Source of the DNA: Candidatus Fermentibacterota bacterium
GTDB lineage: Bacteria; Fermentibacterota; Fermentibacteria; Fermentibacterales; JCC-6
Reading direction: 5' to 3'
Length of the DNA stretch: 64,000 bases
NCBI GenBank assembly: GCA_963845085.1
Contig: CAWJQI010000001.1
Span: 352,001 to 416,000, forward strand
The position numbers were made by a program, and so were the translations under genes. This document shows positions 1 to 64,000 of this stretch, piece after piece (position 1 is the first letter of the stretch; each line of letters opens with the position of its first letter). The notes below the pieces were generated by a model, which was not told where the DNA came from, did no database searches, and saw only the letters and a list, made by a program, of their open reading frames with translations.

Positions 1-1
1 T

Positions 2-2011
2 TACGAACAGGTACGAAGGGGCATCCCCGATGCAATACCGGCGATGCCCCCCCCAATACCCGGGGCCAACCATGCACCGGCCAGACCGGGCAGCCTCACG
101 CACGCAGAGAGGGAGCTTGCCCTCTCGAACGCCCTCAGGTACTTCCCATCGGAGTGGCATCCTGCGCTTGCGCCGGAGTTCGCCGCCGAGTTGCGCAGCG
201 ACGGCAGGATAATCATGCGCCGCTTCCGTCCCCCGTACGAAATGAGGGCCCGGCCCCTTGCGGAATACCCGTGTCGGACCAAGCAGGCGGCGGCCATCAT
301 GCTGATGATCCAGAACAACCTCGACCCCAGGGTCGCACAGCACCCCGAGGAGCTGGTGACTTACGGCGGGAACGGGAACGTGTTCCAGAACTGGGCCCAG
401 TACCTGTTGACGATGAGGTACCTTTCGGAAATGACGCAGGAGCAGACGCTCGTCATCTACTCCGGCCACCCGCTCGGGCTGTTCCCGAGCCACCCCGATG
501 CCCCCAGGGTGGTGGTGACCAACGGCATGGTCATTCCCAACCATTCCAGCCAGGACGACTACAACCGGTTGGCCGCCCTGGGTGTTACGAACTATGGCCA
601 GATGACAGCGGGCAGCTTCATGTACATCGGCCCCCAGGGCATCGTGCACGGAACCACGATCACGCTGCTGAACGCAGCCAGGATGTTCCTTGCCGGGGAT
701 GGAACCCTTGCGGGAAGGTTGTTCGTCACGAGCGGCCTCGGCGGGATGAGCGGTGCGCAGGCCAAGGCAGCCGTTATCGCGGGGGCGATAGGCGTTGTGG
801 CCGAGATCAATCCCAAACCCCTGAAGACCAGACACGAGCAGGGCTGGCTCCAGGAGGTCGAGGATGACCTCGGCCGCCTCCTCATCCGGATCGACCGCGC
901 AAGGAAGGAAAAGAAGCCGCTCAGCATCGGATACCTTGGCAATGTCGTCGACCTCTGGGAAAGGCTTTCCGCCGAGGGTTTTCCCGTGGACCTCGGCAGC
1001 GATCAGACCAGCCTTCACAACCCCTTCATGGGCGGCTACTACCCGGTCGGGCTGACTCTCGAGCAGAGCAACGCCATGATGGTGCATGATGCGGCTGGTT
1101 TCAAAGGCTGCGTGCAGGAATCCCTCCGGCGGCAGGTGAAGGCCATAAACACCCTCCACCGGGGAGGCATGTACTTCTGGGACTACGGGAACGCCTTCCT
1201 GCTCGAGGCCGGAAGGGCCGGGGCCGAGGGAATTCTAAAACCGGACGGCTCCTTCAGCTACCCGTCGTATGTCGAGGACATCATGGGGCCGGTCTGCTTC
1301 GATTACGGTTTCGGCCCCTTCCGCTGGGTCTGCACCTCTGGAAGCCCCGGTGACCTTGAAGCCACCGACCGAATCGCGGGCGACGTCATCGAGTGCATGG
1401 CGGGGCAAGCCACTGACCAGAACCGCCGTCAGCTGCTCGACAACCTGCACTGGATCAGACAGGCGGGGGAGAACCGGCTCGTTGTGGGAAGCCAGGCGCG
1501 CATCCTCTATGCCGACTGGAAGGGGCGGATCGAGCTTGCGCTTGCCTTCAACAGCGCCATAGCCGAGGGGGTCATATCGGCCCCGGTCGTGCTCGGCCGC
1601 GATCACCACGATGTGTCCGGAACCGACAGCCCCTACCGTGAAACCGCAAACATCCGTGACGGCTCGATGTTCACCGCTGACATGGCGGTTCACAACGTCA
1701 TCGGTGACTCCTTCAGGGGGGCGACCTGGGTGAGTCTTCACAACGGCGGAGGAGTTGGCTGGGGAGAGGTGATCAACGGAGGGTTCGGGCTCCTTCTCGA
1801 CGGCAGCCCGGACGCGGCGCGCAGGGCTCGGTCGATGCTCAGCTGGGATGTTGGAAACGGCCTGGCCAGAAGAAGCTGGGCAAGGAACCCCGGGGCGGTC
1901 TGGGCCGTCGGGCAGGCCATGAAGGCGGAACCCCTGATGAAGGTAACCATGCCCGTGGTGGCCGACGATAAGATCGTTGCCGAAGCGGTTCGTAAAGCCT
2001 TCGAGGCCTGA
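2..2011 (+). CDS. hutU: Urocanate hydratase, long (~670 aa) type; 5'-partial
   Basis: Motifs NNLDPRVAQHPEELVTYGGNG, YGQMTAGSFMYIGPQGIVHGT, GLGGMSGAQ, SDQTSLHN, GRDHHDVSGTDSP. The frame is open from base 2, so the start lies upstream of the window. Confidence 0.95.
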   Translation, partial: YEQVRRGIPDAIPAMPPPIPGANHAPARPGSLTHAERELALSNALRYFPSEWHPALAPEFAAELRSDGRIIMRRFRPPYEMRARPLAEYPCRTKQAAAIMLMIQNNLDPRVAQHPEELVTYGGNGNVFQNWAQYLLTMRYLSEMTQEQTLVIYSGHPLGLFPSHPDAPRVVVTNGMVIPNHSSQDDYNRLAALGVTNYGQMTAGSFMYIGPQGIVHGTTITLLNAARMFLAGDGTLAGRLFVTSGLGGMSGAQAKAAVIAGAIGVVAEINPKPLKTRHEQGWLQEVEDDLGRLLIRIDRARKEKKPLSIGYLGNVVDLWERLSAEGFPVDLGSDQTSLHNPFMGGYYPVGLTLEQSNAMMVHDAAGFKGCVQESLRRQVKAINTLHRGGMYFWDYGNAFLLEAGRAGAEGILKPDGSFSYPSYVEDIMGPVCFDYGFGPFRWVCTSGSPGDLEATDRIAGDVIECMAGQATDQNRRQLLDNLHWIRQAGENRLVVGSQARILYADWKGRIELALAFNSAIAEGVISAPVVLGRDHHDVSGTDSPYRETANIRDGSMFTADMAVHNVIGDSFRGATWVSLHNGGGVGWGEVINGGFGLLLDGSPDAARRARSMLSWDVGNGLARRSWARNPGAVWAVGQAMKAEPLMKVTMPVVADDKIVAEAVRKAFEA

Positions 2012-2060
2012 AGTGAAACCCGCAGTGCGAAGTGATCGCAATTCGTTGCAGCGAATTATC

Positions 2061-2705
2061 TTGCCGCAGCAATCTAATCTATCTAAGTCCGTCCCCGAGG
2101 TGGTGCTGTTCGATGTGGACGGAACGCTGCTTGATTACGGCAGGGCGCAGGCGGAAGCGGTTGGGAACGACCCTGAAGCCCTTAGGCTGGTGAACTCCCC
2201 CGAGGTTCAATCGTACGAGGCCAGGGGTGTTCCAGAACCGGCGGGCGAACTGAAAGCCTTCCTCGAAGGATACTACGAACGGCTTTCCGCGCAGGGGGCG
2301 GTCATTCCCGGCGCACTGGAAACACTGCGCGTGCTTTCAGGCAGGGTCAGGATGGCGGTCGTGTCGAACGGCCCGGGGTGGGTTCAGGATGCAAGACTGG
2401 CAGCCGGGGGAATTATTGATTACTTTCAGGTCAGGGTGTACAGCCGGGATGAGGGGGTGGCCAAGCCCGATCCGGCGATTCTTGGGATCGCGCTCGACAG
2501 GCTTGGCGCAGCTCCGGAACAGGCGGTCTTCGTGGGTGACAGCCCCGGGAACGACATGAGGGCTGCGGAAGCGGCAGGGGTCGATTTCGTGTGGTTCCGC
2601 CCGGACGGAGTATTCGGCTCGCCCGGAAAACGTATCGCTGAAATTTCTGAACTGGTTCAACTACCGGGTGTCCTTGCCCGGAAAAACGGAGAGGGAAAAC
2701 AATGA
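2061..2705 (+). CDS. HAD-superfamily hydrolase (YjjG-like); start uncertain
   Basis: HAD motifs LFDVDGTL, VVSNG, KPDP, FVGDSPGNDM. Confidence 0.85.
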   Translation: MPQQSNLSKSVPEVVLFDVDGTLLDYGRAQAEAVGNDPEALRLVNSPEVQSYEARGVPEPAGELKAFLEGYYERLSAQGAVIPGALETLRVLSGRVRMAVVSNGPGWVQDARLAAGGIIDYFQVRVYSRDEGVAKPDPAILGIALDRLGAAPEQAVFVGDSPGNDMRAAEAAGVDFVWFRPDGVFGSPGKRIAEISELVQLPGVLARKNGEGKQ

Positions 2706-3185
2706 AGTACCTTGTTCTTGCTCTGGTGCTCACCGCAGTGTCGTTCGGAAGCATCAGCCATGGCCCGCAGGTGGGTATATGGCTCCCCACCGGTGACATG
2801 GGCGATGTCTACAACACCAGCTTCGGCATCGGTTACCAGCTTCTCTACCACATGCCCGTCGTGGCCATCGAGGGTTCCATCGGCTACGTGTTCATGTCCT
2901 ACTGAGTTTGAAAACGTCGACGCCCACCTCATCCCCATCACCGCCGGCATCCGCAGCTACAGCGGCTCGCTCTACGCGGCAGGCGGTCTCGAGTATGACA
3001 ACATGAGCACAACGGTCGAGATCGGCGGGGTCGAGACCAGCGACTCCGAAGGCGAGATCGGCGGCTACATCGGCGCGGGCATGGTGAACAGGATGGGCTT
3101 CGGCAAGCTCGACCTCAGCGCCAGGGCCCACTGGATGGATTTCGATGATTTCATGATCAGCATCGGCGGCGGAATCAACTTCTAG
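2702..3185 (+). CDS. Outer-membrane beta-barrel protein, split by a 1-nt frameshift near 2900
   Basis: Signal peptide MKYLVLALVLTAVSFG, alternating aromatic/Gly strands and C-terminal Phe (GGGINF). Removing one base at ATG TCC (T) ACT GAG joins ORFs 2702-2905 and 2712-3185. Confidence 0.75.
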
Positions 3186-3202
3186 GCCGTCAGGATGAAT
3201 GT

Positions 3203-3238
3203 GAGGGGGCGGGCTTCGGTCCGCCCCTTCTTCATTCC
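3203..3238 (+). terminator. Intrinsic terminator hairpin, probably bidirectional
   Basis: GAGGGGGCGGGC-TTCG-GTCCGCCCCTTC followed by TTCATT, between convergent genes. Confidence 0.7.
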
Positions 3239-3273
3239 AACTGGTAAGCAATTCAACGTAATGAACAGAAATG

Positions 3274-3561
3274 CTACGTTTTGGGCAGCTCACACAATTC
3301 CAGAGTGCCGCCATTTCTCAGAACCGGGTGTTCATTCAGAAGGTTTAAAAGCTCTTCAACATCTCGAGACTCAAAACGCATGTATCCGGAAACACTCTTT
3401 GTCGTATCAGATACTTCCTTGCTGCCAAGCTGGATGCGTTTTCCGATCTCGCTGCCACCCTGGAACAGACCGCTGCTCCTTGCCAGCGCAAGGAATCTGT
3501 CCCAGTCCTCTTCTTTTGTCATTGTATCCGTGTTATCATGGATAAATAGAATATATTCCAT
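3274..3561 (-). CDS. YciI/YCII-related small protein
   Basis: MEYILFIHD...GGSEIG...VSGYMRFES...HPVLRNGGTLELCELP resembles YCII-like proteins; GGAGGG RBS. Confidence 0.55.
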   Translation of the reverse strand: MEYILFIHDNTDTMTKEEDWDRFLALARSSGLFQGGSEIGKRIQLGSKEVSDTTKSVSGYMRFESRDVEELLNLLNEHPVLRNGGTLELCELPKT

Positions 3562-3663
3562 TGTTGTCCCCTCCTTTGAGCATCCCTTCATAGTCATTGG
3601 GCTGCAGTCTTTTCCCCTGGTTATTGCGCGGTCCTCCTGCGAGGGCAATCGGCTCTCAAGTCC

Positions 3664-3942
3664 CTATGGTCTGGCTTCAGGCAGAAGACTGACCTTGAAA
3701 ACCACATTGCCGTTGTCCGGACATGCCATGCCTGTTTTGCACAAGGGATCCTTTTCGTAGCCGAACCGTGCACCCGATCCCAGGGCAACGAGAATTGGGA
3801 AGAGGGTCGTATACGCTCCTCCACAGAACCCGTCAGGTGTATCCAGTCCGTTGAAGATGAACTTGTCTCCGGGCTGGTAAGAATGCGAACACCTTCCCGA
3901 CACACGCTCAACCTCGACTTCGTATCTTTTCATTTCCGCCAT
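3664..3942 (-). CDS. TIGR04076-family Cys-containing small protein
   Basis: Pattern GRC...YQPGDKF...PDGFCGGAY...CPD...VVFKV. Confidence 0.7.
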   Translation of the reverse strand: MAEMKRYEVEVERVSGRCSHSYQPGDKFIFNGLDTPDGFCGGAYTTLFPILVALGSGARFGYEKDPLCKTGMACPDNGNVVFKVSLLPEARP

Positions 3943-4026
3943 AGAACTATCTGATGGTGTTAAGTCATCCCCGATATGGATCTGCGCTGCTTTTTCAAGA
4001 ATGCCGGTGGTTTATAACAATGAACA

Positions 4027-4158
4027 CTACCTATCAGCAATTTCCCTGAGAATACGGGTGTTCAACTTCCCTGTCCTGAAACCCTGGTGGTAAGCATTGC
4101 CATACTGATTGCGGACTTCGAGAAGCTTCAAATCGAGGTCATCAAGCCAGTTGTTCAT
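4027..4158 (-). CDS. Possible 43-aa small ORF (MNNWLDDLDLKLLEVRNQYGNAYHQGFRTGKLNTRILREIADR)
   Basis: ATG-to-TAG ORF co-oriented with its neighbours and below the ORF-track cutoff; no family recognised. Confidence 0.3.
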   Translation of the reverse strand: MNNWLDDLDLKLLEVRNQYGNAYHQGFRTGKLNTRILREIADR

Positions 4159-4196
4159 ATCGTTCGCTCACTTCAAACGCATCCGGGCAGCAGACT

Positions 4197-4644
4197 TCAC
4201 AGACCTTGGTTCTCATGCTGTTCTGCCGTATCCAATGGTTCGGTCAAATATCGCTCAACGAATTCGGCTGGTCCAAGAATCTCAATTCCAGCATATCCAT
4301 TGACATCAAGAAGGTGTTTGTCACCCGATACGATTGTTTTCGTGGTTCCACCAAGTGCAGCTGTGAGAAACTTGTCATCGTCGGGGTCGGCACAAACCTG
4401 ATTATTTATAACAACCGGCTCGACAATCCTGCATCCTGCAGTCACTATCGAAAGAATACCGGATGCTTCTACAGAGGGGAATTTGGCGGAAAGCCTTTCA
4501 AGAACATCAGAATACTCTTTGAGAATCTCAGCGGACAGGATTATCTCCAGTCTGCCGGTTCTCCAAGCGTCGAGAACAGCACCAGGTTTACCCTTGAAGA
4601 AGACGGCTGAGATGACAGACATTCGTGTCAATTACGACCCGCAT
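4197..4644 (-). CDS. PIN-domain putative toxin (TIGR00305-like), 1-nt frameshift near 4617
   Basis: ATG at 4644 gives MRVVIDTNV; one extra base then shifts into VISAVFFKGKP...CADPDDDKFL...IVSGDKHLL. Confidence 0.85.
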
Positions 4645-4910
4645 TTTTTCGATCGCACTTCAGCTATCGCCTTCTCAACATCTTCAGGTGTCATCCCTGC
4701 TTCATAGGCTGCTTCCTGTGCCTTGAGAATCATCTCTTCGAACTCGGTTGGAGAGGGAGGGGAAACTGTTTTCAGAACTACAACATCACCCTCACCAAAG
4801 ACAACGAACCTCGTTCCCGCCTTCAGATGAAGTGCATCCCTTATCTCCTCGGGGATTACTATCTGGCCTCTGGATGACATTTTCGTTGTAGCTACCGTGT
4901 TCATGGGCAT
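4632..4910 (-). CDS. AbrB/MazE/SpoVT-family antitoxin
   Basis: TTKMSSRGQIVIPEEIRDALHLKAG; its 3' end overlaps the PIN gene start. Confidence 0.9.
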   Translation of the reverse strand: MPMNTVATTKMSSRGQIVIPEEIRDALHLKAGTRFVVFGEGDVVVLKTVSPPSPTEFEEMILKAQEAAYEAGMTPEDVEKAIAEVRSKKCGS

Positions 4911-4933
4911 TCCAATCTATTCTCACGCCTTTC

Positions 4934-4976
4934 ATCTTACCAGTAAGATTATATCAACCCGTGATTGAGAGGTCAA
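4934..4976 (-). promoter_or_regulatory. Sigma70 promoter and palindromic operator of the TA pair
   Basis: TTGACC (4976-4971), 17 nt spacer, TGn-TATAAT (4953-4948); perfect inverted repeat ATCTTAC-TG-GTAAGAT at 4934-4949. Confidence 0.8.
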
Positions 4977-5211
4977 TCATGAGAGAGGGAACACTTCGAA
5001 TGAGCCGATTCATCTCGCCTCCCTGACGAGAAACAGGGACAGCCAGTTTAATCTCGGTGTTGAACTGCTTTGATAACCATCGGGGGTGAACTCAACCGGT
5101 AGCGTTTCTTTCCGGATTGACACCGAATTGGCAACGAAACTTGCCGGTTTGGGTGTGAAAGTTTTCCGCACTTCGCCCTGGTGTGTGAGATCTGCTTCAG
5201 TGATGAAACGC

Positions 5212-6489
5212 TCAGGGAACTACCGGGGCGAGGGCCTTCCTTCTCTTCGCGCTGTGACGGAGGAAGAGAATACCCGCAGCAAGGAAAAACCCGGCGGACA
5301 TTGCAAAGTTCGCGGTGTAGCTGGCAAGCTGCATGACAGCGCTTCCCAGCACCGGGGCCACGAAGCCCCGCAGAGCGGTTGCGGTCACATGAAAGCCCTG
5401 GTACGTGGCGGCCTTCCCCTCGGGTGCAAAATGCATGCTGCTCATGTTCCATGACACCTGCACCCCCGCCATGCCGGCGGAGTAGAGAAGCCACGCCCCG
5501 TAGAAGAGCACGACCCCCCATTGAGGAAAAATGCTGGACGCAACCAGCAGGAGCGGATAGCCCGCCAGTATGAGGCACATGTGCCCGGTAAAGCGGAAGG
5601 GTCGAATCCTCTCCAGCCCCGCACCCAGAAGGGGCCCGAGGAACACCAGACCAAGCTGCCCGAGAACGCCCTTCGCGGTTGCGTACTGCTCGTACGAGAG
5701 GTGAAGCACCTCCCGGGCGAAGAACGGAATGGCGGGCTGGATGCCCATGAAGCCGAAACCGTAAAGCATGAAGAAGGCCTCGAACAGAACGAACTCCCGG
5801 TCCGCGCGGAAGATCGTCTTCAATCCTGCGATCATCTCCCTGATCGAGGCCGACTGCGTGGTGTCGGTGTTGCGGAGCCCCCTGACCATCAAGGCCATGA
5901 AAAGGGCCTGCCCGGCTCCGAAAATGCCCTCGACGAAGAAGAGCCACCTGTAAAACGAGAAATCGGCATCGAGAAGGGCTCCCGCCAGAATGCTTGCGGG
6001 AAGGCTCACAAGGTTGAAGAGGCTCATCCCCCAGCCGAACAGGATGCCCCTGTTGCCCTTCCTGTAGCGGTGCCTGAACGCGGCGTTCATGCCGGGGATG
6101 ACTACGCTGTTCGATCCGAAGTACAGGAGCAGGAGGAGCAGCATGGTGTTAACGCTGGAGGAAAAAAGCATCAGTCCAACGGCGAGCCTCATGCAGGCGC
6201 CGACCAGCATGGCGCGGAAATGGCTGTTCGTGCTGTCAAGCCAGTGGCTTGCCAGAACGCTGAAAAGGTTGCTTACCGGCCATATCATGGCCAGCACTGT
6301 GATCTGGGTTACCGAGGCCCCGAGGCCGTTCCCCGCGATGTAGTCGTGGTTGAGAACCACGCCTGATGCCACCGCCCCGAGGGCCTGGCTTATCATGTGA
6401 AGCCTGAAGGCCCTTTTCTCACCGGGTTTGAGAGGGACCTTCAGGAACTTCACGATGCGGGACCCGAAGCCCGGGCCCTCCGCAAACAT
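5212..6489 (-). CDS. MFS transporter
   Basis: 425 aa with ~12 hydrophobic segments and an MFS-like two-repeat layout (RGILFG; ATYQG). Confidence 0.8.
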   Translation of the reverse strand: MFAEGPGFGSRIVKFLKVPLKPGEKRAFRLHMISQALGAVASGVVLNHDYIAGNGLGASVTQITVLAMIWPVSNLFSVLASHWLDSTNSHFRAMLVGACMRLAVGLMLFSSSVNTMLLLLLLYFGSNSVVIPGMNAAFRHRYRKGNRGILFGWGMSLFNLVSLPASILAGALLDADFSFYRWLFFVEGIFGAGQALFMALMVRGLRNTDTTQSASIREMIAGLKTIFRADREFVLFEAFFMLYGFGFMGIQPAIPFFAREVLHLSYEQYATAKGVLGQLGLVFLGPLLGAGLERIRPFRFTGHMCLILAGYPLLLVASSIFPQWGVVLFYGAWLLYSAGMAGVQVSWNMSSMHFAPEGKAATYQGFHVTATALRGFVAPVLGSAVMQLASYTANFAMSAGFFLAAGILFLRHSAKRRKALAPVVP

Positions 6490-6492
6490 CTG

Positions 6493-7110
6493 CTATTCCT
6501 CCCTCAGAATGCCCGCTTTCCCAAGGTGGACCACTACGGCTTCCACCGATTCTTCCGGTGTCTGAAGGTGTGTATGAAGCACCAGTTCCGGTTTCTCCGG
6601 AACCTCGTAGGGCGCGTCGATTCCTGTGAACTCCTTGATGAGGCCGGCCCTTGCCTTCTTGTAGAGCCCCTTGGGGTCGCGCTCCTCGACCACTTCAAGG
6701 GGTGCGTGGACGAACACCTCGATGAAATCGCCCTCCCCCTGAATTCTTCTCGCGCTGTCCCTGTCGGAGGAGTAGGGGCTGATGAAGGCCACCATGTTGA
6801 TGATGCCGAAGCTGGTCAGAAGCTTTGCGACCTCGGCGATGCGGCGGATGTTCTCGGTGCGGTCCTCCGGGCTGAAGCCCAGGTCGCAGTTGAGACCGTG
6901 ACGGATGTTGTCGCCGTCGAGAACAGCGGTGTGCACTCCCATTGAATGCAGCCTCGCGGCGAGCATGTCGGCAATGGTGGACTTGCCGCTTCCGGAAAGG
7001 CCGGTGAGCCAGATCGTGGCCCCCCTGTGCCTGTTGAGGGCCTCCCTTTCAGGTCTGCCGACCGTCTGTTCCCTCCATGTGAGATTATTGGTGGTGGAGC
7101 ATGTCTTCAC
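6493..7110 (-). CDS. cysC: Adenylyl-sulfate (APS) kinase
   Basis: WLTGLSGSGKST, LDGDNIRHGL, RDPKGLYKKARAG, FTGIDAPYE. Confidence 0.95.
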   Translation of the reverse strand: MKTCSTTNNLTWREQTVGRPEREALNRHRGATIWLTGLSGSGKSTIADMLAARLHSMGVHTAVLDGDNIRHGLNCDLGFSPEDRTENIRRIAEVAKLLTSFGIINMVAFISPYSSDRDSARRIQGEGDFIEVFVHAPLEVVEERDPKGLYKKARAGLIKEFTGIDAPYEVPEKPELVLHTHLQTPEESVEAVVVHLGKAGILREE

Positions 7111-8405
7111 TTGGATCCGCCTTCCAGTTCCATTTTTTCTACCGCTTCAAGAAGCTTGCCGGTGTCAACGGCTCTGCCGGCCCTGGATGAAGCCAGGGCC
7201 TTGACCAGGGACTCCATCGGCATGAAGCCCGAGCGCCTGAGGAAGTGCGCGGCGCACAGAAGAGAGGCGCTTCTGGCGCCCAGCGGCGCCCTGTAGTCCC
7301 TTTCAACGACCGCCGCCTTCGTTTCGGGCCTTGCGAGCGCCGAGTCGATGAACAGGGTGCCGCCCGTCAATTTTCTCGAGCCTCGGAAGTGCCTTGTCAC
7401 GGCCCTCGACAGAGGTGACGAGAGCGGCGTCTATCGATGTGATGCCGGTGTAATGTATCTCTTCGGTCGATATGATCACTTCGGCAAGGGAGAATCCCAC
7501 GCCGACCGTGACGGGGTAGCTGCCCTTCTTCGTCACGAACAGGCCGCACGAGATGGCGGCCTGGGCGAGCAGCTCGGCCGTGGACTGAACGCCCTCTCCG
7601 GCCGACCCGGCAAGGATGATGGACACCTTCCCGGAGAGGCTGTGGTCGAACTCCTTCAGGGGCATCGGCACATCCTGAGCAGTGATTCGGTGTTCTCGCG
7701 GACCGCCGGCTGGAACGCCCGGGCTGAATCGTTTCTGAGAACAACGGGATCGAGCCCGGCCCCCTCGGTTATCTCCGGAAGCTTCCGACCCGGGTTGAAC
7801 TTGACGCCGTAGCTGGGGCAGAGCTCCACCGCCTCGATAAGGGAGAAACCCTTTATCCTGAAGGCCTCTTCAAGAGCGTCGGTCACGTCGCCCGCAGCAA
7901 GCATCCTGCGCGCATAGGATGCGCCGATTCCGTGCACCATCCTGACGAGGTCCATGCCGCTGTCGGGTCTTCCCTCGGGCATGGTCGACGTTTTGAACCC
8001 GCAGGGGGTGAGGCCCGAAGGCTGACCTCCCGTCATGCCGTAGAGCATGTTGTTGTGCACGATGACAGTCATGTCGATGTTCCTGTGGGCGGCCTCGATG
8101 ATGTGATGGAGCCCGATCGTGGCGCCGCCGTCGCCGAGGAGAACCAGTATCTTCTTTTCAGGGTTCGAAAGCCCCATGGAGATGCCGGTTGCGAGCGCGA
8201 CAGACCTTCCGTGAAGGCCGTGGACCGTGTGGGAGTGGAACTGCTTGTCGATGATACCTATGCATCCGATGTCGGTCACAACGACAAGGTCGAGCGGGTT
8301 CAGATTCGGAAGCCTTTGCAGGGCCTTCTCGATGCATCGCGCTATAAGCCCGTGGCCGCAGCCCGAGCAGAACGGAAGGTTTTCGGTGGACAGGAATGAT
8401 GTCAT
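7107..8405 (-). CDS. 2-oxoacid:ferredoxin oxidoreductase beta (TPP-binding) plus gamma domain; frameshifts near 7675 and 7372
   Basis: Beta motifs PFCSGCGH, TDIGC, GLHGR, GDGG, NNMLYGMTGGQ; gamma motif LAGSAGEGVQS. The pieces join with single-base corrections. Confidence 0.85.
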
Positions 8406-9514
8406 CGCTCCACCTCCGCTTCTATCTCGGTCGGGGAAATGAGCCTGCCGATACCGTTGACCCCCGATACACCCTTCCTGCCGTTCTTTCCGAAGAGGAT
8501 CTCGCGGTACTGGCCGCCCTGGTTCTCCTCGGCGATGATCACGCGGGAGTACCGGTTCATTATCTCCGTGTACTCGGGTGGAACCGGAAAAAGCGTTTTC
8601 GCGGTCAGCAATGATACGGGCCTGCCCCTTTTCCGGAGGGATGCGGCCGCTTCCCTCGCAGCGGCTGCCGTAATGCCGAACGAGAAAAGAAGAGTGTCGG
8701 ATTCGACCCGGTCGTATTCGAAGAAGGTGTATTCGGGAAGGTTGTGCTCGGTCTTGAAGCGAAGCCTTCTGGTGTTCTCCAGTGCTTCCGGGGTGGAATG
8801 CTGAAGGCTTGCGTTCTTCTCGTGGGTGCTCGCGGTGAGCCTCACCTGGTGCCGGGTGCCGCCAACGGGCAGGAAGGGAGGAACGCCGTCGGGACCGGCC
8901 GCATACGGGAGGTAGGTCTCCTCCCCCTGGTAGAACACCCTCGGGACCTTCTCAACGGGCGATATCCGGTTCAGGTCGTAGCTCTGAAGGGTCATCACCA
9001 TCTCCTTCGAGGAGAGGAGGAAGACCGGGCAGCGGAGCCGGAGCGCGAGCTTCACGGCCTCGGCGGAAAGGTTGTAGCAGTCGTCGAGGTTCGACGGGCA
9101 GAGCGTTGGAACGGGCTGCCCCCCCGAATTGATGCCGTGAAGAAGGGAAAGGTCGCCCTGGGCGCCGCACGTGGCCGTTCCAGTCGCAGGGCCGAGCCGC
9201 TGCGCAAGGATGATGACCATGGGAAGCTCCATCATGAAGGCCATCCCGATAGATTCGATCATCAGGGCAAGCCCGGGGTACGATGTGGCGGTGACGGGAA
9301 TGCGCCCGGCTGCGGAAAAACCGCTCATCCACTGCAGGGTGGTGATCTCGTCAGGGGCGGGAAGCACCATTGGAAAACGGCGGCTGGAATAGGCGTAGAG
9401 AAGGTTCGCGGGCGTAATGGGATAGCCGACGAACACATCCGCGCCTGCTTCAACCGCGGCCTCGATGATGAGCCTTGATCCGTCGATGAAGGCTGTTCTT
9501 GAAGCGGTCGCCAT
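8402..9514 (-). CDS. 2-oxoacid:ferredoxin oxidoreductase alpha subunit
   Basis: FVGYPITP, TATSYPGLALM, QRLGPATG, QGD, EENQGGQY. Confidence 0.9.
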   Translation of the reverse strand: MATASRTAFIDGSRLIIEAAVEAGADVFVGYPITPANLLYAYSSRRFPMVLPAPDEITTLQWMSGFSAAGRIPVTATSYPGLALMIESIGMAFMMELPMVIILAQRLGPATGTATCGAQGDLSLLHGINSGGQPVPTLCPSNLDDCYNLSAEAVKLALRLRCPVFLLSSKEMVMTLQSYDLNRISPVEKVPRVFYQGEETYLPYAAGPDGVPPFLPVGGTRHQVRLTASTHEKNASLQHSTPEALENTRRLRFKTEHNLPEYTFFEYDRVESDTLLFSFGITAAAAREAAASLRKRGRPVSLLTAKTLFPVPPEYTEIMNRYSRVIIAEENQGGQYREILFGKNGRKGVSGVNGIGRLISPTEIEAEVER

Positions 9515-9515
9515 G

Positions 9516-10941
9516 TCAGGCCTTCCTTCGGAACAACCTGTCTCCCAACGTTGAGAGCAGGATGACCACAAGCGTTGTCAACACGGCGCCGTAGGTTTTG
9601 TCCATCTCGAACCATCCCCGCTGCTGCGCGATCATGGTAACGAAGACGGCCACCGTGCCGATTATGAAGGAGAGTTTCACTCCCAGCGGGGTGACGATTC
9701 TGCGGAAGTAGAGCCCCGACACGATGACGATGGCCCCGATTGCCCTGATGGCGTAGGAGATGTACGCCGTGTCGAGCACTGCGCCCTTGAGGAAGATGGC
9801 CAGCGGGACGGTGATGAGGCTGACAAGAACAACAAGCTTCCGTGCGGTTGAGATGATCTTGGCGTCGTCGGCCTTCTTGTTGATCAGCCCGTGGTAGATG
9901 TCCTTCGCAGCAATCGTCACCACGGCGAAGTTCACCGGGCCAACAGTGGAAAGGATCGCTGCAAGAACTCCCGCGAGGGCAAGACCGCCAAGCACGGGCG
10001 GATGAAGGCGGGGGTCTGAAGAAGGGTTGGAAGTGCTGTCTTGGCCGTAAGGCCTCGACGCCTTCGGGGAAGAAAAGCCCGGTTCGGGCGTAAAGGCCAA
10101 GGAATGCCGTCATTACGCCAAAGGGCGCAACGATGAGACCCGCGAGCATGGACGCCTTCCGGGCGGTCTTCACGTCCTTCGCGGCGAATACGGGCTGTAT
10201 GCTTGCCTGGGCAGCCATGCCTCCCAGAAGCCCGCCCACAAGAAGGGCAATGGCGGCATTGGTTCCGGCGCTGAAGGGGTTGTAAAGGTTCTGCGGGGCG
10301 CCAAGGGAGATCAGGGTATCGGAGAGCCCAGAGAAGCCACCGACCTTTCCCAGACCGATGAAGAAGGCTATCCCGAGCCCCACGAACATCGTGACCAGGT
10401 ACAGGATGCCGGTTATTGCAAGGGCGTGCATGCCGCCCATGTAGGTGTAGATCATGATAAGACCCGCCGAGATAACAACGGCCCAGTTCCAGCTGACGCC
10501 GAACAGGGGCGCCATGACGCTGGCACATGTCTGCAGCTGCACGTAGGCAAGGGTGATGTAGGCGATCAGGAAGGCCACGGCGCTGACCGAGCGGGCCTGG
10601 CTTCCGAAGAGGGTCTCAATCATCTCGCTCACGGTATGAACGTCCTTTCGGCGGTAGTGGGCCGCCACGGTGAACCCGATCACGATCATGCCGATCGCTG
10701 TGGAGATGTTGTAGAAGATGGGCTGCAGGGAAAGGGTGTTGAAGGCCCTTTCGCTGACGCCGATGGTGCTCATCCCCCCGAGCCATTCCGCCGCAACCAC
10801 GACGGCGCATACCATCGTGCCAAGGTTTCTTCCGGCGACCAGGTAGTCACTGGCGGATTTGCTGGCCACCTTCCTGGTGAGAAGGCCCATGCCCACCACC
10901 AGTACGAAATAGCCAAGGATGATTATGGCATAGATATTCAT
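9516..10941 (-). CDS. Sodium:solute symporter (SSS) family; two frameshifts near 10050 and 10000
   Basis: DYLVAGRNLG, EWLGGMSTIG, GGMHA, LAAILST. The reading path is ...GVEA / TAKTALPTLLQTPAFI / PPVLGGLALAG. Confidence 0.85.
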
Positions 10942-10975
10942 TTGGCCCGCCTTGCTATGTTGAATAAACGAACAT

Positions 10976-11905
10976 TCAGTCCGATGTGAGGGGTTTGCCT
11001 TCGGCGATAGCCCTGGCCATCGCCATGGAGTTAAGCCTGTTCCTGCCGTCGTCGGAACGCGAGTTCAGGACGGCCGGAACTTTTGCACCGAAGACCAGCC
11101 CTCCCCATATGGCGTCGCCGTGGAACTTGTAGCTCTTGCCAAGCGAATTCGCGGTTTCGAGGTTGGGTGCAAGGATCATGTCCGGCGAGCCGCAGACGGC
11201 CGATCCGGCCATGCCCTTTGTCGCCGCGCACTCGGCGGAGATTGCGGCGTCATACCCCATCGGGCCTTCCACGGTGAAACCCTTGATCTGCCCCCGGAGC
11301 GACATGACGGCAAGGGCGGCTGCGTCGACCGTTGCCTGCATCTTGGGGTTGACCGTTTCGACCGCGGCCAGGGCTGCCACCTTCACGGGTCTTATGCCAA
11401 GTGCGTTCCAAAGGGGCCGTGTGTTCTCGATGACCGCGGCTTTCTCCGAAAGCGTGGGGGTGATGAGGATGGCATTGTCGGTCATCGCAAGAAGCTTCGG
11501 ATAGGAGGGCATCTCGAAGAGGCTGAGGTTGGACAGCACCGAGGAGGCTTTTATGCCGGTCTCGGAATCGAGAATGGCCTTAATGTAGGCTTCGGACTTC
11601 ACGCTGCCTTTGACCAGAATAAGGGCCCCGCTCTCCCGAACTGCCCTTACCGCCAGAGCGCTCATGAGCTGGTCGGTGGCGGCGGGTATGATCTCGTACA
11701 TGGACGGATCGTCGCCCGAGGCGCACACGGCCTTCTCAACTGCTTCGCCGGGGCCAGTAACGAAGCACCTCCCGATGAAGCCGAGTTCATGGCCTTCGCG
11801 AAGACTTGCCATCACGCGGTCGTCCGCGGCTCCGGCCACCGCCACCGGGACCGGCGACAGCGAGCTGACTGCGCTTATCAGTTCCCTGAAGCTCTTGATG
11901 CCCAT
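10976..11905 (-). CDS. ptb: Phosphate butyryltransferase / phosphate acyltransferase
   Basis: VAVAGAAD, LVKGS, LAAVETVNPKMQATVDAA, VEGPMGYDAAIS, PNLETANSLGK, NSRSD; adjacent to buk. Confidence 0.9.
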   Translation of the reverse strand: MGIKSFRELISAVSSLSPVPVAVAGAADDRVMASLREGHELGFIGRCFVTGPGEAVEKAVCASGDDPSMYEIIPAATDQLMSALAVRAVRESGALILVKGSVKSEAYIKAILDSETGIKASSVLSNLSLFEMPSYPKLLAMTDNAILITPTLSEKAAVIENTRPLWNALGIRPVKVAALAAVETVNPKMQATVDAAALAVMSLRGQIKGFTVEGPMGYDAAISAECAATKGMAGSAVCGSPDMILAPNLETANSLGKSYKFHGDAIWGGLVFGAKVPAVLNSRSDDGRNRLNSMAMARAIAEGKPLTSD

Positions 11906-11915
11906 TTCTCCTCCT

Positions 11916-13085
11916 TCAGCCCGCGGTGACGGGGCTGAAATTTCCCTGGTCATCCCTGAAGGGGAACAGGGGGTCGATCTCGCATGCTGAAAGTATGCAC
12001 CCGGGCCACGACAGGGGTGCCTCCGCGCCCCGAAGGACCCGCTGGATGCTTGATGCAATGGCCTCGTTCTCGTTCTCGCCGGGATACATGAACACAGGCG
12101 CGATCCGGGAGCATTTCCTCACGATCTCGCCGGACAGGTGTTTTGCATTCGCCACGCCCCCGGTCACGATTATTCCGTGGAGATCGAAATCGAGGACCGA
12201 GGCCATGGCCCCGATCTCCTTGACGATCTGGTAGATCATGGCATCGTAGATGAACCCTGCGAAGGGTTCGCCCGACTCGGAACGACTGACCATCTCCCTG
12301 ATGTTCTTCGTGCCGAGGTAGGCATACACCCCTCCCGCGCCGTAGAGCTTCCGGTACAGCTGGTCACGGGTGTAGCGCCCCGAAAAGCATGCCTCGAGAA
12401 GCGGGATGGGTGGAATGCCCCCGGCCCTTTCAGGGGTGAACGGCGCGCCCTCCATCCTGTTGTCGCTGTCAATGATCCTTCCGCCTGCAACGGGTGCTAT
12501 CGAATAGCCGCCGCCGAGGTGGCAGGCCACGCACCTTATCTCGTCGAAACCCAGAGAGAGCTCGAGTGCGAGCTTGCGGACGGTGGCCCTGATGTTCAGG
12601 GCATGAACGAACGAAAACCGTGGAAAATCGGGCGAACCTGAAATTCTCGCGATCGGTGCCATTTCGTCCACCCCGACCGGGTCGACCACGAACGCAGGAA
12701 CGCCGAATGTTTCCGCGATTCGGTGCGAGAGGGGCGCTCCGAGGTTTGATGCATGCTGGTAGACGGGTGTGTTCAGGCTGAAGTCTGCGAGTTCGCCGTT
12801 CAGCGCTATCACGCCGCTCGGAACCGGGGGAAGCATCCCCCCGAGAGCACCGATGCCCGCCACCCGCGCTCCCTGGGGAAGACATTCGCGGAAGAAGTCT
12901 CTTACGAGCTGTTCCCGGTAGTCCACCTGGGCGCTGATGGAGCTGAAGCGGTGCACCATGTCATCGGGGTGTTCTATCGTCCTTGATGTAACGTGACAGG
13001 GCTCGAGAGCCCCCGTGTCGCTGTAGATGGAACACTTGGTCGTTGTGGACCCGGTGTTGACAACAAGAATAAGCTCGCCGGTCAC
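11916..13085 (-). CDS. buk: Butyrate (branched-chain carboxylate) kinase
   Basis: ILVVNTGSTTTK, HASNLGA, VVDPVGVDEM, HALN, HLGGG, PFTPERAGG, MYPGENE; GTG start after GGGAGG. Confidence 0.92.
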   Translation of the reverse strand: MTGELILVVNTGSTTTKCSIYSDTGALEPCHVTSRTIEHPDDMVHRFSSISAQVDYREQLVRDFFRECLPQGARVAGIGALGGMLPPVPSGVIALNGELADFSLNTPVYQHASNLGAPLSHRIAETFGVPAFVVDPVGVDEMAPIARISGSPDFPRFSFVHALNIRATVRKLALELSLGFDEIRCVACHLGGGYSIAPVAGGRIIDSDNRMEGAPFTPERAGGIPPIPLLEACFSGRYTRDQLYRKLYGAGGVYAYLGTKNIREMVSRSESGEPFAGFIYDAMIYQIVKEIGAMASVLDFDLHGIIVTGGVANAKHLSGEIVRKCSRIAPVFMYPGENENEAIASSIQRVLRGAEAPLSWPGCILSACEIDPLFPFRDDQGNFSPVTAG

Positions 13086-13216
13086 CGATACCTCCCGACT
13101 CCTCGCATTGGCCTGAGACATGCAGTTGCTGCTGAAACGTGAAATTTTTGAATGGCGGTAATATGTTAGTTCACAACGTGAGAAGCATTCTCGAACCGGA
13201 AATGAAAGGAAAGGCA

Positions 13217-14177
13217 ATGATCGACCGCAGCGACATAAGGGAAGAACTGAAGAACTGTCTGGTGGAAACCACAGCTCTGGGACTCCCCAACGGCCGCAAG
13301 GGCAAGGTCAGGGACATCTACGATCTTGGCGACAGGCTCCTCCTGATAACGACGGACAGGCAGAGCGCGTTTGACAGGGTGCTGGCGGCCGTACCCTTCA
13401 AGGGACAGGTCCTGAACATGGTCAGCGCGTGGTGGTTCGAGCGCACCAGACACATCGTTCCCAACCATGTGATCTCCATCCCCCACCCCAACGCCACGCT
13501 CGCGAGGAAGGTCGAGGTCTTCCCGGTCGAGTTCGTCATGAGGGGCTACCTCACGGGCAGCACAAGCACCAGCGCCTGGACCCTCTACAACAAAGGCGAA
13601 CGGAACCTCGGAGGCAACATCCTTCCCGACGGCATGAAGAAGAACCAGAGGTTCCCCGAACCCATAATCACCCCCACCACCAAGAGCGACGAGCACGACG
13701 AGTCCATCACCCCCGAGGGGATAGTGGAGACCGGCCTGATGAGCCGGGAGGACTGGGAGAAGGCTTCGAGCATCGCCTTCAGCCTCTTCCGCTTCGGGAT
13801 GGAAACCGCACGGAAGAACGGCCTTATCCTGGTCGATACCAAGTACGAGATGGGCAAAACCGGGAAGTGGCGAGATCGTCCTCATCGACGAGATCCACAC
13901 CCCGGACAGTTCAAGGTACTGGCTTGCCGAAGGCTACGAGGAACGCTTCGGGAAGGGGCTCGACCCCGAGAACATAGACAAGGAGTTCCTCAGGCTCTGG
14001 TTCCGCGACAACTGCGATCCGTACAACGACGCCGTGCTGCCCGCAGCCCCCGAGGAGCTGGTCGTGGAGCTGTCGAGCAGGTACATCAAGCTCTTCGAGA
14101 TGATAACGGGCAACCAGTTCAAACCCATGACAGGGAACCTGGTCGAGAGTCTTGGGGAGGCCGTTAAGACTATCTGA
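13217..14177 (+). CDS. purC: SAICAR synthetase; +1 frameshift near 13863
   Basis: GKVRDIY, TDRQSAFD, TPTTK, ILVDTKYEMG. Removing one G restores EIVLIDEIHTPDSSRYW...DKEFLRLW, with stop TGA at 14175-14177. Confidence 0.92.
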
Positions 14178-15513
14178 GGAAGACCACCCTCTCCGAAGCC
14201 CTGACCTCACCGGCTTCGAGCACCACGATGTACTGGCCCGCAGGAACCGAGGGGCCGGGCCTCCAGTATGCGGAATGGCCGCCCGCGCCGAGCGGGCCGT
14301 CATGCACCGTTGACACAAGCCTGCCTGAGAGGTCGTACACACGCAGCTTCGCATCCGTCATGCCGGGCAGCTCGAAGGCGATGTTGAGGCTTTCGAAGAA
14401 GGGGCAGGGGCTGAGCGCAAGCATCTCCGGCTGCACCGGGCGGATGGCTGACTCGATCGAGGAAGGTTCGCTGTTGAACGCGTAGTAAAGTGATGAGCTT
14501 CCCGGTTGGGTGGAGTGGAATACCGTGTGGGGTCTTGCCAGCACGTCCAGGGCAAGGTCGGGATCACCCGAATTGTACCCTGCCAGAGCCATTACGCCCT
14601 CGGTCTGCCATCCCTCGCCCTGGTTCACCGAGTATAGGAGCGAATCGCCACCCGCCGAGCAGTGGGCGATGTGCGGGTATCCGAACTGGTCGAGCACGAG
14701 CGAGGTGCCGTATTCACCGGTTCCGGTATCGACAGAGTAGACGGTCTGGATCGTCCAGGTTGACCCTTCGAGAGAGGCATACCTCACCTCCCCCCCCGTG
14801 TTGTACGAGATGTGCGGATTGCCCGAGGCGTCGATGGCAAGCGATGTGCCAATGGGATCGGAGATCATCGCGGTGTCGGCAAAGCATGTCTCCCAGCTCT
14901 CGGAACCGGTGCGCAGCGCGTACTTGACTCCGCTGACCGGCATGCTGCTGCAGTAGGCCGCATGGCTTGCATCGTCACCGTCCACGGCGATGGAGTTGCA
15001 TAAACCGACATCGGCGGCCTGGTCGACTGTCTCGCTCGACCATTCTCCCCCGGTCCGGAACAGGTAGATGAGATCCTCGTTAAATGAGCGAAAACAGATT
15101 CGTGGATCCCCCTGGGAATCGAGGGCGATGGATGTCCAGTCCCCGGAGAAGGAGTATGCGAAGTTTTCCAGCGTCCACTGCCCGCTTCCGGGGTTCCTTG
15201 TGCCGTACATTATGGTTCCCGCGCTGCTGAAGGCTATATGGGGCACGCCGTACGCATCGATGGCAAGGCCCGTGTACTGGCAGCTTCCGTACGTGGGCTG
15301 GAAAATGAAGTCCTCGGTCCACTGGGTGCCGTCGTACTCCGCGTACATCATCCCCACGTACGAGTGGTAGTAGAGGATCCCCGGAAGCCCGGAGGGGTCC
15401 AGTGCTATGGAAGGTGTGACCCCGAACGTGTCGATCAGCTGTACAGACCACTCGGCCTGAGCCATTGAGATGGCGCAGGCAGGAACTGCGAGTGCAAAGA
15501 GCATCCTGTTCAT
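14170..15513 (-). CDS. Secreted repeat (beta-propeller-like) protein with T9SS type A/FlgD-Ig-like C-terminal domain
   Basis: Signal peptide; about 7 repeats of SxAxDxxGxPHIxY; C-terminus LRVYDLSGRLV...W...GQYIVVL...RVVFLR. Confidence 0.8.
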   Translation of the reverse strand: MNRMLFALAVPACAISMAQAEWSVQLIDTFGVTPSIALDPSGLPGILYYHSYVGMMYAEYDGTQWTEDFIFQPTYGSCQYTGLAIDAYGVPHIAFSSAGTIMYGTRNPGSGQWTLENFAYSFSGDWTSIALDSQGDPRICFRSFNEDLIYLFRTGGEWSSETVDQAADVGLCNSIAVDGDDASHAAYCSSMPVSGVKYALRTGSESWETCFADTAMISDPIGTSLAIDASGNPHISYNTGGEVRYASLEGSTWTIQTVYSVDTGTGEYGTSLVLDQFGYPHIAHCSAGGDSLLYSVNQGEGWQTEGVMALAGYNSGDPDLALDVLARPHTVFHSTQPGSSSLYYAFNSEPSSIESAIRPVQPEMLALSPCPFFESLNIAFELPGMTDAKLRVYDLSGRLVSTVHDGPLGAGGHSAYWRPGPSVPAGQYIVVLEAGEVRASERVVFLR

Positions 15514-15570
15514 GGCCGATGCCTCCATTCCCGTCGGATTAGCGCCTGTTATCAAAGAATTTCGTCAAGT

Positions 15571-15599
15571 ACAATATCTGCAACGACAGACAGGGTCAA
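15571..15599 (-). promoter_or_regulatory. Putative sigma70 promoter
   Basis: TTGACC, 17 nt, TATTGT upstream of the 15513 start. Confidence 0.5.
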
Positions 15600-15634
15600 C
15601 CATTTTGTTCAGTGCGGAATGATCTGCGCTGCGT

Positions 15635-16114
15635 TCAGTTGACGTCGCCCAGGTAGACGGCACGGGCTGGGAGCGGCATGGCGAGAAGCTTCCTCAAGGC
15701 CGAGGGGTAGAGCATGTGCCCGGCAAGTTCAGCGAGGGGGATCCATGAGATTCCCTTCTGAAACGAGTCGGGGTTTTCGCCCATAACAGGGCTGGAGCCG
15801 TGAGGAAGGCTGCACCTGAACATAAGTTCGAGCTGGTGCGCATCGCCGTCGGTCGAGGCGAACTCGTGATGCGCGGCTATGTAGTCCCTTATGAAAAGCA
15901 GCCGGCCCATTACCACACCGGTGCCGATCTCTTCAGTGCACTCCCTCTGAAGGGCTTCCTCCAGGGTTTCCCCGTGGGTCTGACCGCCACCGGGAAGAAT
16001 GTACCAGTCGCCCTGTTCACCCTGGTTTCGAACGAGGAGGACCCGCCCCTTTGAAATGATGACGGCTTTCACGGAAACCCTGACCGGGCGGGGACCCTGG
16101 CCGAAGGGTTTCAC
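15635..16114 (-). CDS. NUDIX hydrolase
   Basis: Nudix box LPGGGQTHGETLEEALQRECTEEIG. Confidence 0.9.
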   Translation of the reverse strand: MKPFGQGPRPVRVSVKAVIISKGRVLLVRNQGEQGDWYILPGGGQTHGETLEEALQRECTEEIGTGVVMGRLLFIRDYIAAHHEFASTDGDAHQLELMFRCSLPHGSSPVMGENPDSFQKGISWIPLAELAGHMLYPSALRKLLAMPLPARAVYLGDVN

Positions 16115-18201
16115 TTCCCGGAACCCCCGCGCTCTTCAAAGAGGTCGGGCATTTCGTACTTCTCCACGATGCTCCTCAGCCTTTTGTTGAGTTCCGCCGT
16201 TCTCTCCTCTATCTCTTCGAGACTCATGGGGGGCTCGGCAGGCGCAGGCTCAGGGGTCTGAGGCTCGCTCACGGGCTCGGGCTGATCCGGCACGTCTTCC
16301 GGAGCGACTTCTATCGTCTTGATGCTGGCGATGGTCCGGCTGCCGCAGAGTCGCACCCCGCGGGCCTTGACCCCCTTTTCAGGGATGTCGGGCGCCGCGG
16401 TCTGTCCCTTGCGTGTCTTCATGTGTTTCCTTCTTTCGAACCAGTACTCCAGAATGAAGTCGCTGCCCGGGCGGAAGACCATCACCTCGCTCTCCTCGGG
16501 AACGAAGCGGTACCCGCGGTCAAGAATGAACCCGCCGATGCTGAAACGTTTGGCGTAGGGGATCCTGTCGGTTCTGTCACGGAAGACGCAGGTGAAGACT
16601 GCGTCCTTGTCTGCGGGACCGCACCAAAGAACCTCTCCGTCCATCAGGAACTTCTCCTGCACCGGAACTACCTTGTATGTGCCGTCGGCCAGGAAGAAGA
16701 GTATCCTGTCGTACTCCGAAGCGTGCCAGGAAACCCCGCTTTTAACCGCGGTGCCAACAAACCCGGTCTCACGGTCGAACCCCACCCGGAGGTTCGCGAT
16801 GGCAACCTCCCGGCGCTGGATGCCGCTGAAACCCTCGACCGCCGTCCTGCGGGGGTAGAGCTTCCCGTACTTCTTCAGAATGCCTTCAAGTACCTCAACG
16901 GCGTAATCCTTCAGATGGCCGAGGCGCCTCCTCGCAAGGCGCATCCGCGTGCGGATGTCGTCCATCTCGCGGCGGTGGGCCTCGATGTCAAAGCGGCTTA
17001 TCCTTCTGATCTTGAGCGCAAGAAGCCTGTCTATGTCATCCGGCGTGACCTCCCTGGGGTATTCGGTCAGGAAGGGCATGAGACCGCCCGCGACGGCATC
17101 GCGCACCTCCTCGAGAGTAGGACACTCCTCGATCAGCTTGTACAGCCGGTTCTCAATGAAGAGCTGCTCGAGTGTCATCCAGTGAAGGGCGTCTTCGAGG
17201 TTCCTCACCTCGAGCTCGAGTTCGAGTTTCAGAATGTCGAGCAGGCGGAAGGTGCTGTATGAGATCAGGCCGGAAACCGTGGGCTCGACGGGAACACCCT
17301 CCTGGATCACGAGCATGTTGGAGGTGTGGATGACCTCGCACTCGGTGTGCGCGTAGAGCTGCTGAAGGGTCTCATCCGCACCGACACCCCTCGCGGGGGT
17401 GATCTCAATCTCGACCTTCTCGGTCGTGTAGTCGTCGATGCTGGTGATCTTGAGCCGTCCCTTGCGGGCCGCGTTCTCGATCGAGGCCATGAGGGTTTCT
17501 GTCGTTGTCCCGAAGGGGATCTCGCTGATGACGAGTTTCTTGCCGCCACGGGGCTCGATGCGGGCGCGGTTGCGGATCCTGCCGTTGCCGTCGTCATACG
17601 CCGACACATCGATGGCGCCGCCCTGGGGAAAATCCGGCAGAAGGTGGAACTGCTCACCCCTGATGCAGGCGATCTGGGCCTGGATAACCTCGTTGAAGTT
17701 GTGCGGAAGTATGCGGGTGGACATGCCGACCGCTATCCCCTCCGCCCCGAGCAGCAGAAGCACCGGTATCTTGGCAGGAAAGAGCACCGGCTCGCGGTTG
17801 CGGCCGTCGTAGCTTGGAACGAACTCGGTAATGTCGGGGTTGAACAGCGTGTCGCGGGCGAGCTGGGTGAGCCGGCATTCGATGTATCGGGACGCCGATG
17901 CCTCGTCGCCCGTGAGGATGTTGCCGAAGTTCCCCTGTCCCTCGATGAAGTACCCCCGGTTGGCCAGAGCAACAAGAGCGGCCCCTATCGACTGGTCGCC
18001 GTGGGGGTGGTAGCGCATGCAGTGGCCGATGACGTTGGCCACCTTGTTGAAGCGGCCGTCGTCCATTTCAAGCATGGCCCAGAGGATACGGCGCTGCACG
18101 GGTTTCAGGCCGTCAGCCGCGTCGGGGATGGCGCGTTCCTTGATCACATAGGATGCGTACTCCATGAAGTTCTCGCGATAAAGCCCACGCAGACCGGTCA
18201 T
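16111..18201 (-). CDS. parC: DNA topoisomerase IV subunit A
   Basis: RAIPDAADGLKPVQRR, YHPHGD, QGNFG, ASRYIECRL; short C-terminal domain without a GyrA box. Confidence 0.9.
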   Translation of the reverse strand: MTGLRGLYRENFMEYASYVIKERAIPDAADGLKPVQRRILWAMLEMDDGRFNKVANVIGHCMRYHPHGDQSIGAALVALANRGYFIEGQGNFGNILTGDEASASRYIECRLTQLARDTLFNPDITEFVPSYDGRNREPVLFPAKIPVLLLLGAEGIAVGMSTRILPHNFNEVIQAQIACIRGEQFHLLPDFPQGGAIDVSAYDDGNGRIRNRARIEPRGGKKLVISEIPFGTTTETLMASIENAARKGRLKITSIDDYTTEKVEIEITPARGVGADETLQQLYAHTECEVIHTSNMLVIQEGVPVEPTVSGLISYSTFRLLDILKLELELEVRNLEDALHWMTLEQLFIENRLYKLIEECPTLEEVRDAVAGGLMPFLTEYPREVTPDDIDRLLALKIRRISRFDIEAHRREMDDIRTRMRLARRRLGHLKDYAVEVLEGILKKYGKLYPRRTAVEGFSGIQRREVAIANLRVGFDRETGFVGTAVKSGVSWHASEYDRILFFLADGTYKVVPVQEKFLMDGEVLWCGPADKDAVFTCVFRDRTDRIPYAKRFSIGGFILDRGYRFVPEESEVMVFRPGSDFILEYWFERRKHMKTRKGQTAAPDIPEKGVKARGVRLCGSRTIASIKTIEVAPEDVPDQPEPVSEPQTPEPAPAEPPMSLEEIEERTAELNKRLRSIVEKYEMPDLFEERGGSGK

Positions 18202-20006
18202 TTCAGGTTCTCCATGATGAAGGTGCGGCGCTCGGGAGTGTTGCTGCCCATGTAGAAATCAAGGATCTCGGGAACCTCGCGCAGCCTGTCTATGCGTACC
18301 TGGGTGAGCCTTATGTCGGGTCCGATGAACTGGCCGAACTCCTTCGGGCTGATCTCGCCAAGCCCCTTGAACCTTGTGATCTCGGGCTTCTTCCCGAGGC
18401 GTTCCGATTCCCGGTCAAGCTCGGACTGGCTGTAGCAGTAGACCGTTTCCTTCTTGTTCCTGACCCTGAAAAGGGGCGTTTCGAGGATGTAGAGATGGCC
18501 GTCGAGCGCAAGGTCCTCGAAGAAGTGCAGGAAGAGCGTCATCAGGAGGTTGCGGATGTGCATGCCGTCAACATCGGCATCGGTGGCGAGAACGACCCGG
18601 TTGTACCGAAGCCCTTCGACCCCGCCCTCGATGTTGAGGGCACGCATGATGTTGTAGATCTCCTTGTTGCTGTACACCGTTTCGCGGCGAAGCCCGAACA
18701 CATTCTGGGGTTTTCCCCTGAGGGCAAAGATCGCCTGCGTGTGCACGTCGCGGCTTGAAACAAGGCTTCCGGCGGCGCTGAGCCCCTCGGTGAGGAAGAT
18801 GGTCGACTCCTCCTCACGGTCGTGGCCGTCGCCGAGGTGAACCTTGCAGTCCTTCAGGTTCGGGATCCTGATCGCGGTCTGCTTCTCCCTCTCCCTCGCC
18901 TTCTTCTTCACCGTGGCGAGCTCGGTGCGGAGCTTCTGGTTGGCCTGGATCTTCGCGATGAGCCGGTCGGCAAGCCTCTGGTCACGGTGCAGCACCTGCT
19001 CGATCTCCGCCTGGACCCTGCCCACGATTTCCCGCCTGATGTCGGTATTGCCCAGCTTGTTCTTGGTCTGGCTTTCGAACACCGGGTCTTTCAGGCGCAC
19101 TGATACCGCCGCGACCAGCCCGTCGCGAACGTCCTCGGCCACGAAACCCTTGCCGCTGAAAGCGTTCACGCCCTTGAGAACACCCTCTTTGAAGGCCGAG
19201 AGATGCGACCCCCCCGCGCTTGTGTACTGACCGTTGGCGAAGGAGAAATACTTTTCACCGTACGAATTGGTGTGGGTGAAGGCGAATTCGAGCGTTGTGT
19301 TCCTGTAGTACACTGCATCGTAGATCGCCTCCTCGCCGGTCTCATCGTTCAGAAGATCCCGCAGGCCGTCTTCGGAACGGAACACCATGTCGTTGAACTG
19401 CACCCTGAGCCCCGAGTTCAGGAAGGCGTAGTGCTGCATCCGGCGCTCGATGAACTCGTTGCGGAACTGGTACTCGCCGAATATCTCGGGGTCGGGCGTG
19501 AACTCCACCAGGGTGCCGTTCTTCTCCGAGGTGTCGCCCGTGTCATCGGAAACAAGCCTGCCCTGCGAGAATACGACCTGCCTGAATTTCCCGTCACGGT
19601 ACGCGCACACCCTGAAATGGCTTGAAAGGGCGTTCACCGCCTTGGTGCCCACGCCGTTGAGCCCCACGCTGAACACGAACACGTCTGTGTTGTACTTGGC
19701 CCCGGTGTTTATCTCGCTCACGCACTCCACCAGCTTGCCAAGGGGTATGCCCCTCCCCCAGTCCCGGACGGTCACCGTCGAATCGAGCAGCTTCACACGG
19801 ATACGGTTGCCGCACCCCATGATGAACTCGTCGACCGAGTTGTCAACCACTTCCTTGAGAAGGATGTATATCCCGTCGTCGATGTTCGTGCCGTCGCCGA
19901 GCCGGCCGATGTACATGCCGGTGCGAAGCCTTATGTGCTCGATGGACGAAAGGGTTTTAACCTTGCTTTCGTCGTAGATGCCTGTTCCATCCGAAGGAGC
20001 GATCAC
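18198..20006 (-). CDS. parE: DNA topoisomerase IV subunit B
   Basis: EHIRLRTGMYIG, EVVDNSVDE, GRGIP, GLNGVG, TEGLSA, TDADVDG, RFKGLGE. Confidence 0.9.
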   Translation of the reverse strand: MIAPSDGTGIYDESKVKTLSSIEHIRLRTGMYIGRLGDGTNIDDGIYILLKEVVDNSVDEFIMGCGNRIRVKLLDSTVTVRDWGRGIPLGKLVECVSEINTGAKYNTDVFVFSVGLNGVGTKAVNALSSHFRVCAYRDGKFRQVVFSQGRLVSDDTGDTSEKNGTLVEFTPDPEIFGEYQFRNEFIERRMQHYAFLNSGLRVQFNDMVFRSEDGLRDLLNDETGEEAIYDAVYYRNTTLEFAFTHTNSYGEKYFSFANGQYTSAGGSHLSAFKEGVLKGVNAFSGKGFVAEDVRDGLVAAVSVRLKDPVFESQTKNKLGNTDIRREIVGRVQAEIEQVLHRDQRLADRLIAKIQANQKLRTELATVKKKAREREKQTAIRIPNLKDCKVHLGDGHDREEESTIFLTEGLSAAGSLVSSRDVHTQAIFALRGKPQNVFGLRRETVYSNKEIYNIMRALNIEGGVEGLRYNRVVLATDADVDGMHIRNLLMTLFLHFFEDLALDGHLYILETPLFRVRNKKETVYCYSQSELDRESERLGKKPEITRFKGLGEISPKEFGQFIGPDIRLTQVRIDRLREVPEILDFYMGSNTPERRTFIMENLK

Positions 20007-20013
20007 CTGGCCT

Positions 20014-20132
20014 CCACAAGATATGGACGATTATACCCGCCGGCGGCACAACATGTTGGAAGCCGCCGAGTCAATTCCTTCAATACACCAAGTATACACC
20101 AACGACAGCGATACAACCACCATATGTGGTGT
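20014..20132. promoter_or_regulatory. Putative NrdR boxes (tandem pair plus a third) around the parE promoter
   Basis: CCACAAGATATGGACG (20014-20029), GCACAACATGTTGGAA (20046-20061) and CCACCATATGTGGTGT (20117-20132) match the acaCwAtATaTwGtg core; the first two are 32 bp apart; minus-strand TATAAT at 20035-20030. Confidence 0.6.
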
Positions 20133-20219
20133 GTTGACCTTGGCTTCCCTGCGGCTGCAGAATCCCATATGCTTAAAGGGTTCACAGGTTCGACCACCAG
20201 GCAGGAGGGGGTAAGAGAA

Positions 20220-20666
20220 TTGAAAACACCTGACGGCGGCGGGAAAAAACCGGGGATGCAGAAATCCGGCGGCTTTTTCAAACAACCCCGAAAACCCGAG
20301 GAAAAAGTGCGTCCGGTGCATGAAAAACCTGACTACACGCCTGCTCCCAAGCCCCAGCACCAGGGTGAACAGTCCCTGAAGGACCAGTACCGGAAGGAGC
20401 ACTACAGGCAGGAACAGAAGCCCATGTACAAGGCCGGGGAGCAGCCCCTTCAGAAACCCCAGCGCGACGCCGACCACAAGAAGAGGCTCGCTTTGCTTGA
20501 CAGGTTCAAGAACCGGCAGGGGCAGAGCGAAGCCGACATCTCCTCGGCTGAGTCATCCTCTACGGCGTCAACCGGGGGGGGAAGGCGTTCGTGCTGCCTC
20601 GGCTGCGCGGTTTACGCAATGACGGTGCCTGCGCTTGTTCTGCTTGTGCTTTTCTCCGTCATCTAG
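20220..20666 (+). CDS. Hypothetical protein, charged low-complexity N-terminus and C-terminal TM anchor
   Basis: GGAGG RBS before TTG 20220 (alternative ATG 20256); ends RRSCCLGCAVYAMTVPALVLLVLFSVI. Confidence 0.6.
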   Translation: MKTPDGGGKKPGMQKSGGFFKQPRKPEEKVRPVHEKPDYTPAPKPQHQGEQSLKDQYRKEHYRQEQKPMYKAGEQPLQKPQRDADHKKRLALLDRFKNRQGQSEADISSAESSSTASTGGGRRSCCLGCAVYAMTVPALVLLVLFSVI

Positions 20667-20795
20667 AGCGATTCACTGCGGGGTGACCGGCTGACAGTGC
20701 TTGTCGATGTGACAGCGCCCTGTTATTTGTAAGGTGTGGCGGAGCAGCCCGTGTATGCCCTTGTTCCATCAGGATGAAGCGGGAGGTTGCACAAA

Positions 20796-23066
20796 ATGCG
20801 GCTTTTGATCGTTCTGATTGCATTTACTGGTGTTGCATCCGCCCTCCCGCCCTGGGAAACCGTGGGACCCGGGGGGTTCGGCTGCGGACTGATGAGCATC
20901 ACCCAGTCCTTCGACGATCCCGATGTTCTGTATTCCGTCGGGGGGCCTGTTTCACAGGGGAACTACATCCTCCACTCCATGAACCGGGGAGAGCAATGGG
21001 GCCTTCTCTCCTCCCCGGCCAGCCCGCAGAACCACCCCGCTGTTATGGCCCTGACACCCGACGGCGTCATGCTTTTCGCACAGAGCAACCAGGACCAGAT
21101 TGCCCGCTCCTCCGATGACGGCCTCACCTGGACATGGGTGGGAATCGGAAGCGACTACTCCACGGTGTACGATATCGCGACCCTTCCCGGAGTACCGGGC
21201 TGCGCCTGGGCCGTGGGGCGCGGCAAGACGGGCGGCGGTCCGTACAGGGCGTTCTTCTGGCGGACGACTGACTCGGGGCTTTCCTGGAGCACCGACGATC
21301 TTCTCACAACGGGTTCGGAAGCTTTTCGGATCTCCGCCTGCGCCATCGACCCGAACGTTATCTACGTCTCGGGCAGGCAGAATACGTCACCCAGGGTTCC
21401 CATGATCATGAGGTCATCCGATGGCGGCTCCTCCTGGACCGACGTGACGCCGCCCGAATGCATTGCGACAGACAGCATAGGCCTCGGCGTCGCCGTCAGC
21501 CCGGTCGACCCCCTTCTCGTTCTTTTCAGCACGCGAAGGAACGTCTACCGAAGCAGCGACGGCGGGCAATCCTGGTCTGTCGTCAGCGGCGAGGACTGGG
21601 TTCACGACATCGAGTTCTCGCAGGCTGACCCCGAAGCGGCATTCGCGGGGGGTAACGGCGCCATCCTTTCAAGCGCCAACGCGGGGCTCTCATGGTCGAG
21701 GGTCGAGGTCTGGACCGGGTCCGACTCGGTCACGGCCGTCTTCCCCTCAAGAACGGATCAGAACAGCGTGTTCGCCGGCGGCACCGGCGGGTTCCTTGAA
21801 AGCAGCAACGCGGGCGCTGTCTGGACAACCGGCAACGAGGGCATGATGCTCACCGCCACCGGCAGCATCACAGCCTCATCCGGTCCTTCACCAAGGCTTT
21901 ACATGGTTGTCGACGGCACGGTTGCACTTTCCGATGACCTGGGTTCCTCGTGGTCGGCCCGCACGACTCCGGAGGGAATGAACACATACGGCCTCAACAT
22001 CGTTGTCGACCCCTTCGACATCGATCACATAGTCTGTCTCGACTACACCGGGGGCATATACTCGAGCGACGACGGCGGTTCCACCTGGACCGCTTCCGAT
22101 TCGGAACTCGACTTCGGCGGGGCGGCTGCATCGGTTCCCTCAACACCGGGCCTCATGTATGCGGCCGGTTCGAGGAATGTCTCCGGCGAGAGTTTCATGT
22201 CGCTCGGCACATCGTACGACGGAGGCCTGACCTGGAGTTTCCAGGACCTCGGCGACTCCCCGGGTCAGATCTACGCTCTCACCGTCGACCAGCAGCACCC
22301 TGACACGGTCTACGCCGGCGGCTCGTACACCACGATGCAGGGCAACGTTCTTCTCAGAAGCACTGACGGCTGTTCCTCGTGGGAGGAAGTTCAAACGCCT
22401 GTAAACTTCTATGGGATCTACGATGTGGCGGTAAACCCCGATGATCCCGGCATCATTCTTCTGGGAGGGTACGACGGCCTCTTCCGAAGCCCTGACTTCG
22501 GTGCTTCATGGATACTCGTGGAACCCTGCAGCTATGTGGAGCGGGTGCTGTTCGATCCCTCCATCCCCGGACGGGCCTGGTTCTACCAGTGCGGTACGGA
22601 GCTGCTCGGTATTTCCGTGAGCAGTGACGCCGGACTGACCTGGTCCCAGTGGAACGAGGGTCTTGTGACGTATCTCGACGTCGATGCGCTTGCCCTCGTT
22701 CCCGGCCAGCGTCTCTACGCCTCAACCGCATGTTCGGCATTTGCGCTGGACCTCTCCGTTACGGGCATATCGGAAGAGACCGGATCCGATCCGGCCATTT
22801 ACGGCATCCTTTCCATCACTCCCAACCCGATGCGGACCAGCGGCAACATCTGCTACTCCGTGGCCGATGCCGGACCGGTCGAGTTCCTGGTGTTCGACAT
22901 GGCCGGCAGGGTGGTTTCCCGATTCACCGACCAGCCCGAGAACGAGGGCATGAACTCGGTAATCTGGACCCCGGGGAGCGAAGGGCAGCTGAACTCGGGT
23001 GTCTACTTCATCAGGATGAGGTCGGGACAGGAAGGCTTCACTACCAGGGTGATACTGCTCGAATAG
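20796..23066 (+). CDS. Secreted BNR/Asp-box repeat (VPS10/YCF48-like) protein with T9SS type A/FlgD-Ig-like C-terminal domain
   Basis: Signal peptide; more than 10 SxDGGxxW Asp-boxes; C-terminus ITPNP...VFDMAGRVV...W...SGVYFIRM...RVILLE. Confidence 0.85.
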   Translation: MRLLIVLIAFTGVASALPPWETVGPGGFGCGLMSITQSFDDPDVLYSVGGPVSQGNYILHSMNRGEQWGLLSSPASPQNHPAVMALTPDGVMLFAQSNQDQIARSSDDGLTWTWVGIGSDYSTVYDIATLPGVPGCAWAVGRGKTGGGPYRAFFWRTTDSGLSWSTDDLLTTGSEAFRISACAIDPNVIYVSGRQNTSPRVPMIMRSSDGGSSWTDVTPPECIATDSIGLGVAVSPVDPLLVLFSTRRNVYRSSDGGQSWSVVSGEDWVHDIEFSQADPEAAFAGGNGAILSSANAGLSWSRVEVWTGSDSVTAVFPSRTDQNSVFAGGTGGFLESSNAGAVWTTGNEGMMLTATGSITASSGPSPRLYMVVDGTVALSDDLGSSWSARTTPEGMNTYGLNIVVDPFDIDHIVCLDYTGGIYSSDDGGSTWTASDSELDFGGAAASVPSTPGLMYAAGSRNVSGESFMSLGTSYDGGLTWSFQDLGDSPGQIYALTVDQQHPDTVYAGGSYTTMQGNVLLRSTDGCSSWEEVQTPVNFYGIYDVAVNPDDPGIILLGGYDGLFRSPDFGASWILVEPCSYVERVLFDPSIPGRAWFYQCGTELLGISVSSDAGLTWSQWNEGLVTYLDVDALALVPGQRLYASTACSAFALDLSVTGISEETGSDPAIYGILSITPNPMRTSGNICYSVADAGPVEFLVFDMAGRVVSRFTDQPENEGMNSVIWTPGSEGQLNSGVYFIRMRSGQEGFTTRVILLE

Positions 23067-23069
23067 CGG

Positions 23070-24515
23070 TCAGCGGCATCCCTTCCGAACAAACAACCCT
23101 CCGTCCGGCAGCGATGCTTTGAAGGCAAACACTGCGGGCGCCGCGAGAACAAGGCCGGCAGGAATCTCCAGATACCATGGGATCCCGGTAAAACGTTCAA
23201 GGGCAAGTATCCCCGGCACGGGAAGGGTTCCGAGCACAAAGGGCAGGAACAACCCCGGAAGAGTCCCCCTTCCCAGAAGCGCGGCGCATATCACGCCCAC
23301 GACAGCGCTCGAAACGACCGCTGCGACGCCTGCCGCCGGAAGACCGTACCTCCCCATGAACTGGATGTTCAGCACAAGGCTTGCCACGAGCCCCGCAGCC
23401 ACCGCCGGCACGGTCGCTTTCTGTCTGCCCTTGGCGATCACGGCAGAGAGCAGGAAGTTCATGAAGTAGAAGACCGGGATTCCAGCGAATAGAAGGATCC
23501 GCGTCCTGTCGAACTCGCCGGGATCAAGGCCCCTGAGGAATGCATCACCCCAGAGCAGCCTCATGAACAGCTGACCGGGCGGCAGGATCACGGCCACCAC
23601 AACAGCGGAGAGGGCTGAAATGAGCAATGCGATCTTCCTGATCTCGACCCGGGCCGAACCGTCCCGGAATGCCCTGCAGAGGCCGGGGAACAGCGCTCCG
23701 GGGAGAAGGGTCGGGGTCACGATGAGGATCAGCACCTCGAGCACCCTGTATATCTCGTTGTAGGCCCCGACGCTCACAACACCCAGGCTTCTTTCGATGA
23801 CGAGGTTGTCGACACGCTGGTGCAGTATGGCCACCAGCCCCATCAGCCCGAGGGGCCATGTTTCCCTGAACAGACCTGCAAGCCGGGCATGGTGAAAAAC
23901 CGGCTTCACATCGAAACCCAGCGCCCCCGCATCGGCAAAACTCGCGTACGCCATCACCGCACCCCTGAGGAGAAATGCCGAGGCGACCACATACGGGTGA
24001 GCGCGCAAAAGAAGTGCTGCGATCACTGCGAGAAGGAATACGGCAGCCGAGGACACCCTGGCCCCGGCCTCCCGGCTTGCACGTCCCGTCGCCCTGAAAC
24101 AGGCGAATGGCAGCTCTGACATTATCTCAAGCGTCACGCCGATGAGTATCGGAACAAGGATGAACGATTGTTCGGGCGGGTAGCTTGCGAGGGAGAAGAC
24201 CATCAGGCAGGCGAACGAGAAAAGCGCCATCAGGGTTCGGAACCCCAGTGCGCTTCGCCACAGTTCCCTCGACCCCTCCATGCTTCCCAGGCTCATCCTG
24301 CGGTTGACCAGGATGGCCGTTCCGAAATCGGTGATGAAGCAGGAGAAGACAGAAAGCACCACGGCGAGAAGCAGCCGGCCGAACCAGAGGTCGTCCATGT
24401 ACCTGGAGATCAGCATCATCGAGATGAAGAGGGCACCCTTGCTCACGAACTGGCCCATGAGCATTTGCATGCTGTTGGCCCCGCGGTCTCCGCTCGTAAC
24501 GGCTGTGTCTCTCAT
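23070..24515 (-). CDS. Polysaccharide flippase (Wzx/MOP family)
   Basis: ~14 hydrophobic segments; ITDFG, HQRVDNLVI...VGAY. Confidence 0.8.
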   Translation of the reverse strand: MRDTAVTSGDRGANSMQMLMGQFVSKGALFISMMLISRYMDDLWFGRLLLAVVLSVFSCFITDFGTAILVNRRMSLGSMEGSRELWRSALGFRTLMALFSFACLMVFSLASYPPEQSFILVPILIGVTLEIMSELPFACFRATGRASREAGARVSSAAVFLLAVIAALLLRAHPYVVASAFLLRGAVMAYASFADAGALGFDVKPVFHHARLAGLFRETWPLGLMGLVAILHQRVDNLVIERSLGVVSVGAYNEIYRVLEVLILIVTPTLLPGALFPGLCRAFRDGSARVEIRKIALLISALSAVVVAVILPPGQLFMRLLWGDAFLRGLDPGEFDRTRILLFAGIPVFYFMNFLLSAVIAKGRQKATVPAVAAGLVASLVLNIQFMGRYGLPAAGVAAVVSSAVVGVICAALLGRGTLPGLFLPFVLGTLPVPGILALERFTGIPWYLEIPAGLVLAAPAVFAFKASLPDGGLFVRKGCR

Positions 24516-24543
24516 CCCGGAATGATACTCGGCTGACCCGGGA

Positions 24544-25605
24544 TCACGGAAGCCTTTCCCTCAGGCTGATCGCGAGACTGCGAAGCCATCTTGGCCGGGT
24601 CCTGAAGCCCGACAGGCTTTTTGAACCGATGCCGTCAAGAACGCCTGCGTCGCATCCAAACGATGCGAGCAGCTCTGCGAACCCCTCCGGCGGGTGTTCC
24701 GACCCGCGTTCACGGACTATCCGGAGGGCTTCCTCCCTGTCGATGGCCCCCGCCCTGACCATGTTCGCGTACAGGAACTCGAACTTCCCGAAGCCGTTCC
24801 GCAGCCGGAACAGGTAGTCGGAAAACACCGTTCCGCGGCAGTCACTTCTCACGGAAGCAGCGGTACCCCTGTAATCAAGCTCCCGGTCAAGGGTCTCAAG
24901 AATCCGGCCGAGGTCCCAGTCAAGGTAGTCCGGCAGGTTGATCTGCTTCACACGGAACATCCTCTTCCAGCTCGGAAAGAAAAAGTCCCATTGAAGCTCC
25001 TTTCGCGTGAATCCGCCCTTCATGACGTTCCAGAAACAGACCCTGTCCATGTACGAGGTCTCCGACGGCGGGGCCTCAAGCATCTCGTTGAAGGCTGCAA
25101 CTACAAGCCTGATCCCGTGGATGTCGGCCGCCCTGAAGATGGCCGTGGGAATGAGCACCACGCACGCGCTGCAAAACTCGCCCGTAAGTTCGAGAGCCCT
25201 TCTGTAAACACGGTTCAGAAGCTCAGTCGAGGGCGAATAGGTGTAGAGGTCGACCCCCAGCTTCGAAACGCTCCGCTTCACGGAGAACTGGGCTTCCGGC
25301 GTGCTGAAACCGTTGTCGAAGTTGAATGCGAGGGGTTTCATGCCGTATCTGTTCTTCATGAGCCAGAGGGTGTATGTGCTGTCCTTCCCTCCGCTTACCG
25401 GAACAAGGCAGTCGTACTTGCCCCGTCCCCTGCCCCTGTAGCGGTCGAGCAGCCTTTCAAGGGACGCCTCACGGGCGGACCGGTCAACCCCCGCGTACTT
25501 CGCGTCGAACTCCCGGCAGACCCGGCAGACGCCCTCACCGTCGAAATCGATGCGGGGATAGCTTTCGGGAAGGATGCACCTTGTACAGCGTCTTGCTTCA
25601 TCCAT
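24544..25605 (-). CDS. N-acetyl-sugar amidotransferase-like (WbpG/PseA family) PP-loop protein
   Basis: RRCTRCILPESYPRIDFDGEGVCRVC, YDCLVPVSGGKDS, FDNGF, CxxC, VRAGAIDREEAL. Confidence 0.8.
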   Translation of the reverse strand: MDEARRCTRCILPESYPRIDFDGEGVCRVCREFDAKYAGVDRSAREASLERLLDRYRGRGRGKYDCLVPVSGGKDSTYTLWLMKNRYGMKPLAFNFDNGFSTPEAQFSVKRSVSKLGVDLYTYSPSTELLNRVYRRALELTGEFCSACVVLIPTAIFRAADIHGIRLVVAAFNEMLEAPPSETSYMDRVCFWNVMKGGFTRKELQWDFFFPSWKRMFRVKQINLPDYLDWDLGRILETLDRELDYRGTAASVRSDCRGTVFSDYLFRLRNGFGKFEFLYANMVRAGAIDREEALRIVRERGSEHPPEGFAELLASFGCDAGVLDGIGSKSLSGFRTRPRWLRSLAISLRERLP

Positions 25606-25631
25606 GAGCGCACACCGCCCGGAGGTCGGGC

Positions 25632-27365
25632 CTACGGCCTGTACACGTTGCTCGGGGCGTAACCTACCGCCTTCAGCGCCTCGTTCCGGCGGATCTTCTT
25701 CGTGGTGGTCTTCGGAAGGTCTCCCTCGCTGACGATGAAACCGGCTATTCGCTTGAAAAGCGGAGCGCCCTGGTTGTACTTCCTCACGGCGTTCCTCACG
25801 GCGTTCACCTCGTCATCGGGCGTGATCTTCCTGCCGTCCTTTTCCGCCTCTTCGATGAGCAGGTCCCTGTTGGGCACCACGATGGTCCATATCTCCTCGC
25901 CCTTGGCCTCTACGTTCTTCCCGAACACCATGCATTCATTGACGTAGTCGTTCCTGTTGAGAACGGTCTCGATCTCCTCGGGAAACACGTTTTTACCGTT
26001 CTTGGCGATGATCACGTTCTTCTTGCGCCCGGTTATGTAGAGAAAGCCTTCATCGTCCAGCCTTCCGTAGTCACCGGTGTGGAACCAGCGGTCGTGCGTC
26101 AGGACGGCCGCCGTGGCTTCCGGGTTGTTGTGGTAACCGAGCATGACGTTCGGCCCCTTCACGACTATCTCGCCGATGCCGTTCTCGTCACGGTCCTCGA
26201 TCTGAACCGTGCACTCGGGCAGGACCACGCCCACCGAACCCGGTCTGCACGCCTTGTCCCTGTTGACCGTCACGATCGGGGATGTTTCGGTAAGCCCGTA
26301 GCCTTCGAGGATGCTGAAACCCAGCTTCTGAAACCCCCGGATGACATCGGGGTCGATGCCGGCGCCGCCGGACACGAAGAGCCGCAGCCCGCCGCCGAAC
26401 TTCTGGTGAACCTGGTGGAAAAGCTTCTTCCGGATCGTTCTGGCGCCGAAGAACTCGCCTATCCCGGAGATGGTGGTTCCGACCATGTACTTGAGGCTGC
26501 CGCCGTGCGCGTTCCTGATGTTTGTCATGATCCTTCGGTGCATGTTCTCCCACAGCAGCGGGACGCCGATCACAACAGTCGACCGCGTTGCGGCAAGGTC
26601 ATCAACCACGTACCTGAGCCCGTGCGCGATGGCGATGGTACACCCCATAACCAGGGGCAGAAGGAACCCGCAGGTGCATTCATAGCTGTGGTGCACCGGC
26701 AGCACCGAGAGGAAAATGTCGTCCGGCAGTATCCGGATCAGCGCGATGACCTGCCTCAGATCCGACACCAGGTTCTCCTGGGAAAGCACCACGCCCTTGG
26801 CCATGCCGGTGGTCCCGGATGTGTAGCATATGGCGGCCGGCGCGTTCAAATCGAATGATGACGGGAGCTCGGTCCCGCTCGACCTGCCGGCCCGTATGAG
26901 GTCGCTCATGTGTCTGGGAGCGTTCATTCCGCCCATGTTCATGGCGTAGTTCTCGACCCCCTTTATGCCCGAGAAAACGTCCATGAACCTTGGGTCGTGT
27001 ATCGAAATGTTTGCGCCCGAATAGTGGACTATCGTCCGCATGTCCGCGGGTGGCAGTTCCCTGTCGATTGGGACGATTACCCCGCCCGCCCGCATGACCG
27101 CAAGGTATGTGGTGTACCATTGGATGCTGTTGTCGCCGGCCACTGCAACCACCGGCTTCGGGTTCATTTCGAGAAGCCCCCTGGCCATCCACTCCACATT
27201 GTTCCTGAGCTGGCCGAAGGTGACCGACCTGAAAAAACCGGGTTCGGCGGGCTCGAGCACTGCGGTCTTGTCGGGGTTCCGCCTGCATGCCGCTTCAACG
27301 GCCCCTGGAAGGCTTTCGATGGGGGGGACCGGAAGCAGCGGGCCTCCTGGAATGTTGTGCATCAT
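25632..27365 (-). CDS. Long-chain fatty acid-CoA ligase (AMP-binding)
   Basis: YTSGTTGMAKGV, EGYGLTETSP, WFHTGD, ITGRKKNVI, LPKTTTKKI. Confidence 0.9.
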   Translation of the reverse strand: MMHNIPGGPLLPVPPIESLPGAVEAACRRNPDKTAVLEPAEPGFFRSVTFGQLRNNVEWMARGLLEMNPKPVVAVAGDNSIQWYTTYLAVMRAGGVIVPIDRELPPADMRTIVHYSGANISIHDPRFMDVFSGIKGVENYAMNMGGMNAPRHMSDLIRAGRSSGTELPSSFDLNAPAAICYTSGTTGMAKGVVLSQENLVSDLRQVIALIRILPDDIFLSVLPVHHSYECTCGFLLPLVMGCTIAIAHGLRYVVDDLAATRSTVVIGVPLLWENMHRRIMTNIRNAHGGSLKYMVGTTISGIGEFFGARTIRKKLFHQVHQKFGGGLRLFVSGGAGIDPDVIRGFQKLGFSILEGYGLTETSPIVTVNRDKACRPGSVGVVLPECTVQIEDRDENGIGEIVVKGPNVMLGYHNNPEATAAVLTHDRWFHTGDYGRLDDEGFLYITGRKKNVIIAKNGKNVFPEEIETVLNRNDYVNECMVFGKNVEAKGEEIWTIVVPNRDLLIEEAEKDGRKITPDDEVNAVRNAVRKYNQGAPLFKRIAGFIVSEGDLPKTTTKKIRRNEALKAVGYAPSNVYRP

Positions 27366-27370
27366 CCTCC

Positions 27371-28576
27371 TCAATCGAAGCCGGGGTTTCGATCCGTACG
27401 GTCGGCGACCACGCGGAAGCCGACGAACGGATATCCGTTTCCGGGCGAGAACTGGGCCAGGGTTCCGGGGGAGCAGTCATCCGTCGAACTGAGCCAGCTG
27501 CCGCCGGCAGCCGTACCGGGAGCGGAGGTCCACTCCCACACGTTCCCAGCCGTATCATAAAGCCCCCAGGGGTTCGCGGGGTATGATCCCACCGGGGCAG
27601 TTGCGGCATGGCCGTCATTGATTTCGGGGTGCCTTGAGAGAATGGTTTCCGATGAATCCGAGCAGTTGAATTCACCCGGAACGGGAGTGAAACTCCCCCC
27701 CGATCCTGCCGCGGCCTGCCACTCCCAGGGAGTGGGCAGCCTGAACTCGAGCCCGTCAGGGTCGCCCGCCGACAGCCAGAGACAGTACAACTCGGCTCCG
27801 GCCTGTGTAACCCCGTAGACCGGGTGGTCCTCCAATCCGGGAACGGCCTCGTACCGCGAGGAATCAACGTTTACAACGATGGGAAGCGGCCAGTTGCAGC
27901 GAAGTATGCTGTCCGACATCGCGGTTCGACCCGCAAGCTCGGAACCCGTCCGGTGAAGGTCGGGGTCAACGCTGTTCATGAAGGCTGCGAACTGCGCCGT
28001 CGTGACCTCGCTGATGCCGACGAGAATGCCTGGCGATCCCGGTGAAAGGAGGCTGCCGGGTATGAGCACCATCTCGCGGTCCTGATGAACGAGTCTGGGC
28101 ACTTCGCGTCTGATCGTGACAAGTTCTGGTGCGAGAAGAACCTGGTGAACACGGTCGCGTATGCCCCTCTCGCCCTGGATCAAAATGTCGTAGCTCCCCG
28201 GTCCGGGAAGGGGGATGGTGCACGGTGAAACGGCCGTGAACCCCTCCCATGTCACCGTCAGCCCCTCCGGTTCGGTGAAAAGGGCTATTCCGCAGAGCCT
28301 CTCGAGGTAAACAAGGATGGTGTCAGCCCCGGGGGTCACCACCGTGTCGACAGGGCTGTAGCCCTCATGCGAGATCGTCAGCCTGGTTCCGCCGATGTGA
28401 ACCGGAACGGAGAACGGCGCCGTCATCGGAGGCGCACCGCCGACGCTTACGAGGGCGCCCGAGGGCACTGTCAGCACGACGGCCCTGTGGGTTGGAAAGA
28501 GGTCGAGTGCAAACAGGCCGGCAACGAAAAACACGGAAAGTATCCCGAGAAGGACCAGGATCTGGGCGGGTTTCAC
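27371..28576 (-). CDS. Membrane-anchored PEGA + SUMF1/FGE-sulfatase-fold protein
   Basis: N-terminal TM; PEGA-like TVPSGALVSV; EVT, HPV, RLPTPWEW, NPWGLYDTAGNVWEW, GGSW, GFRV. Confidence 0.8.
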   Translation of the reverse strand: MKPAQILVLLGILSVFFVAGLFALDLFPTHRAVVLTVPSGALVSVGGAPPMTAPFSVPVHIGGTRLTISHEGYSPVDTVVTPGADTILVYLERLCGIALFTEPEGLTVTWEGFTAVSPCTIPLPGPGSYDILIQGERGIRDRVHQVLLAPELVTIRREVPRLVHQDREMVLIPGSLLSPGSPGILVGISEVTTAQFAAFMNSVDPDLHRTGSELAGRTAMSDSILRCNWPLPIVVNVDSSRYEAVPGLEDHPVYGVTQAGAELYCLWLSAGDPDGLEFRLPTPWEWQAAAGSGGSFTPVPGEFNCSDSSETILSRHPEINDGHAATAPVGSYPANPWGLYDTAGNVWEWTSAPGTAAGGSWLSSTDDCSPGTLAQFSPGNGYPFVGFRVVADRTDRNPGFD

Positions 28577-29977
28577 CTATCCGCTCCAGTCGTTGCCGAG
28601 CACGGCCCGAACATCCGCCCAGAGCTGCCCCATGCGGATGTCCCTCACAAATCGTCTGAGCATATAGGAGGGCCTGAAGTAGAATTTTCTGTGGAATGCT
28701 GCGTAGAACTTCCTGATGGTGTCCCAGTCGAGGTTTTCGTGCTCCCATACCTCGCTCGTGCAGTGGAAGTTGTATTTGTCCCAGTCGCGGGAGAGGATCC
28801 TGCCCTCCCTCTCGATGAGGGTGAACAGCGGCGACGAGGGGAAGGGAAGCGTCATCGAGGCCTTGGCGTAGGTGAGGGGAAGGCTGCACGCAAAGCGCAG
28901 GTTCCTCTTCATTGTCTCCACCGTGTCTCCGGGAAGGGCAAGCATGAAGAATCCCACCGTCTCCAGCCCCTCCTCGTGCGCCATGACCACTGCGTTCCTC
29001 ACCGTCTCGGGGTCCTGGTGCTTGTTCACCCGGGAAAGGACCTCGGGAACACCGCTTTCTATCCCGAAGGAGACCTGGTAGCATCCGGCCTTCCTGGCAA
29101 GCCTGAAAAACTCGCGGTCGACATCCCTTACATTCACACCGGTCGGCAGTGCCCAGGGCGCCTTAAAGCCCCTTTTAATCATCAGCTCAACGGTTTCCTT
29201 GGCTCTTGGCAAATCGGCGGTGAAGTTGTCGTCCTTGAAGTGGATGTCCTGGAAACCGAGCTCAAGCATCCTGAACATCTCGTCGAGAACGCGCTCGGAG
29301 CTCTTGCTGCGAACGGAATGGCCGAATATCCGCTGACTGCAATAGAGACAGTGGTGGTTGCATCCCCTGTTCGTCTCCATGTAGCCGACGGGATTCCTCC
29401 GGCTCGCGATGTGCGGCGAGTGGTAGTAGCGCAGATCGTGAAGCTGCCATGCCGGGAGGGGAAGGTCGTCGAGGTCGGCGATGAGGGGACGTGCGGGGTT
29501 CATCACGAAGGCGTCGCCGTCAAGACGCGCTATACCGGGGATGGAGCCGGGCTCTCTGCCGGCGCAAATGTCCCGCAGCGTGTTCTCGCCCTCGCCCATC
29601 ACGACAAGGTCGAACTCGGTCTCTCGCAGAACCTGCTCGGGAAGGGTGTTGGCGTGAATGCCCCCGGAGATGATTACTACATCGGGGAGAAGCTCCCTCG
29701 CGATCGCCGCGAGCTCCCTTGCTTCCCTGTAAAGAGGGGTGGTGAAGGTAATGCCGACAAAGTCGGGCTTCCAGGATGAGAGGGTTTTGCGGTAGGCTTC
29801 AATAGGGCGCCCCTCGATCATCAGGTCGGCGATCTTCACTTCATGCCCGTCTTCGAGGACGGCGCCGGCCAGCGTGGCGAGTGTGATGAAGGGGGCGCTT
29901 GTGATGGCCACCCTGATCTTGCTCCTGCTGTACACTTCTATTGCGGAAGGGGGGTTGACCAGCAGCAGTTTCGCCAT
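28577..29977 (-). CDS. Cobalamin-dependent radical SAM protein
   Basis: B12-binding N-terminus (LLVNPP, GGIHA, GEGE), LDDLPLP, ETNRGCNHHCLYC, DDNF, FGIESG. Confidence 0.9.
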   Translation of the reverse strand: MAKLLLVNPPSAIEVYSRSKIRVAITSAPFITLATLAGAVLEDGHEVKIADLMIEGRPIEAYRKTLSSWKPDFVGITFTTPLYREARELAAIARELLPDVVIISGGIHANTLPEQVLRETEFDLVVMGEGENTLRDICAGREPGSIPGIARLDGDAFVMNPARPLIADLDDLPLPAWQLHDLRYYHSPHIASRRNPVGYMETNRGCNHHCLYCSQRIFGHSVRSKSSERVLDEMFRMLELGFQDIHFKDDNFTADLPRAKETVELMIKRGFKAPWALPTGVNVRDVDREFFRLARKAGCYQVSFGIESGVPEVLSRVNKHQDPETVRNAVVMAHEEGLETVGFFMLALPGDTVETMKRNLRFACSLPLTYAKASMTLPFPSSPLFTLIEREGRILSRDWDKYNFHCTSEVWEHENLDWDTIRKFYAAFHRKFYFRPSYMLRRFVRDIRMGQLWADVRAVLGNDWSG

Positions 29978-30091
29978 TTTCCACCTTCGTGAGGGTAAGG
30001 GTTCCCAGACCCGGTATGATAGATTAAGAAGGCTTTGCGCGCCACTCTTGTCAGGGTTTTCCGCCGCTTCCCCCTTGGTTATAGTCATCCC

Positions 30092-31069
30092 ATGAAGAAG
30101 ATCCTCGTCGCGATCCCCGCTTTGAACGAAGAAGCCACCCTGGCCGGGGTGATCGGCGCCATCCCCTCCGCGATAGAGGGAATGCCGGTCACGGTTCTCG
30201 TCGTCGACGACGGCTCAACGGATCAAACGGCGGCAGCTGCAGCGGCTGCAGGCGCCCGGGTCATTTCCCACGGGACCAACATGGGGCTGGGCCAGGCCTT
30301 CCGCACGATGCTGGGCTTCGCCCGCGCCGGGGGGTTTCACTACATGGCCACGATCGATGCCGACGGCCAGTTCGATCCGGCACAGCTGCCCGTTCTTGCT
30401 GCGCAGGTTCTCTCGGACCGGTACGACTTCGCAACTGCAAGCAGGTTCGCCGATCCGGCGCTCACACCCCGGATGCCGCCCCTGAAGGTCTGGGGGAACA
30501 GATGGGTGGCAAGGCTCGTTAGCCGCCTCAGTGGAATTACAGTGAGGGACGCCACATGCGGCTACCGGTTCTACGGACCGGGGGCGCTGGACAGGGTTGC
30601 CTGCCTCTCGAGGTTCACTTACACGCAGGAAGTCATCATCGACCTTGCGATGAAGGGGATGCGGATCCTCGAGGTGCCCCTTGCGGTCCGCGGCGAAAGG
30701 GCTTCGGGCAAGTCGCGTATCGCTCACAACCTCTGGAGGTACGCGGTTTTGTCCATCGAGGCCATGTACTCGGTCGCGCACGGCCACTCGCCGTTCCGCA
30801 TCTACGGGGGGCCCGCCCTTTTCCTGATGGCACTGGGGTTTCTGATGGACCTTTTCGTCTTCATCCACTGGGTCACTGCCGGCAGGGTCACACCGTTTGC
30901 GAGCATTGGCATCGGCGGTCTTTTCCTGATAACGTTCGGCATACTGCTGCTGCTGTTCGCCTCGGTGGCGGATATTGGCAGCTCGAACAGGAAGCTTCTT
31001 GAAAGCCTTCTTGAGAACGAGACCAGGAAAAAGAGGGAGTCGCGGGAAACCCGGGACATCGAGTTCTGA
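30092..31069 (+). CDS. Glycosyltransferase family 2 (DPM1/GtrB-like) with two C-terminal TMs
   Basis: IPALNEE, VVDDGSTD, IDADGQ, DATCGYR. Confidence 0.9.
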   Translation: MKKILVAIPALNEEATLAGVIGAIPSAIEGMPVTVLVVDDGSTDQTAAAAAAAGARVISHGTNMGLGQAFRTMLGFARAGGFHYMATIDADGQFDPAQLPVLAAQVLSDRYDFATASRFADPALTPRMPPLKVWGNRWVARLVSRLSGITVRDATCGYRFYGPGALDRVACLSRFTYTQEVIIDLAMKGMRILEVPLAVRGERASGKSRIAHNLWRYAVLSIEAMYSVAHGHSPFRIYGGPALFLMALGFLMDLFVFIHWVTAGRVTPFASIGIGGLFLITFGILLLLFASVADIGSSNRKLLESLLENETRKKRESRETRDIEF

Positions 31070-31074
31070 CACTG

Positions 31075-31112
31075 AAAAGCCGGGAGGAGTAGATCAACCC
31101 CTCCCGGCTTTC
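31075..31112. terminator. Bidirectional intrinsic terminator
   Basis: AAAGCCGGGAGG-N12-CCTCCCGGCTTT between convergent GT2 and ackA. Confidence 0.75.
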
Positions 31113-31135
31113 CCTATCATGAGACAAGTGCGGGA

Positions 31136-32332
31136 TCAGCCCGCCATTACCCTGACGGTTTCCCTGGCGATCATCAGTTCTTCGTTGGTGGGGATCACAA
31201 GCACCTTCACCCTGCTTTCCGGGGTGGAGGTGATCTTTTCCTTGCCCCTCACCAGATTGGCCACCGGGTCGATCTTGATGCCAAGGGCTTCCTGGTTGCC
31301 GCACACCATTTCCCTAATCTCGGGGCCGTTCTCGCCGATCCCGGCTGTGAACACTATCGCGTCAAGCCTTCCAAGGGTGGCGGCATAGGCACCGATGTAC
31401 TTCCTCACCCTGTCAACGAACATGTCGAGGGCCAGCGTGGCCATCTCATGGCCCTCTTTGAACGACGCGTTCTCTATGTCGCGCATGTCGTTGGAGATGC
31501 CAGAGATCCCGAGCAGGCCGCTTTCACGGTAGACCGTCTTCATAACCTTCTCAAGGGTCCAGCCATGCGTGACCATAAGTTCAAAAAGGGCCGCAGGATC
31601 AACGTCACCGCATCTCGTGCCCATCATGAGCCCGCAGAAGGTTCCGAAACCCAGGCTTGTGTCAATGCTTCGGCCGCCCTTCACCGCAGTGACGGAACAG
31701 CCGTTGCCCAGGTGGCAGGTGATGATGTTGAGCTCGGAGAGCGGCCGTTCCAGCATCTCGGCGGCGCGCTGTGCCACGTACTGATGGCTGGTGCCGTGGA
31801 AGCCGTAGCGGCGGATCCGGTACTTGTCATAGACCTCGTACGGAAGGCCATAGAGGTAGTTCACCCGCGGCATTGTCTGATGAAAGGCGGTGTCGAACAC
31901 GGCCACGTTGGGAACGCCGGGAAGCATATTCATCGCGGCCTCGATGCCCAGAATGTTCGCCGGATTGTGCAGGGGTGCGAGGGCGCTGCATTCCTTCAGG
32001 CCGTTCAAAACCTGAGCGTCGATAAGGACACTGCTGGTGAACTTCTCTCCCCCGTGCACGACCCTGTGGCCGCAGGCCTTGATCTCGTCAAGCGATGCCA
32101 GCGTACCGTAATCGGGGTGCGTGATCGTTTTGAGAAGAAGGTCAAGCCCCTGGCGGTGGTCGGGGATGGGCTGCTCCTGCCTTATACTCTGGGAATCCGC
32201 CTCGAACCGGAGAACGCCCGATTCCTCGCCGATCCTCTCAAGCAGCCCCTTCCCGAGCATGGCGCCGTTTTCGCTGTCGATCACCTGGAACTTGATCGAT
32301 GAACTTCCGCTGTTTATCACAAGAATTTTCAT
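31136..32332 (-). CDS. ackA: Acetate kinase
   Basis: INSGSSSIK, GHRVVHGG, LAPLHNP, FDTAFH, YGFHGTSH, HLGNG, FTAGIGEN, PTNEE. Confidence 0.97.
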   Translation of the reverse strand: MKILVINSGSSSIKFQVIDSENGAMLGKGLLERIGEESGVLRFEADSQSIRQEQPIPDHRQGLDLLLKTITHPDYGTLASLDEIKACGHRVVHGGEKFTSSVLIDAQVLNGLKECSALAPLHNPANILGIEAAMNMLPGVPNVAVFDTAFHQTMPRVNYLYGLPYEVYDKYRIRRYGFHGTSHQYVAQRAAEMLERPLSELNIITCHLGNGCSVTAVKGGRSIDTSLGFGTFCGLMMGTRCGDVDPAALFELMVTHGWTLEKVMKTVYRESGLLGISGISNDMRDIENASFKEGHEMATLALDMFVDRVRKYIGAYAATLGRLDAIVFTAGIGENGPEIREMVCGNQEALGIKIDPVANLVRGKEKITSTPESRVKVLVIPTNEELMIARETVRVMAG

Positions 32333-32391
32333 TCCAATACCTTTCAGATGAAGCCGATGTATTTGGAAAAAGACCTAGAAAAATACCGGAA

Positions 32392-33819
32392 TCATTCCTG
32401 ATCAGGCAAACCACCGGCCGCAGCCTGCCCGGGCCTTACCGCCATCATCGCGAACAAAACGCCGAAAAGAATCGTGAACCTGTAGTTCGTGACGGGTGAA
32501 CCCAGCAGTGACGCGAACGCGAGCATGATGAATGAGGCGCAGGCGGCCAGAAGAACCGATTCCCGTCCCGGTTCCTTCTCACTCCTTGCAAGCCGGGCGG
32601 ACTTCGCCATTCCGTGGGCGTAGAGGAACAGCAGGGAGAGCAGCCCGGGAATCCCCGCGTTCAGCAGGATCTGGAAGTAGGACCCGTCAACGAAGGGCAT
32701 CGTGACGACCCGCATGTAATCGAACCGGAAGCAGGTTATCTCGAAGCCCATGCCCTTTCCAAGAAGAAGGCCCGCCGGGCTGCCGACCTGCCTGAGCACC
32801 TCGATCCACGATGCGGCCCTCGCAAGGAATGAGGCGTCGGTGTAGTAACTGCCGGTCTCGGAACCCGTCCGCTGCATCACGTCCTCGATGCCGATGAACC
32901 CCGTCGCCTCGAGGATGATGCCGGTGGAAAGGAAAAAGGAAACGCAGAGGATGATTATGCCGACGGTCTTCTTGATGGTCGCACCGGTGCCCCTGTTGCG
33001 GGCGTGAAGCAGGGTTGCCACGGTCCCGCCAAGCAGGATGCCGAACCAGAGCGCCCGCGTCTGGCTGAGCAGTATCGCGGCAAGCATCAGGATGGCGGAT
33101 GGAATTATGAGGAGATTGTTTGATCTCCGCGGCATGACCATGGTCCTGATGTAAAGGAACAACAGGCCGATGCCGACGGCATTGGCCTGCCTCGCCTGTA
33201 CCCGCAGCCCGGTGCTTCGGATGTAGACGAACTCGTCCGCCCTGAAATACCCTCTTAAAATGATGTTAACCGCTGCAATGACGCCGGCGACGATCAACAG
33301 GTCGGATAGATGGCCGGCGGCGGTGCGGTCGCGTGACAGGAGCCATGCTGCCGGAAAAAAGGCGAGGTAGCCGGGATAGTTCTTGAACATCGTGAGGGCC
33401 TGGCCGGCGTCGTTGCCCGAAGCGAGCCCCCAGACGAGTGATGCAAGGGTCACCCCGACCAATAACGTGATAAACCGTGATGTGGAGCCTGTTCTGACCC
33501 TCCCGCCGCCATCGGGGATACTCAAAAGCCACAGAAGCATGACCCACCAGAACAGAACATCGTCAAGCCTGGTCCTCATGGGACCCAGGTAGAAGTTGAC
33601 CAGATCGAGCTGCGTGTGCTCGAGGGAAATCTGCAGGCCGAGCAGGAGAACAAGCGCGCGTTTCGGATAGAACAGAGTGGTCAGAAGGACTGGAACGGCC
33701 GCCAACAGCAATGCAACGTACGGAAGAAGGCCGAGAAACATCCCGGCAAGGATGAGGAGAACCAGCACTCCCAGCCCGATTGAAAGCGATCTGTCCGGGT
33801 GCAGCGCCGTTTCCGTCAA
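32392..33819 (-). CDS. O-antigen ligase/polymerase-family membrane protein
   Basis: Polytopic; LLSQTRALW, R...W...LLGKGMG, Y.QILLNAGIPGL. Confidence 0.75.
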   Translation of the reverse strand: MTETALHPDRSLSIGLGVLVLLILAGMFLGLLPYVALLLAAVPVLLTTLFYPKRALVLLLGLQISLEHTQLDLVNFYLGPMRTRLDDVLFWWVMLLWLLSIPDGGGRVRTGSTSRFITLLVGVTLASLVWGLASGNDAGQALTMFKNYPGYLAFFPAAWLLSRDRTAAGHLSDLLIVAGVIAAVNIILRGYFRADEFVYIRSTGLRVQARQANAVGIGLLFLYIRTMVMPRRSNNLLIIPSAILMLAAILLSQTRALWFGILLGGTVATLLHARNRGTGATIKKTVGIIILCVSFFLSTGIILEATGFIGIEDVMQRTGSETGSYYTDASFLARAASWIEVLRQVGSPAGLLLGKGMGFEITCFRFDYMRVVTMPFVDGSYFQILLNAGIPGLLSLLFLYAHGMAKSARLARSEKEPGRESVLLAACASFIMLAFASLLGSPVTNYRFTILFGVLFAMMAVRPGQAAAGGLPDQE

Positions 33820-33820
33820 A

Positions 33821-35029
33821 CTAGGTCCTTATCGCCCGTGCGAGCTCGGCACCCATTCTCCTGCATTTCGCAAGATCATCAGGTGTGGGGGCGTAACGGA
33901 CCGCAACGGAGTCGGCGGCCCTGACGCACTTCCATCCTTCGAGCACCCTCTCGAGCGCGGGAACGGCCTCGCCGCTCCATCCGTGGCTGCCGAACGCTGC
34001 AGAGGCCCTTCCGTGGAACCTGAGACCCCCGAGGTATTCGATGTGATCGGCAATTACAGGGAAGAGCCCGTTGTTCAGAGTCGGCGAGCCGAGCGCCACT
34101 CCGCCCGCACCGAGCATCTCGGTGGCGACCACGCTTCTGTGAACGTTGCCGGCCTTCAGCACTTTCACCGGAATCCCTTCGCAGGCTGCCCCCTCGGCGA
34201 CCGCCCTTGCCATGATACCGGTGGAATTCCACATCGTGTCGAACAGGATAACCAGGCTGTCCCGGTTCTTCCCGAGAGCCCAGTCCTTCCAGAGAGAGAT
34301 CACCCATCCGGGCCCGGCTGCCGTCCCCTCGGTCCAGATGGGGCCGTGATCGGGCGCGATGATGGACGGGTGTATGCCGAGGCTCTCGACCCTTTCGAGA
34401 AGACCGGTCACCAGCTTCGAGAAAGGGTTGAGTATGTTGGCGTAGTACATGGCCGACTCCCTGCGGAGCAGGCAGGCATCGAGGTCGCATGCGAAAAGCC
34501 GGTCCGTCGCAAGGTGCATCCCGAAGGCGTCCTGGCTGAAGAGGATGTTGCGGTCGGGCATGAAGGTGAACATGCTGTCGGGCCAGTGAAGCATCCTGGT
34601 TTCGAGGAATGAGAACCGGTTGTCTCCGATCTCCAGGGTTCCGCCGTTCTCCACCGCCTCGGGCCGGAGCGGCAGTGAGTGGAAATAGGCCATGAGGTTT
34701 TCGACACCGGCTTTCGACGCCAGCAGACGCTTCGGCCGGAACGATTCAAGAACGGCCGGAAGGGCTCCGGTGTGATCCGGTTCGGAATGGTTGCTTATGA
34801 CAACGTCCACCCTGTCGGTAATGGATGCAATCCTCCCGAGAAGTTCGTCTTTGAAGGGAGCTTTCACCGTGTCGATCAGAATGTTCTGCTCCCCGGTGAC
34901 AAGAAACGCGTTGTAGGTAGACCCGCATGACGTTTCATAGCCGTGGAAATCCCTCACATCCCAGTCGACGGCGCCGACCCAGTGGATTCCGGGTGCTATT
35001 TCCCGGGCGCGGAAGCAGCTCTCAGGCAT
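33821..35029 (-). CDS. fprA: Flavodiiron protein (FprA, A-type flavoprotein)
   Basis: HWVGAVDW, STYNAFL, NHSEPDHTG, LHWPDSM, SQDAFG, PDHG; flavodoxin domain AFGSHGWSGEA. Confidence 0.93.
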   Translation of the reverse strand: MPESCFRAREIAPGIHWVGAVDWDVRDFHGYETSCGSTYNAFLVTGEQNILIDTVKAPFKDELLGRIASITDRVDVVISNHSEPDHTGALPAVLESFRPKRLLASKAGVENLMAYFHSLPLRPEAVENGGTLEIGDNRFSFLETRMLHWPDSMFTFMPDRNILFSQDAFGMHLATDRLFACDLDACLLRRESAMYYANILNPFSKLVTGLLERVESLGIHPSIIAPDHGPIWTEGTAAGPGWVISLWKDWALGKNRDSLVILFDTMWNSTGIMARAVAEGAACEGIPVKVLKAGNVHRSVVATEMLGAGGVALGSPTLNNGLFPVIADHIEYLGGLRFHGRASAAFGSHGWSGEAVPALERVLEGWKCVRAADSVAVRYAPTPDDLAKCRRMGAELARAIRT

Positions 35030-35518
35030 TCATTCCCCCCTGACAAGACCCGCCACACATGGCGATGAGACCTCGGCCACCCACTCCAGGAAACGGCGGT
35101 CATTGCTGTCGAAACCGTCCCGCATGTGGCTGTCGAGGTCGAGTTCTCCAATGAACCTGCAGCCCTGGAAAACGGGAACCACGATTTCGCTTTTTACCTT
35201 CGGGCTGCATGAGAGGTAGTTTTCCTGCGTACCCACATCACCGACGATGAAGGTCTGAAGCGACTCAGCGGCCTGGCCGCAGATCCCCTGGCCGAAGGCG
35301 ATGCTGACGTGCTCGGTGGGCTCACCGCTGAACGGGCCCAGCCTCAGTTTCCGCTCATGGGATGGATCGACCAGGTAGAAGCCGGCCCAGTCGTAACCCG
35401 GTATCGCGGCCAAAATATCGCACACCCTTTGAAGCCTGTCCCGGTCGCTTCCCTCTTCCGAAATGCCGAGGTCTATCTCGGCCATCGTGTTCCGAAGCAG
35501 CGACAGTCTTTCGTTCAT
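35030..35518 (-). CDS. msrC: GAF-domain free methionine-R-sulfoxide reductase-like protein
   Basis: DWAGFY, LGPF, GQGICGQAA, YLSCS, SEIVVP, LDLDS. Confidence 0.8.
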   Translation of the reverse strand: MNERLSLLRNTMAEIDLGISEEGSDRDRLQRVCDILAAIPGYDWAGFYLVDPSHERKLRLGPFSGEPTEHVSIAFGQGICGQAAESLQTFIVGDVGTQENYLSCSPKVKSEIVVPVFQGCRFIGELDLDSHMRDGFDSNDRRFLEWVAEVSSPCVAGLVRGE

Positions 35519-35868
35519 TCCCCGTCTTCCTCCGAGAGCTTTTCCCAAAGGGCGGCAGCCCTTCTCAGATGGGGAACGGTGATGGTTCCGGCCACCACCG
35601 TTCCAACACCCAGGGCTTCCATCACCTCTGCGGTGGGGATTCCCAGTTCATGGCAGCGGTGAATATGCCACGAAATGCAGTCGTCGCAACGAAGCACAAG
35701 CGATGCCACAAGGCCGAGAAGCTCCTTCGTGGCCGCGGGCAGCGCACCGTCACGGTACGCGAGGGCGTCGACCGAATAGACCCTTCTGATCACCTGGTCG
35801 GCGTTTCTCAGGACAGCCTCGTTGAGGGCTTTCCTCTCCTCAAGAAAACTCCGCCCGCCGCCTTCCAT
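35515..35868 (-). CDS. Carboxymuconolactone decarboxylase/AhpD-like protein
   Basis: DGALPAATKELLGLVASLVLRCDDCISWH. Confidence 0.85.
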   Translation of the reverse strand: MEGGGRSFLEERKALNEAVLRNADQVIRRVYSVDALAYRDGALPAATKELLGLVASLVLRCDDCISWHIHRCHELGIPTAEVMEALGVGTVVAGTITVPHLRRAAALWEKLSEEDGE

Positions 35869-35873
35869 GGTCG

Positions 35874-36395
35874 TTACTTCCCGGCCAGGATCGCCGCCTG
35901 GACGTAAACCCTCGCGGCGAGTTCGCGGTCCATCATGAACAGACCGCCGCCGCCGGACTTGTCGACGAGGTTGAGCTTCTGGATGAGTACCTCGGCATTG
36001 GCCTCCTCCTCCACCTGTTCGGCCACGTACCACTGAAGGAAGTTGGCCGATGCGTGGTCTTTCGCGGCCTGTGCCGTCTCGAGAAGATGGCCGATGCTCG
36101 CAGTGATGAAGCGCTCGTGCGCAAGTACCGCCTCGAAGGCCGCCAGGGGCGAAGCCCACACGCCGTCGGGTTTTGCCACGGCATCAAGGCTCACGGTGGC
36201 GCCGCGCGCAAGCATGTGGTTGAAGAGCCCCATCGCATGGTCCCTCTCCTCCTGGGCCTGAACCCTCATCCAGTTCGCAAAGCCCGAGAGCCCGAGGCCC
36301 TCGAACCATGCGGCCATGGAGAGGTAGAGGTATGCACTGAACAGCTCCCTGTTGATCTGCCCGTTCATCTCCCCCGCCACGGTTTCCTTCATCAT
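35874..36395 (-). CDS. ftnA: Non-heme ferritin
   Basis: QINRELFSAYLYLSMAAW, QAQEERDHA, HE..IT, FLQWYVAEQVEEE. Confidence 0.92.
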   Translation of the reverse strand: MMKETVAGEMNGQINRELFSAYLYLSMAAWFEGLGLSGFANWMRVQAQEERDHAMGLFNHMLARGATVSLDAVAKPDGVWASPLAAFEAVLAHERFITASIGHLLETAQAAKDHASANFLQWYVAEQVEEEANAEVLIQKLNLVDKSGGGGLFMMDRELAARVYVQAAILAGK

Positions 36396-36397
36396 GA

Positions 36398-36775
36398 TTA
36401 TCGCCTCCAGAGGCCGTGGACGTTGCAGTATTCCCTGGCTGCCGTCACGTCGGCCAGTCTGATCGGGAAGAAGGCCTCGGGAGCTGCGCCGGGGGCGAGT
36501 TCGGTCCGGTAGACCCTGTTCGCGGTGTGGACCTCGACCCACTCTATGAAATGGGCCTCAACCATCGGATGCGGAACGCTTCCAACCTTGAGAAGGACCC
36601 CGCCTTCTGTCTCCACGAGTACCGGAACATGCTTCTCGGTAGTGCTGTCGGCGGTAAGCTCGGGCAAAAGCTTCATGGGCTGTCCGCAGCAGACCAGCTC
36701 GCCCGCGCCCGGATGAAGCATCTCGACGATGTTGCCGCAGAGTTCGCACCTGTAAACCTGTCTTTTCTGTGTCAT
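36398..36775 (-). CDS. dfx: Desulfoferrodoxin (2Fe superoxide reductase)
   Basis: [10 protein letters not shown]...[16 protein letters not shown]...HFI, CNVHGLW. Confidence 0.95.
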
Positions 36776-36787
36776 TTCTGCCACCTC

Positions 36788-37360
36788 CTACCAGTTTGTC
36801 GGGGCAAGCTCGAAATAGTCCTGGGGATGATTGCACGCGGGGCAGAGCTTCGGCGCATCTTTGCCTGTGTGCACGTATCCGCAGTTTCTGCATCGCCACA
36901 GCGCTTTTTCGGGCCTGCTCCAGACAATGTTCTTCGCAATGTTGTCCGCGAGCTTCCTGTAGCGCTCGCCATGGAACTTCTCGGCCACGGAGATGCTCTC
37001 GAAGACCGCCGCGATCTCTGAGAAGCCTTCCTCCCTCGCGATCCGGGCAAAGTCGGGGTACATCGATCCCCATTCGTGTTCCTCGCCCTCGGCGGCCGCA
37101 GTGAGGTTGGCAAGGGTGCCGCCAATGACGCCCGCCGGGAAGGCTGCCGAAATCATGGCATCCCCGCCCTCGAGGAACTTGAAGAATCTTTTCGCGTGTT
37201 CCTTCTCCTGGTCGGCCGTTTCAAGGAAAACGGCTTCGATCTGCCTGAAGCCCTCCTTGCCGGCGGCGGATGCGAAATACGTGTACCTGTTCCTCGCCTG
37301 GGACTCACCGGCGAAAGCGGTGAGAAGGTTCCTTTCGGTCTTCGTTCCCTTCAGTGCCAT
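36788..37360 (-). CDS. rbr: Rubrerythrin
   Basis: AFAGESQARNRY, EKEHA, C-terminal WRCRNCGY...CPACNHP. Confidence 0.96.
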   Translation of the reverse strand: MALKGTKTERNLLTAFAGESQARNRYTYFASAAGKEGFRQIEAVFLETADQEKEHAKRFFKFLEGGDAMISAAFPAGVIGGTLANLTAAAEGEEHEWGSMYPDFARIAREEGFSEIAAVFESISVAEKFHGERYRKLADNIAKNIVWSRPEKALWRCRNCGYVHTGKDAPKLCPACNHPQDYFELAPTNW

Positions 37361-37377
37361 CTTTCACTCCTTTCTTA

Positions 37378-38958
37378 TTAAGAATCATTCTTATTATTGA
37401 CAGCGAAACCCGTTTCGTCAACCCTTGAAACAACCATCATTGTGACGTCATCGGTGTGGGGTTCACCGCCGACCCAGGTATCAAGCAGGTCGGCAACGGT
37501 TGAGATCAGTTCGCCTGCACGTGCCGACCTGTGGCTGACCAGGGCGTTCCTCAGCCTTTCCGGGCCGAAGGGTTCCTCGTCGAGCGGGCTGAAGACATCG
37601 GTCACCCCGTCGGTGAATGCCACAAAGCGGCAACCCGGTTCCATCCTCACCTCTCCGCACCTGTAAGGGGCGTCCGGGTTGATCCCGAGCACCAGCCCAC
37701 CCTGATCGGGTCTTTCCACAGTGCCGTCGGAATGGAACACCATGGGCGGATCATGCCCCGCGCTGCAGTACTCGAGGCGTCCGTCGAGACTGGAGAGGAC
37801 CGCGAGGAACATTGTGATGAATGAACCTTCCGGGACCTGTGAGCAGACAAGCCGGTTCAATAGCGCGATGAGCTCGGGAAGCTCGTTCTTCCCAAGCAGC
37901 AGGCTTCTGAGGCTTGCCTGAAGCCCGGCCATCAGGATGGAGGCGGCGGCCCCCTTGCCTGCTACATCGGCGATGGCGATGGCCGTTCTGTCGTTGTCGA
38001 GGGGGATGACATCGTAATAGTCCCCGCCGACCACGCTGCACGGGATGTTCATCGCCGCTATCTCGTAGCCCGGCGGCTGGTGGATCTCCTTCGGAAACAG
38101 CTGCTGCTGAATCTCCCGCGCGAGGTCAAGTTCACGTTGAAGCCTTTCCAGTTCCAGCTTCTCGCCGAACAACCTTGCGTTGTGAAAGGCCTGTGCGATC
38201 TGTCGCGCAAAACTGTCGAAAAGCCCGCGGGTGTGGTCTATGAACCTGAAGGACTTGCTGCTCGCAGCCAGAAGGAGCCCGAGGTGCTCACCCCTGACCT
38301 CGACCTGGGAGGCCATCAGAGAGCCGATCCTGCCCTTGCCGCTGAAAAGCCTTTCGAGCGATGTGCGCCTGTAGTTGTTGAAGAGAAGACCCCTGCCGGT
38401 CGCATCCAGTCTGCCGGAGAGGAACCTGTGCCATTCCGGGGGGATCTCACTCGAAAAGTCCACCCCGTCGCCGTACCAGGCGCCGGGAAAACCTGACGAA
38501 TCGCCCTCGGGAACGATCCAGCAGCAGTCGGCGCCGGTCAGCCTCCTGCCGAGCCTGGTGGCCGCTGTTGCAAGCTGACCCGGCTCGAAACTTGAATGGA
38601 GGCTGTGGCTGAGGTCCTGCAGGGTGTTCAGTTCGCTGTACCGTTTGTCCAGAAGCCTTGCGCCCGGCATGTGAAGCAGAATGGTGAGAAAGCTGCCGTA
38701 CCCGTAGACGGTGAGGAGCAGCGCGGCAGTTCCGACAAGGGTGTTCACCGTGTCGAGCCCGTACCCGGGCATGCCTTCGGTGATGCACACCGTCATTACC
38801 CTTCGTGAGAATTCGCCGAAAAGAAGCGCTCCCGCCATTGCGAAGAGCCTGCTCCCCCGGTTGAGGTAATGGATCCACCTCTGACAGCATGCCGTCACCA
38901 GTGCCGCAAGGAAGACAAAGAGAAACGAGAGGTTCACCGGATTGTTGATCACCGTCAC
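37378..38958 (-). CDS. Membrane-bound GAF + PP2C/SpoIIE (RsbU-like) phosphatase; possibly the C-terminal part of one gene with 38955-39662
   Basis: ELDLAREIQ, VGGDYYD, IADVAGKG, SAGH, FTDGV, DDVT. Confidence 0.88.
   Translation of the reverse strand: MTVINNPVNLSFLFVFLAALVTACCQRWIHYLNRGSRLFAMAGALLFGEFSRRVMTVCITEGMPGYGLDTVNTLVGTAALLLTVYGYGSFLTILLHMPGARLLDKRYSELNTLQDLSHSLHSSFEPGQLATAATRLGRRLTGADCCWIVPEGDSSGFPGAWYGDGVDFSSEIPPEWHRFLSGRLDATGRGLLFNNYRRTSLERLFSGKGRIGSLMASQVEVRGEHLGLLLAASSKSFRFIDHTRGLFDSFARQIAQAFHNARLFGEKLELERLQRELDLAREIQQQLFPKEIHQPPGYEIAAMNIPCSVVGGDYYDVIPLDNDRTAIAIADVAGKGAAASILMAGLQASLRSLLLGKNELPELIALLNRLVCSQVPEGSFITMFLAVLSSLDGRLEYCSAGHDPPMVFHSDGTVERPDQGGLVLGINPDAPYRCGEVRMEPGCRFVAFTDGVTDVFSPLDEEPFGPERLRNALVSHRSARAGELISTVADLLDTWVGGEPHTDDVTMMVVSRVDETGFAVNNKNDS
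37379..37393. promoter_or_regulatory. PerR/Fur-family 7-1-7 operator upstream of rbr
   Basis: Perfect palindrome TAAGAAT-N-ATTCTTA in an AT-rich patch just upstream of the rbr RBS (AAAGGAG). Confidence 0.7.
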
Positions 38959-39662
38959 AAGGAACGCTGAGCCCCCCCGACGGACATCATCGCGGAATGG
39001 ATGAATACGGCCGCCACCCCGATCCAGTAGATGGCGTGGGTGGGGCCGGTCCTGTCAACCATCACAAGCCCCTCCAGAAGCGCAAGCATCGTCAACAGGG
39101 CTCCGAGCGATACGAGCATCCCGATCGAAGAGAACCTTCCCGCGCCCCTCAGGGTATCGTTCGAGAGCGGTTCCACTCGGTCTGACTCCACGGTGCTCGC
39201 ACCCGAAACAGTTCCGATGATGACTCCGAGCGTGGCTCCCGTGGCATCCCCCAGGGAGTTCAGAACAGCCCCCCCCGGACCGGGCAGCTCCAGAGAGACC
39301 ATTCCTCTCACCGACTGGGCGTTCTTCATCGCGGCCTCGGCGACCGCCTCCCTGTTCAGGGAGCGCAAAAGTCTCAGCCTGTCGCCCTCGACACCGCTGC
39401 TTCCGATGGTCCCGCTGGCAACGAGCACAACGGCGCCCCAGGCAACGCCGGACAGGGCGAGCAGCAGCCCGAGCCTGCGCGAAATGCTCAGCTCACGGGT
39501 GAAGGACCGCACCGAGAAAAGAAACACCGCGCCGGACAGGATGCAGAGACATCCTGAAACCCTTGTCAGGGTGGACCATGGCGGCAGGATCGCCGAGGGC
39601 AGGGCAAGCAGCCCGGCGAAAACAAGAAGAGCTGTGGTTGCTGGTATCCTGCCCCTGCTCAA
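38955..39662 (-). CDS. Membrane protein; possibly the N-terminal part of the SpoIIE gene
   Basis: Several TM segments. Adding one G to the G7 run (38972-38978) fuses it in frame with the downstream ORF. Confidence 0.55.
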   Translation of the reverse strand: MSRGRIPATTALLVFAGLLALPSAILPPWSTLTRVSGCLCILSGAVFLFSVRSFTRELSISRRLGLLLALSGVAWGAVVLVASGTIGSSGVEGDRLRLLRSLNREAVAEAAMKNAQSVRGMVSLELPGPGGAVLNSLGDATGATLGVIIGTVSGASTVESDRVEPLSNDTLRGAGRFSSIGMLVSLGALLTMLALLEGLVMVDRTGPTHAIYWIGVAAVFIHSAMMSVGGAQRSL

Positions 39663-40954
39663 ACGTTCTCCCTCAGAAAGGTGGAATGTTCTTCAATGCC
39701 TCCCATGCGGGTTTCCCCGGTGAGCATGTTCTTGAGCCCGAGAACTCCCGTGGCCGCCTCGGAAGGCCCGACAACGAGCACCCAGGGGTAATTCTCCCGG
39801 GAGGCCTGCTGGAACTGCTTTGCGACCTTCCGTCCGGATATGTCCACCACGGTGGGGATGCCACAGCTTCTGAACCCTTCGCCCAGTTTCAGGGCGTGGG
39901 CAAGTTCATCCCTGGAGAAGACGGCGATGAACAGACGCGCCGGGGGAGCTTTGTCAAGATCGGGGGGCAGGCATCCGTAGGTTTCCAGAAAAAGTGTGAG
40001 GGCGAGGACTCCAAGCCCGAACCCGACACCCGAAATGGCCCTTCCCTCGAACATCCCCACGAGGTTGTCGTACCTTCCTCCGCCGCACAGGGCCCTTCTG
40101 TTCTCACCGCCGGTATCCGTAAGCTCGAACACAATCCCGGTGTAGTAGTCGAGCCCCCGCACGACGGAGGGGCAGAACTCTGCGGACTGCATGCCCGAAG
40201 CCGCAACGAGCCCGGCGAAATCCCGCACCTCGGCAAGCTCGGGACGGCCTGCGAGAAGATCGGAAAGAAACGGGTCGCCCGGGTCCTTCACTTCGCAGAG
40301 CCGTTTCACACCCTCAGCCGTCGCGGTCGAGCCGAACGCGCCAGTGAGCATGTCGAACCACTCCTCCGGCGCTGTCTTGTCCCTGCGGTCAAGCACGCCG
40401 AAGGCTCCGGCAGCATCCGTGACTCCCAGGGCTGAGAGGGCCGCAGAGGCGAACCTTCTGCTGCTCCACCTGACCCTGTACTTGTCCGACGAGACACCCA
40501 GCCGTTTCATCATGCGGTCGAGCACGAGGAAGATCTCGAGTTCGGCCCCTGGAGCATCGGCTCCGAGGATGTCGAGGTTGAACTGGAGGAACTCCCTTAC
40601 CCTGCCGCGCTGTGGTCTTTCATGGCGGTAGCAGAGGGGCATCGACATCCACCGTACCGGCAGGTGCATCTCACCGCGAGCCGCCACCATCCTTGCCAGG
40701 GTGGGAGTCAGCTCGGGTCTCATGACGACCTTGCGCCCCCCCCTGTCGGTGAACCAGTAGCTCTGCTTTTCTACAAGCTCTCCGCCGCTTTTCGCCTCGA
40801 ACAGCGAGAACGGTTCGAGAACCGGGCCGTCGTATTCCTGAAAACCCGACATCGCCCCCGCTTCGAGCAGCACTCGGCAGACGTGCCGCTCAACAAGGAG
40901 CTCCTCGGGATACCTTTGGCGCATTCCCGTGAGTGGGTTGGTGGATGGGGTCAA
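39659..40954 (-). CDS. hisS: Histidine-tRNA ligase
   Basis: MRPELTPTLARM, YRHERPQRGRVREFLQ, VRGLDYYTGIVFE, GGGRYDNL, GFGLG; TTG start. Confidence 0.95.
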   Translation of the reverse strand: MTPSTNPLTGMRQRYPEELLVERHVCRVLLEAGAMSGFQEYDGPVLEPFSLFEAKSGGELVEKQSYWFTDRGGRKVVMRPELTPTLARMVAARGEMHLPVRWMSMPLCYRHERPQRGRVREFLQFNLDILGADAPGAELEIFLVLDRMMKRLGVSSDKYRVRWSSRRFASAALSALGVTDAAGAFGVLDRRDKTAPEEWFDMLTGAFGSTATAEGVKRLCEVKDPGDPFLSDLLAGRPELAEVRDFAGLVAASGMQSAEFCPSVVRGLDYYTGIVFELTDTGGENRRALCGGGRYDNLVGMFEGRAISGVGFGLGVLALTLFLETYGCLPPDLDKAPPARLFIAVFSRDELAHALKLGEGFRSCGIPTVVDISGRKVAKQFQQASRENYPWVLVVGPSEAATGVLGLKNMLTGETRMGGIEEHSTFLRENV

Positions 40955-40955
40955 C

Positions 40956-42245
40956 TCATTCCCTTCCTTCCCCGCGGGCAAGCGGACAACCGCCCCCGCA
41001 GACCGTTAACTCGATGCACTCCCTGCACATGGACGGAAGGAACTCCCTGTCCCTGATCCGTACAAAAAGCCTGTCGTTCCATATCTTTTCCCATGGGTCC
41101 CTGAGGAGGTTTCCCGCCCCCTGGAACCAGCTCTGGCACGGGAGCACCGTACCGTCGGGCTCCACGCAGATGTTCATGGTTGCGGCGGTGCACCTTCTGG
41201 CGCCGAGGCCAAGCTGTTCCGGATCGAGCCGGCAGTACCGCGTGGGCGAGTACCAGAGCATTCTCGTCCCAAGGGCCTCACACGCGGCCTTCAGGTCTAT
41301 GAGAAGAGCCTCGAGCCTGACGTCCGGCAGGCTTTTCTCCCCCTGGGACGTGTGGCCGCTGCAGATGACCGTGTTGAATGCCGCGGCGGCGACCCCGAGG
41401 CCCGAAACGAATGCCGGTACGCCCAGGACGGACGCTTCGTTGTCGAGACACAGGGTGGTGTTCGTCACGGTGTGAAAACCGGCGGCGACGGAGTTCCGAA
41501 TTCCCGCAACCGTATTCTCCCACGCGTCCGCCCCGACCATCGCATTGTGCACTGCCGGATCGTTCGATTCGAGAGTGATCTGCACGTAGTCAAGCCCTGC
41601 GGCTCGAAGCTTTTCCACGCGGGCGGGATCGGAGAGGCCGACCCCGTTGGTGAGCAGCCCGGTGACAAGTCCGAGGCTCTCCGCATGCCTTACAAGCTCC
41701 TCGAGGTCGGCCCTGAGGATGGACTCGCCCCCGGTGAAGACCACCTGGGGAACACCGGCATCGGCAAGGCTGTTGATGATGCCCTTCCACGAGGCCGCAT
41801 CAATTTCGGAAACCTGCCTGTCGCCCTTGTAGCAGTGGCCGCACGCCACGTTGCAGCGGTACGTGAGGGCGAGGTCGGCCCTGAAGGGGGCAGACGGGAG
41901 GGTGTCGGGCGTCTCCTCCACTTCGAGGACCACCCGTTCGCCCCTGATCACGGCCTCGAGATCGCTGCTGAAGGCGGTGAAATCAGCCAATGCTTTCTTC
42001 CTCGAAAGGCCGTACCGTCTGGCCAGCCGTTTCGAGGCCTCCTTCGCATCCAGTCCCGACAGCATCAACCAGGCGCAGTCCGCGCCTGTGGCATTCAGGC
42101 GGATGAGTGACGCCGCATTCACAACAAGCACTCCGCTTCCGTCCGGTTCAACCCGGAGGTGCATTCTGGAATCGCCCCTGCGGTAATGGTGCAGCCCGGC
42201 CGGGGCAAGCCTGCCTTTTTCAACGCCGCCGAATATCCCCATCAT
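40956..42245 (-). CDS. Radical SAM/SPASM protein with N-terminal PqqD/RRE-like domain
   Basis: LTYRCNVACGHC, FTGGE, TNG; SPASM CTAA...DGTVLPC...GNL...CRECxxxxxCGGGC; N-terminus GVLVVNA..IRLNATG..W...LARRYG.....ADF. Confidence 0.9.
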   Translation of the reverse strand: MMGIFGGVEKGRLAPAGLHHYRRGDSRMHLRVEPDGSGVLVVNAASLIRLNATGADCAWLMLSGLDAKEASKRLARRYGLSRKKALADFTAFSSDLEAVIRGERVVLEVEETPDTLPSAPFRADLALTYRCNVACGHCYKGDRQVSEIDAASWKGIINSLADAGVPQVVFTGGESILRADLEELVRHAESLGLVTGLLTNGVGLSDPARVEKLRAAGLDYVQITLESNDPAVHNAMVGADAWENTVAGIRNSVAAGFHTVTNTTLCLDNEASVLGVPAFVSGLGVAAAAFNTVICSGHTSQGEKSLPDVRLEALLIDLKAACEALGTRMLWYSPTRYCRLDPEQLGLGARRCTAATMNICVEPDGTVLPCQSWFQGAGNLLRDPWEKIWNDRLFVRIRDREFLPSMCRECIELTVCGGGCPLARGEGRE

Positions 42246-43735
42246 CTACCTCCTCCGGCGCACGCGCAGGCACAGCCGGCACAGGCGCAGGCGCATGCAC
42301 ACCCGCCCCCGGAATGGGACCTGCCGCTCGAGACGGGCAGAGGGTTCACAACGCCCGCGACGCTCTGAGTAAGGCCGCGCACCGAGCTCGCCGCCGCGGA
42401 TTCTATCCTCGAGACAAGGTTTCCGCACGCAGCGGCAACATTGATCGAACTGCCGGTGCCGGCTGACGACACGGGCCATGCCGAGGAGGGGATATAGACC
42501 GGCGATGGAAGCCTCGAGAGTCTTGCCTGCGGCTTTTCCTCGGAAGCAAGGAGCCACTGGAACCTGTCCACGAACACCTCGGCCGCAGTGGTGGCGTCGG
42601 GCGCCTCCTCGAGCTGTTTCCATGCGTTCTTCATCACGCCTGTGTAGTACGCAAGCGTTGTCTTGAGGTTGAAATCCTCCATGTCCTTCGCGAGCTCGCC
42701 TATCATATCCTGGAAGAAGGTTCCGAGGTTCTTCTGCGTGAGCCCCTCCGCGCCTGCGACAAGCTCGAGAAGCTTCTTCTCGTACTCCCGCAACCCCCCC
42801 GGGACAACTCCCATTGGGGTGATCCTGGAGCCGGGTCCCTCACCCGTAACGGTCACGGCGCCCTTGCGGATAAGGCTCCAGACGATGAGCATCAGCACCC
42901 TGTCCAGGGGCTTTTCCATGAGCAGGGCGGCCATGGGGACCGTGAGCCCCCTTCTCACACCCTGCCCCCCCACCCGGATTTTGGGTGGCAGGTACTGCCT
43001 CGATCGCCGCCGGGAACTCCTGATCCCGAAGAAAAGCGGCAGGAAAACGAAGAGAAGCAGGATCAAAAAGACAGATATCGGAGCGCAGCAATCCGTGTTG
43101 AAGAACGTCCCCCCCGACGGCCTCTCAAGGAGGGAACCGGCGACAAGTCCGGCCGGGAACCCTATACCGACCTCGAAGGCCCGGTCAAGCCTGACCGACC
43201 TTTCCCATCGGTAGACGACCCTTCCCTTGTCCACCCATGCACTGTCGAACGGCGCCTCGTGATACCGCACGCTGTCGGGATTGCTGCCCTCTGGAAACAC
43301 CAGTTCGAGGACAAGGTCCGTGTCACCTGTAAGAAGTGATCCGTCGAACCAGGTCGGAGAGAAGTGGAATGATGCCCAGCCCAACTGGTCGTCGTCTTTG
43401 TAGATCCCCCCCCTGCAGATCCCCCGAAACTCGAGAACGCCGGAACCGCCGGGCGGGATGGCCGGGCTGATGGGTATCTCCACCCCGTTGTCGATGTACG
43501 AGGAAATGGATACGGTACAAGGGTTTCCGTTCAGGTCAGCCCACATGTCAACCGCGCTCCAGTCCTGGGTGGGCAGGCCGATGTCGACGACGTCGATCGG
43601 GTCGGCCCCGGGATTGCAGCTGAACCCGATCCGGTAGAACAGGGTGATGGTCTGGTCCTGATTGACCGCGGCCCTGCAGTACATCTCGGGTACGGAAAAG
43701 CTGTAGGAGGCCAGCAGCGCAAGCAGCACTACCAT
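42242..43735 (-). CDS. Signal-peptide/single-TM membrane protein (DUF2207-like layout) with C-terminal (Cys-Ala)n tail
   Basis: Signal peptide, beta-rich domain, TM followed by RSSRRRSR, ends SHSGGGCACACACAGCACACAGGGR. Confidence 0.85.
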   Translation of the reverse strand: MVVLLALLASYSFSVPEMYCRAAVNQDQTITLFYRIGFSCNPGADPIDVVDIGLPTQDWSAVDMWADLNGNPCTVSISSYIDNGVEIPISPAIPPGGSGVLEFRGICRGGIYKDDDQLGWASFHFSPTWFDGSLLTGDTDLVLELVFPEGSNPDSVRYHEAPFDSAWVDKGRVVYRWERSVRLDRAFEVGIGFPAGLVAGSLLERPSGGTFFNTDCCAPISVFLILLLFVFLPLFFGIRSSRRRSRQYLPPKIRVGGQGVRRGLTVPMAALLMEKPLDRVLMLIVWSLIRKGAVTVTGEGPGSRITPMGVVPGGLREYEKKLLELVAGAEGLTQKNLGTFFQDMIGELAKDMEDFNLKTTLAYYTGVMKNAWKQLEEAPDATTAAEVFVDRFQWLLASEEKPQARLSRLPSPVYIPSSAWPVSSAGTGSSINVAAACGNLVSRIESAAASSVRGLTQSVAGVVNPLPVSSGRSHSGGGCACACACAGCACACAGGGR

Positions 43736-44082
43736 TTGGGAGCCTCCTCGAGCTGATAGGTGCTTCCGCAGAACGGGCAGACCACCATCGCGGTGCCCCC
43801 GATCTCCCTGAGGGCTTCAGCGGAGAGCGTTCCCCCGCAGGAGCGACATTTCAGGCTCTCCATCGAAACATCACCGGAGAGGTCGAGCTCCCGCCGCTCG
43901 ACAATCCGGTGGACCTGTTTCCTGAACCCCAGGAACAAAAGAACAGCGCCTGCCGCAAGCATGACAACACCGTTTATGATTGTTCCGGTGGCGTGGTTGT
44001 ACGACCCGCCAATGAGAAAAAGGATCCCGAGGCCGATCAGGCAAAGCCCTGCCAGCACGATGACAACCTTTATTATCTTCAT
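43729..44082 (-). CDS. Two-TM membrane protein with C-terminal zinc ribbon
   Basis: Two hydrophobic helices, then CRSCGG...CPFCGSTY. Confidence 0.8.
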   Translation of the reverse strand: MKIIKVVIVLAGLCLIGLGILFLIGGSYNHATGTIINGVVMLAAGAVLLFLGFRKQVHRIVERRELDLSGDVSMESLKCRSCGGTLSAEALREIGGTAMVVCPFCGSTYQLEEAPKW

Positions 44083-44144
44083 ACCTTCTGTTCCCCCTGG
44101 AGCGCATGCGCCGTGAGTTTTTCCTAACCGAAAACCGGGAGGCA

Positions 44145-44657
44145 ATGGTGAAACATTACAATGAAATAGAGCCGGAGTCTATAGAGGGCAACCCTTTTGA
44201 AATGATCGGCAGGCGATGGTTCCTCGTTACCGCGGGCAACCTTGACAGCTACAACACAATGACGGGGGGATGGGGCGCGCTGGGGCACCTCTGGGGCAGG
44301 AACGTGGCCTTTGCCTACGTTCGCCCCGTGAGGCATACTTTCAGTTTCACCGAAGGAAACCCGCTTTTCACGCTCAGTTTCTTTCCCGATTCCGAGCGGC
44401 ACGCGCTGGAGTACTGCGGAAGCCACTCGGGCAGGGACGTGAACAAGGCGAAGGAAACCGGGCTGACGCCCTTTTCACCGGCACCCGGCTCAGTCTCGTT
44501 CAGCCAGGCCAACCTGGTTCTGGTATGCCGCAAGCTCTACGCGCACTTTCTGAAGCCCGAGGATTTCGTCGACAGCTCGGTTGACAGGGAGTGCTACCCC
44601 GCAAGGGATCACCACAGGGTCTACATTGGCGCGATCGAAAAGGTGCTCTCGAAATGA
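44145..44657 (+). CDS. Flavin reductase-like (flavoredoxin) protein
   Basis: WFLVTAG...NTMTGGWG, VRPVRHT, CGSHSGRDVNK, HRVYIGAI. Confidence 0.85.
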   Translation: MVKHYNEIEPESIEGNPFEMIGRRWFLVTAGNLDSYNTMTGGWGALGHLWGRNVAFAYVRPVRHTFSFTEGNPLFTLSFFPDSERHALEYCGSHSGRDVNKAKETGLTPFSPAPGSVSFSQANLVLVCRKLYAHFLKPEDFVDSSVDRECYPARDHHRVYIGAIEKVLSK

Positions 44658-45175
44658 CCCCGGTGATCCGGCACCTGTTCGAGAAGCCCGAGCTCACGGG
44701 AACCGTTGCCGGCTGGATCTACCGGGAGTTCTGGCAGGGACGCGGCGGCTACGACCTGGCAACACTGGAAAAACTGCTCGGAGACGCCGTTGACCCCGAC
44801 CTCATCCCCCTCTCCCTCCTGGCGGAGAAGGATGGCGTACCCGTCGGGACGGTGAACCTCATCGGTCACGACCACTCAAAACGCCCCGAACTGACGCCAT
44901 GGCTCGCGGCCCTCTTCGTCGTGAGAGAGTTCAGGGGAATGGGAATCGGGAGCGCCCTTGTTGAAAGGCTGCTCTCCGAAGCCGGAAGGCTCGGCGTGGA
45001 AAGGCTCTATCTGGGCGCGGACAACCCCGGGTTCTACACCAGGCTCGGGGCGGTTCCGCATGAAATAGTTGACGGGCTTGCCATAATGAGGTTCGAGCTC
45101 CCGCAGCATCATCGGACAGCCGCGGGCATGAGGCGGATCAGAACAGCTGTCGAGTCCGGAGGGGCATCCCGTTAA
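44654..45175 (+). CDS. GNAT family N-acetyltransferase
   Basis: PWLAALFVVREFRGMGIGSALV, FYTRLG. Confidence 0.85.
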   Translation: MTPVIRHLFEKPELTGTVAGWIYREFWQGRGGYDLATLEKLLGDAVDPDLIPLSLLAEKDGVPVGTVNLIGHDHSKRPELTPWLAALFVVREFRGMGIGSALVERLLSEAGRLGVERLYLGADNPGFYTRLGAVPHEIVDGLAIMRFELPQHHRTAAGMRRIRTAVESGGASR

Positions 45176-45201
45176 CGTTCAGAGATCCGGCAACGCTCAG
45201 T

Positions 45202-46908
45202 TCAGCGAAGAAGAATGAATCTTGCCGAGGCTGTTCCCGAGGGGCAGCAGAGTCGCGCAAGGTAAACACCGTTGCGGTTCGAACCGTCCGGGACCCATGT
45301 CACGCTCCCGTCCGAACCCGCGGGGAGTTCACCTACCTGCCTTCCCGTGACATCAAAGACAAAAACCGTGCCGCCGGAACCGGCAGGGACCACGAAACCG
45401 GCATCCACCTGACACGGGTTCGCAACCGGCCGCAGGAAAACGTTCGGGGGCTGCACGGGATCAACACTTTCAGAGCCCCCGGATCCGGTGAAGATGCCGG
45501 TGTTCCTCGCATCAACGCCCCGCATCGGCCAGTCCGCACCGTCCGCCACTCCCAGAGTGTTCCAGGCGTAGGCAACACCGTTCCAGGTCACGGCCACCAG
45601 CTCAAAAAGCCCGTCGCCGTCTATGTCCCCGGCCGCGACACCCGAGATCGACGGGGCGGACATGGTCTTGGGGTAGCCCACTGTCGCCGCGCCTTCACCG
45701 GAAAGCGCGTAGAGCATCCCCCCCTCGGTGACGAAGACCACATCCTGCAGACCGTCCCCATCAACATCGACAACCGTTGGAAAACCCTTCGGCCAGTCGG
45801 GCACGGGCACCGGCCAGCCCGGCAGCGGTGCGCCTGTGGCAAGGTTTACAGCGAACGCCCTGTAGTCGCTGACCAGATGGTTGTCCAGGGCGATGAGCTC
45901 CGGAAGCTGGTCACCGGTGACATCACCCAGCCCCAGGTAGAAAAGCTGGCTCTGGCTTGCAAGCTCGATGGGAAACCCGTCGACCGGGCTTCCATCGTGG
46001 TGGCGGGCCTGGACAACAGACGAAGTGCCCGCATTGTGGCCGATGATCACCTCGAGGTCACCGTCGCCATCGAGATCGGCCAGCAGCGGGGGGCCGAAGG
46101 TTGAATACCCGCCCGGGGTGATCAGTGAAACCGGGTAGCCGCTCCCGGGTTCGCCGTCGGGACCGAAAGCGAACAGCCGGTACGTTCCGTCGAGAAGTGT
46201 GACGGCCAGAAAACCATCCTGCCCGTCACCCTCAAGATCGCCGAAATACAGGCAGAGGATCTGCTCGTCCGGGTCGAGGTCCGTTGTAAAAAGGATGCCG
46301 CCCTCGTGGTCGAACCCGGAAATGCGGTAGTAGTCGCCGGTGTTGCCGAGAGTGTGGGCGCTCCATGCCTCAAGATCGCCGTCGTTGTCAGCATCGCCGA
46401 GGACAAAGGGAGATGCCAGTGCATTCGAGAACTCATCGGGTGCCTCCTGCGGAAATGCTCCGAGGTTGCCTCCGTCCGGCATTCTGCCGTTGAAGCTCCA
46501 CATGTATGCGCTTCCCGCGTACCAGTCGCGTTCCGACCACAGAACGGCTCGATCTCCGCCGCCCGTGAGGTCTGCGCATGAGGGACCCGGCATCTGATCG
46601 TTGGTGCCGTAACCCATGTAGACCATTTCGGTGACAGGCCAACCCGGCAGGAACGACCCGTCGCCGGCGAGTCCGAATGTGTGACCGCCCGTGAAGAACA
46701 CTTCGTCCGCGCCGTCGCCGTCGATGTCGAACACCGTCGGGGTGTACGGGTAACCGCCCCCCGGTGTGCCAAGGTTGACCGGCCAACCCTCGCAGAGGTC
46801 CGGGTCGAGCAGGAAGGCGGTCGGGGAACCGTCGGCAAAGGGAGTGAACGGGGTTCCGGGGGAGGGAAGGGCCAGCGGCATCAAGGCGATGAGAAACATG
46901 TGGATCAT
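45202..46908 (-). CDS. Secreted FG-GAP/VCBS-repeat protein with T9SS type A-like C-terminal domain
   Basis: Repeated DxDGDGxxE with GWPV/GFP/GYP, DWPMRG; C-terminus ANP...VFDVTGRQV...W...NGVYLARL...RFILLR. Confidence 0.82.
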   Translation of the reverse strand: MIHMFLIALMPLALPSPGTPFTPFADGSPTAFLLDPDLCEGWPVNLGTPGGGYPYTPTVFDIDGDGADEVFFTGGHTFGLAGDGSFLPGWPVTEMVYMGYGTNDQMPGPSCADLTGGGDRAVLWSERDWYAGSAYMWSFNGRMPDGGNLGAFPQEAPDEFSNALASPFVLGDADNDGDLEAWSAHTLGNTGDYYRISGFDHEGGILFTTDLDPDEQILCLYFGDLEGDGQDGFLAVTLLDGTYRLFAFGPDGEPGSGYPVSLITPGGYSTFGPPLLADLDGDGDLEVIIGHNAGTSSVVQARHHDGSPVDGFPIELASQSQLFYLGLGDVTGDQLPELIALDNHLVSDYRAFAVNLATGAPLPGWPVPVPDWPKGFPTVVDVDGDGLQDVVFVTEGGMLYALSGEGAATVGYPKTMSAPSISGVAAGDIDGDGLFELVAVTWNGVAYAWNTLGVADGADWPMRGVDARNTGIFTGSGGSESVDPVQPPNVFLRPVANPCQVDAGFVVPAGSGGTVFVFDVTGRQVGELPAGSDGSVTWVPDGSNRNGVYLARLCCPSGTASARFILLR

Positions 46909-46981
46909 TGCCATCTCCCTTGTTTGCTGGAACGCAACATGGCACGTATTCAAAAGTCTTGCTTGAAATTACGGCAGTTAT

Positions 46982-47536
46982 CTAATCTTCCTTAGTCCGT
47001 CCCCATTCGTCACGGAGGATGGAGAAGAAAAGGCGGTCGAGCCAGAGCCCGTCGCGGTGGCTGTGGCTGCGCATGGTGCCCTCGTACACGAAGCCGAGGC
47101 TTCGGAGCGTCCGTTCTGACGCTGTGTTGGCGGAGAGGCATGTGGCGCTTATCCGGTGCATGCCCAGCTCGTCCATTCCGAAGTTGACGAGCAGCCTTGT
47201 GGTCTCCCGGGCGATACCCCTGCCCTGGAATTCGCGGGCCAGGAAGCAGCCGAGCCTGCCGTCACCGCCGTTGCGCCCCCTCCCCCTCCAGTGGATGCTC
47301 CCGCAGCCGGCCACCCGGCCATCCCCGTCGTTGACGATGGCAAGCCGGTAGCGGGAACGGACCGGCTTCTGCCTGTCCCTGATGCAATCCGAGAGGTAGA
47401 TAAGGCTTTCCTCGATCGTGTCGGCCCCCCAGCTGAGGAATTTCATGACCTCATGGTCGCCGTGCCAGGCATGGACCGCAGAAAGGTCTTCGGGAACGTG
47501 TTCCCTGAGCGTGATTCCCCTTCCGTGGAGAAGCAT
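46982..47536 (-). CDS. GNAT RimJ/RimL-family acetyltransferase
   Basis: ITLRE, FQGRGIA, MHRISA...NTAS...LGFVYEGTMR. Confidence 0.85.
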   Translation of the reverse strand: MLLHGRGITLREHVPEDLSAVHAWHGDHEVMKFLSWGADTIEESLIYLSDCIRDRQKPVRSRYRLAIVNDGDGRVAGCGSIHWRGRGRNGGDGRLGCFLAREFQGRGIARETTRLLVNFGMDELGMHRISATCLSANTASERTLRSLGFVYEGTMRSHSHRDGLWLDRLFFSILRDEWGRTKED

Positions 47537-47537
47537 C

Positions 47538-48296
47538 TCAGTCTTCTCCGCCGAGGGTGTACGAAGGGGGCATGACCGGTTCGTACATCACGTGGGGCGG
47601 CACCGGGTAGAGCGGACCCTGCTTGGCGAGGGCTTCGATGTTCACGGCCATCGTGTCGCGGACGGTGTGCCAGGGCGCGGCAAAGACAAGCTCGTGGTTC
47701 TGCGTCCCGCCGAACCTCCTGTCACCCGCACATGGGAACCCGATCACGGGCCTGTCCTCACCGAGAACGAAGCCTATCGCGCTGCACACCGCTGCCTCGG
47801 CCACCGTGTCGGCTGAAACCTTCATGCCGTTGTTCCACAGCGTGCTGTGCACGAGCCTCATCACCTGGGCCGGGTTGGTGTAGAAAAGCACGACCTGAGG
47901 TTCGAAGGCGGCGTCTCCCAGCGGGGCGATCTCAATGGCGTCGTATTTCTTGCCGCCGTCGCCCAGCTTGTACGTGTTCTCGAAGAACACCCTTCCCGCC
48001 CCGGCGTCGCATGTGTACTTGCCCACGGCGGCTTCACCCGTGACAAAGGCCTGCGTGGTAGCGACAAGACCCGTGCACGAGGCACCGATCGCGCATACCA
48101 TGCGGTCCGGCACGCCCGCTGCCGACCTCCCGCCGTGCCTTGCCATGCTGATGAGCTGGCAGATGTTCAGCTTCATGGGAAAGGGCTTTCTTCCAAGCGC
48201 TTCCCGGCTGGCATGAAGGGTCACCGCAACTGGGCGTGTTTCAAGCTTCAGATGCCTTGTGAATATCTCTTCCGCTTCCCTGACATTCATCTCCAC
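47538..48296 (-). CDS. DUF169-family protein
   Basis: PVAV, CQLISMAR, C.IG...GL, PQVVLFYTNPAQVMRL, A.CS, PCAGDR. Confidence 0.75.
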   Translation of the reverse strand: MEMNVREAEEIFTRHLKLETRPVAVTLHASREALGRKPFPMKLNICQLISMARHGGRSAAGVPDRMVCAIGASCTGLVATTQAFVTGEAAVGKYTCDAGAGRVFFENTYKLGDGGKKYDAIEIAPLGDAAFEPQVVLFYTNPAQVMRLVHSTLWNNGMKVSADTVAEAAVCSAIGFVLGEDRPVIGFPCAGDRRFGGTQNHELVFAAPWHTVRDTMAVNIEALAKQGPLYPVPPHVMYEPVMPPSYTLGGED

Positions 48297-48373
48297 ACTC
48301 CCTTAGAAATGACGGGACTGTCCCGGAATGGCGGAAACATACAACACCCGTTCGTATCCGGTATATTGGCGGC

Positions 48374-48850
48374 ATGAACTGGAACCTGATACTCACAAGC
48401 GAGCGGCACCTGCATCCTGAAATGGATGAGACCGACGCTCTTAAGCTGTTCTATCAGGCTCTCCGCGGGGGGGATCACCTCATGGCTGATCTCGACAACT
48501 TCCGCACCGAGCTCTCAAGGGAGTGGGACGGGTTGCCCCAGAGCATCGCTCCCATGCCTCCGCTGATCCAGGTCATCAGCCCCCTGGGCGACATGGCCAG
48601 GTTCCACCTGGTGCCCGCAAAGAAGCGCGGGATATCCCTCAGGGCAGTCTCCGAGCTTCTCCTCGCGGGAGGGCTCGCGGCCACCCCGGAAAACGTGGTG
48701 CAGGATGCCCTGCCCGACTTTCTCCGGGCCGCCAGGGAACAGGGCTTCGACAAGGAGAGGATCCGGAAGGCGTTCCAGGGGGAGTACCATCATTCAACGG
48801 GCTACGGGTTCGCCGCCTACAGGGTCATCAGCCTTCGAAGTAGCTCGTAA
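48374..48850 (+). CDS. Hypothetical protein
   Basis: HPEM...DALKLFYQALRGGDHL and HHSTGY...YRVI look like conserved coding motifs; no family named. Confidence 0.65.
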   Translation: MNWNLILTSERHLHPEMDETDALKLFYQALRGGDHLMADLDNFRTELSREWDGLPQSIAPMPPLIQVISPLGDMARFHLVPAKKRGISLRAVSELLLAGGLAATPENVVQDALPDFLRAAREQGFDKERIRKAFQGEYHHSTGYGFAAYRVISLRSSS

Positions 48851-49553
48851 CCTCTCCGGGCGACGTTCCCGTCGCGGAGAAGAAAAGGTCTCTCAGTTCC
48901 TGAAGGGTTACGCTTGAGCTCGCAAGCATGCTCATGATCCTGCCCTGATGGATTATTCCGAGGTTGTCGCAGTTGCCGTGAACCTCCGACAGCGTGTGGG
49001 TGGAGATGAGCACCCCCGCCCCGGCTGCCGCGGCGGCATGGATCATGCGCCAGAAGGTTTCCGCCGACGGCGGGTCGAGGCCGACCAGGGGCTCGTCTAT
49101 CACGTACAGCCTGGGCCTTGCGGCGAATGCAGAACTGAGCACTACCCTCTGGATCATGCCGTGGCTGTACGAACCCGTCCTCTGGTCGAGCCAGCCGTCC
49201 ATCTCGAAGAGGGATGTGCAGAAGGCGATGCGCTTTTCGAGCTCACCCTGCGGAATCCCCCTCAGCTTCCCCGCGAATGCAAGGTATTCCCTTCCGGTCA
49301 GCCGTTTCCACATGACGGGCTCGTCCGGCACGTAGGCGATGAGTTCCCTCATGCGTTCCACCGGTTGCCCGTCGATCGTGATGCTGCCCGAGTCGGGCGC
49401 CACGAGCCCGGCGATCATCTTCAGCGTGGTCGACTTCCCTGCGCCGTTGGGCCCGAGAAGCCCCACAATCGAACCTTCGGGCACCGTGAGACTCAGGCGG
49501 TCGACAGCCTTTTTCCCGCCGAAGCTGCGGCTCACTTCCTCAAGAACCAGCAA
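48828..49553 (-). CDS. ABC transporter ATP-binding protein
   Basis: GPNGAGKST, YSHGM, VIDEP, STH. Confidence 0.9.
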   Translation of the reverse strand: MLVLEEVSRSFGGKKAVDRLSLTVPEGSIVGLLGPNGAGKSTTLKMIAGLVAPDSGSITIDGQPVERMRELIAYVPDEPVMWKRLTGREYLAFAGKLRGIPQGELEKRIAFCTSLFEMDGWLDQRTGSYSHGMIQRVVLSSAFAARPRLYVIDEPLVGLDPPSAETFWRMIHAAAAAGAGVLISTHTLSEVHGNCDNLGIIHQGRIMSMLASSSVTLQELRDLFFSATGTSPGEVTSYFEG

Positions 49554-50451
49554 TCTGCTCCCCCGGACGGCCAACCATGGCCTCGGTGAATGCCTCCGCA
49601 TCGAAGGCCGACATGTCGTCGCCGCCCTCGCCGGTCCCTATGTACCGGATCGGTATGCCAAGTTCATGGGCCATCGCGAACACTGCGCCGCCCTTTGCCG
49701 TGCCGTCGAGCTTGGTGACAACGAGGCCGTTCACGGGCACCGCGCCTGCAAAGCCGTCCGCCTGGAGAAGCGCGTTCTGCCCCACCGAGCCGTCGAGGAC
49801 GAGAAGCACGTCGTGCGGGGCGCCCTCCATTGCCTTGCCTATCACGCGGTGGATCTTTGAAAGCTCGTCGAGAAGGCCCTTCCTGTTGGGCAGCCTTCCG
49901 GCGGTATCGATGAAAACGCGGTCGAAGCCGCGCGACCTGGCGCTCGCGACCGCATCGAAGGCCACTGCCCCGGGATCGGTGCCCTCGGGCCTCGTGATCA
50001 CGGGGATGTCGAGGCGGCCGCCCCAGAGGGCGAGCTGCTCACCAGCGGCGGCACGGAAGGTGTCGGCGCAGGCCATGACCGTTTTGAACCCCATGGCCTT
50101 GTGCATCGCGGAAAGCCTTGCAACCGTTGTCGTCTTGCCCGATCCGTTGACGCCCACGAGCATGGCAACCCTGGGGCGGGGATCAAGGCCATCCTCCTCC
50201 CGCCCGGGCAGCATGGAAACGAGCATCTCCGAGAGCCCCTCGCGAAAGCCCATTCCTCTCCGGGAGCAGAGGGCCGGAAGTTCCGACACGATCTTCTCCG
50301 TTAGCTTCCAGCCGAGGTCAGCCTCGATAAGGGCCTGCTCCAGCTGCTCCATGTCTCCCGGCGCGGGCGCGCCGCCGCCGAAAAGCGCGGCGAGCTTTCC
50401 GGAAAGGGCTTCCCTGCTCTTTCTCAGCTTTTCCCTGAGGTTCAATGTCAC
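49540..50451 (-). CDS. ftsY: Signal recognition particle receptor FtsY
   Basis: GVNGSGKTTT, DTFRAAA, DTAGR, TKLDGTAKGG. Confidence 0.96.
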   Translation of the reverse strand: MTLNLREKLRKSREALSGKLAALFGGGAPAPGDMEQLEQALIEADLGWKLTEKIVSELPALCSRRGMGFREGLSEMLVSMLPGREEDGLDPRPRVAMLVGVNGSGKTTTVARLSAMHKAMGFKTVMACADTFRAAAGEQLALWGGRLDIPVITRPEGTDPGAVAFDAVASARSRGFDRVFIDTAGRLPNRKGLLDELSKIHRVIGKAMEGAPHDVLLVLDGSVGQNALLQADGFAGAVPVNGLVVTKLDGTAKGGAVFAMAHELGIPIRYIGTGEGGDDMSAFDAEAFTEAMVGRPGEQIAGS

Positions 50452-53400
50452 GTCCTTCGCTCGAAGTCGGAGAGGTTGACCGTTGTCAGGCTGGACACCC
50501 CCTCCTCGGCCATCGTAACGCCGTAAAGGCGATCGGAGGCCTCCATCGACTTCTTGTTGTGGGTCATCACCAGGAACTGGGTGTCGGTGCTGAAGCGTCT
50601 GAGGATGCCCATGAAACTCTCTATGTTGGAGTCGTCGAGCGGCGCGTCGAGCTCGTCGAGGATGCAGAAGGGGCTCGGCTTCACCAGGTACAGGCTGAAC
50701 AGCAGCGCAACGGCGGCCAGAGCCCTCTCCCCGCCCGACAGGGATGTCACGTTCTCGAGCTTCTTTCCCCTCGGTCTGGCCACGATCTGAATGCCCCCCT
50801 CGAGCGGATCGTCAGCATCGAGCGCGATTATGTCGGCCTCGCCTCCGCCGAAAAGCTCGACGAAAACCCTTCTGAAATGGTCCCGAACCTGGGAGAAGGT
50901 TTCCCTGAAGCGAGCCTGAGCCTCCCTGTTGATCTCCGTGATCGCGGTCTCGAGCGACTCCCTCGCCTCTTCGAGGTCGCGGCTCTGTTCGGTAAGGAAG
51001 CCAAGCCTCTCCTCGACCTCGTTGAACTCGTCGACGGCCAGCATGTTCACGGGGCCTATTCCCTCGATGATGCGGTTCTGCCTCTCCTCCTCTTCGCGGA
51101 GTGCCTGGGGGGGCTGGTCCATGAAGGGGTTACCGCCGTCGTCCTCCGGTATCTCGAGACGGAGCGCCGAAACCTTCTCCTCGAGTACGGCGGACTCGTT
51201 CAGCACACTCGTGCGCCTGTCCCGGGCCTGTCCGTGAAGGCTTCTGGCGGTGGCGGACTGCTCTTCGAGGGCGGCGGTCTTCTGGAGCAGCTCGGCCCTC
51301 GCCGTGGCAGCCCTGTTGCGGTTCTCACCGGCCGCATCCCTTTCGCGCCCGAGTACAGCAACCCGCGCTGAAAGCCTTTCAAGGTCTTTCTCGAGGGTGT
51401 TCGCGCCGCGAAGAAGCTCCATGGACGTCCTGTCCAGCTCCTCCCCCGAGGCTGCGGCCGACTCGGCTTCGCCCCGCAACTGCGCTGCCCTCTCCCGAAG
51501 CGAGGCAACACGGTTCGAAGCCTCGCGAAGGTTCATCTCGGCACGTTCCTTTGCCATGAAGACGCCGGCGCTTCTCTCCTTCACCTCGTCCAGGGCTTCC
51601 CCGGCCTTCCTGGTGTTTTCGGACAGGTGATTGAGGCGTTCCTCGGCTTCCCTGATGCCCTCATCGGGGTCGGGCTGGGGCTCAGAGGTCTTGATCAGTC
51701 CGTCGAGCTCGTGCGAGGTGTCCGCGATAGAGCCTTCAAGCGCCGCGAGGCTCCTCTCCATCTCGGACTTGCGGGATACGAGGGCTGCCTCCTGCCGTGA
51801 AAGCTCCGAAAGTGATCTGCGCCTCGACTCGGTGAGTTCCTCTGCCGCGGCAACGCCTTCACCAAGGCTCCCGGCCTTCCCGGCGAGCTCCGATGCCTCG
51901 CGTGAAAGCCCGGCAAGCCTTGCCTCGGCCTGCTCGAGCCGTGCGGAAAGCTCAACGGCACCCGTCCCGCCTTCGGACATACCGAGCCGGACCGTGCCGT
52001 CGGGCATGAGCAGATGCCCCTCGCGCGTGACTATCCCCGCAGCGATCTCTTCCCTGAACCATGAAAGCGCGGTTTCAAGGTCAGGTGCCAGCACGTAGTG
52101 CCGAAGCACCGACTCGGCGACCGGGTTTGCCGTTCGAAGGAACCCGTCCATCCGCTTCGCGCCCCCGGGAAGAACGTCTACGCCGGATCTTCCGCCCACG
52201 GCGTACCTTGCGCCCCCCGCCTCGAGGCCGGGATGGATCCCGGGAACCGGCAGCGCCGACTGGACACCGTCAAGACATGCGCCCACGGCAGCGCCCATCT
52301 CGGGGACGGGGTCAGCCAGGGCGCCGAGCGATTCTCCGCTCCTCGCCTTTTCGAGCGCACTGCGAAGCTCCCCGACCTCCCGGGCGCAGGCTCCCTTGAG
52401 CACGCCGGCCTCACCTGCGAGGAGTGCGGCCGCTGTGGCGGCCTTCCGGGCTTCAGCGAGCGCTGCCAGAGCCTGGTCGAGCAAGGCTGAGGCCTGTTCC
52501 CGCCCGGTGCGGGTGTTGGCCAGGGCGCCCGCCGCCCCTTCGATCGAAGCAACGAGGTTTTCCTTCTCGCGCAGGGCATCCCTTCGCCTCTGCTCAAGCT
52601 CGGCTGTTCTCTGTTTCGCGGCCTCGAAGGCCCGCGCCTTTTCCATGTAACGGTTCCTCGCCTCGGCGAGCATGTCCGTGCATTTCTTCTCTTCGTCCCG
52701 CGCCACGCCCAGAAGGTTTCTGGCTTCCTGTATCGCGGAAGAGCACCCGTCTGCGGCCTTCCCCGCTTCGCGGGCCTCCTCGACCGCCTTCCGTGCCGTT
52801 TCCTCCCAGCGGGCGGCCTCGGCCTCGGCCTCTTCGGCATCCCGCTCGTACTTCAGGGCCCGCTCGCGTTCCCTGGCGCACCTGGCGGTGTTCTCCGACG
52901 CCGTCCGTCTCATTCCCGCCGCACGTTCGAGCGAAACGGCCCTCTCCCGCTCGAGCGAGGCGATCTCGGATTCGACCGCGGCGCACCGGGCGTGCGCTTC
53001 GTCGAGCTGTGTCTGCGCGGTCCCAAGGCGTATCCTGCCTTCGGCAAGGGCGGTCTCGAGCGAGGAGAGCGCCGCGGACTGCGAAGCCTCTTCGGCAGCG
53101 GCCCTGGCGAGCTCCTTCCGGGCAGCCGTCAGCCTCTCCTCGAGCTGCAGCAGCTCGCCCGAGGCAATGGCGGACCTTATGCGGTCTATCGTGCTGCGGG
53201 CCTTCTCGTAGCGTTTGAACGAGGCCAGCTGCTTCTTCAGCACGCCGTGATTCCGCTCGACTTCCGAGATGATGTCGGAAAGACGTTCAAGGTCTGTTCC
53301 GGCGGTTTCAAGCTTCAACCCCGCTCGGTGCCGCTGTATCTTGTACCGTCCGATTCCCGCAGCCTCGTCGAAAAGCTCGCGGCGGTCTTCGGCACGGGGG

Positions 53401-53852
53401 GAGAGGATGGTCTTCACCATCTCGGCCTCGAGTATCCAGTATCCCGCGCTCCCGAGACCACGGTCGACGATGAGGTCGGTAACGTCCATGAGGCGGCAGC
53501 GGCTGCCGTTTATCATGTACTCGCTGACGCCTGAACGGAACAGCCTCCGTGTGACCGAAACCTCGTCGAAGTCGAGTGAGAGCGACCTGTCCGAGTTGTC
53601 GAACGTTACGGTTACCTCGGCCATTCCAAGGGGTTTCCTTCCGGAACTTCCCTTGAAGATCACGTCCTCCATGACGTCGGCCCTGATCTGCTTCGCGCTC
53701 TGTGTGCCCAGGACCCAGCGGAGGGAGTCGGCGACATTGCTCTTCCCGCACCCGTTGGGACCCACCACCGCGCTGATGCCCGGCTCGAAGTCCATGATGA
53801 ACGGGTCGGCGAAAGATTTGAACCCAAGTATTTCAAGGCGTTTCAGGCGCAT
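50448..53852 (-). CDS. smc: Chromosome segregation protein SMC
   Basis: GFKSFAD, GPNGCGKSN, coiled coils and hinge, LSGGE, LDELDAPLD. Confidence 0.95.
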   Translation of the reverse strand: MRLKRLEILGFKSFADPFIMDFEPGISAVVGPNGCGKSNVADSLRWVLGTQSAKQIRADVMEDVIFKGSSGRKPLGMAEVTVTFDNSDRSLSLDFDEVSVTRRLFRSGVSEYMINGSRCRLMDVTDLIVDRGLGSAGYWILEAEMVKTILSPRAEDRRELFDEAAGIGRYKIQRHRAGLKLETAGTDLERLSDIISEVERNHGVLKKQLASFKRYEKARSTIDRIRSAIASGELLQLEERLTAARKELARAAAEEASQSAALSSLETALAEGRIRLGTAQTQLDEAHARCAAVESEIASLERERAVSLERAAGMRRTASENTARCARERERALKYERDAEEAEAEAARWEETARKAVEEAREAGKAADGCSSAIQEARNLLGVARDEEKKCTDMLAEARNRYMEKARAFEAAKQRTAELEQRRRDALREKENLVASIEGAAGALANTRTGREQASALLDQALAALAEARKAATAAALLAGEAGVLKGACAREVGELRSALEKARSGESLGALADPVPEMGAAVGACLDGVQSALPVPGIHPGLEAGGARYAVGGRSGVDVLPGGAKRMDGFLRTANPVAESVLRHYVLAPDLETALSWFREEIAAGIVTREGHLLMPDGTVRLGMSEGGTGAVELSARLEQAEARLAGLSREASELAGKAGSLGEGVAAAEELTESRRRSLSELSRQEAALVSRKSEMERSLAALEGSIADTSHELDGLIKTSEPQPDPDEGIREAEERLNHLSENTRKAGEALDEVKERSAGVFMAKERAEMNLREASNRVASLRERAAQLRGEAESAAASGEELDRTSMELLRGANTLEKDLERLSARVAVLGRERDAAGENRNRAATARAELLQKTAALEEQSATARSLHGQARDRRTSVLNESAVLEEKVSALRLEIPEDDGGNPFMDQPPQALREEEERQNRIIEGIGPVNMLAVDEFNEVEERLGFLTEQSRDLEEARESLETAITEINREAQARFRETFSQVRDHFRRVFVELFGGGEADIIALDADDPLEGGIQIVARPRGKKLENVTSLSGGERALAAVALLFSLYLVKPSPFCILDELDAPLDDSNIESFMGILRRFSTDTQFLVMTHNKKSMEASDRLYGVTMAEEGVSSLTTVNLSDFERRT

Positions 53853-54409
53853 CGGCGGGACTCCGTTCGGACAAGCCCGGGAAAGGCGGTCAGGTAGTCG
53901 ACAAGGCTGAGCAGTACGGCGGCCATTGCGGCCATTCCCAGAAGGTCAGCCCCGGGCAGGAGTTCAGGTGGAAGCGCCGCTCCGGGAAGGAATGCCTGCC
54001 TCGTCAGGAACAGCGCCATCAGTACTGTCGAAATCTTCCCCGACAGGCGTGCCGAGGGGGGTTTGACCCGTCGGGCCAGGAAAAGGCCGCCCGTGCCTAT
54101 GAGCAGGTCGCGGGAGATGAGAACAACAAGTATCCAGAGTTCAAGTGCGCCAACGTGGACCAGCGCCCATGCAAAAAGCGCGAATGCTATCTTGTCGGCA
54201 AGCGGATCGAGTATCCTGCCCCAGTCGCTGACCGTCTTGGTGCGCCTTGCGACCAGGCCGTCGAGCCAGTCCGTCGCGATGGCGAGGAAGACGAACACCC
54301 CGGCGGGAAGCGGCATGCGGGCAACAAGGAAGAGCGATGCGGCGCCGCCGAGCGGGATCCTCGCGATGCTCAGGAAATTCGCACGGGTCAGGAACCTGCC
54401 CTCAGCCAT
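53843..54409 (-). CDS. CDP-alcohol phosphatidyltransferase (PgsA-like)
   Basis: ANFLSIAR, TDWLDGLVARR...GRILDPLADK. Confidence 0.9.
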   Translation of the reverse strand: MAEGRFLTRANFLSIARIPLGGAASLFLVARMPLPAGVFVFLAIATDWLDGLVARRTKTVSDWGRILDPLADKIAFALFAWALVHVGALELWILVVLISRDLLIGTGGLFLARRVKPPSARLSGKISTVLMALFLTRQAFLPGAALPPELLPGADLLGMAAMAAVLLSLVDYLTAFPGLVRTESRRCA

Positions 54410-56027
54410 TGCGCCTCGGCACAACTATGCTCCGGGCGTGCTGAAGGGCAGCTTCGCCGCCGCCGAGCAGCCTGGCCAGCTCGCGCACCCGCTCCTCGTC
54501 ATCGGTGAGCACGCGCGTGCCCGACTCGGGCATGCCGTTCACGATCCTCTTCTCGACGACGATGTTCCGGTCGGCCCGTCCTGCAACCTGTGCCAGGTGC
54601 GTGATGACGATGACCTGTCGGCCCTCGCCCGCCCTGGCGAGTGATTCACCCAGGCTGTGCGCTGTTTCGCCGCCGGTTCCGGAATCGATCTCGTCGAACA
54701 CCAGTGTGGAAACCCCCGAAGCTCCCGCAAGCGCAAGCTCGAGCGCAAGGGCAACCCTCGAGAGCTCGCCCCCGCTCGCTATGGATGCGAGCGGACCGGG
54801 AGGCATGCCGGGATTGGCCGTGAACATGAACTCGGGTTCGGAAAGCCCGTTCGGCCCCGTCAGGAGACCGCACGCTTCGACCCCTTTGGCCGCCCTGGTG
54901 AAGCCCACGCTGAAGGCGGCGGACGGCATCCGAAGCATGGAAAGCTCGGAGTTTGCGCATTGGGCAAGTTTCACGGCAGCCTCGGTGCGGGCGCTCTCAA
55001 GTTCGCCTGCGCAGTCGGCGAGTTCCCGCTCGAGCAATGGCTTTCTGGCTTCAAGGCTGGCAAGCTCCTCCTCGAGGGCTTCCATCCCCTCGAGCTCGGC
55101 GCCGAGCCGCTCGCCTGTTCCAAGCATCTTCTCCAGGCTGCCGCCCGTTCTGCTTATCAGCCTTGCGTATGCATCCAGCCTTTCGTCCATCTCGGCGACC
55201 CTGCCTGGCGCGTCCTCGAACTCGCCGAGAAGGGCGCGACCCAGCCGGGCGGCCTCGGATGCGCAGATTCCGCTCTGGGAGAGGAGTTCGAGCAGTTCCT
55301 CCTGGCCGGGATCGGCGTTCCGGATCCCCCTCTCAAGACCCGCAAGCCTTCCGATGAAACCGCCGTCGCCCTCGAGCGCCTCGGCAAGTCCGCTGTAAAG
55401 CAGTGCAAGCTCCTGGGCCTTTTCAAGTCTGGACCTCTCCTCCCTCAGGGTCTCGTAGTCTTCGCGGGTGGGCTTGAGCTTCCTGAACAGCTCGAGCTCG
55501 TGAAGCAGTATCTCCCGGCGCGCGGCAGCGCCCGAGAGAATGCCCGAAAGTTCGGAGGTTCGGGCCGAAAGGGCCCTGAACCCGCTGTACAGCCCGGCGT
55601 AGCGTTCCGCGAGGGCGCGGCACCCGGCGAAGCCGTCGAGGATGGAAACCTGCATGGGCTGCCTGAGCAGCGCGGGGGTTGAACGCTGGGTGTGAAGGCC
55701 CATTCTCCCGGAGAGGGCATTCTGCACCTCATCGAGAGTGCTGAGGGCGTCGTCGATGAAGACCCTGCTCCGCCCCTCCGCGAAAACCTCGCGGCGTATG
55801 CAGAGCCCGCCCCGCTCATCGCTGAAGAACGCCTCGACCGAGGCGAGCCTGGCGCCGGGACGGACAAGGGACTTGTCGGCCCTGACACCCATCGCAAGAA
55901 GCAGGCCGTCGATGAGGATCGACTTGCCCGCGCCGGTCTCGCCGGTGAGCACGTTCAGCCCCGGCCCCGGCTCGAGAACGGTGTCGCTTATGGTGGCCAG
56001 GTTCGAGAGCGCGAGCCTGTTCAGCAT
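54402..56027 (-). CDS. recN: DNA repair protein RecN
   Basis: LTGETGAGKS, ASGGELSR, FDEIDSG, ITHLAQVA. Confidence 0.93.
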   Translation of the reverse strand: MLNRLALSNLATISDTVLEPGPGLNVLTGETGAGKSILIDGLLLAMGVRADKSLVRPGARLASVEAFFSDERGGLCIRREVFAEGRSRVFIDDALSTLDEVQNALSGRMGLHTQRSTPALLRQPMQVSILDGFAGCRALAERYAGLYSGFRALSARTSELSGILSGAAARREILLHELELFRKLKPTREDYETLREERSRLEKAQELALLYSGLAEALEGDGGFIGRLAGLERGIRNADPGQEELLELLSQSGICASEAARLGRALLGEFEDAPGRVAEMDERLDAYARLISRTGGSLEKMLGTGERLGAELEGMEALEEELASLEARKPLLERELADCAGELESARTEAAVKLAQCANSELSMLRMPSAAFSVGFTRAAKGVEACGLLTGPNGLSEPEFMFTANPGMPPGPLASIASGGELSRVALALELALAGASGVSTLVFDEIDSGTGGETAHSLGESLARAGEGRQVIVITHLAQVAGRADRNIVVEKRIVNGMPESGTRVLTDDEERVRELARLLGGGEAALQHARSIVVPRRNG

Positions 56028-56028
56028 G

Positions 56029-56808
56029 TCATCCCCTGAAGCTCCATCCCAGTTTCCTGCCGAGCCTGAGGTAGTAGCCCTCCTCGCCCGGGAGGCGGAC
56101 GATCTGCCTGTTTCCCGAGGCCCTCGACACGGTGACGCCCTCGCCGTCGGCGATGATGCATCCCGACTGCCTGCCGTCGGGGCTGACCAGGGCCTTGTCG
56201 CCCGGACCGTGGAGTGTGATGGAGACGGAGGCGGAAAGAGGTATCACGATGGGCCTGAGGGAAAGAAGATGCGGGCACACCGGGGTTATGACCATCGCGG
56301 AGAGGTTCGGATGCAAAATGGGGCCTCCGCAGGAGAGGCTGTAGGCGGTGGAGCCGGAAGGGGTGGACACCAGAACGCCGTCACCGGTCAGCGCGGCCGC
56401 CAGCTGCCCGTTCACACCCACGCCCATGTGCAGAAGGCCGTAGTCCGAGCACCTGTGAACGCAGATGTCGTTGACTGCTGTGTACTCGGTCCCGTCGGAC
56501 AGCCTTGCGGAAAGCATCGGAAGCTCCTGCAGGTGGTAGTCGCCGGTGGCAAGGCTGGCTGCCGCCGAGGCGAGCTCGCCCTCGTCGCAGGAAGAGAGAA
56601 AACCCATGTGGCCGGCGTTTACAGCCAGCACTGGAACGGAGAACTGGTTGAAGCACTTCAGGAAGGCTCCGTCGCCCCCGATGGCCACCACGATCTCGGG
56701 ATCGGTCCCGGTGACCGAAATGCCCGCGCTGGCGAGGATCTTCTCCGCAGCATCGTGCTTCCCCTCGAGAAAGGGGGCGTAGACGAGTGCGCTCGACACC
56801 GGCTTCAC
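56029..56808 (-). CDS. nadK: NAD kinase
   Basis: GGDG, GHMGFL, ND, STPSGSTAYSLSCGGP. Confidence 0.93.
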   Translation of the reverse strand: MKPVSSALVYAPFLEGKHDAAEKILASAGISVTGTDPEIVVAIGGDGAFLKCFNQFSVPVLAVNAGHMGFLSSCDEGELASAAASLATGDYHLQELPMLSARLSDGTEYTAVNDICVHRCSDYGLLHMGVGVNGQLAAALTGDGVLVSTPSGSTAYSLSCGGPILHPNLSAMVITPVCPHLLSLRPIVIPLSASVSITLHGPGDKALVSPDGRQSGCIIADGEGVTVSRASGNRQIVRLPGEEGYYLRLGRKLGWSFRG

Positions 56809-58649
56809 CTGAAACCTCCCGTCACGCGGACGGCCCGCGCAATACCCTCGGCATCGAGGCCGATCCTGGAAAGGATGCTCATATGGTTCCCGTGGGGCTG
56901 GAAATCGTCGGGAATGCCGAGGCTCGTCACGGTGGTCCCGTGGAGCAGCGCCTGCACTCCCTCTCCGAAGCCTCCTGCGAGGCAGCCCTCCTCGACCGTC
57001 ACGACAGCGGATACACCCCGGGCCAGCAGCTCGATCTCATCGGACGGCATCGGTTTGAGCCATACCGGGTCAAACACTGCGGCGGAAATTCCCTCGGCGG
57101 CCAGCAGGTCCGACGCCTTCACTGCGAGCGGTACCATTGTGCCCGCGGCGACGATGAGCGCATCGGAACCCGGCCTGATGAGCTGGCCGTGGCCGGGGGA
57201 CAGGTCTTCCGGAGGCGGTGCGACCCGCTCGGGCTCGAGCCCCCTCGGGTAACGCAGGGCGGTGGGCTGTGAAAGCCCGGGAAGGATATGGCGGAGGAGC
57301 GCTTCAAGGACCGCACAATCCCTCGGTGCGGCGATCTGCGTTCCAGGGACCTGGCGGAACATCGAAATGTCGTGCAGACCGTGGTGCGTTGGTCCGTCGG
57401 CCCCGACGATGCCGGCCCTGTCCAGTGCAAAGAGCACGGGCGCCTTCTGGAGTGCGGCATCGTGTATGAGCTGGTCGAACGATCTCTGGAAGAATGAGCT
57501 GTAGATGGCCACCACGGGCTTAAGCCCCCCGAAGGCGAGGCCGCAGGCGAAGGTGACGGCATGCTGCTCGGCGATCCCGACATCGAAGAAGCGCAGGGGG
57601 TACTGCCTGGCGAAGGGCGCAAGCCCGGTGCCGTCGGGCATTGCGGCCGTGATGGCAACAATGGATTCGTCGGCGCCCGCCATTTCGGAGAGCACCCTGC
57701 CGAACACCGAGGTGAAACTCTGCCCGGGGGATGCGCCGGTTGCACCGCTGATGCCGTGGAAGTCGACCGGTTCGCATTCGGCTGGTTCGTAACCCTTGCC
57801 TTTTGTAGTCACAACGTGCACCAGAACCGGGCCGCGCAGTTCCTTCACCCGTGAGAGCACGGCGGTGAGAAGCGGCAGGTCATGGCCGTCGACCGGGCCG
57901 ATGTAGCGCACGCCGAACTCGTCGAAAACGTTCACGGGGTTGATGATGGTCTTCTTCACCGCGGCGCCCGCGTACCCGGCGGCCCTTCGCACGGTTTCGC
58001 CGACCGAGGGAAGCTTGCCCAGCTTGTTCCAGACCTCGTCCTTCAGCCGGTTGTACCTCGGATCGGTGATGAGCTTCGTGAAATGCCTGCTCAGCGCCCC
58101 GACGTTGGGGGAGATGGACATCCTGTTGTCGTTCAGGATCACCGTCATGTCGGTTCGGCTCTGGCCGAGGTTGTTCAGCCCCTCGAATGCGAGGCCCGCA
58201 GTCATCGAGCCGTCGCCGATGACCGCTATCACCCGGTGCGATTCTGCGCGCAGGTCGCGCGCCAGGGCAAAGCCCAGGGCGGCGCTTATCGAAGTCGAGC
58301 TGTGGCCCGTGCCGAAGCTGTCGCACACGCTCTCGTCGCGCCTCGGGAAGCCGCTCAGCCCCCCTGCCTGCCTCACGGTGTGAAAACGGGTCCGCCTGCC
58401 GGTGAGAAGCTTCCAGGGATAGGTCTGATGGCCCACATCCCACACTATCCTGTCGATCTCGGGGTTGAAGACGGAGAGCAGTGCGATCGTGAGTTCGACG
58501 ACCCCGAGGCTCGAGGCGAGATGACCGCCCGTGCAGAACACCACATCGACGATCCTTCGGCGCACCTCCGCTGCGAGGACGGTTTTCTCCTCGGGGCTGA
58601 GCGCTGCAACGTCGGCAGGTGTGCAGATCCTGTCAAGAATGGAATCCAT
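56805..58649 (-). CDS. dxs: 1-deoxy-D-xylulose-5-phosphate synthase
   Basis: GGHLASSLG, WDVGHQ, GHSSTSIS, GDGS, NDN, DVGIAEQHA, DRAG, DGPTHHG. Confidence 0.96.
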   Translation of the reverse strand: MDSILDRICTPADVAALSPEEKTVLAAEVRRRIVDVVFCTGGHLASSLGVVELTIALLSVFNPEIDRIVWDVGHQTYPWKLLTGRRTRFHTVRQAGGLSGFPRRDESVCDSFGTGHSSTSISAALGFALARDLRAESHRVIAVIGDGSMTAGLAFEGLNNLGQSRTDMTVILNDNRMSISPNVGALSRHFTKLITDPRYNRLKDEVWNKLGKLPSVGETVRRAAGYAGAAVKKTIINPVNVFDEFGVRYIGPVDGHDLPLLTAVLSRVKELRGPVLVHVVTTKGKGYEPAECEPVDFHGISGATGASPGQSFTSVFGRVLSEMAGADESIVAITAAMPDGTGLAPFARQYPLRFFDVGIAEQHAVTFACGLAFGGLKPVVAIYSSFFQRSFDQLIHDAALQKAPVLFALDRAGIVGADGPTHHGLHDISMFRQVPGTQIAAPRDCAVLEALLRHILPGLSQPTALRYPRGLEPERVAPPPEDLSPGHGQLIRPGSDALIVAAGTMVPLAVKASDLLAAEGISAAVFDPVWLKPMPSDEIELLARGVSAVVTVEEGCLAGGFGEGVQALLHGTTVTSLGIPDDFQPHGNHMSILSRIGLDAEGIARAVRVTGGFR

Positions 58650-59524
58650 CAGCTCCTCCTGCGGGGGAGGTGAAGGCAGAGCGCAGAGATCGCGTCCCAC
58701 CCGTCTCCAAGTGCCGTGAACGCCAGGGAAAGGGCCAGCGCTTCACCCGCGGCTCGTTCGACTGCGCCATCGATCCCCATGGCGGTGACGGGGTTCCACT
58801 TGCCAAGGGCGGCGTCCTTGCCCACAGCCTTGCCCATCTCGTCGGGGGAACCCGTGACGTCCAGTATGTCATCGGTGAGCTGGAAAAGGAACCCGAGCCT
58901 CTCCCCCAGCACCGAGAGCTCCTGCAGCAGCTCTGAGGACGCGCCCGCCGACAGGGCGCCGAGCTCGAGTGAAACCCTCAGCAGGGCGGCGGTCTTCCCG
59001 CCAACCATTCGTGTTATCCAGGGCTCATCGGCATCGGGCGGGGGAAACATGTCCATGAATTGCCCGCCGACGAGGCATGAAGCGCCTGCAGCCTCGGCAA
59101 GGCGCAGCACCATCACCCTGATCCTTTCGGGAGGACCCGGTGTGAGTGAAAGGGTGCGGAAAGCCTCGACGAGAAGCCTGTCGCCCGCAAGAATGGCGGC
59201 CGATTCGCCGGAATGCTTGTGAAGGGTGGGCATGCCCCTGCGCGTGTCGTCGTTGTCCATTGAGGGTAGGTCGTCGTGCACAAGGGAGTAGGTGTGAACC
59301 ATCTCAACCGCGCAGGCTGCCGGAAGGCACCGTTCGGGTTCGCCCCCGAGCGCCTGGCAGGCTTCGCGGACAAGGAAGGGCCTCAGGCGCTTCCCCCCTG
59401 TCGAGAGGGCGTACCTGCAGTGTCCGGGCAGGGAGGTTCCGTCGCCGTACATCGCAAGCGAGTCAAGGCCGTTCCCGACCCATTCGGCGGCGGTATCCAG
59501 CCGGCTTTTCAGCAGAGGATCCAT
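58649..59524 (-). CDS. ispA: Polyprenyl (farnesyl/geranylgeranyl) diphosphate synthase
   Basis: GGKRLRP, SLVHDDLPSMDNDDTRRG, GGQ, KT, FQLTDDILD. Confidence 0.92.
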   Translation of the reverse strand: MDPLLKSRLDTAAEWVGNGLDSLAMYGDGTSLPGHCRYALSTGGKRLRPFLVREACQALGGEPERCLPAACAVEMVHTYSLVHDDLPSMDNDDTRRGMPTLHKHSGESAAILAGDRLLVEAFRTLSLTPGPPERIRVMVLRLAEAAGASCLVGGQFMDMFPPPDADEPWITRMVGGKTAALLRVSLELGALSAGASSELLQELSVLGERLGFLFQLTDDILDVTGSPDEMGKAVGKDAALGKWNPVTAMGIDGAVERAAGEALALSLAFTALGDGWDAISALCLHLPRRRS

Positions 59525-59549
59525 CTCCCCTTCCCAAACCCCGACGGCC

Positions 59550-61100
59550 TCATCGGGCCGTCTCGGAAGCCCGAACCTCCCTGATCACGGTGACCTTGAT
59601 CTGGCCCGGGTACTCCATCTCGCTCTCTATCTTCCTTGCGATCTCGCGTGCAAGGTCGGAAGCGCCGGCGTCGTCGATCTGCTCAGGCTTCACGGCGATG
59701 CGGAGTTCGCGGCCGGCCTGGATGGCGTAGGACTTGCCGACGCCCTCGAACGAGTCTGCAATGGCCTCGAGCTTGTGGAGCCTTCTGATGTAGAGCTCAA
59801 GGGTTTCGCGCCTTGCGCCCGGCCTTGCGCTGCTGACCGCGTCGGCGGCCTGCACGAGCACGGCGTAAAGGCTTGTGGGCTCGATCTCCTCGTGGTGGGC
59901 GCCGATGGCGTTGCAGACAAGCATCTGTTCATCGAACCTGCGCGCGAGCTCCATCCCGACAATGGCATGCGAGCCTTCAAGTTCCTGATCCGTTGCCTTG
60001 CCGATGTCGTGCAGCAGGCCGACCCTTCTTGCAATGGCGGGGTCAAGCTTGAGCTCGCTCGCAAGAAGGCCGCATATGTGGGCGACCTCCAGCGAGTGCT
60101 GGTACATGTTCTGGCCGTAGCTGGTGCGGTACCTGAGACGGCCGAGGTGCCGGATGAGCTGGGCGTGAAGGCCCGGAACGTTCGCCTCGAGCGACAGTTC
60201 GTTGCCCAGCTTGCGGATCTTCTTCTCCATGTCGGCCTGGGCCTTCTGGACAATGCCCTCGATGCGGCCCGGGTGGATTCTGCCGTCGGTGATGAGCTTC
60301 TCGAGCGCCTGCCTGGCCACCTCGCGGCGGACCGGGTCGAAACAGGAAAGAACAACAGCCTCGGGGGTGTCGTCGATCACAACGTCCACCCCGGTGGCGC
60401 TCTCGAAGGCCCTGATGTTCCGCCCCTCCCGGCCTATGATGCGCCCCTTCAGCTCGTCGCTGGCAAGGTTCACCACCGAGACGCAGTTCTCAACGACATG
60501 GTTGGCGGCGCACCGCTGCACGGAGGTGGAGAGGATCATCGTGGCCTTCTCCTCCGCAGACCTTTCCGCCTCCTCGATTATCCCTCGGGTGATCTTGGCG
60601 GCCTCGTGACGGGCCTCTTCGCGGAGGCTCGTGAGGAGAAGGTTCCTGGCCTCGTCGCGGGTCAGCATGGATATCTCTTCAAGCCGCTGGTTGTGATCCT
60701 CAATGAGCTTGCTGGCGCGCAGATGCTTGGCGTTCAGGGCCTGTTCCTTCTCGGCGAGGACCGTTTCAAGCCCCTTCAGGGACTCGGCCCTTGCCTCGAT
60801 GGTCTCCCGGTTCCTCTGGATCTGCTCGAGCTGCCTGTTGAGGTTGTTCTCGCGCCGGTCGAGGTCGGACTGCACCTGGCGCAGCTTTTCGAGCTGCGAG
60901 GCCTTTTCACCGGCAATTACTTCCCTGCCCTCGAGAAGGGCTTCCTTTTTCAGGGTTTCGGCCTCGCGCCTGCCTTCGCTGAGAATCCGCTCCACCTCTG
61001 ACATCGCGCCCTTGCGCTCCCTGGAAACCAGGGTCTTGTGAAGCACGAACCCAAGGAAGAAGACAATAACCGCACCCAGTCCCACGATGGCGTATATCAT
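59550..61100 (-). CDS. rny: Ribonuclease Y (start 61100 or 61112)
   Basis: N-terminal TM, coiled coil, KH domain KGRIIGREGRNIR, HD domain LLHDIGK, RPGAR. Confidence 0.96.
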   Translation of the reverse strand: MIYAIVGLGAVIVFFLGFVLHKTLVSRERKGAMSEVERILSEGRREAETLKKEALLEGREVIAGEKASQLEKLRQVQSDLDRRENNLNRQLEQIQRNRETIEARAESLKGLETVLAEKEQALNAKHLRASKLIEDHNQRLEEISMLTRDEARNLLLTSLREEARHEAAKITRGIIEEAERSAEEKATMILSTSVQRCAANHVVENCVSVVNLASDELKGRIIGREGRNIRAFESATGVDVVIDDTPEAVVLSCFDPVRREVARQALEKLITDGRIHPGRIEGIVQKAQADMEKKIRKLGNELSLEANVPGLHAQLIRHLGRLRYRTSYGQNMYQHSLEVAHICGLLASELKLDPAIARRVGLLHDIGKATDQELEGSHAIVGMELARRFDEQMLVCNAIGAHHEEIEPTSLYAVLVQAADAVSSARPGARRETLELYIRRLHKLEAIADSFEGVGKSYAIQAGRELRIAVKPEQIDDAGASDLAREIARKIESEMEYPGQIKVTVIREVRASETAR

Positions 61101-61102
61101 CG

Positions 61103-61258
61103 CATCCCCCATTCATCAGGCGCAGGATTATTTATAGGTATCGGAAACCAGGCGGCGCTCTAAAAGCGCGTCCCAGCGGCCCTGCGCACACCGCAGCGGG
61201 CACCGGGTTTCCGCAGTGTCAGCCGTTGCCGGCGGCTTTGCCTGAACTGGAGGGGATG
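61103..61258 (-). ncRNA. ssrS: 6S RNA (ends approximate)
   Basis: Directly downstream of zapA. Rod-like fold: CAUCCCC/GGGGAUG and UCAGGC/GCCUGA closing stems, central bubble, CGGAAACC/GGUUUCCG inner stem. G-U pairs favour the minus strand. Confidence 0.7.
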
Positions 61259-61611
61259 GCTGCCCTTTCCACAGATGCCGCGGATTCACGAACGGTCGAC
61301 ATGTTCCGTTCATCGCCGCCGCGTGCAAGGGCGCCTTCTATCTTTTCGGCCAGGGAATCCAGAAAACGGGCCTGGTTGCTCCTGTCCTCCTCGCGGCTCT
61401 TCTCCAGCCTGAACAGCTCGTCCGTGATGTTCAGTGCTGCAAGAATGGCCACCTTTGAGGTGGAGGCCATGGTGATGTTGTCGGTCATCTCCCGCATGCG
61501 CATGTCAACAAAATGGGCGATCTCCGCCACATATGCCGGATCGCCCTCACCCCTTATGGAGTATTCCCGCCCGTAGATGTTCACCCTTGTGCTGTCCGGA
61601 CGGTCCGTCAT
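61219..61611 (-). CDS. zapA: Cell division protein ZapA
   Basis: VNIYGREYSI...IAHFVDMRMREM...VAILAALNITDEL. Confidence 0.9.
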   Translation of the reverse strand: MTDRPDSTRVNIYGREYSIRGEGDPAYVAEIAHFVDMRMREMTDNITMASTSKVAILAALNITDELFRLEKSREEDRSNQARFLDSLAEKIEGALARGGDERNMSTVRESAASVERAAIPSSSGKAAGNG

Positions 61612-61626
61612 GTGCGTCTGCGCTCC

Positions 61627-61899
61627 CTACTGCCGGTCCACTCTCTCCAGTTTCACAAGCAACGCCTCCAGCCTCGCCCTTATCTCCTGCCTCTCGCGCA
61701 GGAGCCTGGCGCTGTGAAGGCGAAGAATCCTGTATCCTTCAGGATCCCCTTCTCCACTCTTGTGTTCCAACCGACGCTCCAGCTCTGTGACCAGTGCCGC
61801 CAGCCTGTCCCTCTCCTCGGTGGTCTCGCGAAGCCTGAGAAGAAGGCGGTCGACAGCTTCGGTAAGCCGCATGGAAGCGCCGGTCGAGGACACTTCCAC
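61627..61899 (-). CDS. ZapB-like short coiled-coil protein
   Basis: Heptad pattern, ends ERQEIRARLEALLVKL; immediately upstream of zapA. Confidence 0.55.
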   Translation of the reverse strand: MEVSSTGASMRLTEAVDRLLLRLRETTEERDRLAALVTELERRLEHKSGEGDPEGYRILRLHSARLLRERQEIRARLEALLVKLERVDRQ

Positions 61900-62255
61900 T
61901 ACCTCAGCGCGGTTCTCGCAACTTCAACGACCTTGCCGAAGGCCTGGGGGTCTCTTACGGCCATGTCTGCAAGAACCTTGCGGTCCAGCGCCACCCCGGC
62001 CTTGGTAAGACCGTCGATGAACGTGCTGTAGGTCATACCGTTCTCGCGCACCGCGGCGTTGATCCGGGTTATCCAAAGTACCCTGAAATCACGCTTCTTG
62101 TTCCGTCTGTCGCGGTACTGGTACTGAAGGGCCTTCTTGTTGGCGTCTTCGGCAACGGTATAGAGTTTCCTCCTGCCGCCGAACTTGCCGCGGGCCTCAC
62201 TCATCACCTTCTTGTGTCTCTTGTGCCTTGCTACTGCGAATCTCACCCTGCTCAT
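61899..62255 (-). CDS. rplT: 50S ribosomal protein L20
   Basis: [34 protein letters not shown]. Confidence 0.97.
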
Positions 62256-62274
62256 GCTGTTACCTCATCCGTTC

Positions 62275-62466
62275 TCAAGGCAGAAGCCTGCAGATCCTCT
62301 TGGTGTCCGGAGCGGAGGCGATTCCGCCTTTACGGAGATTCCTCTTGCGCTTGCTGCTCTTCTTGGTCTTTATATGTCCGTTGTAGCTGTGATGCACCTT
62401 TATCTTGCCGGTGCCGGTCTTTCCGAAGCGCCGCGCGGCGCCCTTGTGGGTCTTCATCTTTGGCAT
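62275..62466 (-). CDS. rpmI: 50S ribosomal protein L35
   Basis: [21 protein letters not shown]. Confidence 0.97.
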
Positions 62467-62467
62467 G

Positions 62468-63010
62468 TCATTCCTCGGCGTTCTGTGACTTGGTCTGCTT
62501 CTCCCTCATGGGGGACAGTATCATGCTTAAAAACTTGCCCTCCATGATGGGCTCCTTCTCGACCTGTGCAAGGTCTGCAAGATCTTCCGAAAGCTTGTTC
62601 AGAAGCTTGTGACCCTGATCCTGATAGACCAGCTGCCTTCCTCTGAAGACAACCGTCGCCTTTACTTTGCAGCGGTCCTCAAGGAACTCGCGCGCATGCT
62701 TCATTTTGAACGTGTAATCATGTATGTCGGTGTTGGGCCTGAATTTGACTTCCTTGAGCCCGCCGGTTGTCTGCTTTTTCCGAACCTCTCTGGCCTTACG
62801 GTTCTGCTGGTACTTGAACTTGCCGTAATCCATGATCCGGGCGACCGGCGGCTCGCTGGTCGAACTTATCTCGACGAGGTCGAGCTCAACCTCCGAAGCC
62901 ATGTCAAGCGCCTTGGCAAGGGCGATTATTCCAACGTGATCACCGTTCTGGTCGATGAGCCTGACCTTCAGGCTTCTGATCTCACCATTGACACGCGTAG
63001 TATCCCTGAT
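62468..63010 (-). CDS. infC: Translation initiation factor IF-3 (ATC start)
   Basis: [39 protein letters not shown]-7 nt-ATC. Confidence 0.93.
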
Positions 63011-63015
63011 AGCTG

Positions 63016-64000
63016 CTACCTCCGTTCCATGAAGGATGGCCTCGCGCAATCGTCCAACACAATCTTAAGGGCGTCTTCAAGGGGCATTGCCCCGAGGTCG
63101 CCCTTTCCATGCCTTCTCGGCGCAACCGTCCCGTCACGTTCCTCGGCCTCGCCGAGCACGAACATGAAGGGAACCTTGCGGGTTTCCGCATCGCGGATCC
63201 TGTAACCTATTGTTCCGCTGCGGAGGTCCGCACTGCACCTTATCCCCGCATCGAGCGCAGCTTTTTCCACCTTTCGGGCGTACTCATGCTGCGAGGATGC
63301 GATGGGTAAAATAACCAGCTGGACCGGAGCAAGCCAACCCGGGAAATTTCCCGCGAAATGCTCGATCAGATTTCCGATGAACCTCTCCTCGGAACCGAAC
63401 AGCGCGCGGTGCACCATGTACACCCTCTGTTCCTTCCCGTCGTCGCCCACGTAGGTGAGGTTGAACCGCGCCGGTATGTTGAAGTCGAACTGGATGGTGG
63501 GTCCCTGCCACATGCGGCCCAGGGCGTCGCGCATCTTGATGTCGACCTTGGGGCCGTAGAATGCGGCCTCCCCGAGCACGGCTTTGTACTTCTCGCCCAT
63601 CTCGGTGAGGGCCTCGGCCATCGCCTTCTCGGCCTTCTCCCACTCGTCGCGCGAACCGGCGTAGTGTTCCATGTTGTCGGGGTCGCTGAGGGAAAGCTCG
63701 ATCTCGTACCCGAAGCCGAAGAGCTTGAGGAAGAACAGGGCGAACCTGATCACCCCCTGCACCTCGCTCACCATCTGGTCGGCAGTGCAGAAAATGTGGC
63801 CGTCGTCGACGGTGAAGCCGCGCACCCGCATCAGGCCGTGGAGCACGCCGCTGCGCTCGCAGCGGTAGACGGTGCCCAGCTCGGCGAGGCGGAGCGGGAG
63901 GTCGCGGTACGACCTCTTCTCGTTCTGGTAAATGATGATGTGACCCGGGCAGTTCATGGGCTTGATGGCGTACTCGCCCTTGTCCACCTCGGTGAAGTAC
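63016..64000 (-). CDS. thrS: Threonine-tRNA ligase, 5'-partial
   Basis: KPMNCPGH, SYRDLPLR, GLMRVRGFT.DD.H, AFYGPK, HRALFGS.ERF. Confidence 0.97.
   Translation of the reverse strand, partial: YFTEVDKGEYAIKPMNCPGHIIIYQNEKRSYRDLPLRLAELGTVYRCERSGVLHGLMRVRGFTVDDGHIFCTADQMVSEVQGVIRFALFFLKLFGFGYEIELSLSDPDNMEHYAGSRDEWEKAEKAMAEALTEMGEKYKAVLGEAAFYGPKVDIKMRDALGRMWQGPTIQFDFNIPARFNLTYVGDDGKEQRVYMVHRALFGSEERFIGNLIEHFAGNFPGWLAPVQLVILPIASSQHEYARKVEKAALDAGIRCSADLRSGTIGYRIRDAETRKVPFMFVLGEAEERDGTVAPRRHGKGDLGAMPLEDALKIVLDDCARPSFMERR

Follow-up and report, generated by a model that had tools for sequence, protein, structure and literature searches.

A membrane protein with a (Cys-Ala)n tail and an RRE-radical SAM-SPASM enzyme are gained and lost together across many bacteria and archaea. 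With a probability of roughly 0.6, the co-inherited enzyme docks through its RRE at a YxxPxI motif of the membrane protein and crosslinks the tail cysteines to alpha-carbons, the modified tail staying attached to the protein. The initial annotation of this DNA, made from the letters and open reading frames of the window (the whole stretch of 64,000 nucleotides analysed), had considered that the tail may be the substrate of the enzyme. Gene linkage and the RRE fold have been borne out and docking is predicted, so that the earlier interpretation is, as a whole, partly supported.

Organisation of the locus

The three overlapping genes seen in the initial annotation are real: position, strand and overlaps are all confirmed by the ORF coordinates. 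They lie at 40956..44082 of the window on the minus strand, as do all features given below, and code for a 2-TM zinc-ribbon protein of 117 aa with CxxC...CxxC and a C-terminal ExPKW (ending in EAPKW; 43729..44082), a single-pass membrane protein of 497 aa with DUF2207 architecture (42242..43735), which is the likely substrate and has the C-terminus GGGCACACACAGCACACAGGGR with 7 Cys, and an RRE-radical SAM-SPASM enzyme of 429 aa with Pfam, profile and fold matches (40956..42245). The overlap is 7 nt between the zinc-ribbon and membrane-protein genes and 4 nt between the membrane-protein and enzyme genes. The stop of the enzyme gene is in turn overlapped by hisS (40981-39659), which is not a conserved member of the locus. 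Among the neighbours in 79 loci (ORFs of at least 80 aa, clustered) no peptidase or exporter family recurs, the MNIO enzyme is absent from the recurring neighbour families of tail loci, and a promoter and terminator scan gave a result at chance level. With respect to phage carriage, there was one match in viral contigs.

Architecture of the membrane protein

The membrane protein begins with a putative and unusually short signal peptide (about 10 aa) and has one strong TM segment. The extracytoplasmic part (residues ~11-200; 43136..43705) is a beta-sandwich with a fold like that of ribophorin I and the aminopeptidase-N N-terminal domain (6s7o_E: Z 14.2, rmsd 3.4, 178 aligned) and is kept in all four tail types. 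The transmembrane helix (residues ~214-242; 43010..43096; hydropathy peak 210-242, AF2 helix 214-245) is followed by RSSRRRSR, an Arg-rich cytoplasmic flank, and by YLPPKI (residues 248-253; 42977..42994), an RRE recognition motif of the YxxPx[LVIFA] type and predicted internal leader. Next comes a cytoplasmic GOLPH3/Vps74-like helical domain (residues ~262-447; 42395..42952), which is a second predicted docking surface and has a middling match to 3kn1_A (Z 7.9, rmsd 4.0, 156 aligned). The tail CACACACAGCACACAGGGR (residues 479-497; 42245..42301), the putative core, is disordered in AF2.

Out of 8000 candidates scored, 4397 homologues were obtained at 90% clustering, and the 120 listed of these, query included, have 33-82% identity. 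Carriers belong to the Fermentibacterota, Chloroflexota, Bacillota, Planctomycetota, Myxococcota, Hydrogenedentota, Thermoplasmatota and Heimdallarchaeota, and in intact loci the Cys core is carried by membrane proteins of 316-676 aa.

Conservation and types of the tail

In 120 of the 120 listed matches (query included; 4397 in all) (Cys-Ala)n-GGGR forms the C-terminal end. Its codons differ synonymously, with TGC and TGT at about 1:1 and no TGA in 148 matches, and the tail is therefore conserved as protein and not as a DNA repeat or selenocysteine. This free codon variation rules out a ribosome-binding-site artefact as well, which is further countered by type 2 keeping GGGR without a gene following in the same way.

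The residue preceding Cys is A, G or S at 1534 of 1539 positions in type 1 and A at all 40 positions in type 4, a variant of the form (Ala-Cys-His-Ser)n; in type 3, Val precedes Cys at 36 positions. The residue after Cys is variable (A, V or H), as are the number and spacing of the cysteines, of which most tails have 5-10, and the linker before the tail (GGG, GSS, GHS), where Gly-Gly frequently precedes the first Cys. In type 2, found in Clostridia, the tail is internal in the protein. The type-3 pattern is looser, with many chance matches in metagenomes, and was counted for the 30 of 80 flanked loci that have a membrane-protein profile match.

No full-length homologue without a tail could be accepted: in 23 of 150 representatives the tail is missing, none of the 23 extends past profile position 486 of 535, and they appear truncated or frameshifted. 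Similarly, no short precursor recurs, in agreement with the initial annotation, which had seen none nearby; the short tail ORFs that could have been stand-alone precursors (L001, L027, L070 and L078) are broken copies of the long gene. An apparent fusion (L035) was also rejected, its N-terminal part being an overlapping frame.

Co-inheritance of tail and enzyme

Among 70 genomes of the host phylum the tail is present in 47, the enzyme in 48 and both in 47, and 22 have none of tail, enzyme, zinc-ribbon gene and methyltransferase. In the one genome with the enzyme and no tail, contig breaks flank the place of the tail gene on both sides. The enzyme occurs in 23 of 251 Chloroflexota genomes, each time with a tail nearby, and in 200 scored genomes of Clostridia there are four type-2 pairs and four related enzymes, all four of the latter adjoining a membrane-protein homologue whose tail is of the (ACHS)n form. 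In all four cases of a split type-1 pair, the genome carries the enzyme at another place; one tail locus (L023) comes from a genome in which no enzyme was found. Since the genomes are related, these counts do not represent independent events. The co-occurrence for which the initial annotation had proposed a search thus holds in all three samples, tail-bearing homologues nearly always having the enzyme.

Properties of the enzyme

The enzyme lies above the Pfam cut-offs for Radical_SAM (77.1 bits), SPASM (35.8) and PqqD (24.7, cut-off 23.4). The PqqD match falls on the RRE domain (residues ~17-100; 41946..42197), for which AF2 gives four strands and three helices, and with which the N-termini of SkfB (from model residue 27) and SuiB (from 21) align; the RRE-like N-terminal domain of the initial annotation is thereby corroborated. 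The CxxxCxxC motif (C131, C135, C138; 41832..41855) is invariant in 68 of 68 enzymes, as are C352, C370 and C420 of the SPASM region (40986..41234), and these three invariant auxiliary cysteines would fit an AuxI cluster that leaves an iron open, the arrangement proposed for CrpC. C338, C407, C410 and C416 are restricted to the GGGR-terminal type, and all 42 type-1 enzymes have C352, C370, C407, C410, C416 and C420.

By profile (E 4e-35) as well as by fold (Z 28.9, rmsd 4.2, 348 aligned), SkfB is the best solved match. Close to the enzyme in fold are also SuiB, anSME and PqqE (Z 24.7-26.7), none of which makes thioethers. The active-site-facing residues Y139, T171, T224, Q371 and S372, each invariant in 68 of 68 enzymes, resemble those of SkfB and StsB; four of these positions are Y/T/S/Q in SkfB, unlike the F/F/S/H of CteB (PMC10288494). 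Among the 25 best NCBIfam families shown, no curated cut-off is passed (SkfB 71.9 versus 300; StsB 82.5 versus 625). In the enzyme tree (FastTree; type-3 monophyly unsupported) clades track tail type, with five changes for six groups compared to a mean of 56 after shuffling, and position 371 is S instead of Q in the enzymes that go with the (ACHS)n tail.

Predicted docking

Modelling of the enzyme with its putative substrate, as suggested by the initial annotation for the cytoplasmic domain, supports docking: the complex reached 0.75, 0.76 and 0.76, and the best of three controls 0.00. Of 157 solved complexes, 116 attain the score mark, compared with 2 of 215 mismatched pairs, a rough calibration as our own alignments served as input, and part of the score pass may reflect likeness, as RRE-leader complexes have already been solved. 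The runs share at least 41% of their contacts, with a partner pLDDT of at least 76. The enzyme is hence predicted to dock directly on the cytoplasmic face of the membrane protein, YxxPxI touching RRE residues 48-57 and 88-99 and the SPASM side lying on the GOLPH3-like domain. What is predicted is docking and not tail processing, because tail residues 479-497 lie outside the confident interface and are unplaced in the model.

Y248 is present in 141 of 141 homologues and the full YxxPxI motif in 133; the type-4 homologues have WxxPx[LI] in 4 of 4 cases. As far as the source is available, the published RRE recognition motif is [Y/W]xxPx[L/V/I/F/A] (PMC13381572). The type-2 proteins have neither the YxxP motif nor the helical domain, and recognition there must therefore differ.

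Partner proteins

Within the host phylum, 46 of the 48 genomes with the enzyme also have the zinc-ribbon gene, and the 22 genomes negative for the enzyme all lack it. The zinc-ribbon protein has two hydrophobic segments, ends in E-x-PKW in 39 of 40 loci and falls only in unnamed Atlas clusters; a function as electron carrier was considered, with nothing in its support.

A class I methyltransferase is present in 46 of 70 host-phylum genomes and goes with tails ending in a free Arg. In the genome studied here its gene has been relocated and lies at 323652-324383 of the contig, about 69 kb from the locus and outside the window. Its best PDB match is LahSB (E 1e-23), by a small margin over the next match (2.5e-21), so that a LahSB-type assignment is weakly suggested; LahSB is a C-terminal carboxyl methyltransferase that places a methyl ester on the peptide C-terminus, according to the part of the source available (PMC11285071). 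As it was not found in type-2 (0 of 29) or type-3 loci (0 of 15), the methyltransferase would not be part of the core chemistry, although its absence from ten type-2 genomes is not firm because even the orthologue in the genome studied here matches the profile with no better than 5e-13. Some lineages moreover have an inactive enzyme paralogue, and inactive copies are fused to the membrane protein via three different junctions.

Proposed mechanism and alternative explanations

In the reading we prefer, the RRE of the enzyme would dock at YxxPxI just past the membrane on its cytoplasmic face, and the Cys sulfurs of the flexible (Ala-Cys)n tail, as the presumed core, would be linked to alpha-carbons within the tail, which would stay on the protein. 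The chemistry would be that of a sactionine, in the simplest case from Cys(i) to the small residue i-1 with formation of repeated thiomorpholinone rings; nested hairpin links would be an alternative geometry. The free C-terminal Arg is the likely target of the methyltransferase, a carboxyl ester being preferred, and the membrane complex probably also includes the zinc-ribbon protein as a subunit and, in some lineages, the inactive enzyme copy. With respect to the physiological role, we would guess that the tail gives an envelope protein a rigid, protease-resistant cytoplasmic handle or a site for metal; nothing was found to support the role as sensor or redox switch put forward in the initial annotation. 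A more ambitious version, which we regard as tentative and rather doubtful, envisages a tethered system spanning both domains of life in which a juxtamembrane YxxP leader precedes an Ala-Cys array turned into a thiomorpholinone poly-heterocycle and capped at Arg, the inactive copy serves as reader or brake, and the attached tail is the signalling or metal output of the extracellular domain.

The tail might also be a substrate for chemistry other than thioether formation, such as conversion of Cys to thio-oxazole or thioaldehyde or an alternating epimerisation, with the methyltransferase capping an intermediate or a sulfur. Cys oxidation of this kind is named for SbtM and exemplified by anSME, and epimerisation is exemplified by PoyD. 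The small residue before every Cys suits backbone heterocyclisation too, the alternating pattern suits an L/D array, enzymes that form no thioethers are among the close fold neighbours, the SbtM model matches far under its cut-off, and RiPP S-methyltransferases acting on Cys exist, as described for PtyS in the accessible part of the report (PMC11285071). Nevertheless, both the best sequence and fold match and the active-site-facing residues point to SkfB (the latter also to StsB), and the methyltransferase, not found in type-2 or type-3 loci, would lie outside the core chemistry, so that we consider such chemistry unlikely.

Alternatively, the tail could be an unmodified multi-thiol ligand for a metal or Fe-S cluster, the membrane protein anchoring or feeding an enzyme whose substrate is another molecule at the membrane, for instance a lipid or small molecule. 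Seven thiols, a zinc-ribbon partner and a tail unplaced in the model are compatible with this, and the large predicted folded-domain interface and the permanent inactive-copy fusions resemble a stable complex. However, it is through an RRE with YxxP that substrates are delivered to RiPP enzymes, the enzyme clades follow tail type down to the exchange at position 371, and Cys number and spacing vary while the Ala/Gly identity is under a tighter constraint than a metal site would call for, which makes this explanation quite improbable. Least probable by our estimate is an ordinary RiPP with a membrane-protein leader, from which the modified tail would be cut at the Gly/Ser linker and released: Gly-Gly often stands before the first Cys and a RODEO-based dataset, in the part available, scored three fragments of the tail as precursor peptides (PMC10288494), but the linker is variable, peptidases and transporters do not recur, all four types have kept the ectodomain and the type-2 tail is internal.

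If the preferred reading of a crosslinked and retained tail is true, RiPP-type radical chemistry would extend to integral membrane proteins and not only to small peptides, the internal leader would be of a kind missed by precursor-mining tools, and a large unannotated family would gain a function-linked handle. The system is directly testable with a soluble fragment (240-497) and one enzyme, and four natural tail variants with matched enzymes permit specificity swaps.

Comparison with known systems

No description of the tail-enzyme system was found in the literature searched, and a modification of a whole membrane protein, as opposed to a small peptide, would likely be undescribed. The novelty claimed in the initial annotation is thus upheld for the system as such and qualified by close conceptual precedents, CrpC/CrpA and TIGR04222 with MNIO. 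Three fragments of the tail appear as uncharacterised entries in the available part of a supplement from 2023 (PMC10288494).

With SkfB, StsB and CteB the enzyme shares domain order and fold, and with SkfB in particular the Y/T/S-T/Q active-site-facing residues. The substrates of these enzymes, in contrast, are free short precursors, which undergo cleavage and in most cases export; here no short precursor, peptidase or exporter recurs. The recognition motif is the same as in lasso peptides and LPP, including the Y/W alternation and the predicted RRE beta3/alpha3 side (PMC13381572 and PMC12710340, as far as available), but here it lies 248 residues into the protein, and a folded domain stands between it and the core, which follows about 230 residues later. 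Enteropeptin, with a six-membered thiomorpholine sactionine formed from Cys, offers a precedent for each Ala-Cys unit; according to the accessible text it has one ring in a small free peptide (PMC12395415), in contrast to the repeated array that may form here.

The protein resembles DUF2207 proteins in its ectodomain, TM segment, GOLPH3-like domain and Gly-rich end, and its Atlas neighbours carry DUF2207. In contrast to that family it lies below the Pfam cut-offs (PF09972 and PF20990 do not match the window protein and are sub-threshold in 1 and 4 of 85 homologues, respectively), has a single TM segment in most cases and combines a Cys tail with enzyme linkage. Membrane proteins of TIGR04222, whose Ser/Gly-rich C-termini also bear Cys, have been proposed as substrates of MNIO enzymes (available part of PMC12452194). 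There, however, the enzyme is of another class, the proteins are multi-pass with variable tails predicted to be periplasmic, the substrate role is itself proposed, and linkage is looser, a third of the genomes being without MNIO (PMC12452194). TIGR04222 (curated cut-off 43) matches 14 of 85 homologues weakly (best E 4e-7), and the window protein shows no match up to an E of 1.

A close parallel is offered by the protein thioethers of CrpC/CrpA from Methanococcus voltae (TIGR04463), described in 2026 (PMC13692751). As far as that report is available, an RRE-radical SAM-SPASM enzyme stands there beside a protein-sized Cys-repeat substrate, with recognition through an RRE-leader and domain-domain contacts and with a three-Cys AuxI. 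Nothing in the genome exceeds the TIGR04463 cut-off of 525, the enzyme is not among the three matches, nor is the family among its 25 best, and the tail was not found in three supplements of the report. CrpA, with 28.8 kDa, has C-X-X-Q/D repeats and an N-terminal leader (PMC13692751), whereas the likely substrate here is integral to the membrane, has its motif in an internal juxtamembrane position and a 19-residue Cys-Ala core, and is joined by methyltransferase, zinc-ribbon and pseudo-enzyme partners.

Cassette genes and membrane-protein architecture

The three overlapping minus-strand genes described in the initial annotation are present, and code for a 117-aa zinc-ribbon protein with two TM segments (43729..44082, -), a membrane protein of 497 aa whose (Cys-Ala) tail contains seven Cys (42242..43735, -) and a 429-aa RRE-radical SAM-SPASM enzyme (40956..42245, -) with Radical_SAM, SPASM and PqqD all above the Pfam cut-offs. 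Neither Pfam, at its cut-offs, nor NCBIfam has a family that the membrane protein matches. In its AF2 model (pLDDT 90) a beta-sandwich precedes a single long TM helix and a helical domain, and residues 477-497 are disordered. A fold search relates the beta-sandwich to ribophorin I and aminopeptidase-N N-terminal domains (Z 14.2, rmsd 3.4, 178 aligned) and, at a middling score, the helical domain to GOLPH3 (Z 7.9, rmsd 4.0, 156 aligned). Together with pointers to DUF2207 from Atlas neighbours and sub-threshold Pfam matches, these likenesses would give the protein a DUF2207-type architecture; DUF2207 has reportedly been treated in one paper in connection with stress tolerance. The single TM and the positive-inside rule would place the tail in the cytoplasm. 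The homologues P0127, P0129, P0152 and P0266 have a duplicated or extended ectodomain, which in P0266 includes PF06439/PF13385 domains, and a constant cytoplasmic part.

At 42248-42256 (-) the Gly codons GGA GGA GGT of the terminal GGGR double as a Shine-Dalgarno-like sequence, whose spacing favours the second ATG as enzyme start; this role was rejected as the cause of GGGR conservation. The enzyme end as called overlaps hisS (39659-40981, -) by 26 nt, and the two may be co-transcribed, here only. A further cluster at 33821-37360 (-), which from sequence we take to resemble genes for a flavodiiron protein, a GAF protein, ferritin, desulfoferrodoxin and rubrerythrin, is no recurring neighbour of the cassette.

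Conservation of the tail and its linkage to the enzyme

The motif C(AC)nAGCACACAGGGR terminates all 120 matches listed out of 4397 (query included) at overall identities of 33-82%, and the tail is present in 127 of the best 150 representatives (50% clustering), the other 23 of which appear truncated, none reaching beyond profile position 486 of 535. Since its codons vary synonymously, with TGA absent from the motif, and its C-terminal position is conserved over this identity range, the tail is under selection as protein.

A tail DNA pattern blind to the remaining protein matched at least 118 stretches in GTDB, 79 of them listed with flanks and divided into type-1 tails, ending GGGR, and type-2 tails of Bacillota, in which GGGR is followed by AGC and more. 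The enzyme resides in the same locus for 44 of the 50 type-1 and 28 of the 29 type-2 tails among these; tails with a linked radical SAM/SPASM gene, whose scarcity would have refuted the reading in the initial annotation, are thus the rule. Two of the seven enzyme-less loci are short contigs and four belong to genomes with an orthologous enzyme elsewhere (E < 1e-145); a search of the remaining genome (L023) found no enzyme. In L023 an ORF of only 131 aa, close to the end of its contig, carries the type-2 tail, possibly through misassembly.

Close homologues with named hosts, and the tree, would place the host in Fermentibacterota. Within the host phylum (70 genomes), tail (47), enzyme (48), zinc-ribbon gene (46) and methyltransferase (46) all occur within the same 48 genomes, and 22 genomes carry none of them. 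Among 251 Chloroflexota genomes, with at most six candidates scored per genome, the enzyme was found in 23, each time with a tail nearby; a 24th pattern match reads CACACACGG and is not the motif. Four type-2 pairs were found among 200 Clostridia genomes scored. The enzyme clades agree with the types of tail, needing 5 changes for 6 groups vs a shuffled mean of 56, but kinship alone yields clustering of this kind and the genomes are not independent. We regard the cassette as a genuine system that is widespread and whose parts are tightly coupled.

Two tail proteins accompany one detected enzyme in the genomes of L026 and of L049 with L152, where one enzyme may serve several substrates. The sole match in viral collections, a short three-Cys tail near the end of an IMG/VR contig (L151), has no enzyme in the 5.3 kb of sequence covered and may be host DNA.

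Predicted docking of the enzyme

The enzyme model (AF2, pLDDT 90.5) starts with a four-strand, three-helix domain that aligns with the SkfB and SuiB N-termini, which together with the PqqD match bears out the RRE-like domain proposed initially; SkfB leads the solved structures in the fold search (Z 28.9) as well as in the profile search (E 4e-35). Predicted complexes of the enzyme with membrane-protein residues 240-497 scored 0.75, 0.76 and 0.76 vs 0.00 for the best of three controls, on a scale whose mark, reached by 116/157 solved complexes and 2/215 mismatched pairs, applies roughly as own alignments were used. Part of the score may come from similarity to RRE-leader complexes already solved. 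Contact agreement between runs is at least 41% and partner pLDDT at least 76. The models support, as a prediction, binding of the enzyme to the cytoplasmic part.

The predicted interface includes RRE residues 48-57, 78-80 and 88-99 and membrane-protein residues 247-256, the tightest pairs including 51-252 and 50-253; the tail lies outside the confident interface. The membrane-protein stretch reads YLPPKI, with Y248 in 141/141 homologues and YxxPx[LVIFAM] in 133/141, and WxxPx[LI] occupies the YxxP position in 4/4 type-4 proteins. The stretch matches the lasso and LPP recognition motif [Y/W]xxPx[L/V/I/F/A] (PMC13381572, PMC12710340). Type-2 membrane proteins lack YxxP, and recognition must therefore differ there. 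A second predicted surface sets enzyme residues 309-317, 336-349 and 405-415 against the helical domain, with which it agrees that type-2 systems lack both this domain and enzyme C338, C407, C410 and C416 (0/26).

Further tail types and partner genes

In 11 of 24 type-2 proteins a zinc ribbon is built into the membrane protein. Type-3 tails, ending CACACASGGAG/H, were confirmed at 30 metagenome loci, and the 15 loci of at least 8 kb carry enzyme and zinc ribbon in 14 cases each and a methyltransferase in none. Four further related enzymes in Clostridia genomes led to type-4 proteins, which end (ACHS)n-ACVSGGAR/K and are homologous to the membrane protein (hhalign probability 99.0). These cassettes (L276-L279) combine tail, related enzyme and a conserved downstream gene of 331-360 aa, one copy of which, when scanned, gave no Pfam or NCBIfam match.

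A class I methyltransferase accompanies 32/50 type-1 and 0/29 type-2 loci, was seen only with tails having a free terminal Arg, and goes with the enzyme when the operon splits. Among solved structures its best match, by a thin margin, is LahSB, which methylates the C-terminal carboxyl group of peptides (PMC11285071). In the host genus it has moved away yet been retained, here outside the window at G000:C1:323652-324383, about 69 kb off; it is followed by a frame of about 417 codons (G000:C1 ~322334-323584, -) in which a CxxC...CxxC ribbon and a TM segment come first. Ten type-2 genomes searched gave no full-length methyltransferase match, but since the scores of diverged orthologues fall to the level of generic matches, absence from type-2 genomes is only suggested.

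An enzyme paralogue in which the RRE is kept but CxxxCxxC is lost occurs at 27/50 type-1 loci and was not found in the host genome. In P0235, P0267 and P0268/L013 it forms the N-terminal part of a fusion with the membrane protein, with three different junctions. At 11 Chloroflexota loci (L008, L019, L029, L036 and seven more) the enzyme and its inactive copy are separated by a stand-alone gene for a PAS-like protein of about 115 aa.

Possible chemistry

We consider the tail to be the substrate with a probability of about 0.85. Enzyme C352, C370 and C420, invariant in 68/68, would fit an AuxI that has three ligands and leaves one iron open. In CteB, AuxI has three ligands. The same, with an open iron, is proposed for CrpC (PMC13692751). 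The active-site-facing residues, assigned by the scheme in section 7 of PMC10288494 with an uncertain mapping of the third position, are Y139, T171, T224, Q371 and S372, which are likewise invariant in 68/68; their equivalents are Y, T, S, Q, L in SkfB, Y, T, S, K, L in StsB and F, F, S, H, Q in CteB.

The constant unit across tail types is small residue-Cys and not Cys-Ala, which suggests a local link within it, such as might be a six-membered thiomorpholine of the type described for enteropeptin (PMC12395415). Heterocyclisation fits too. A thioether on a tail that stays attached to the protein appears to us moderately probable.

Comparison with known systems

Full-text literature searches, whose coverage leaves out most subscription papers, returned no description of the cassette; the PMC10288494 spreadsheet enters three fragments bearing this tail in precursor group 40, under 'Other Uncharacterized'. 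Elsewhere in the host genome, two radical SAM genes (G000:C5:238647-239555 and C5:860346-861488) resemble TIGR04463 (CrpC family) below cut-off, and their products are possibly maturases of Cys-rich proteins. TIGR04222 comprises membrane proteins with Cys-bearing tails proposed as MNIO substrates (PMC12452194); the cassette membrane protein falls outside this family. In CrpC/CrpA an RRE-SPASM enzyme puts thioethers on a 28.8 kDa protein via leader and domain contacts (PMC13692751), and the cassette enzyme lies outside the CrpC family. Unlike classical sactipeptide pathways the cassette has no short precursor, and, with the chemistry inferred, it would work like an RRE-dependent thioether maturase pathway.
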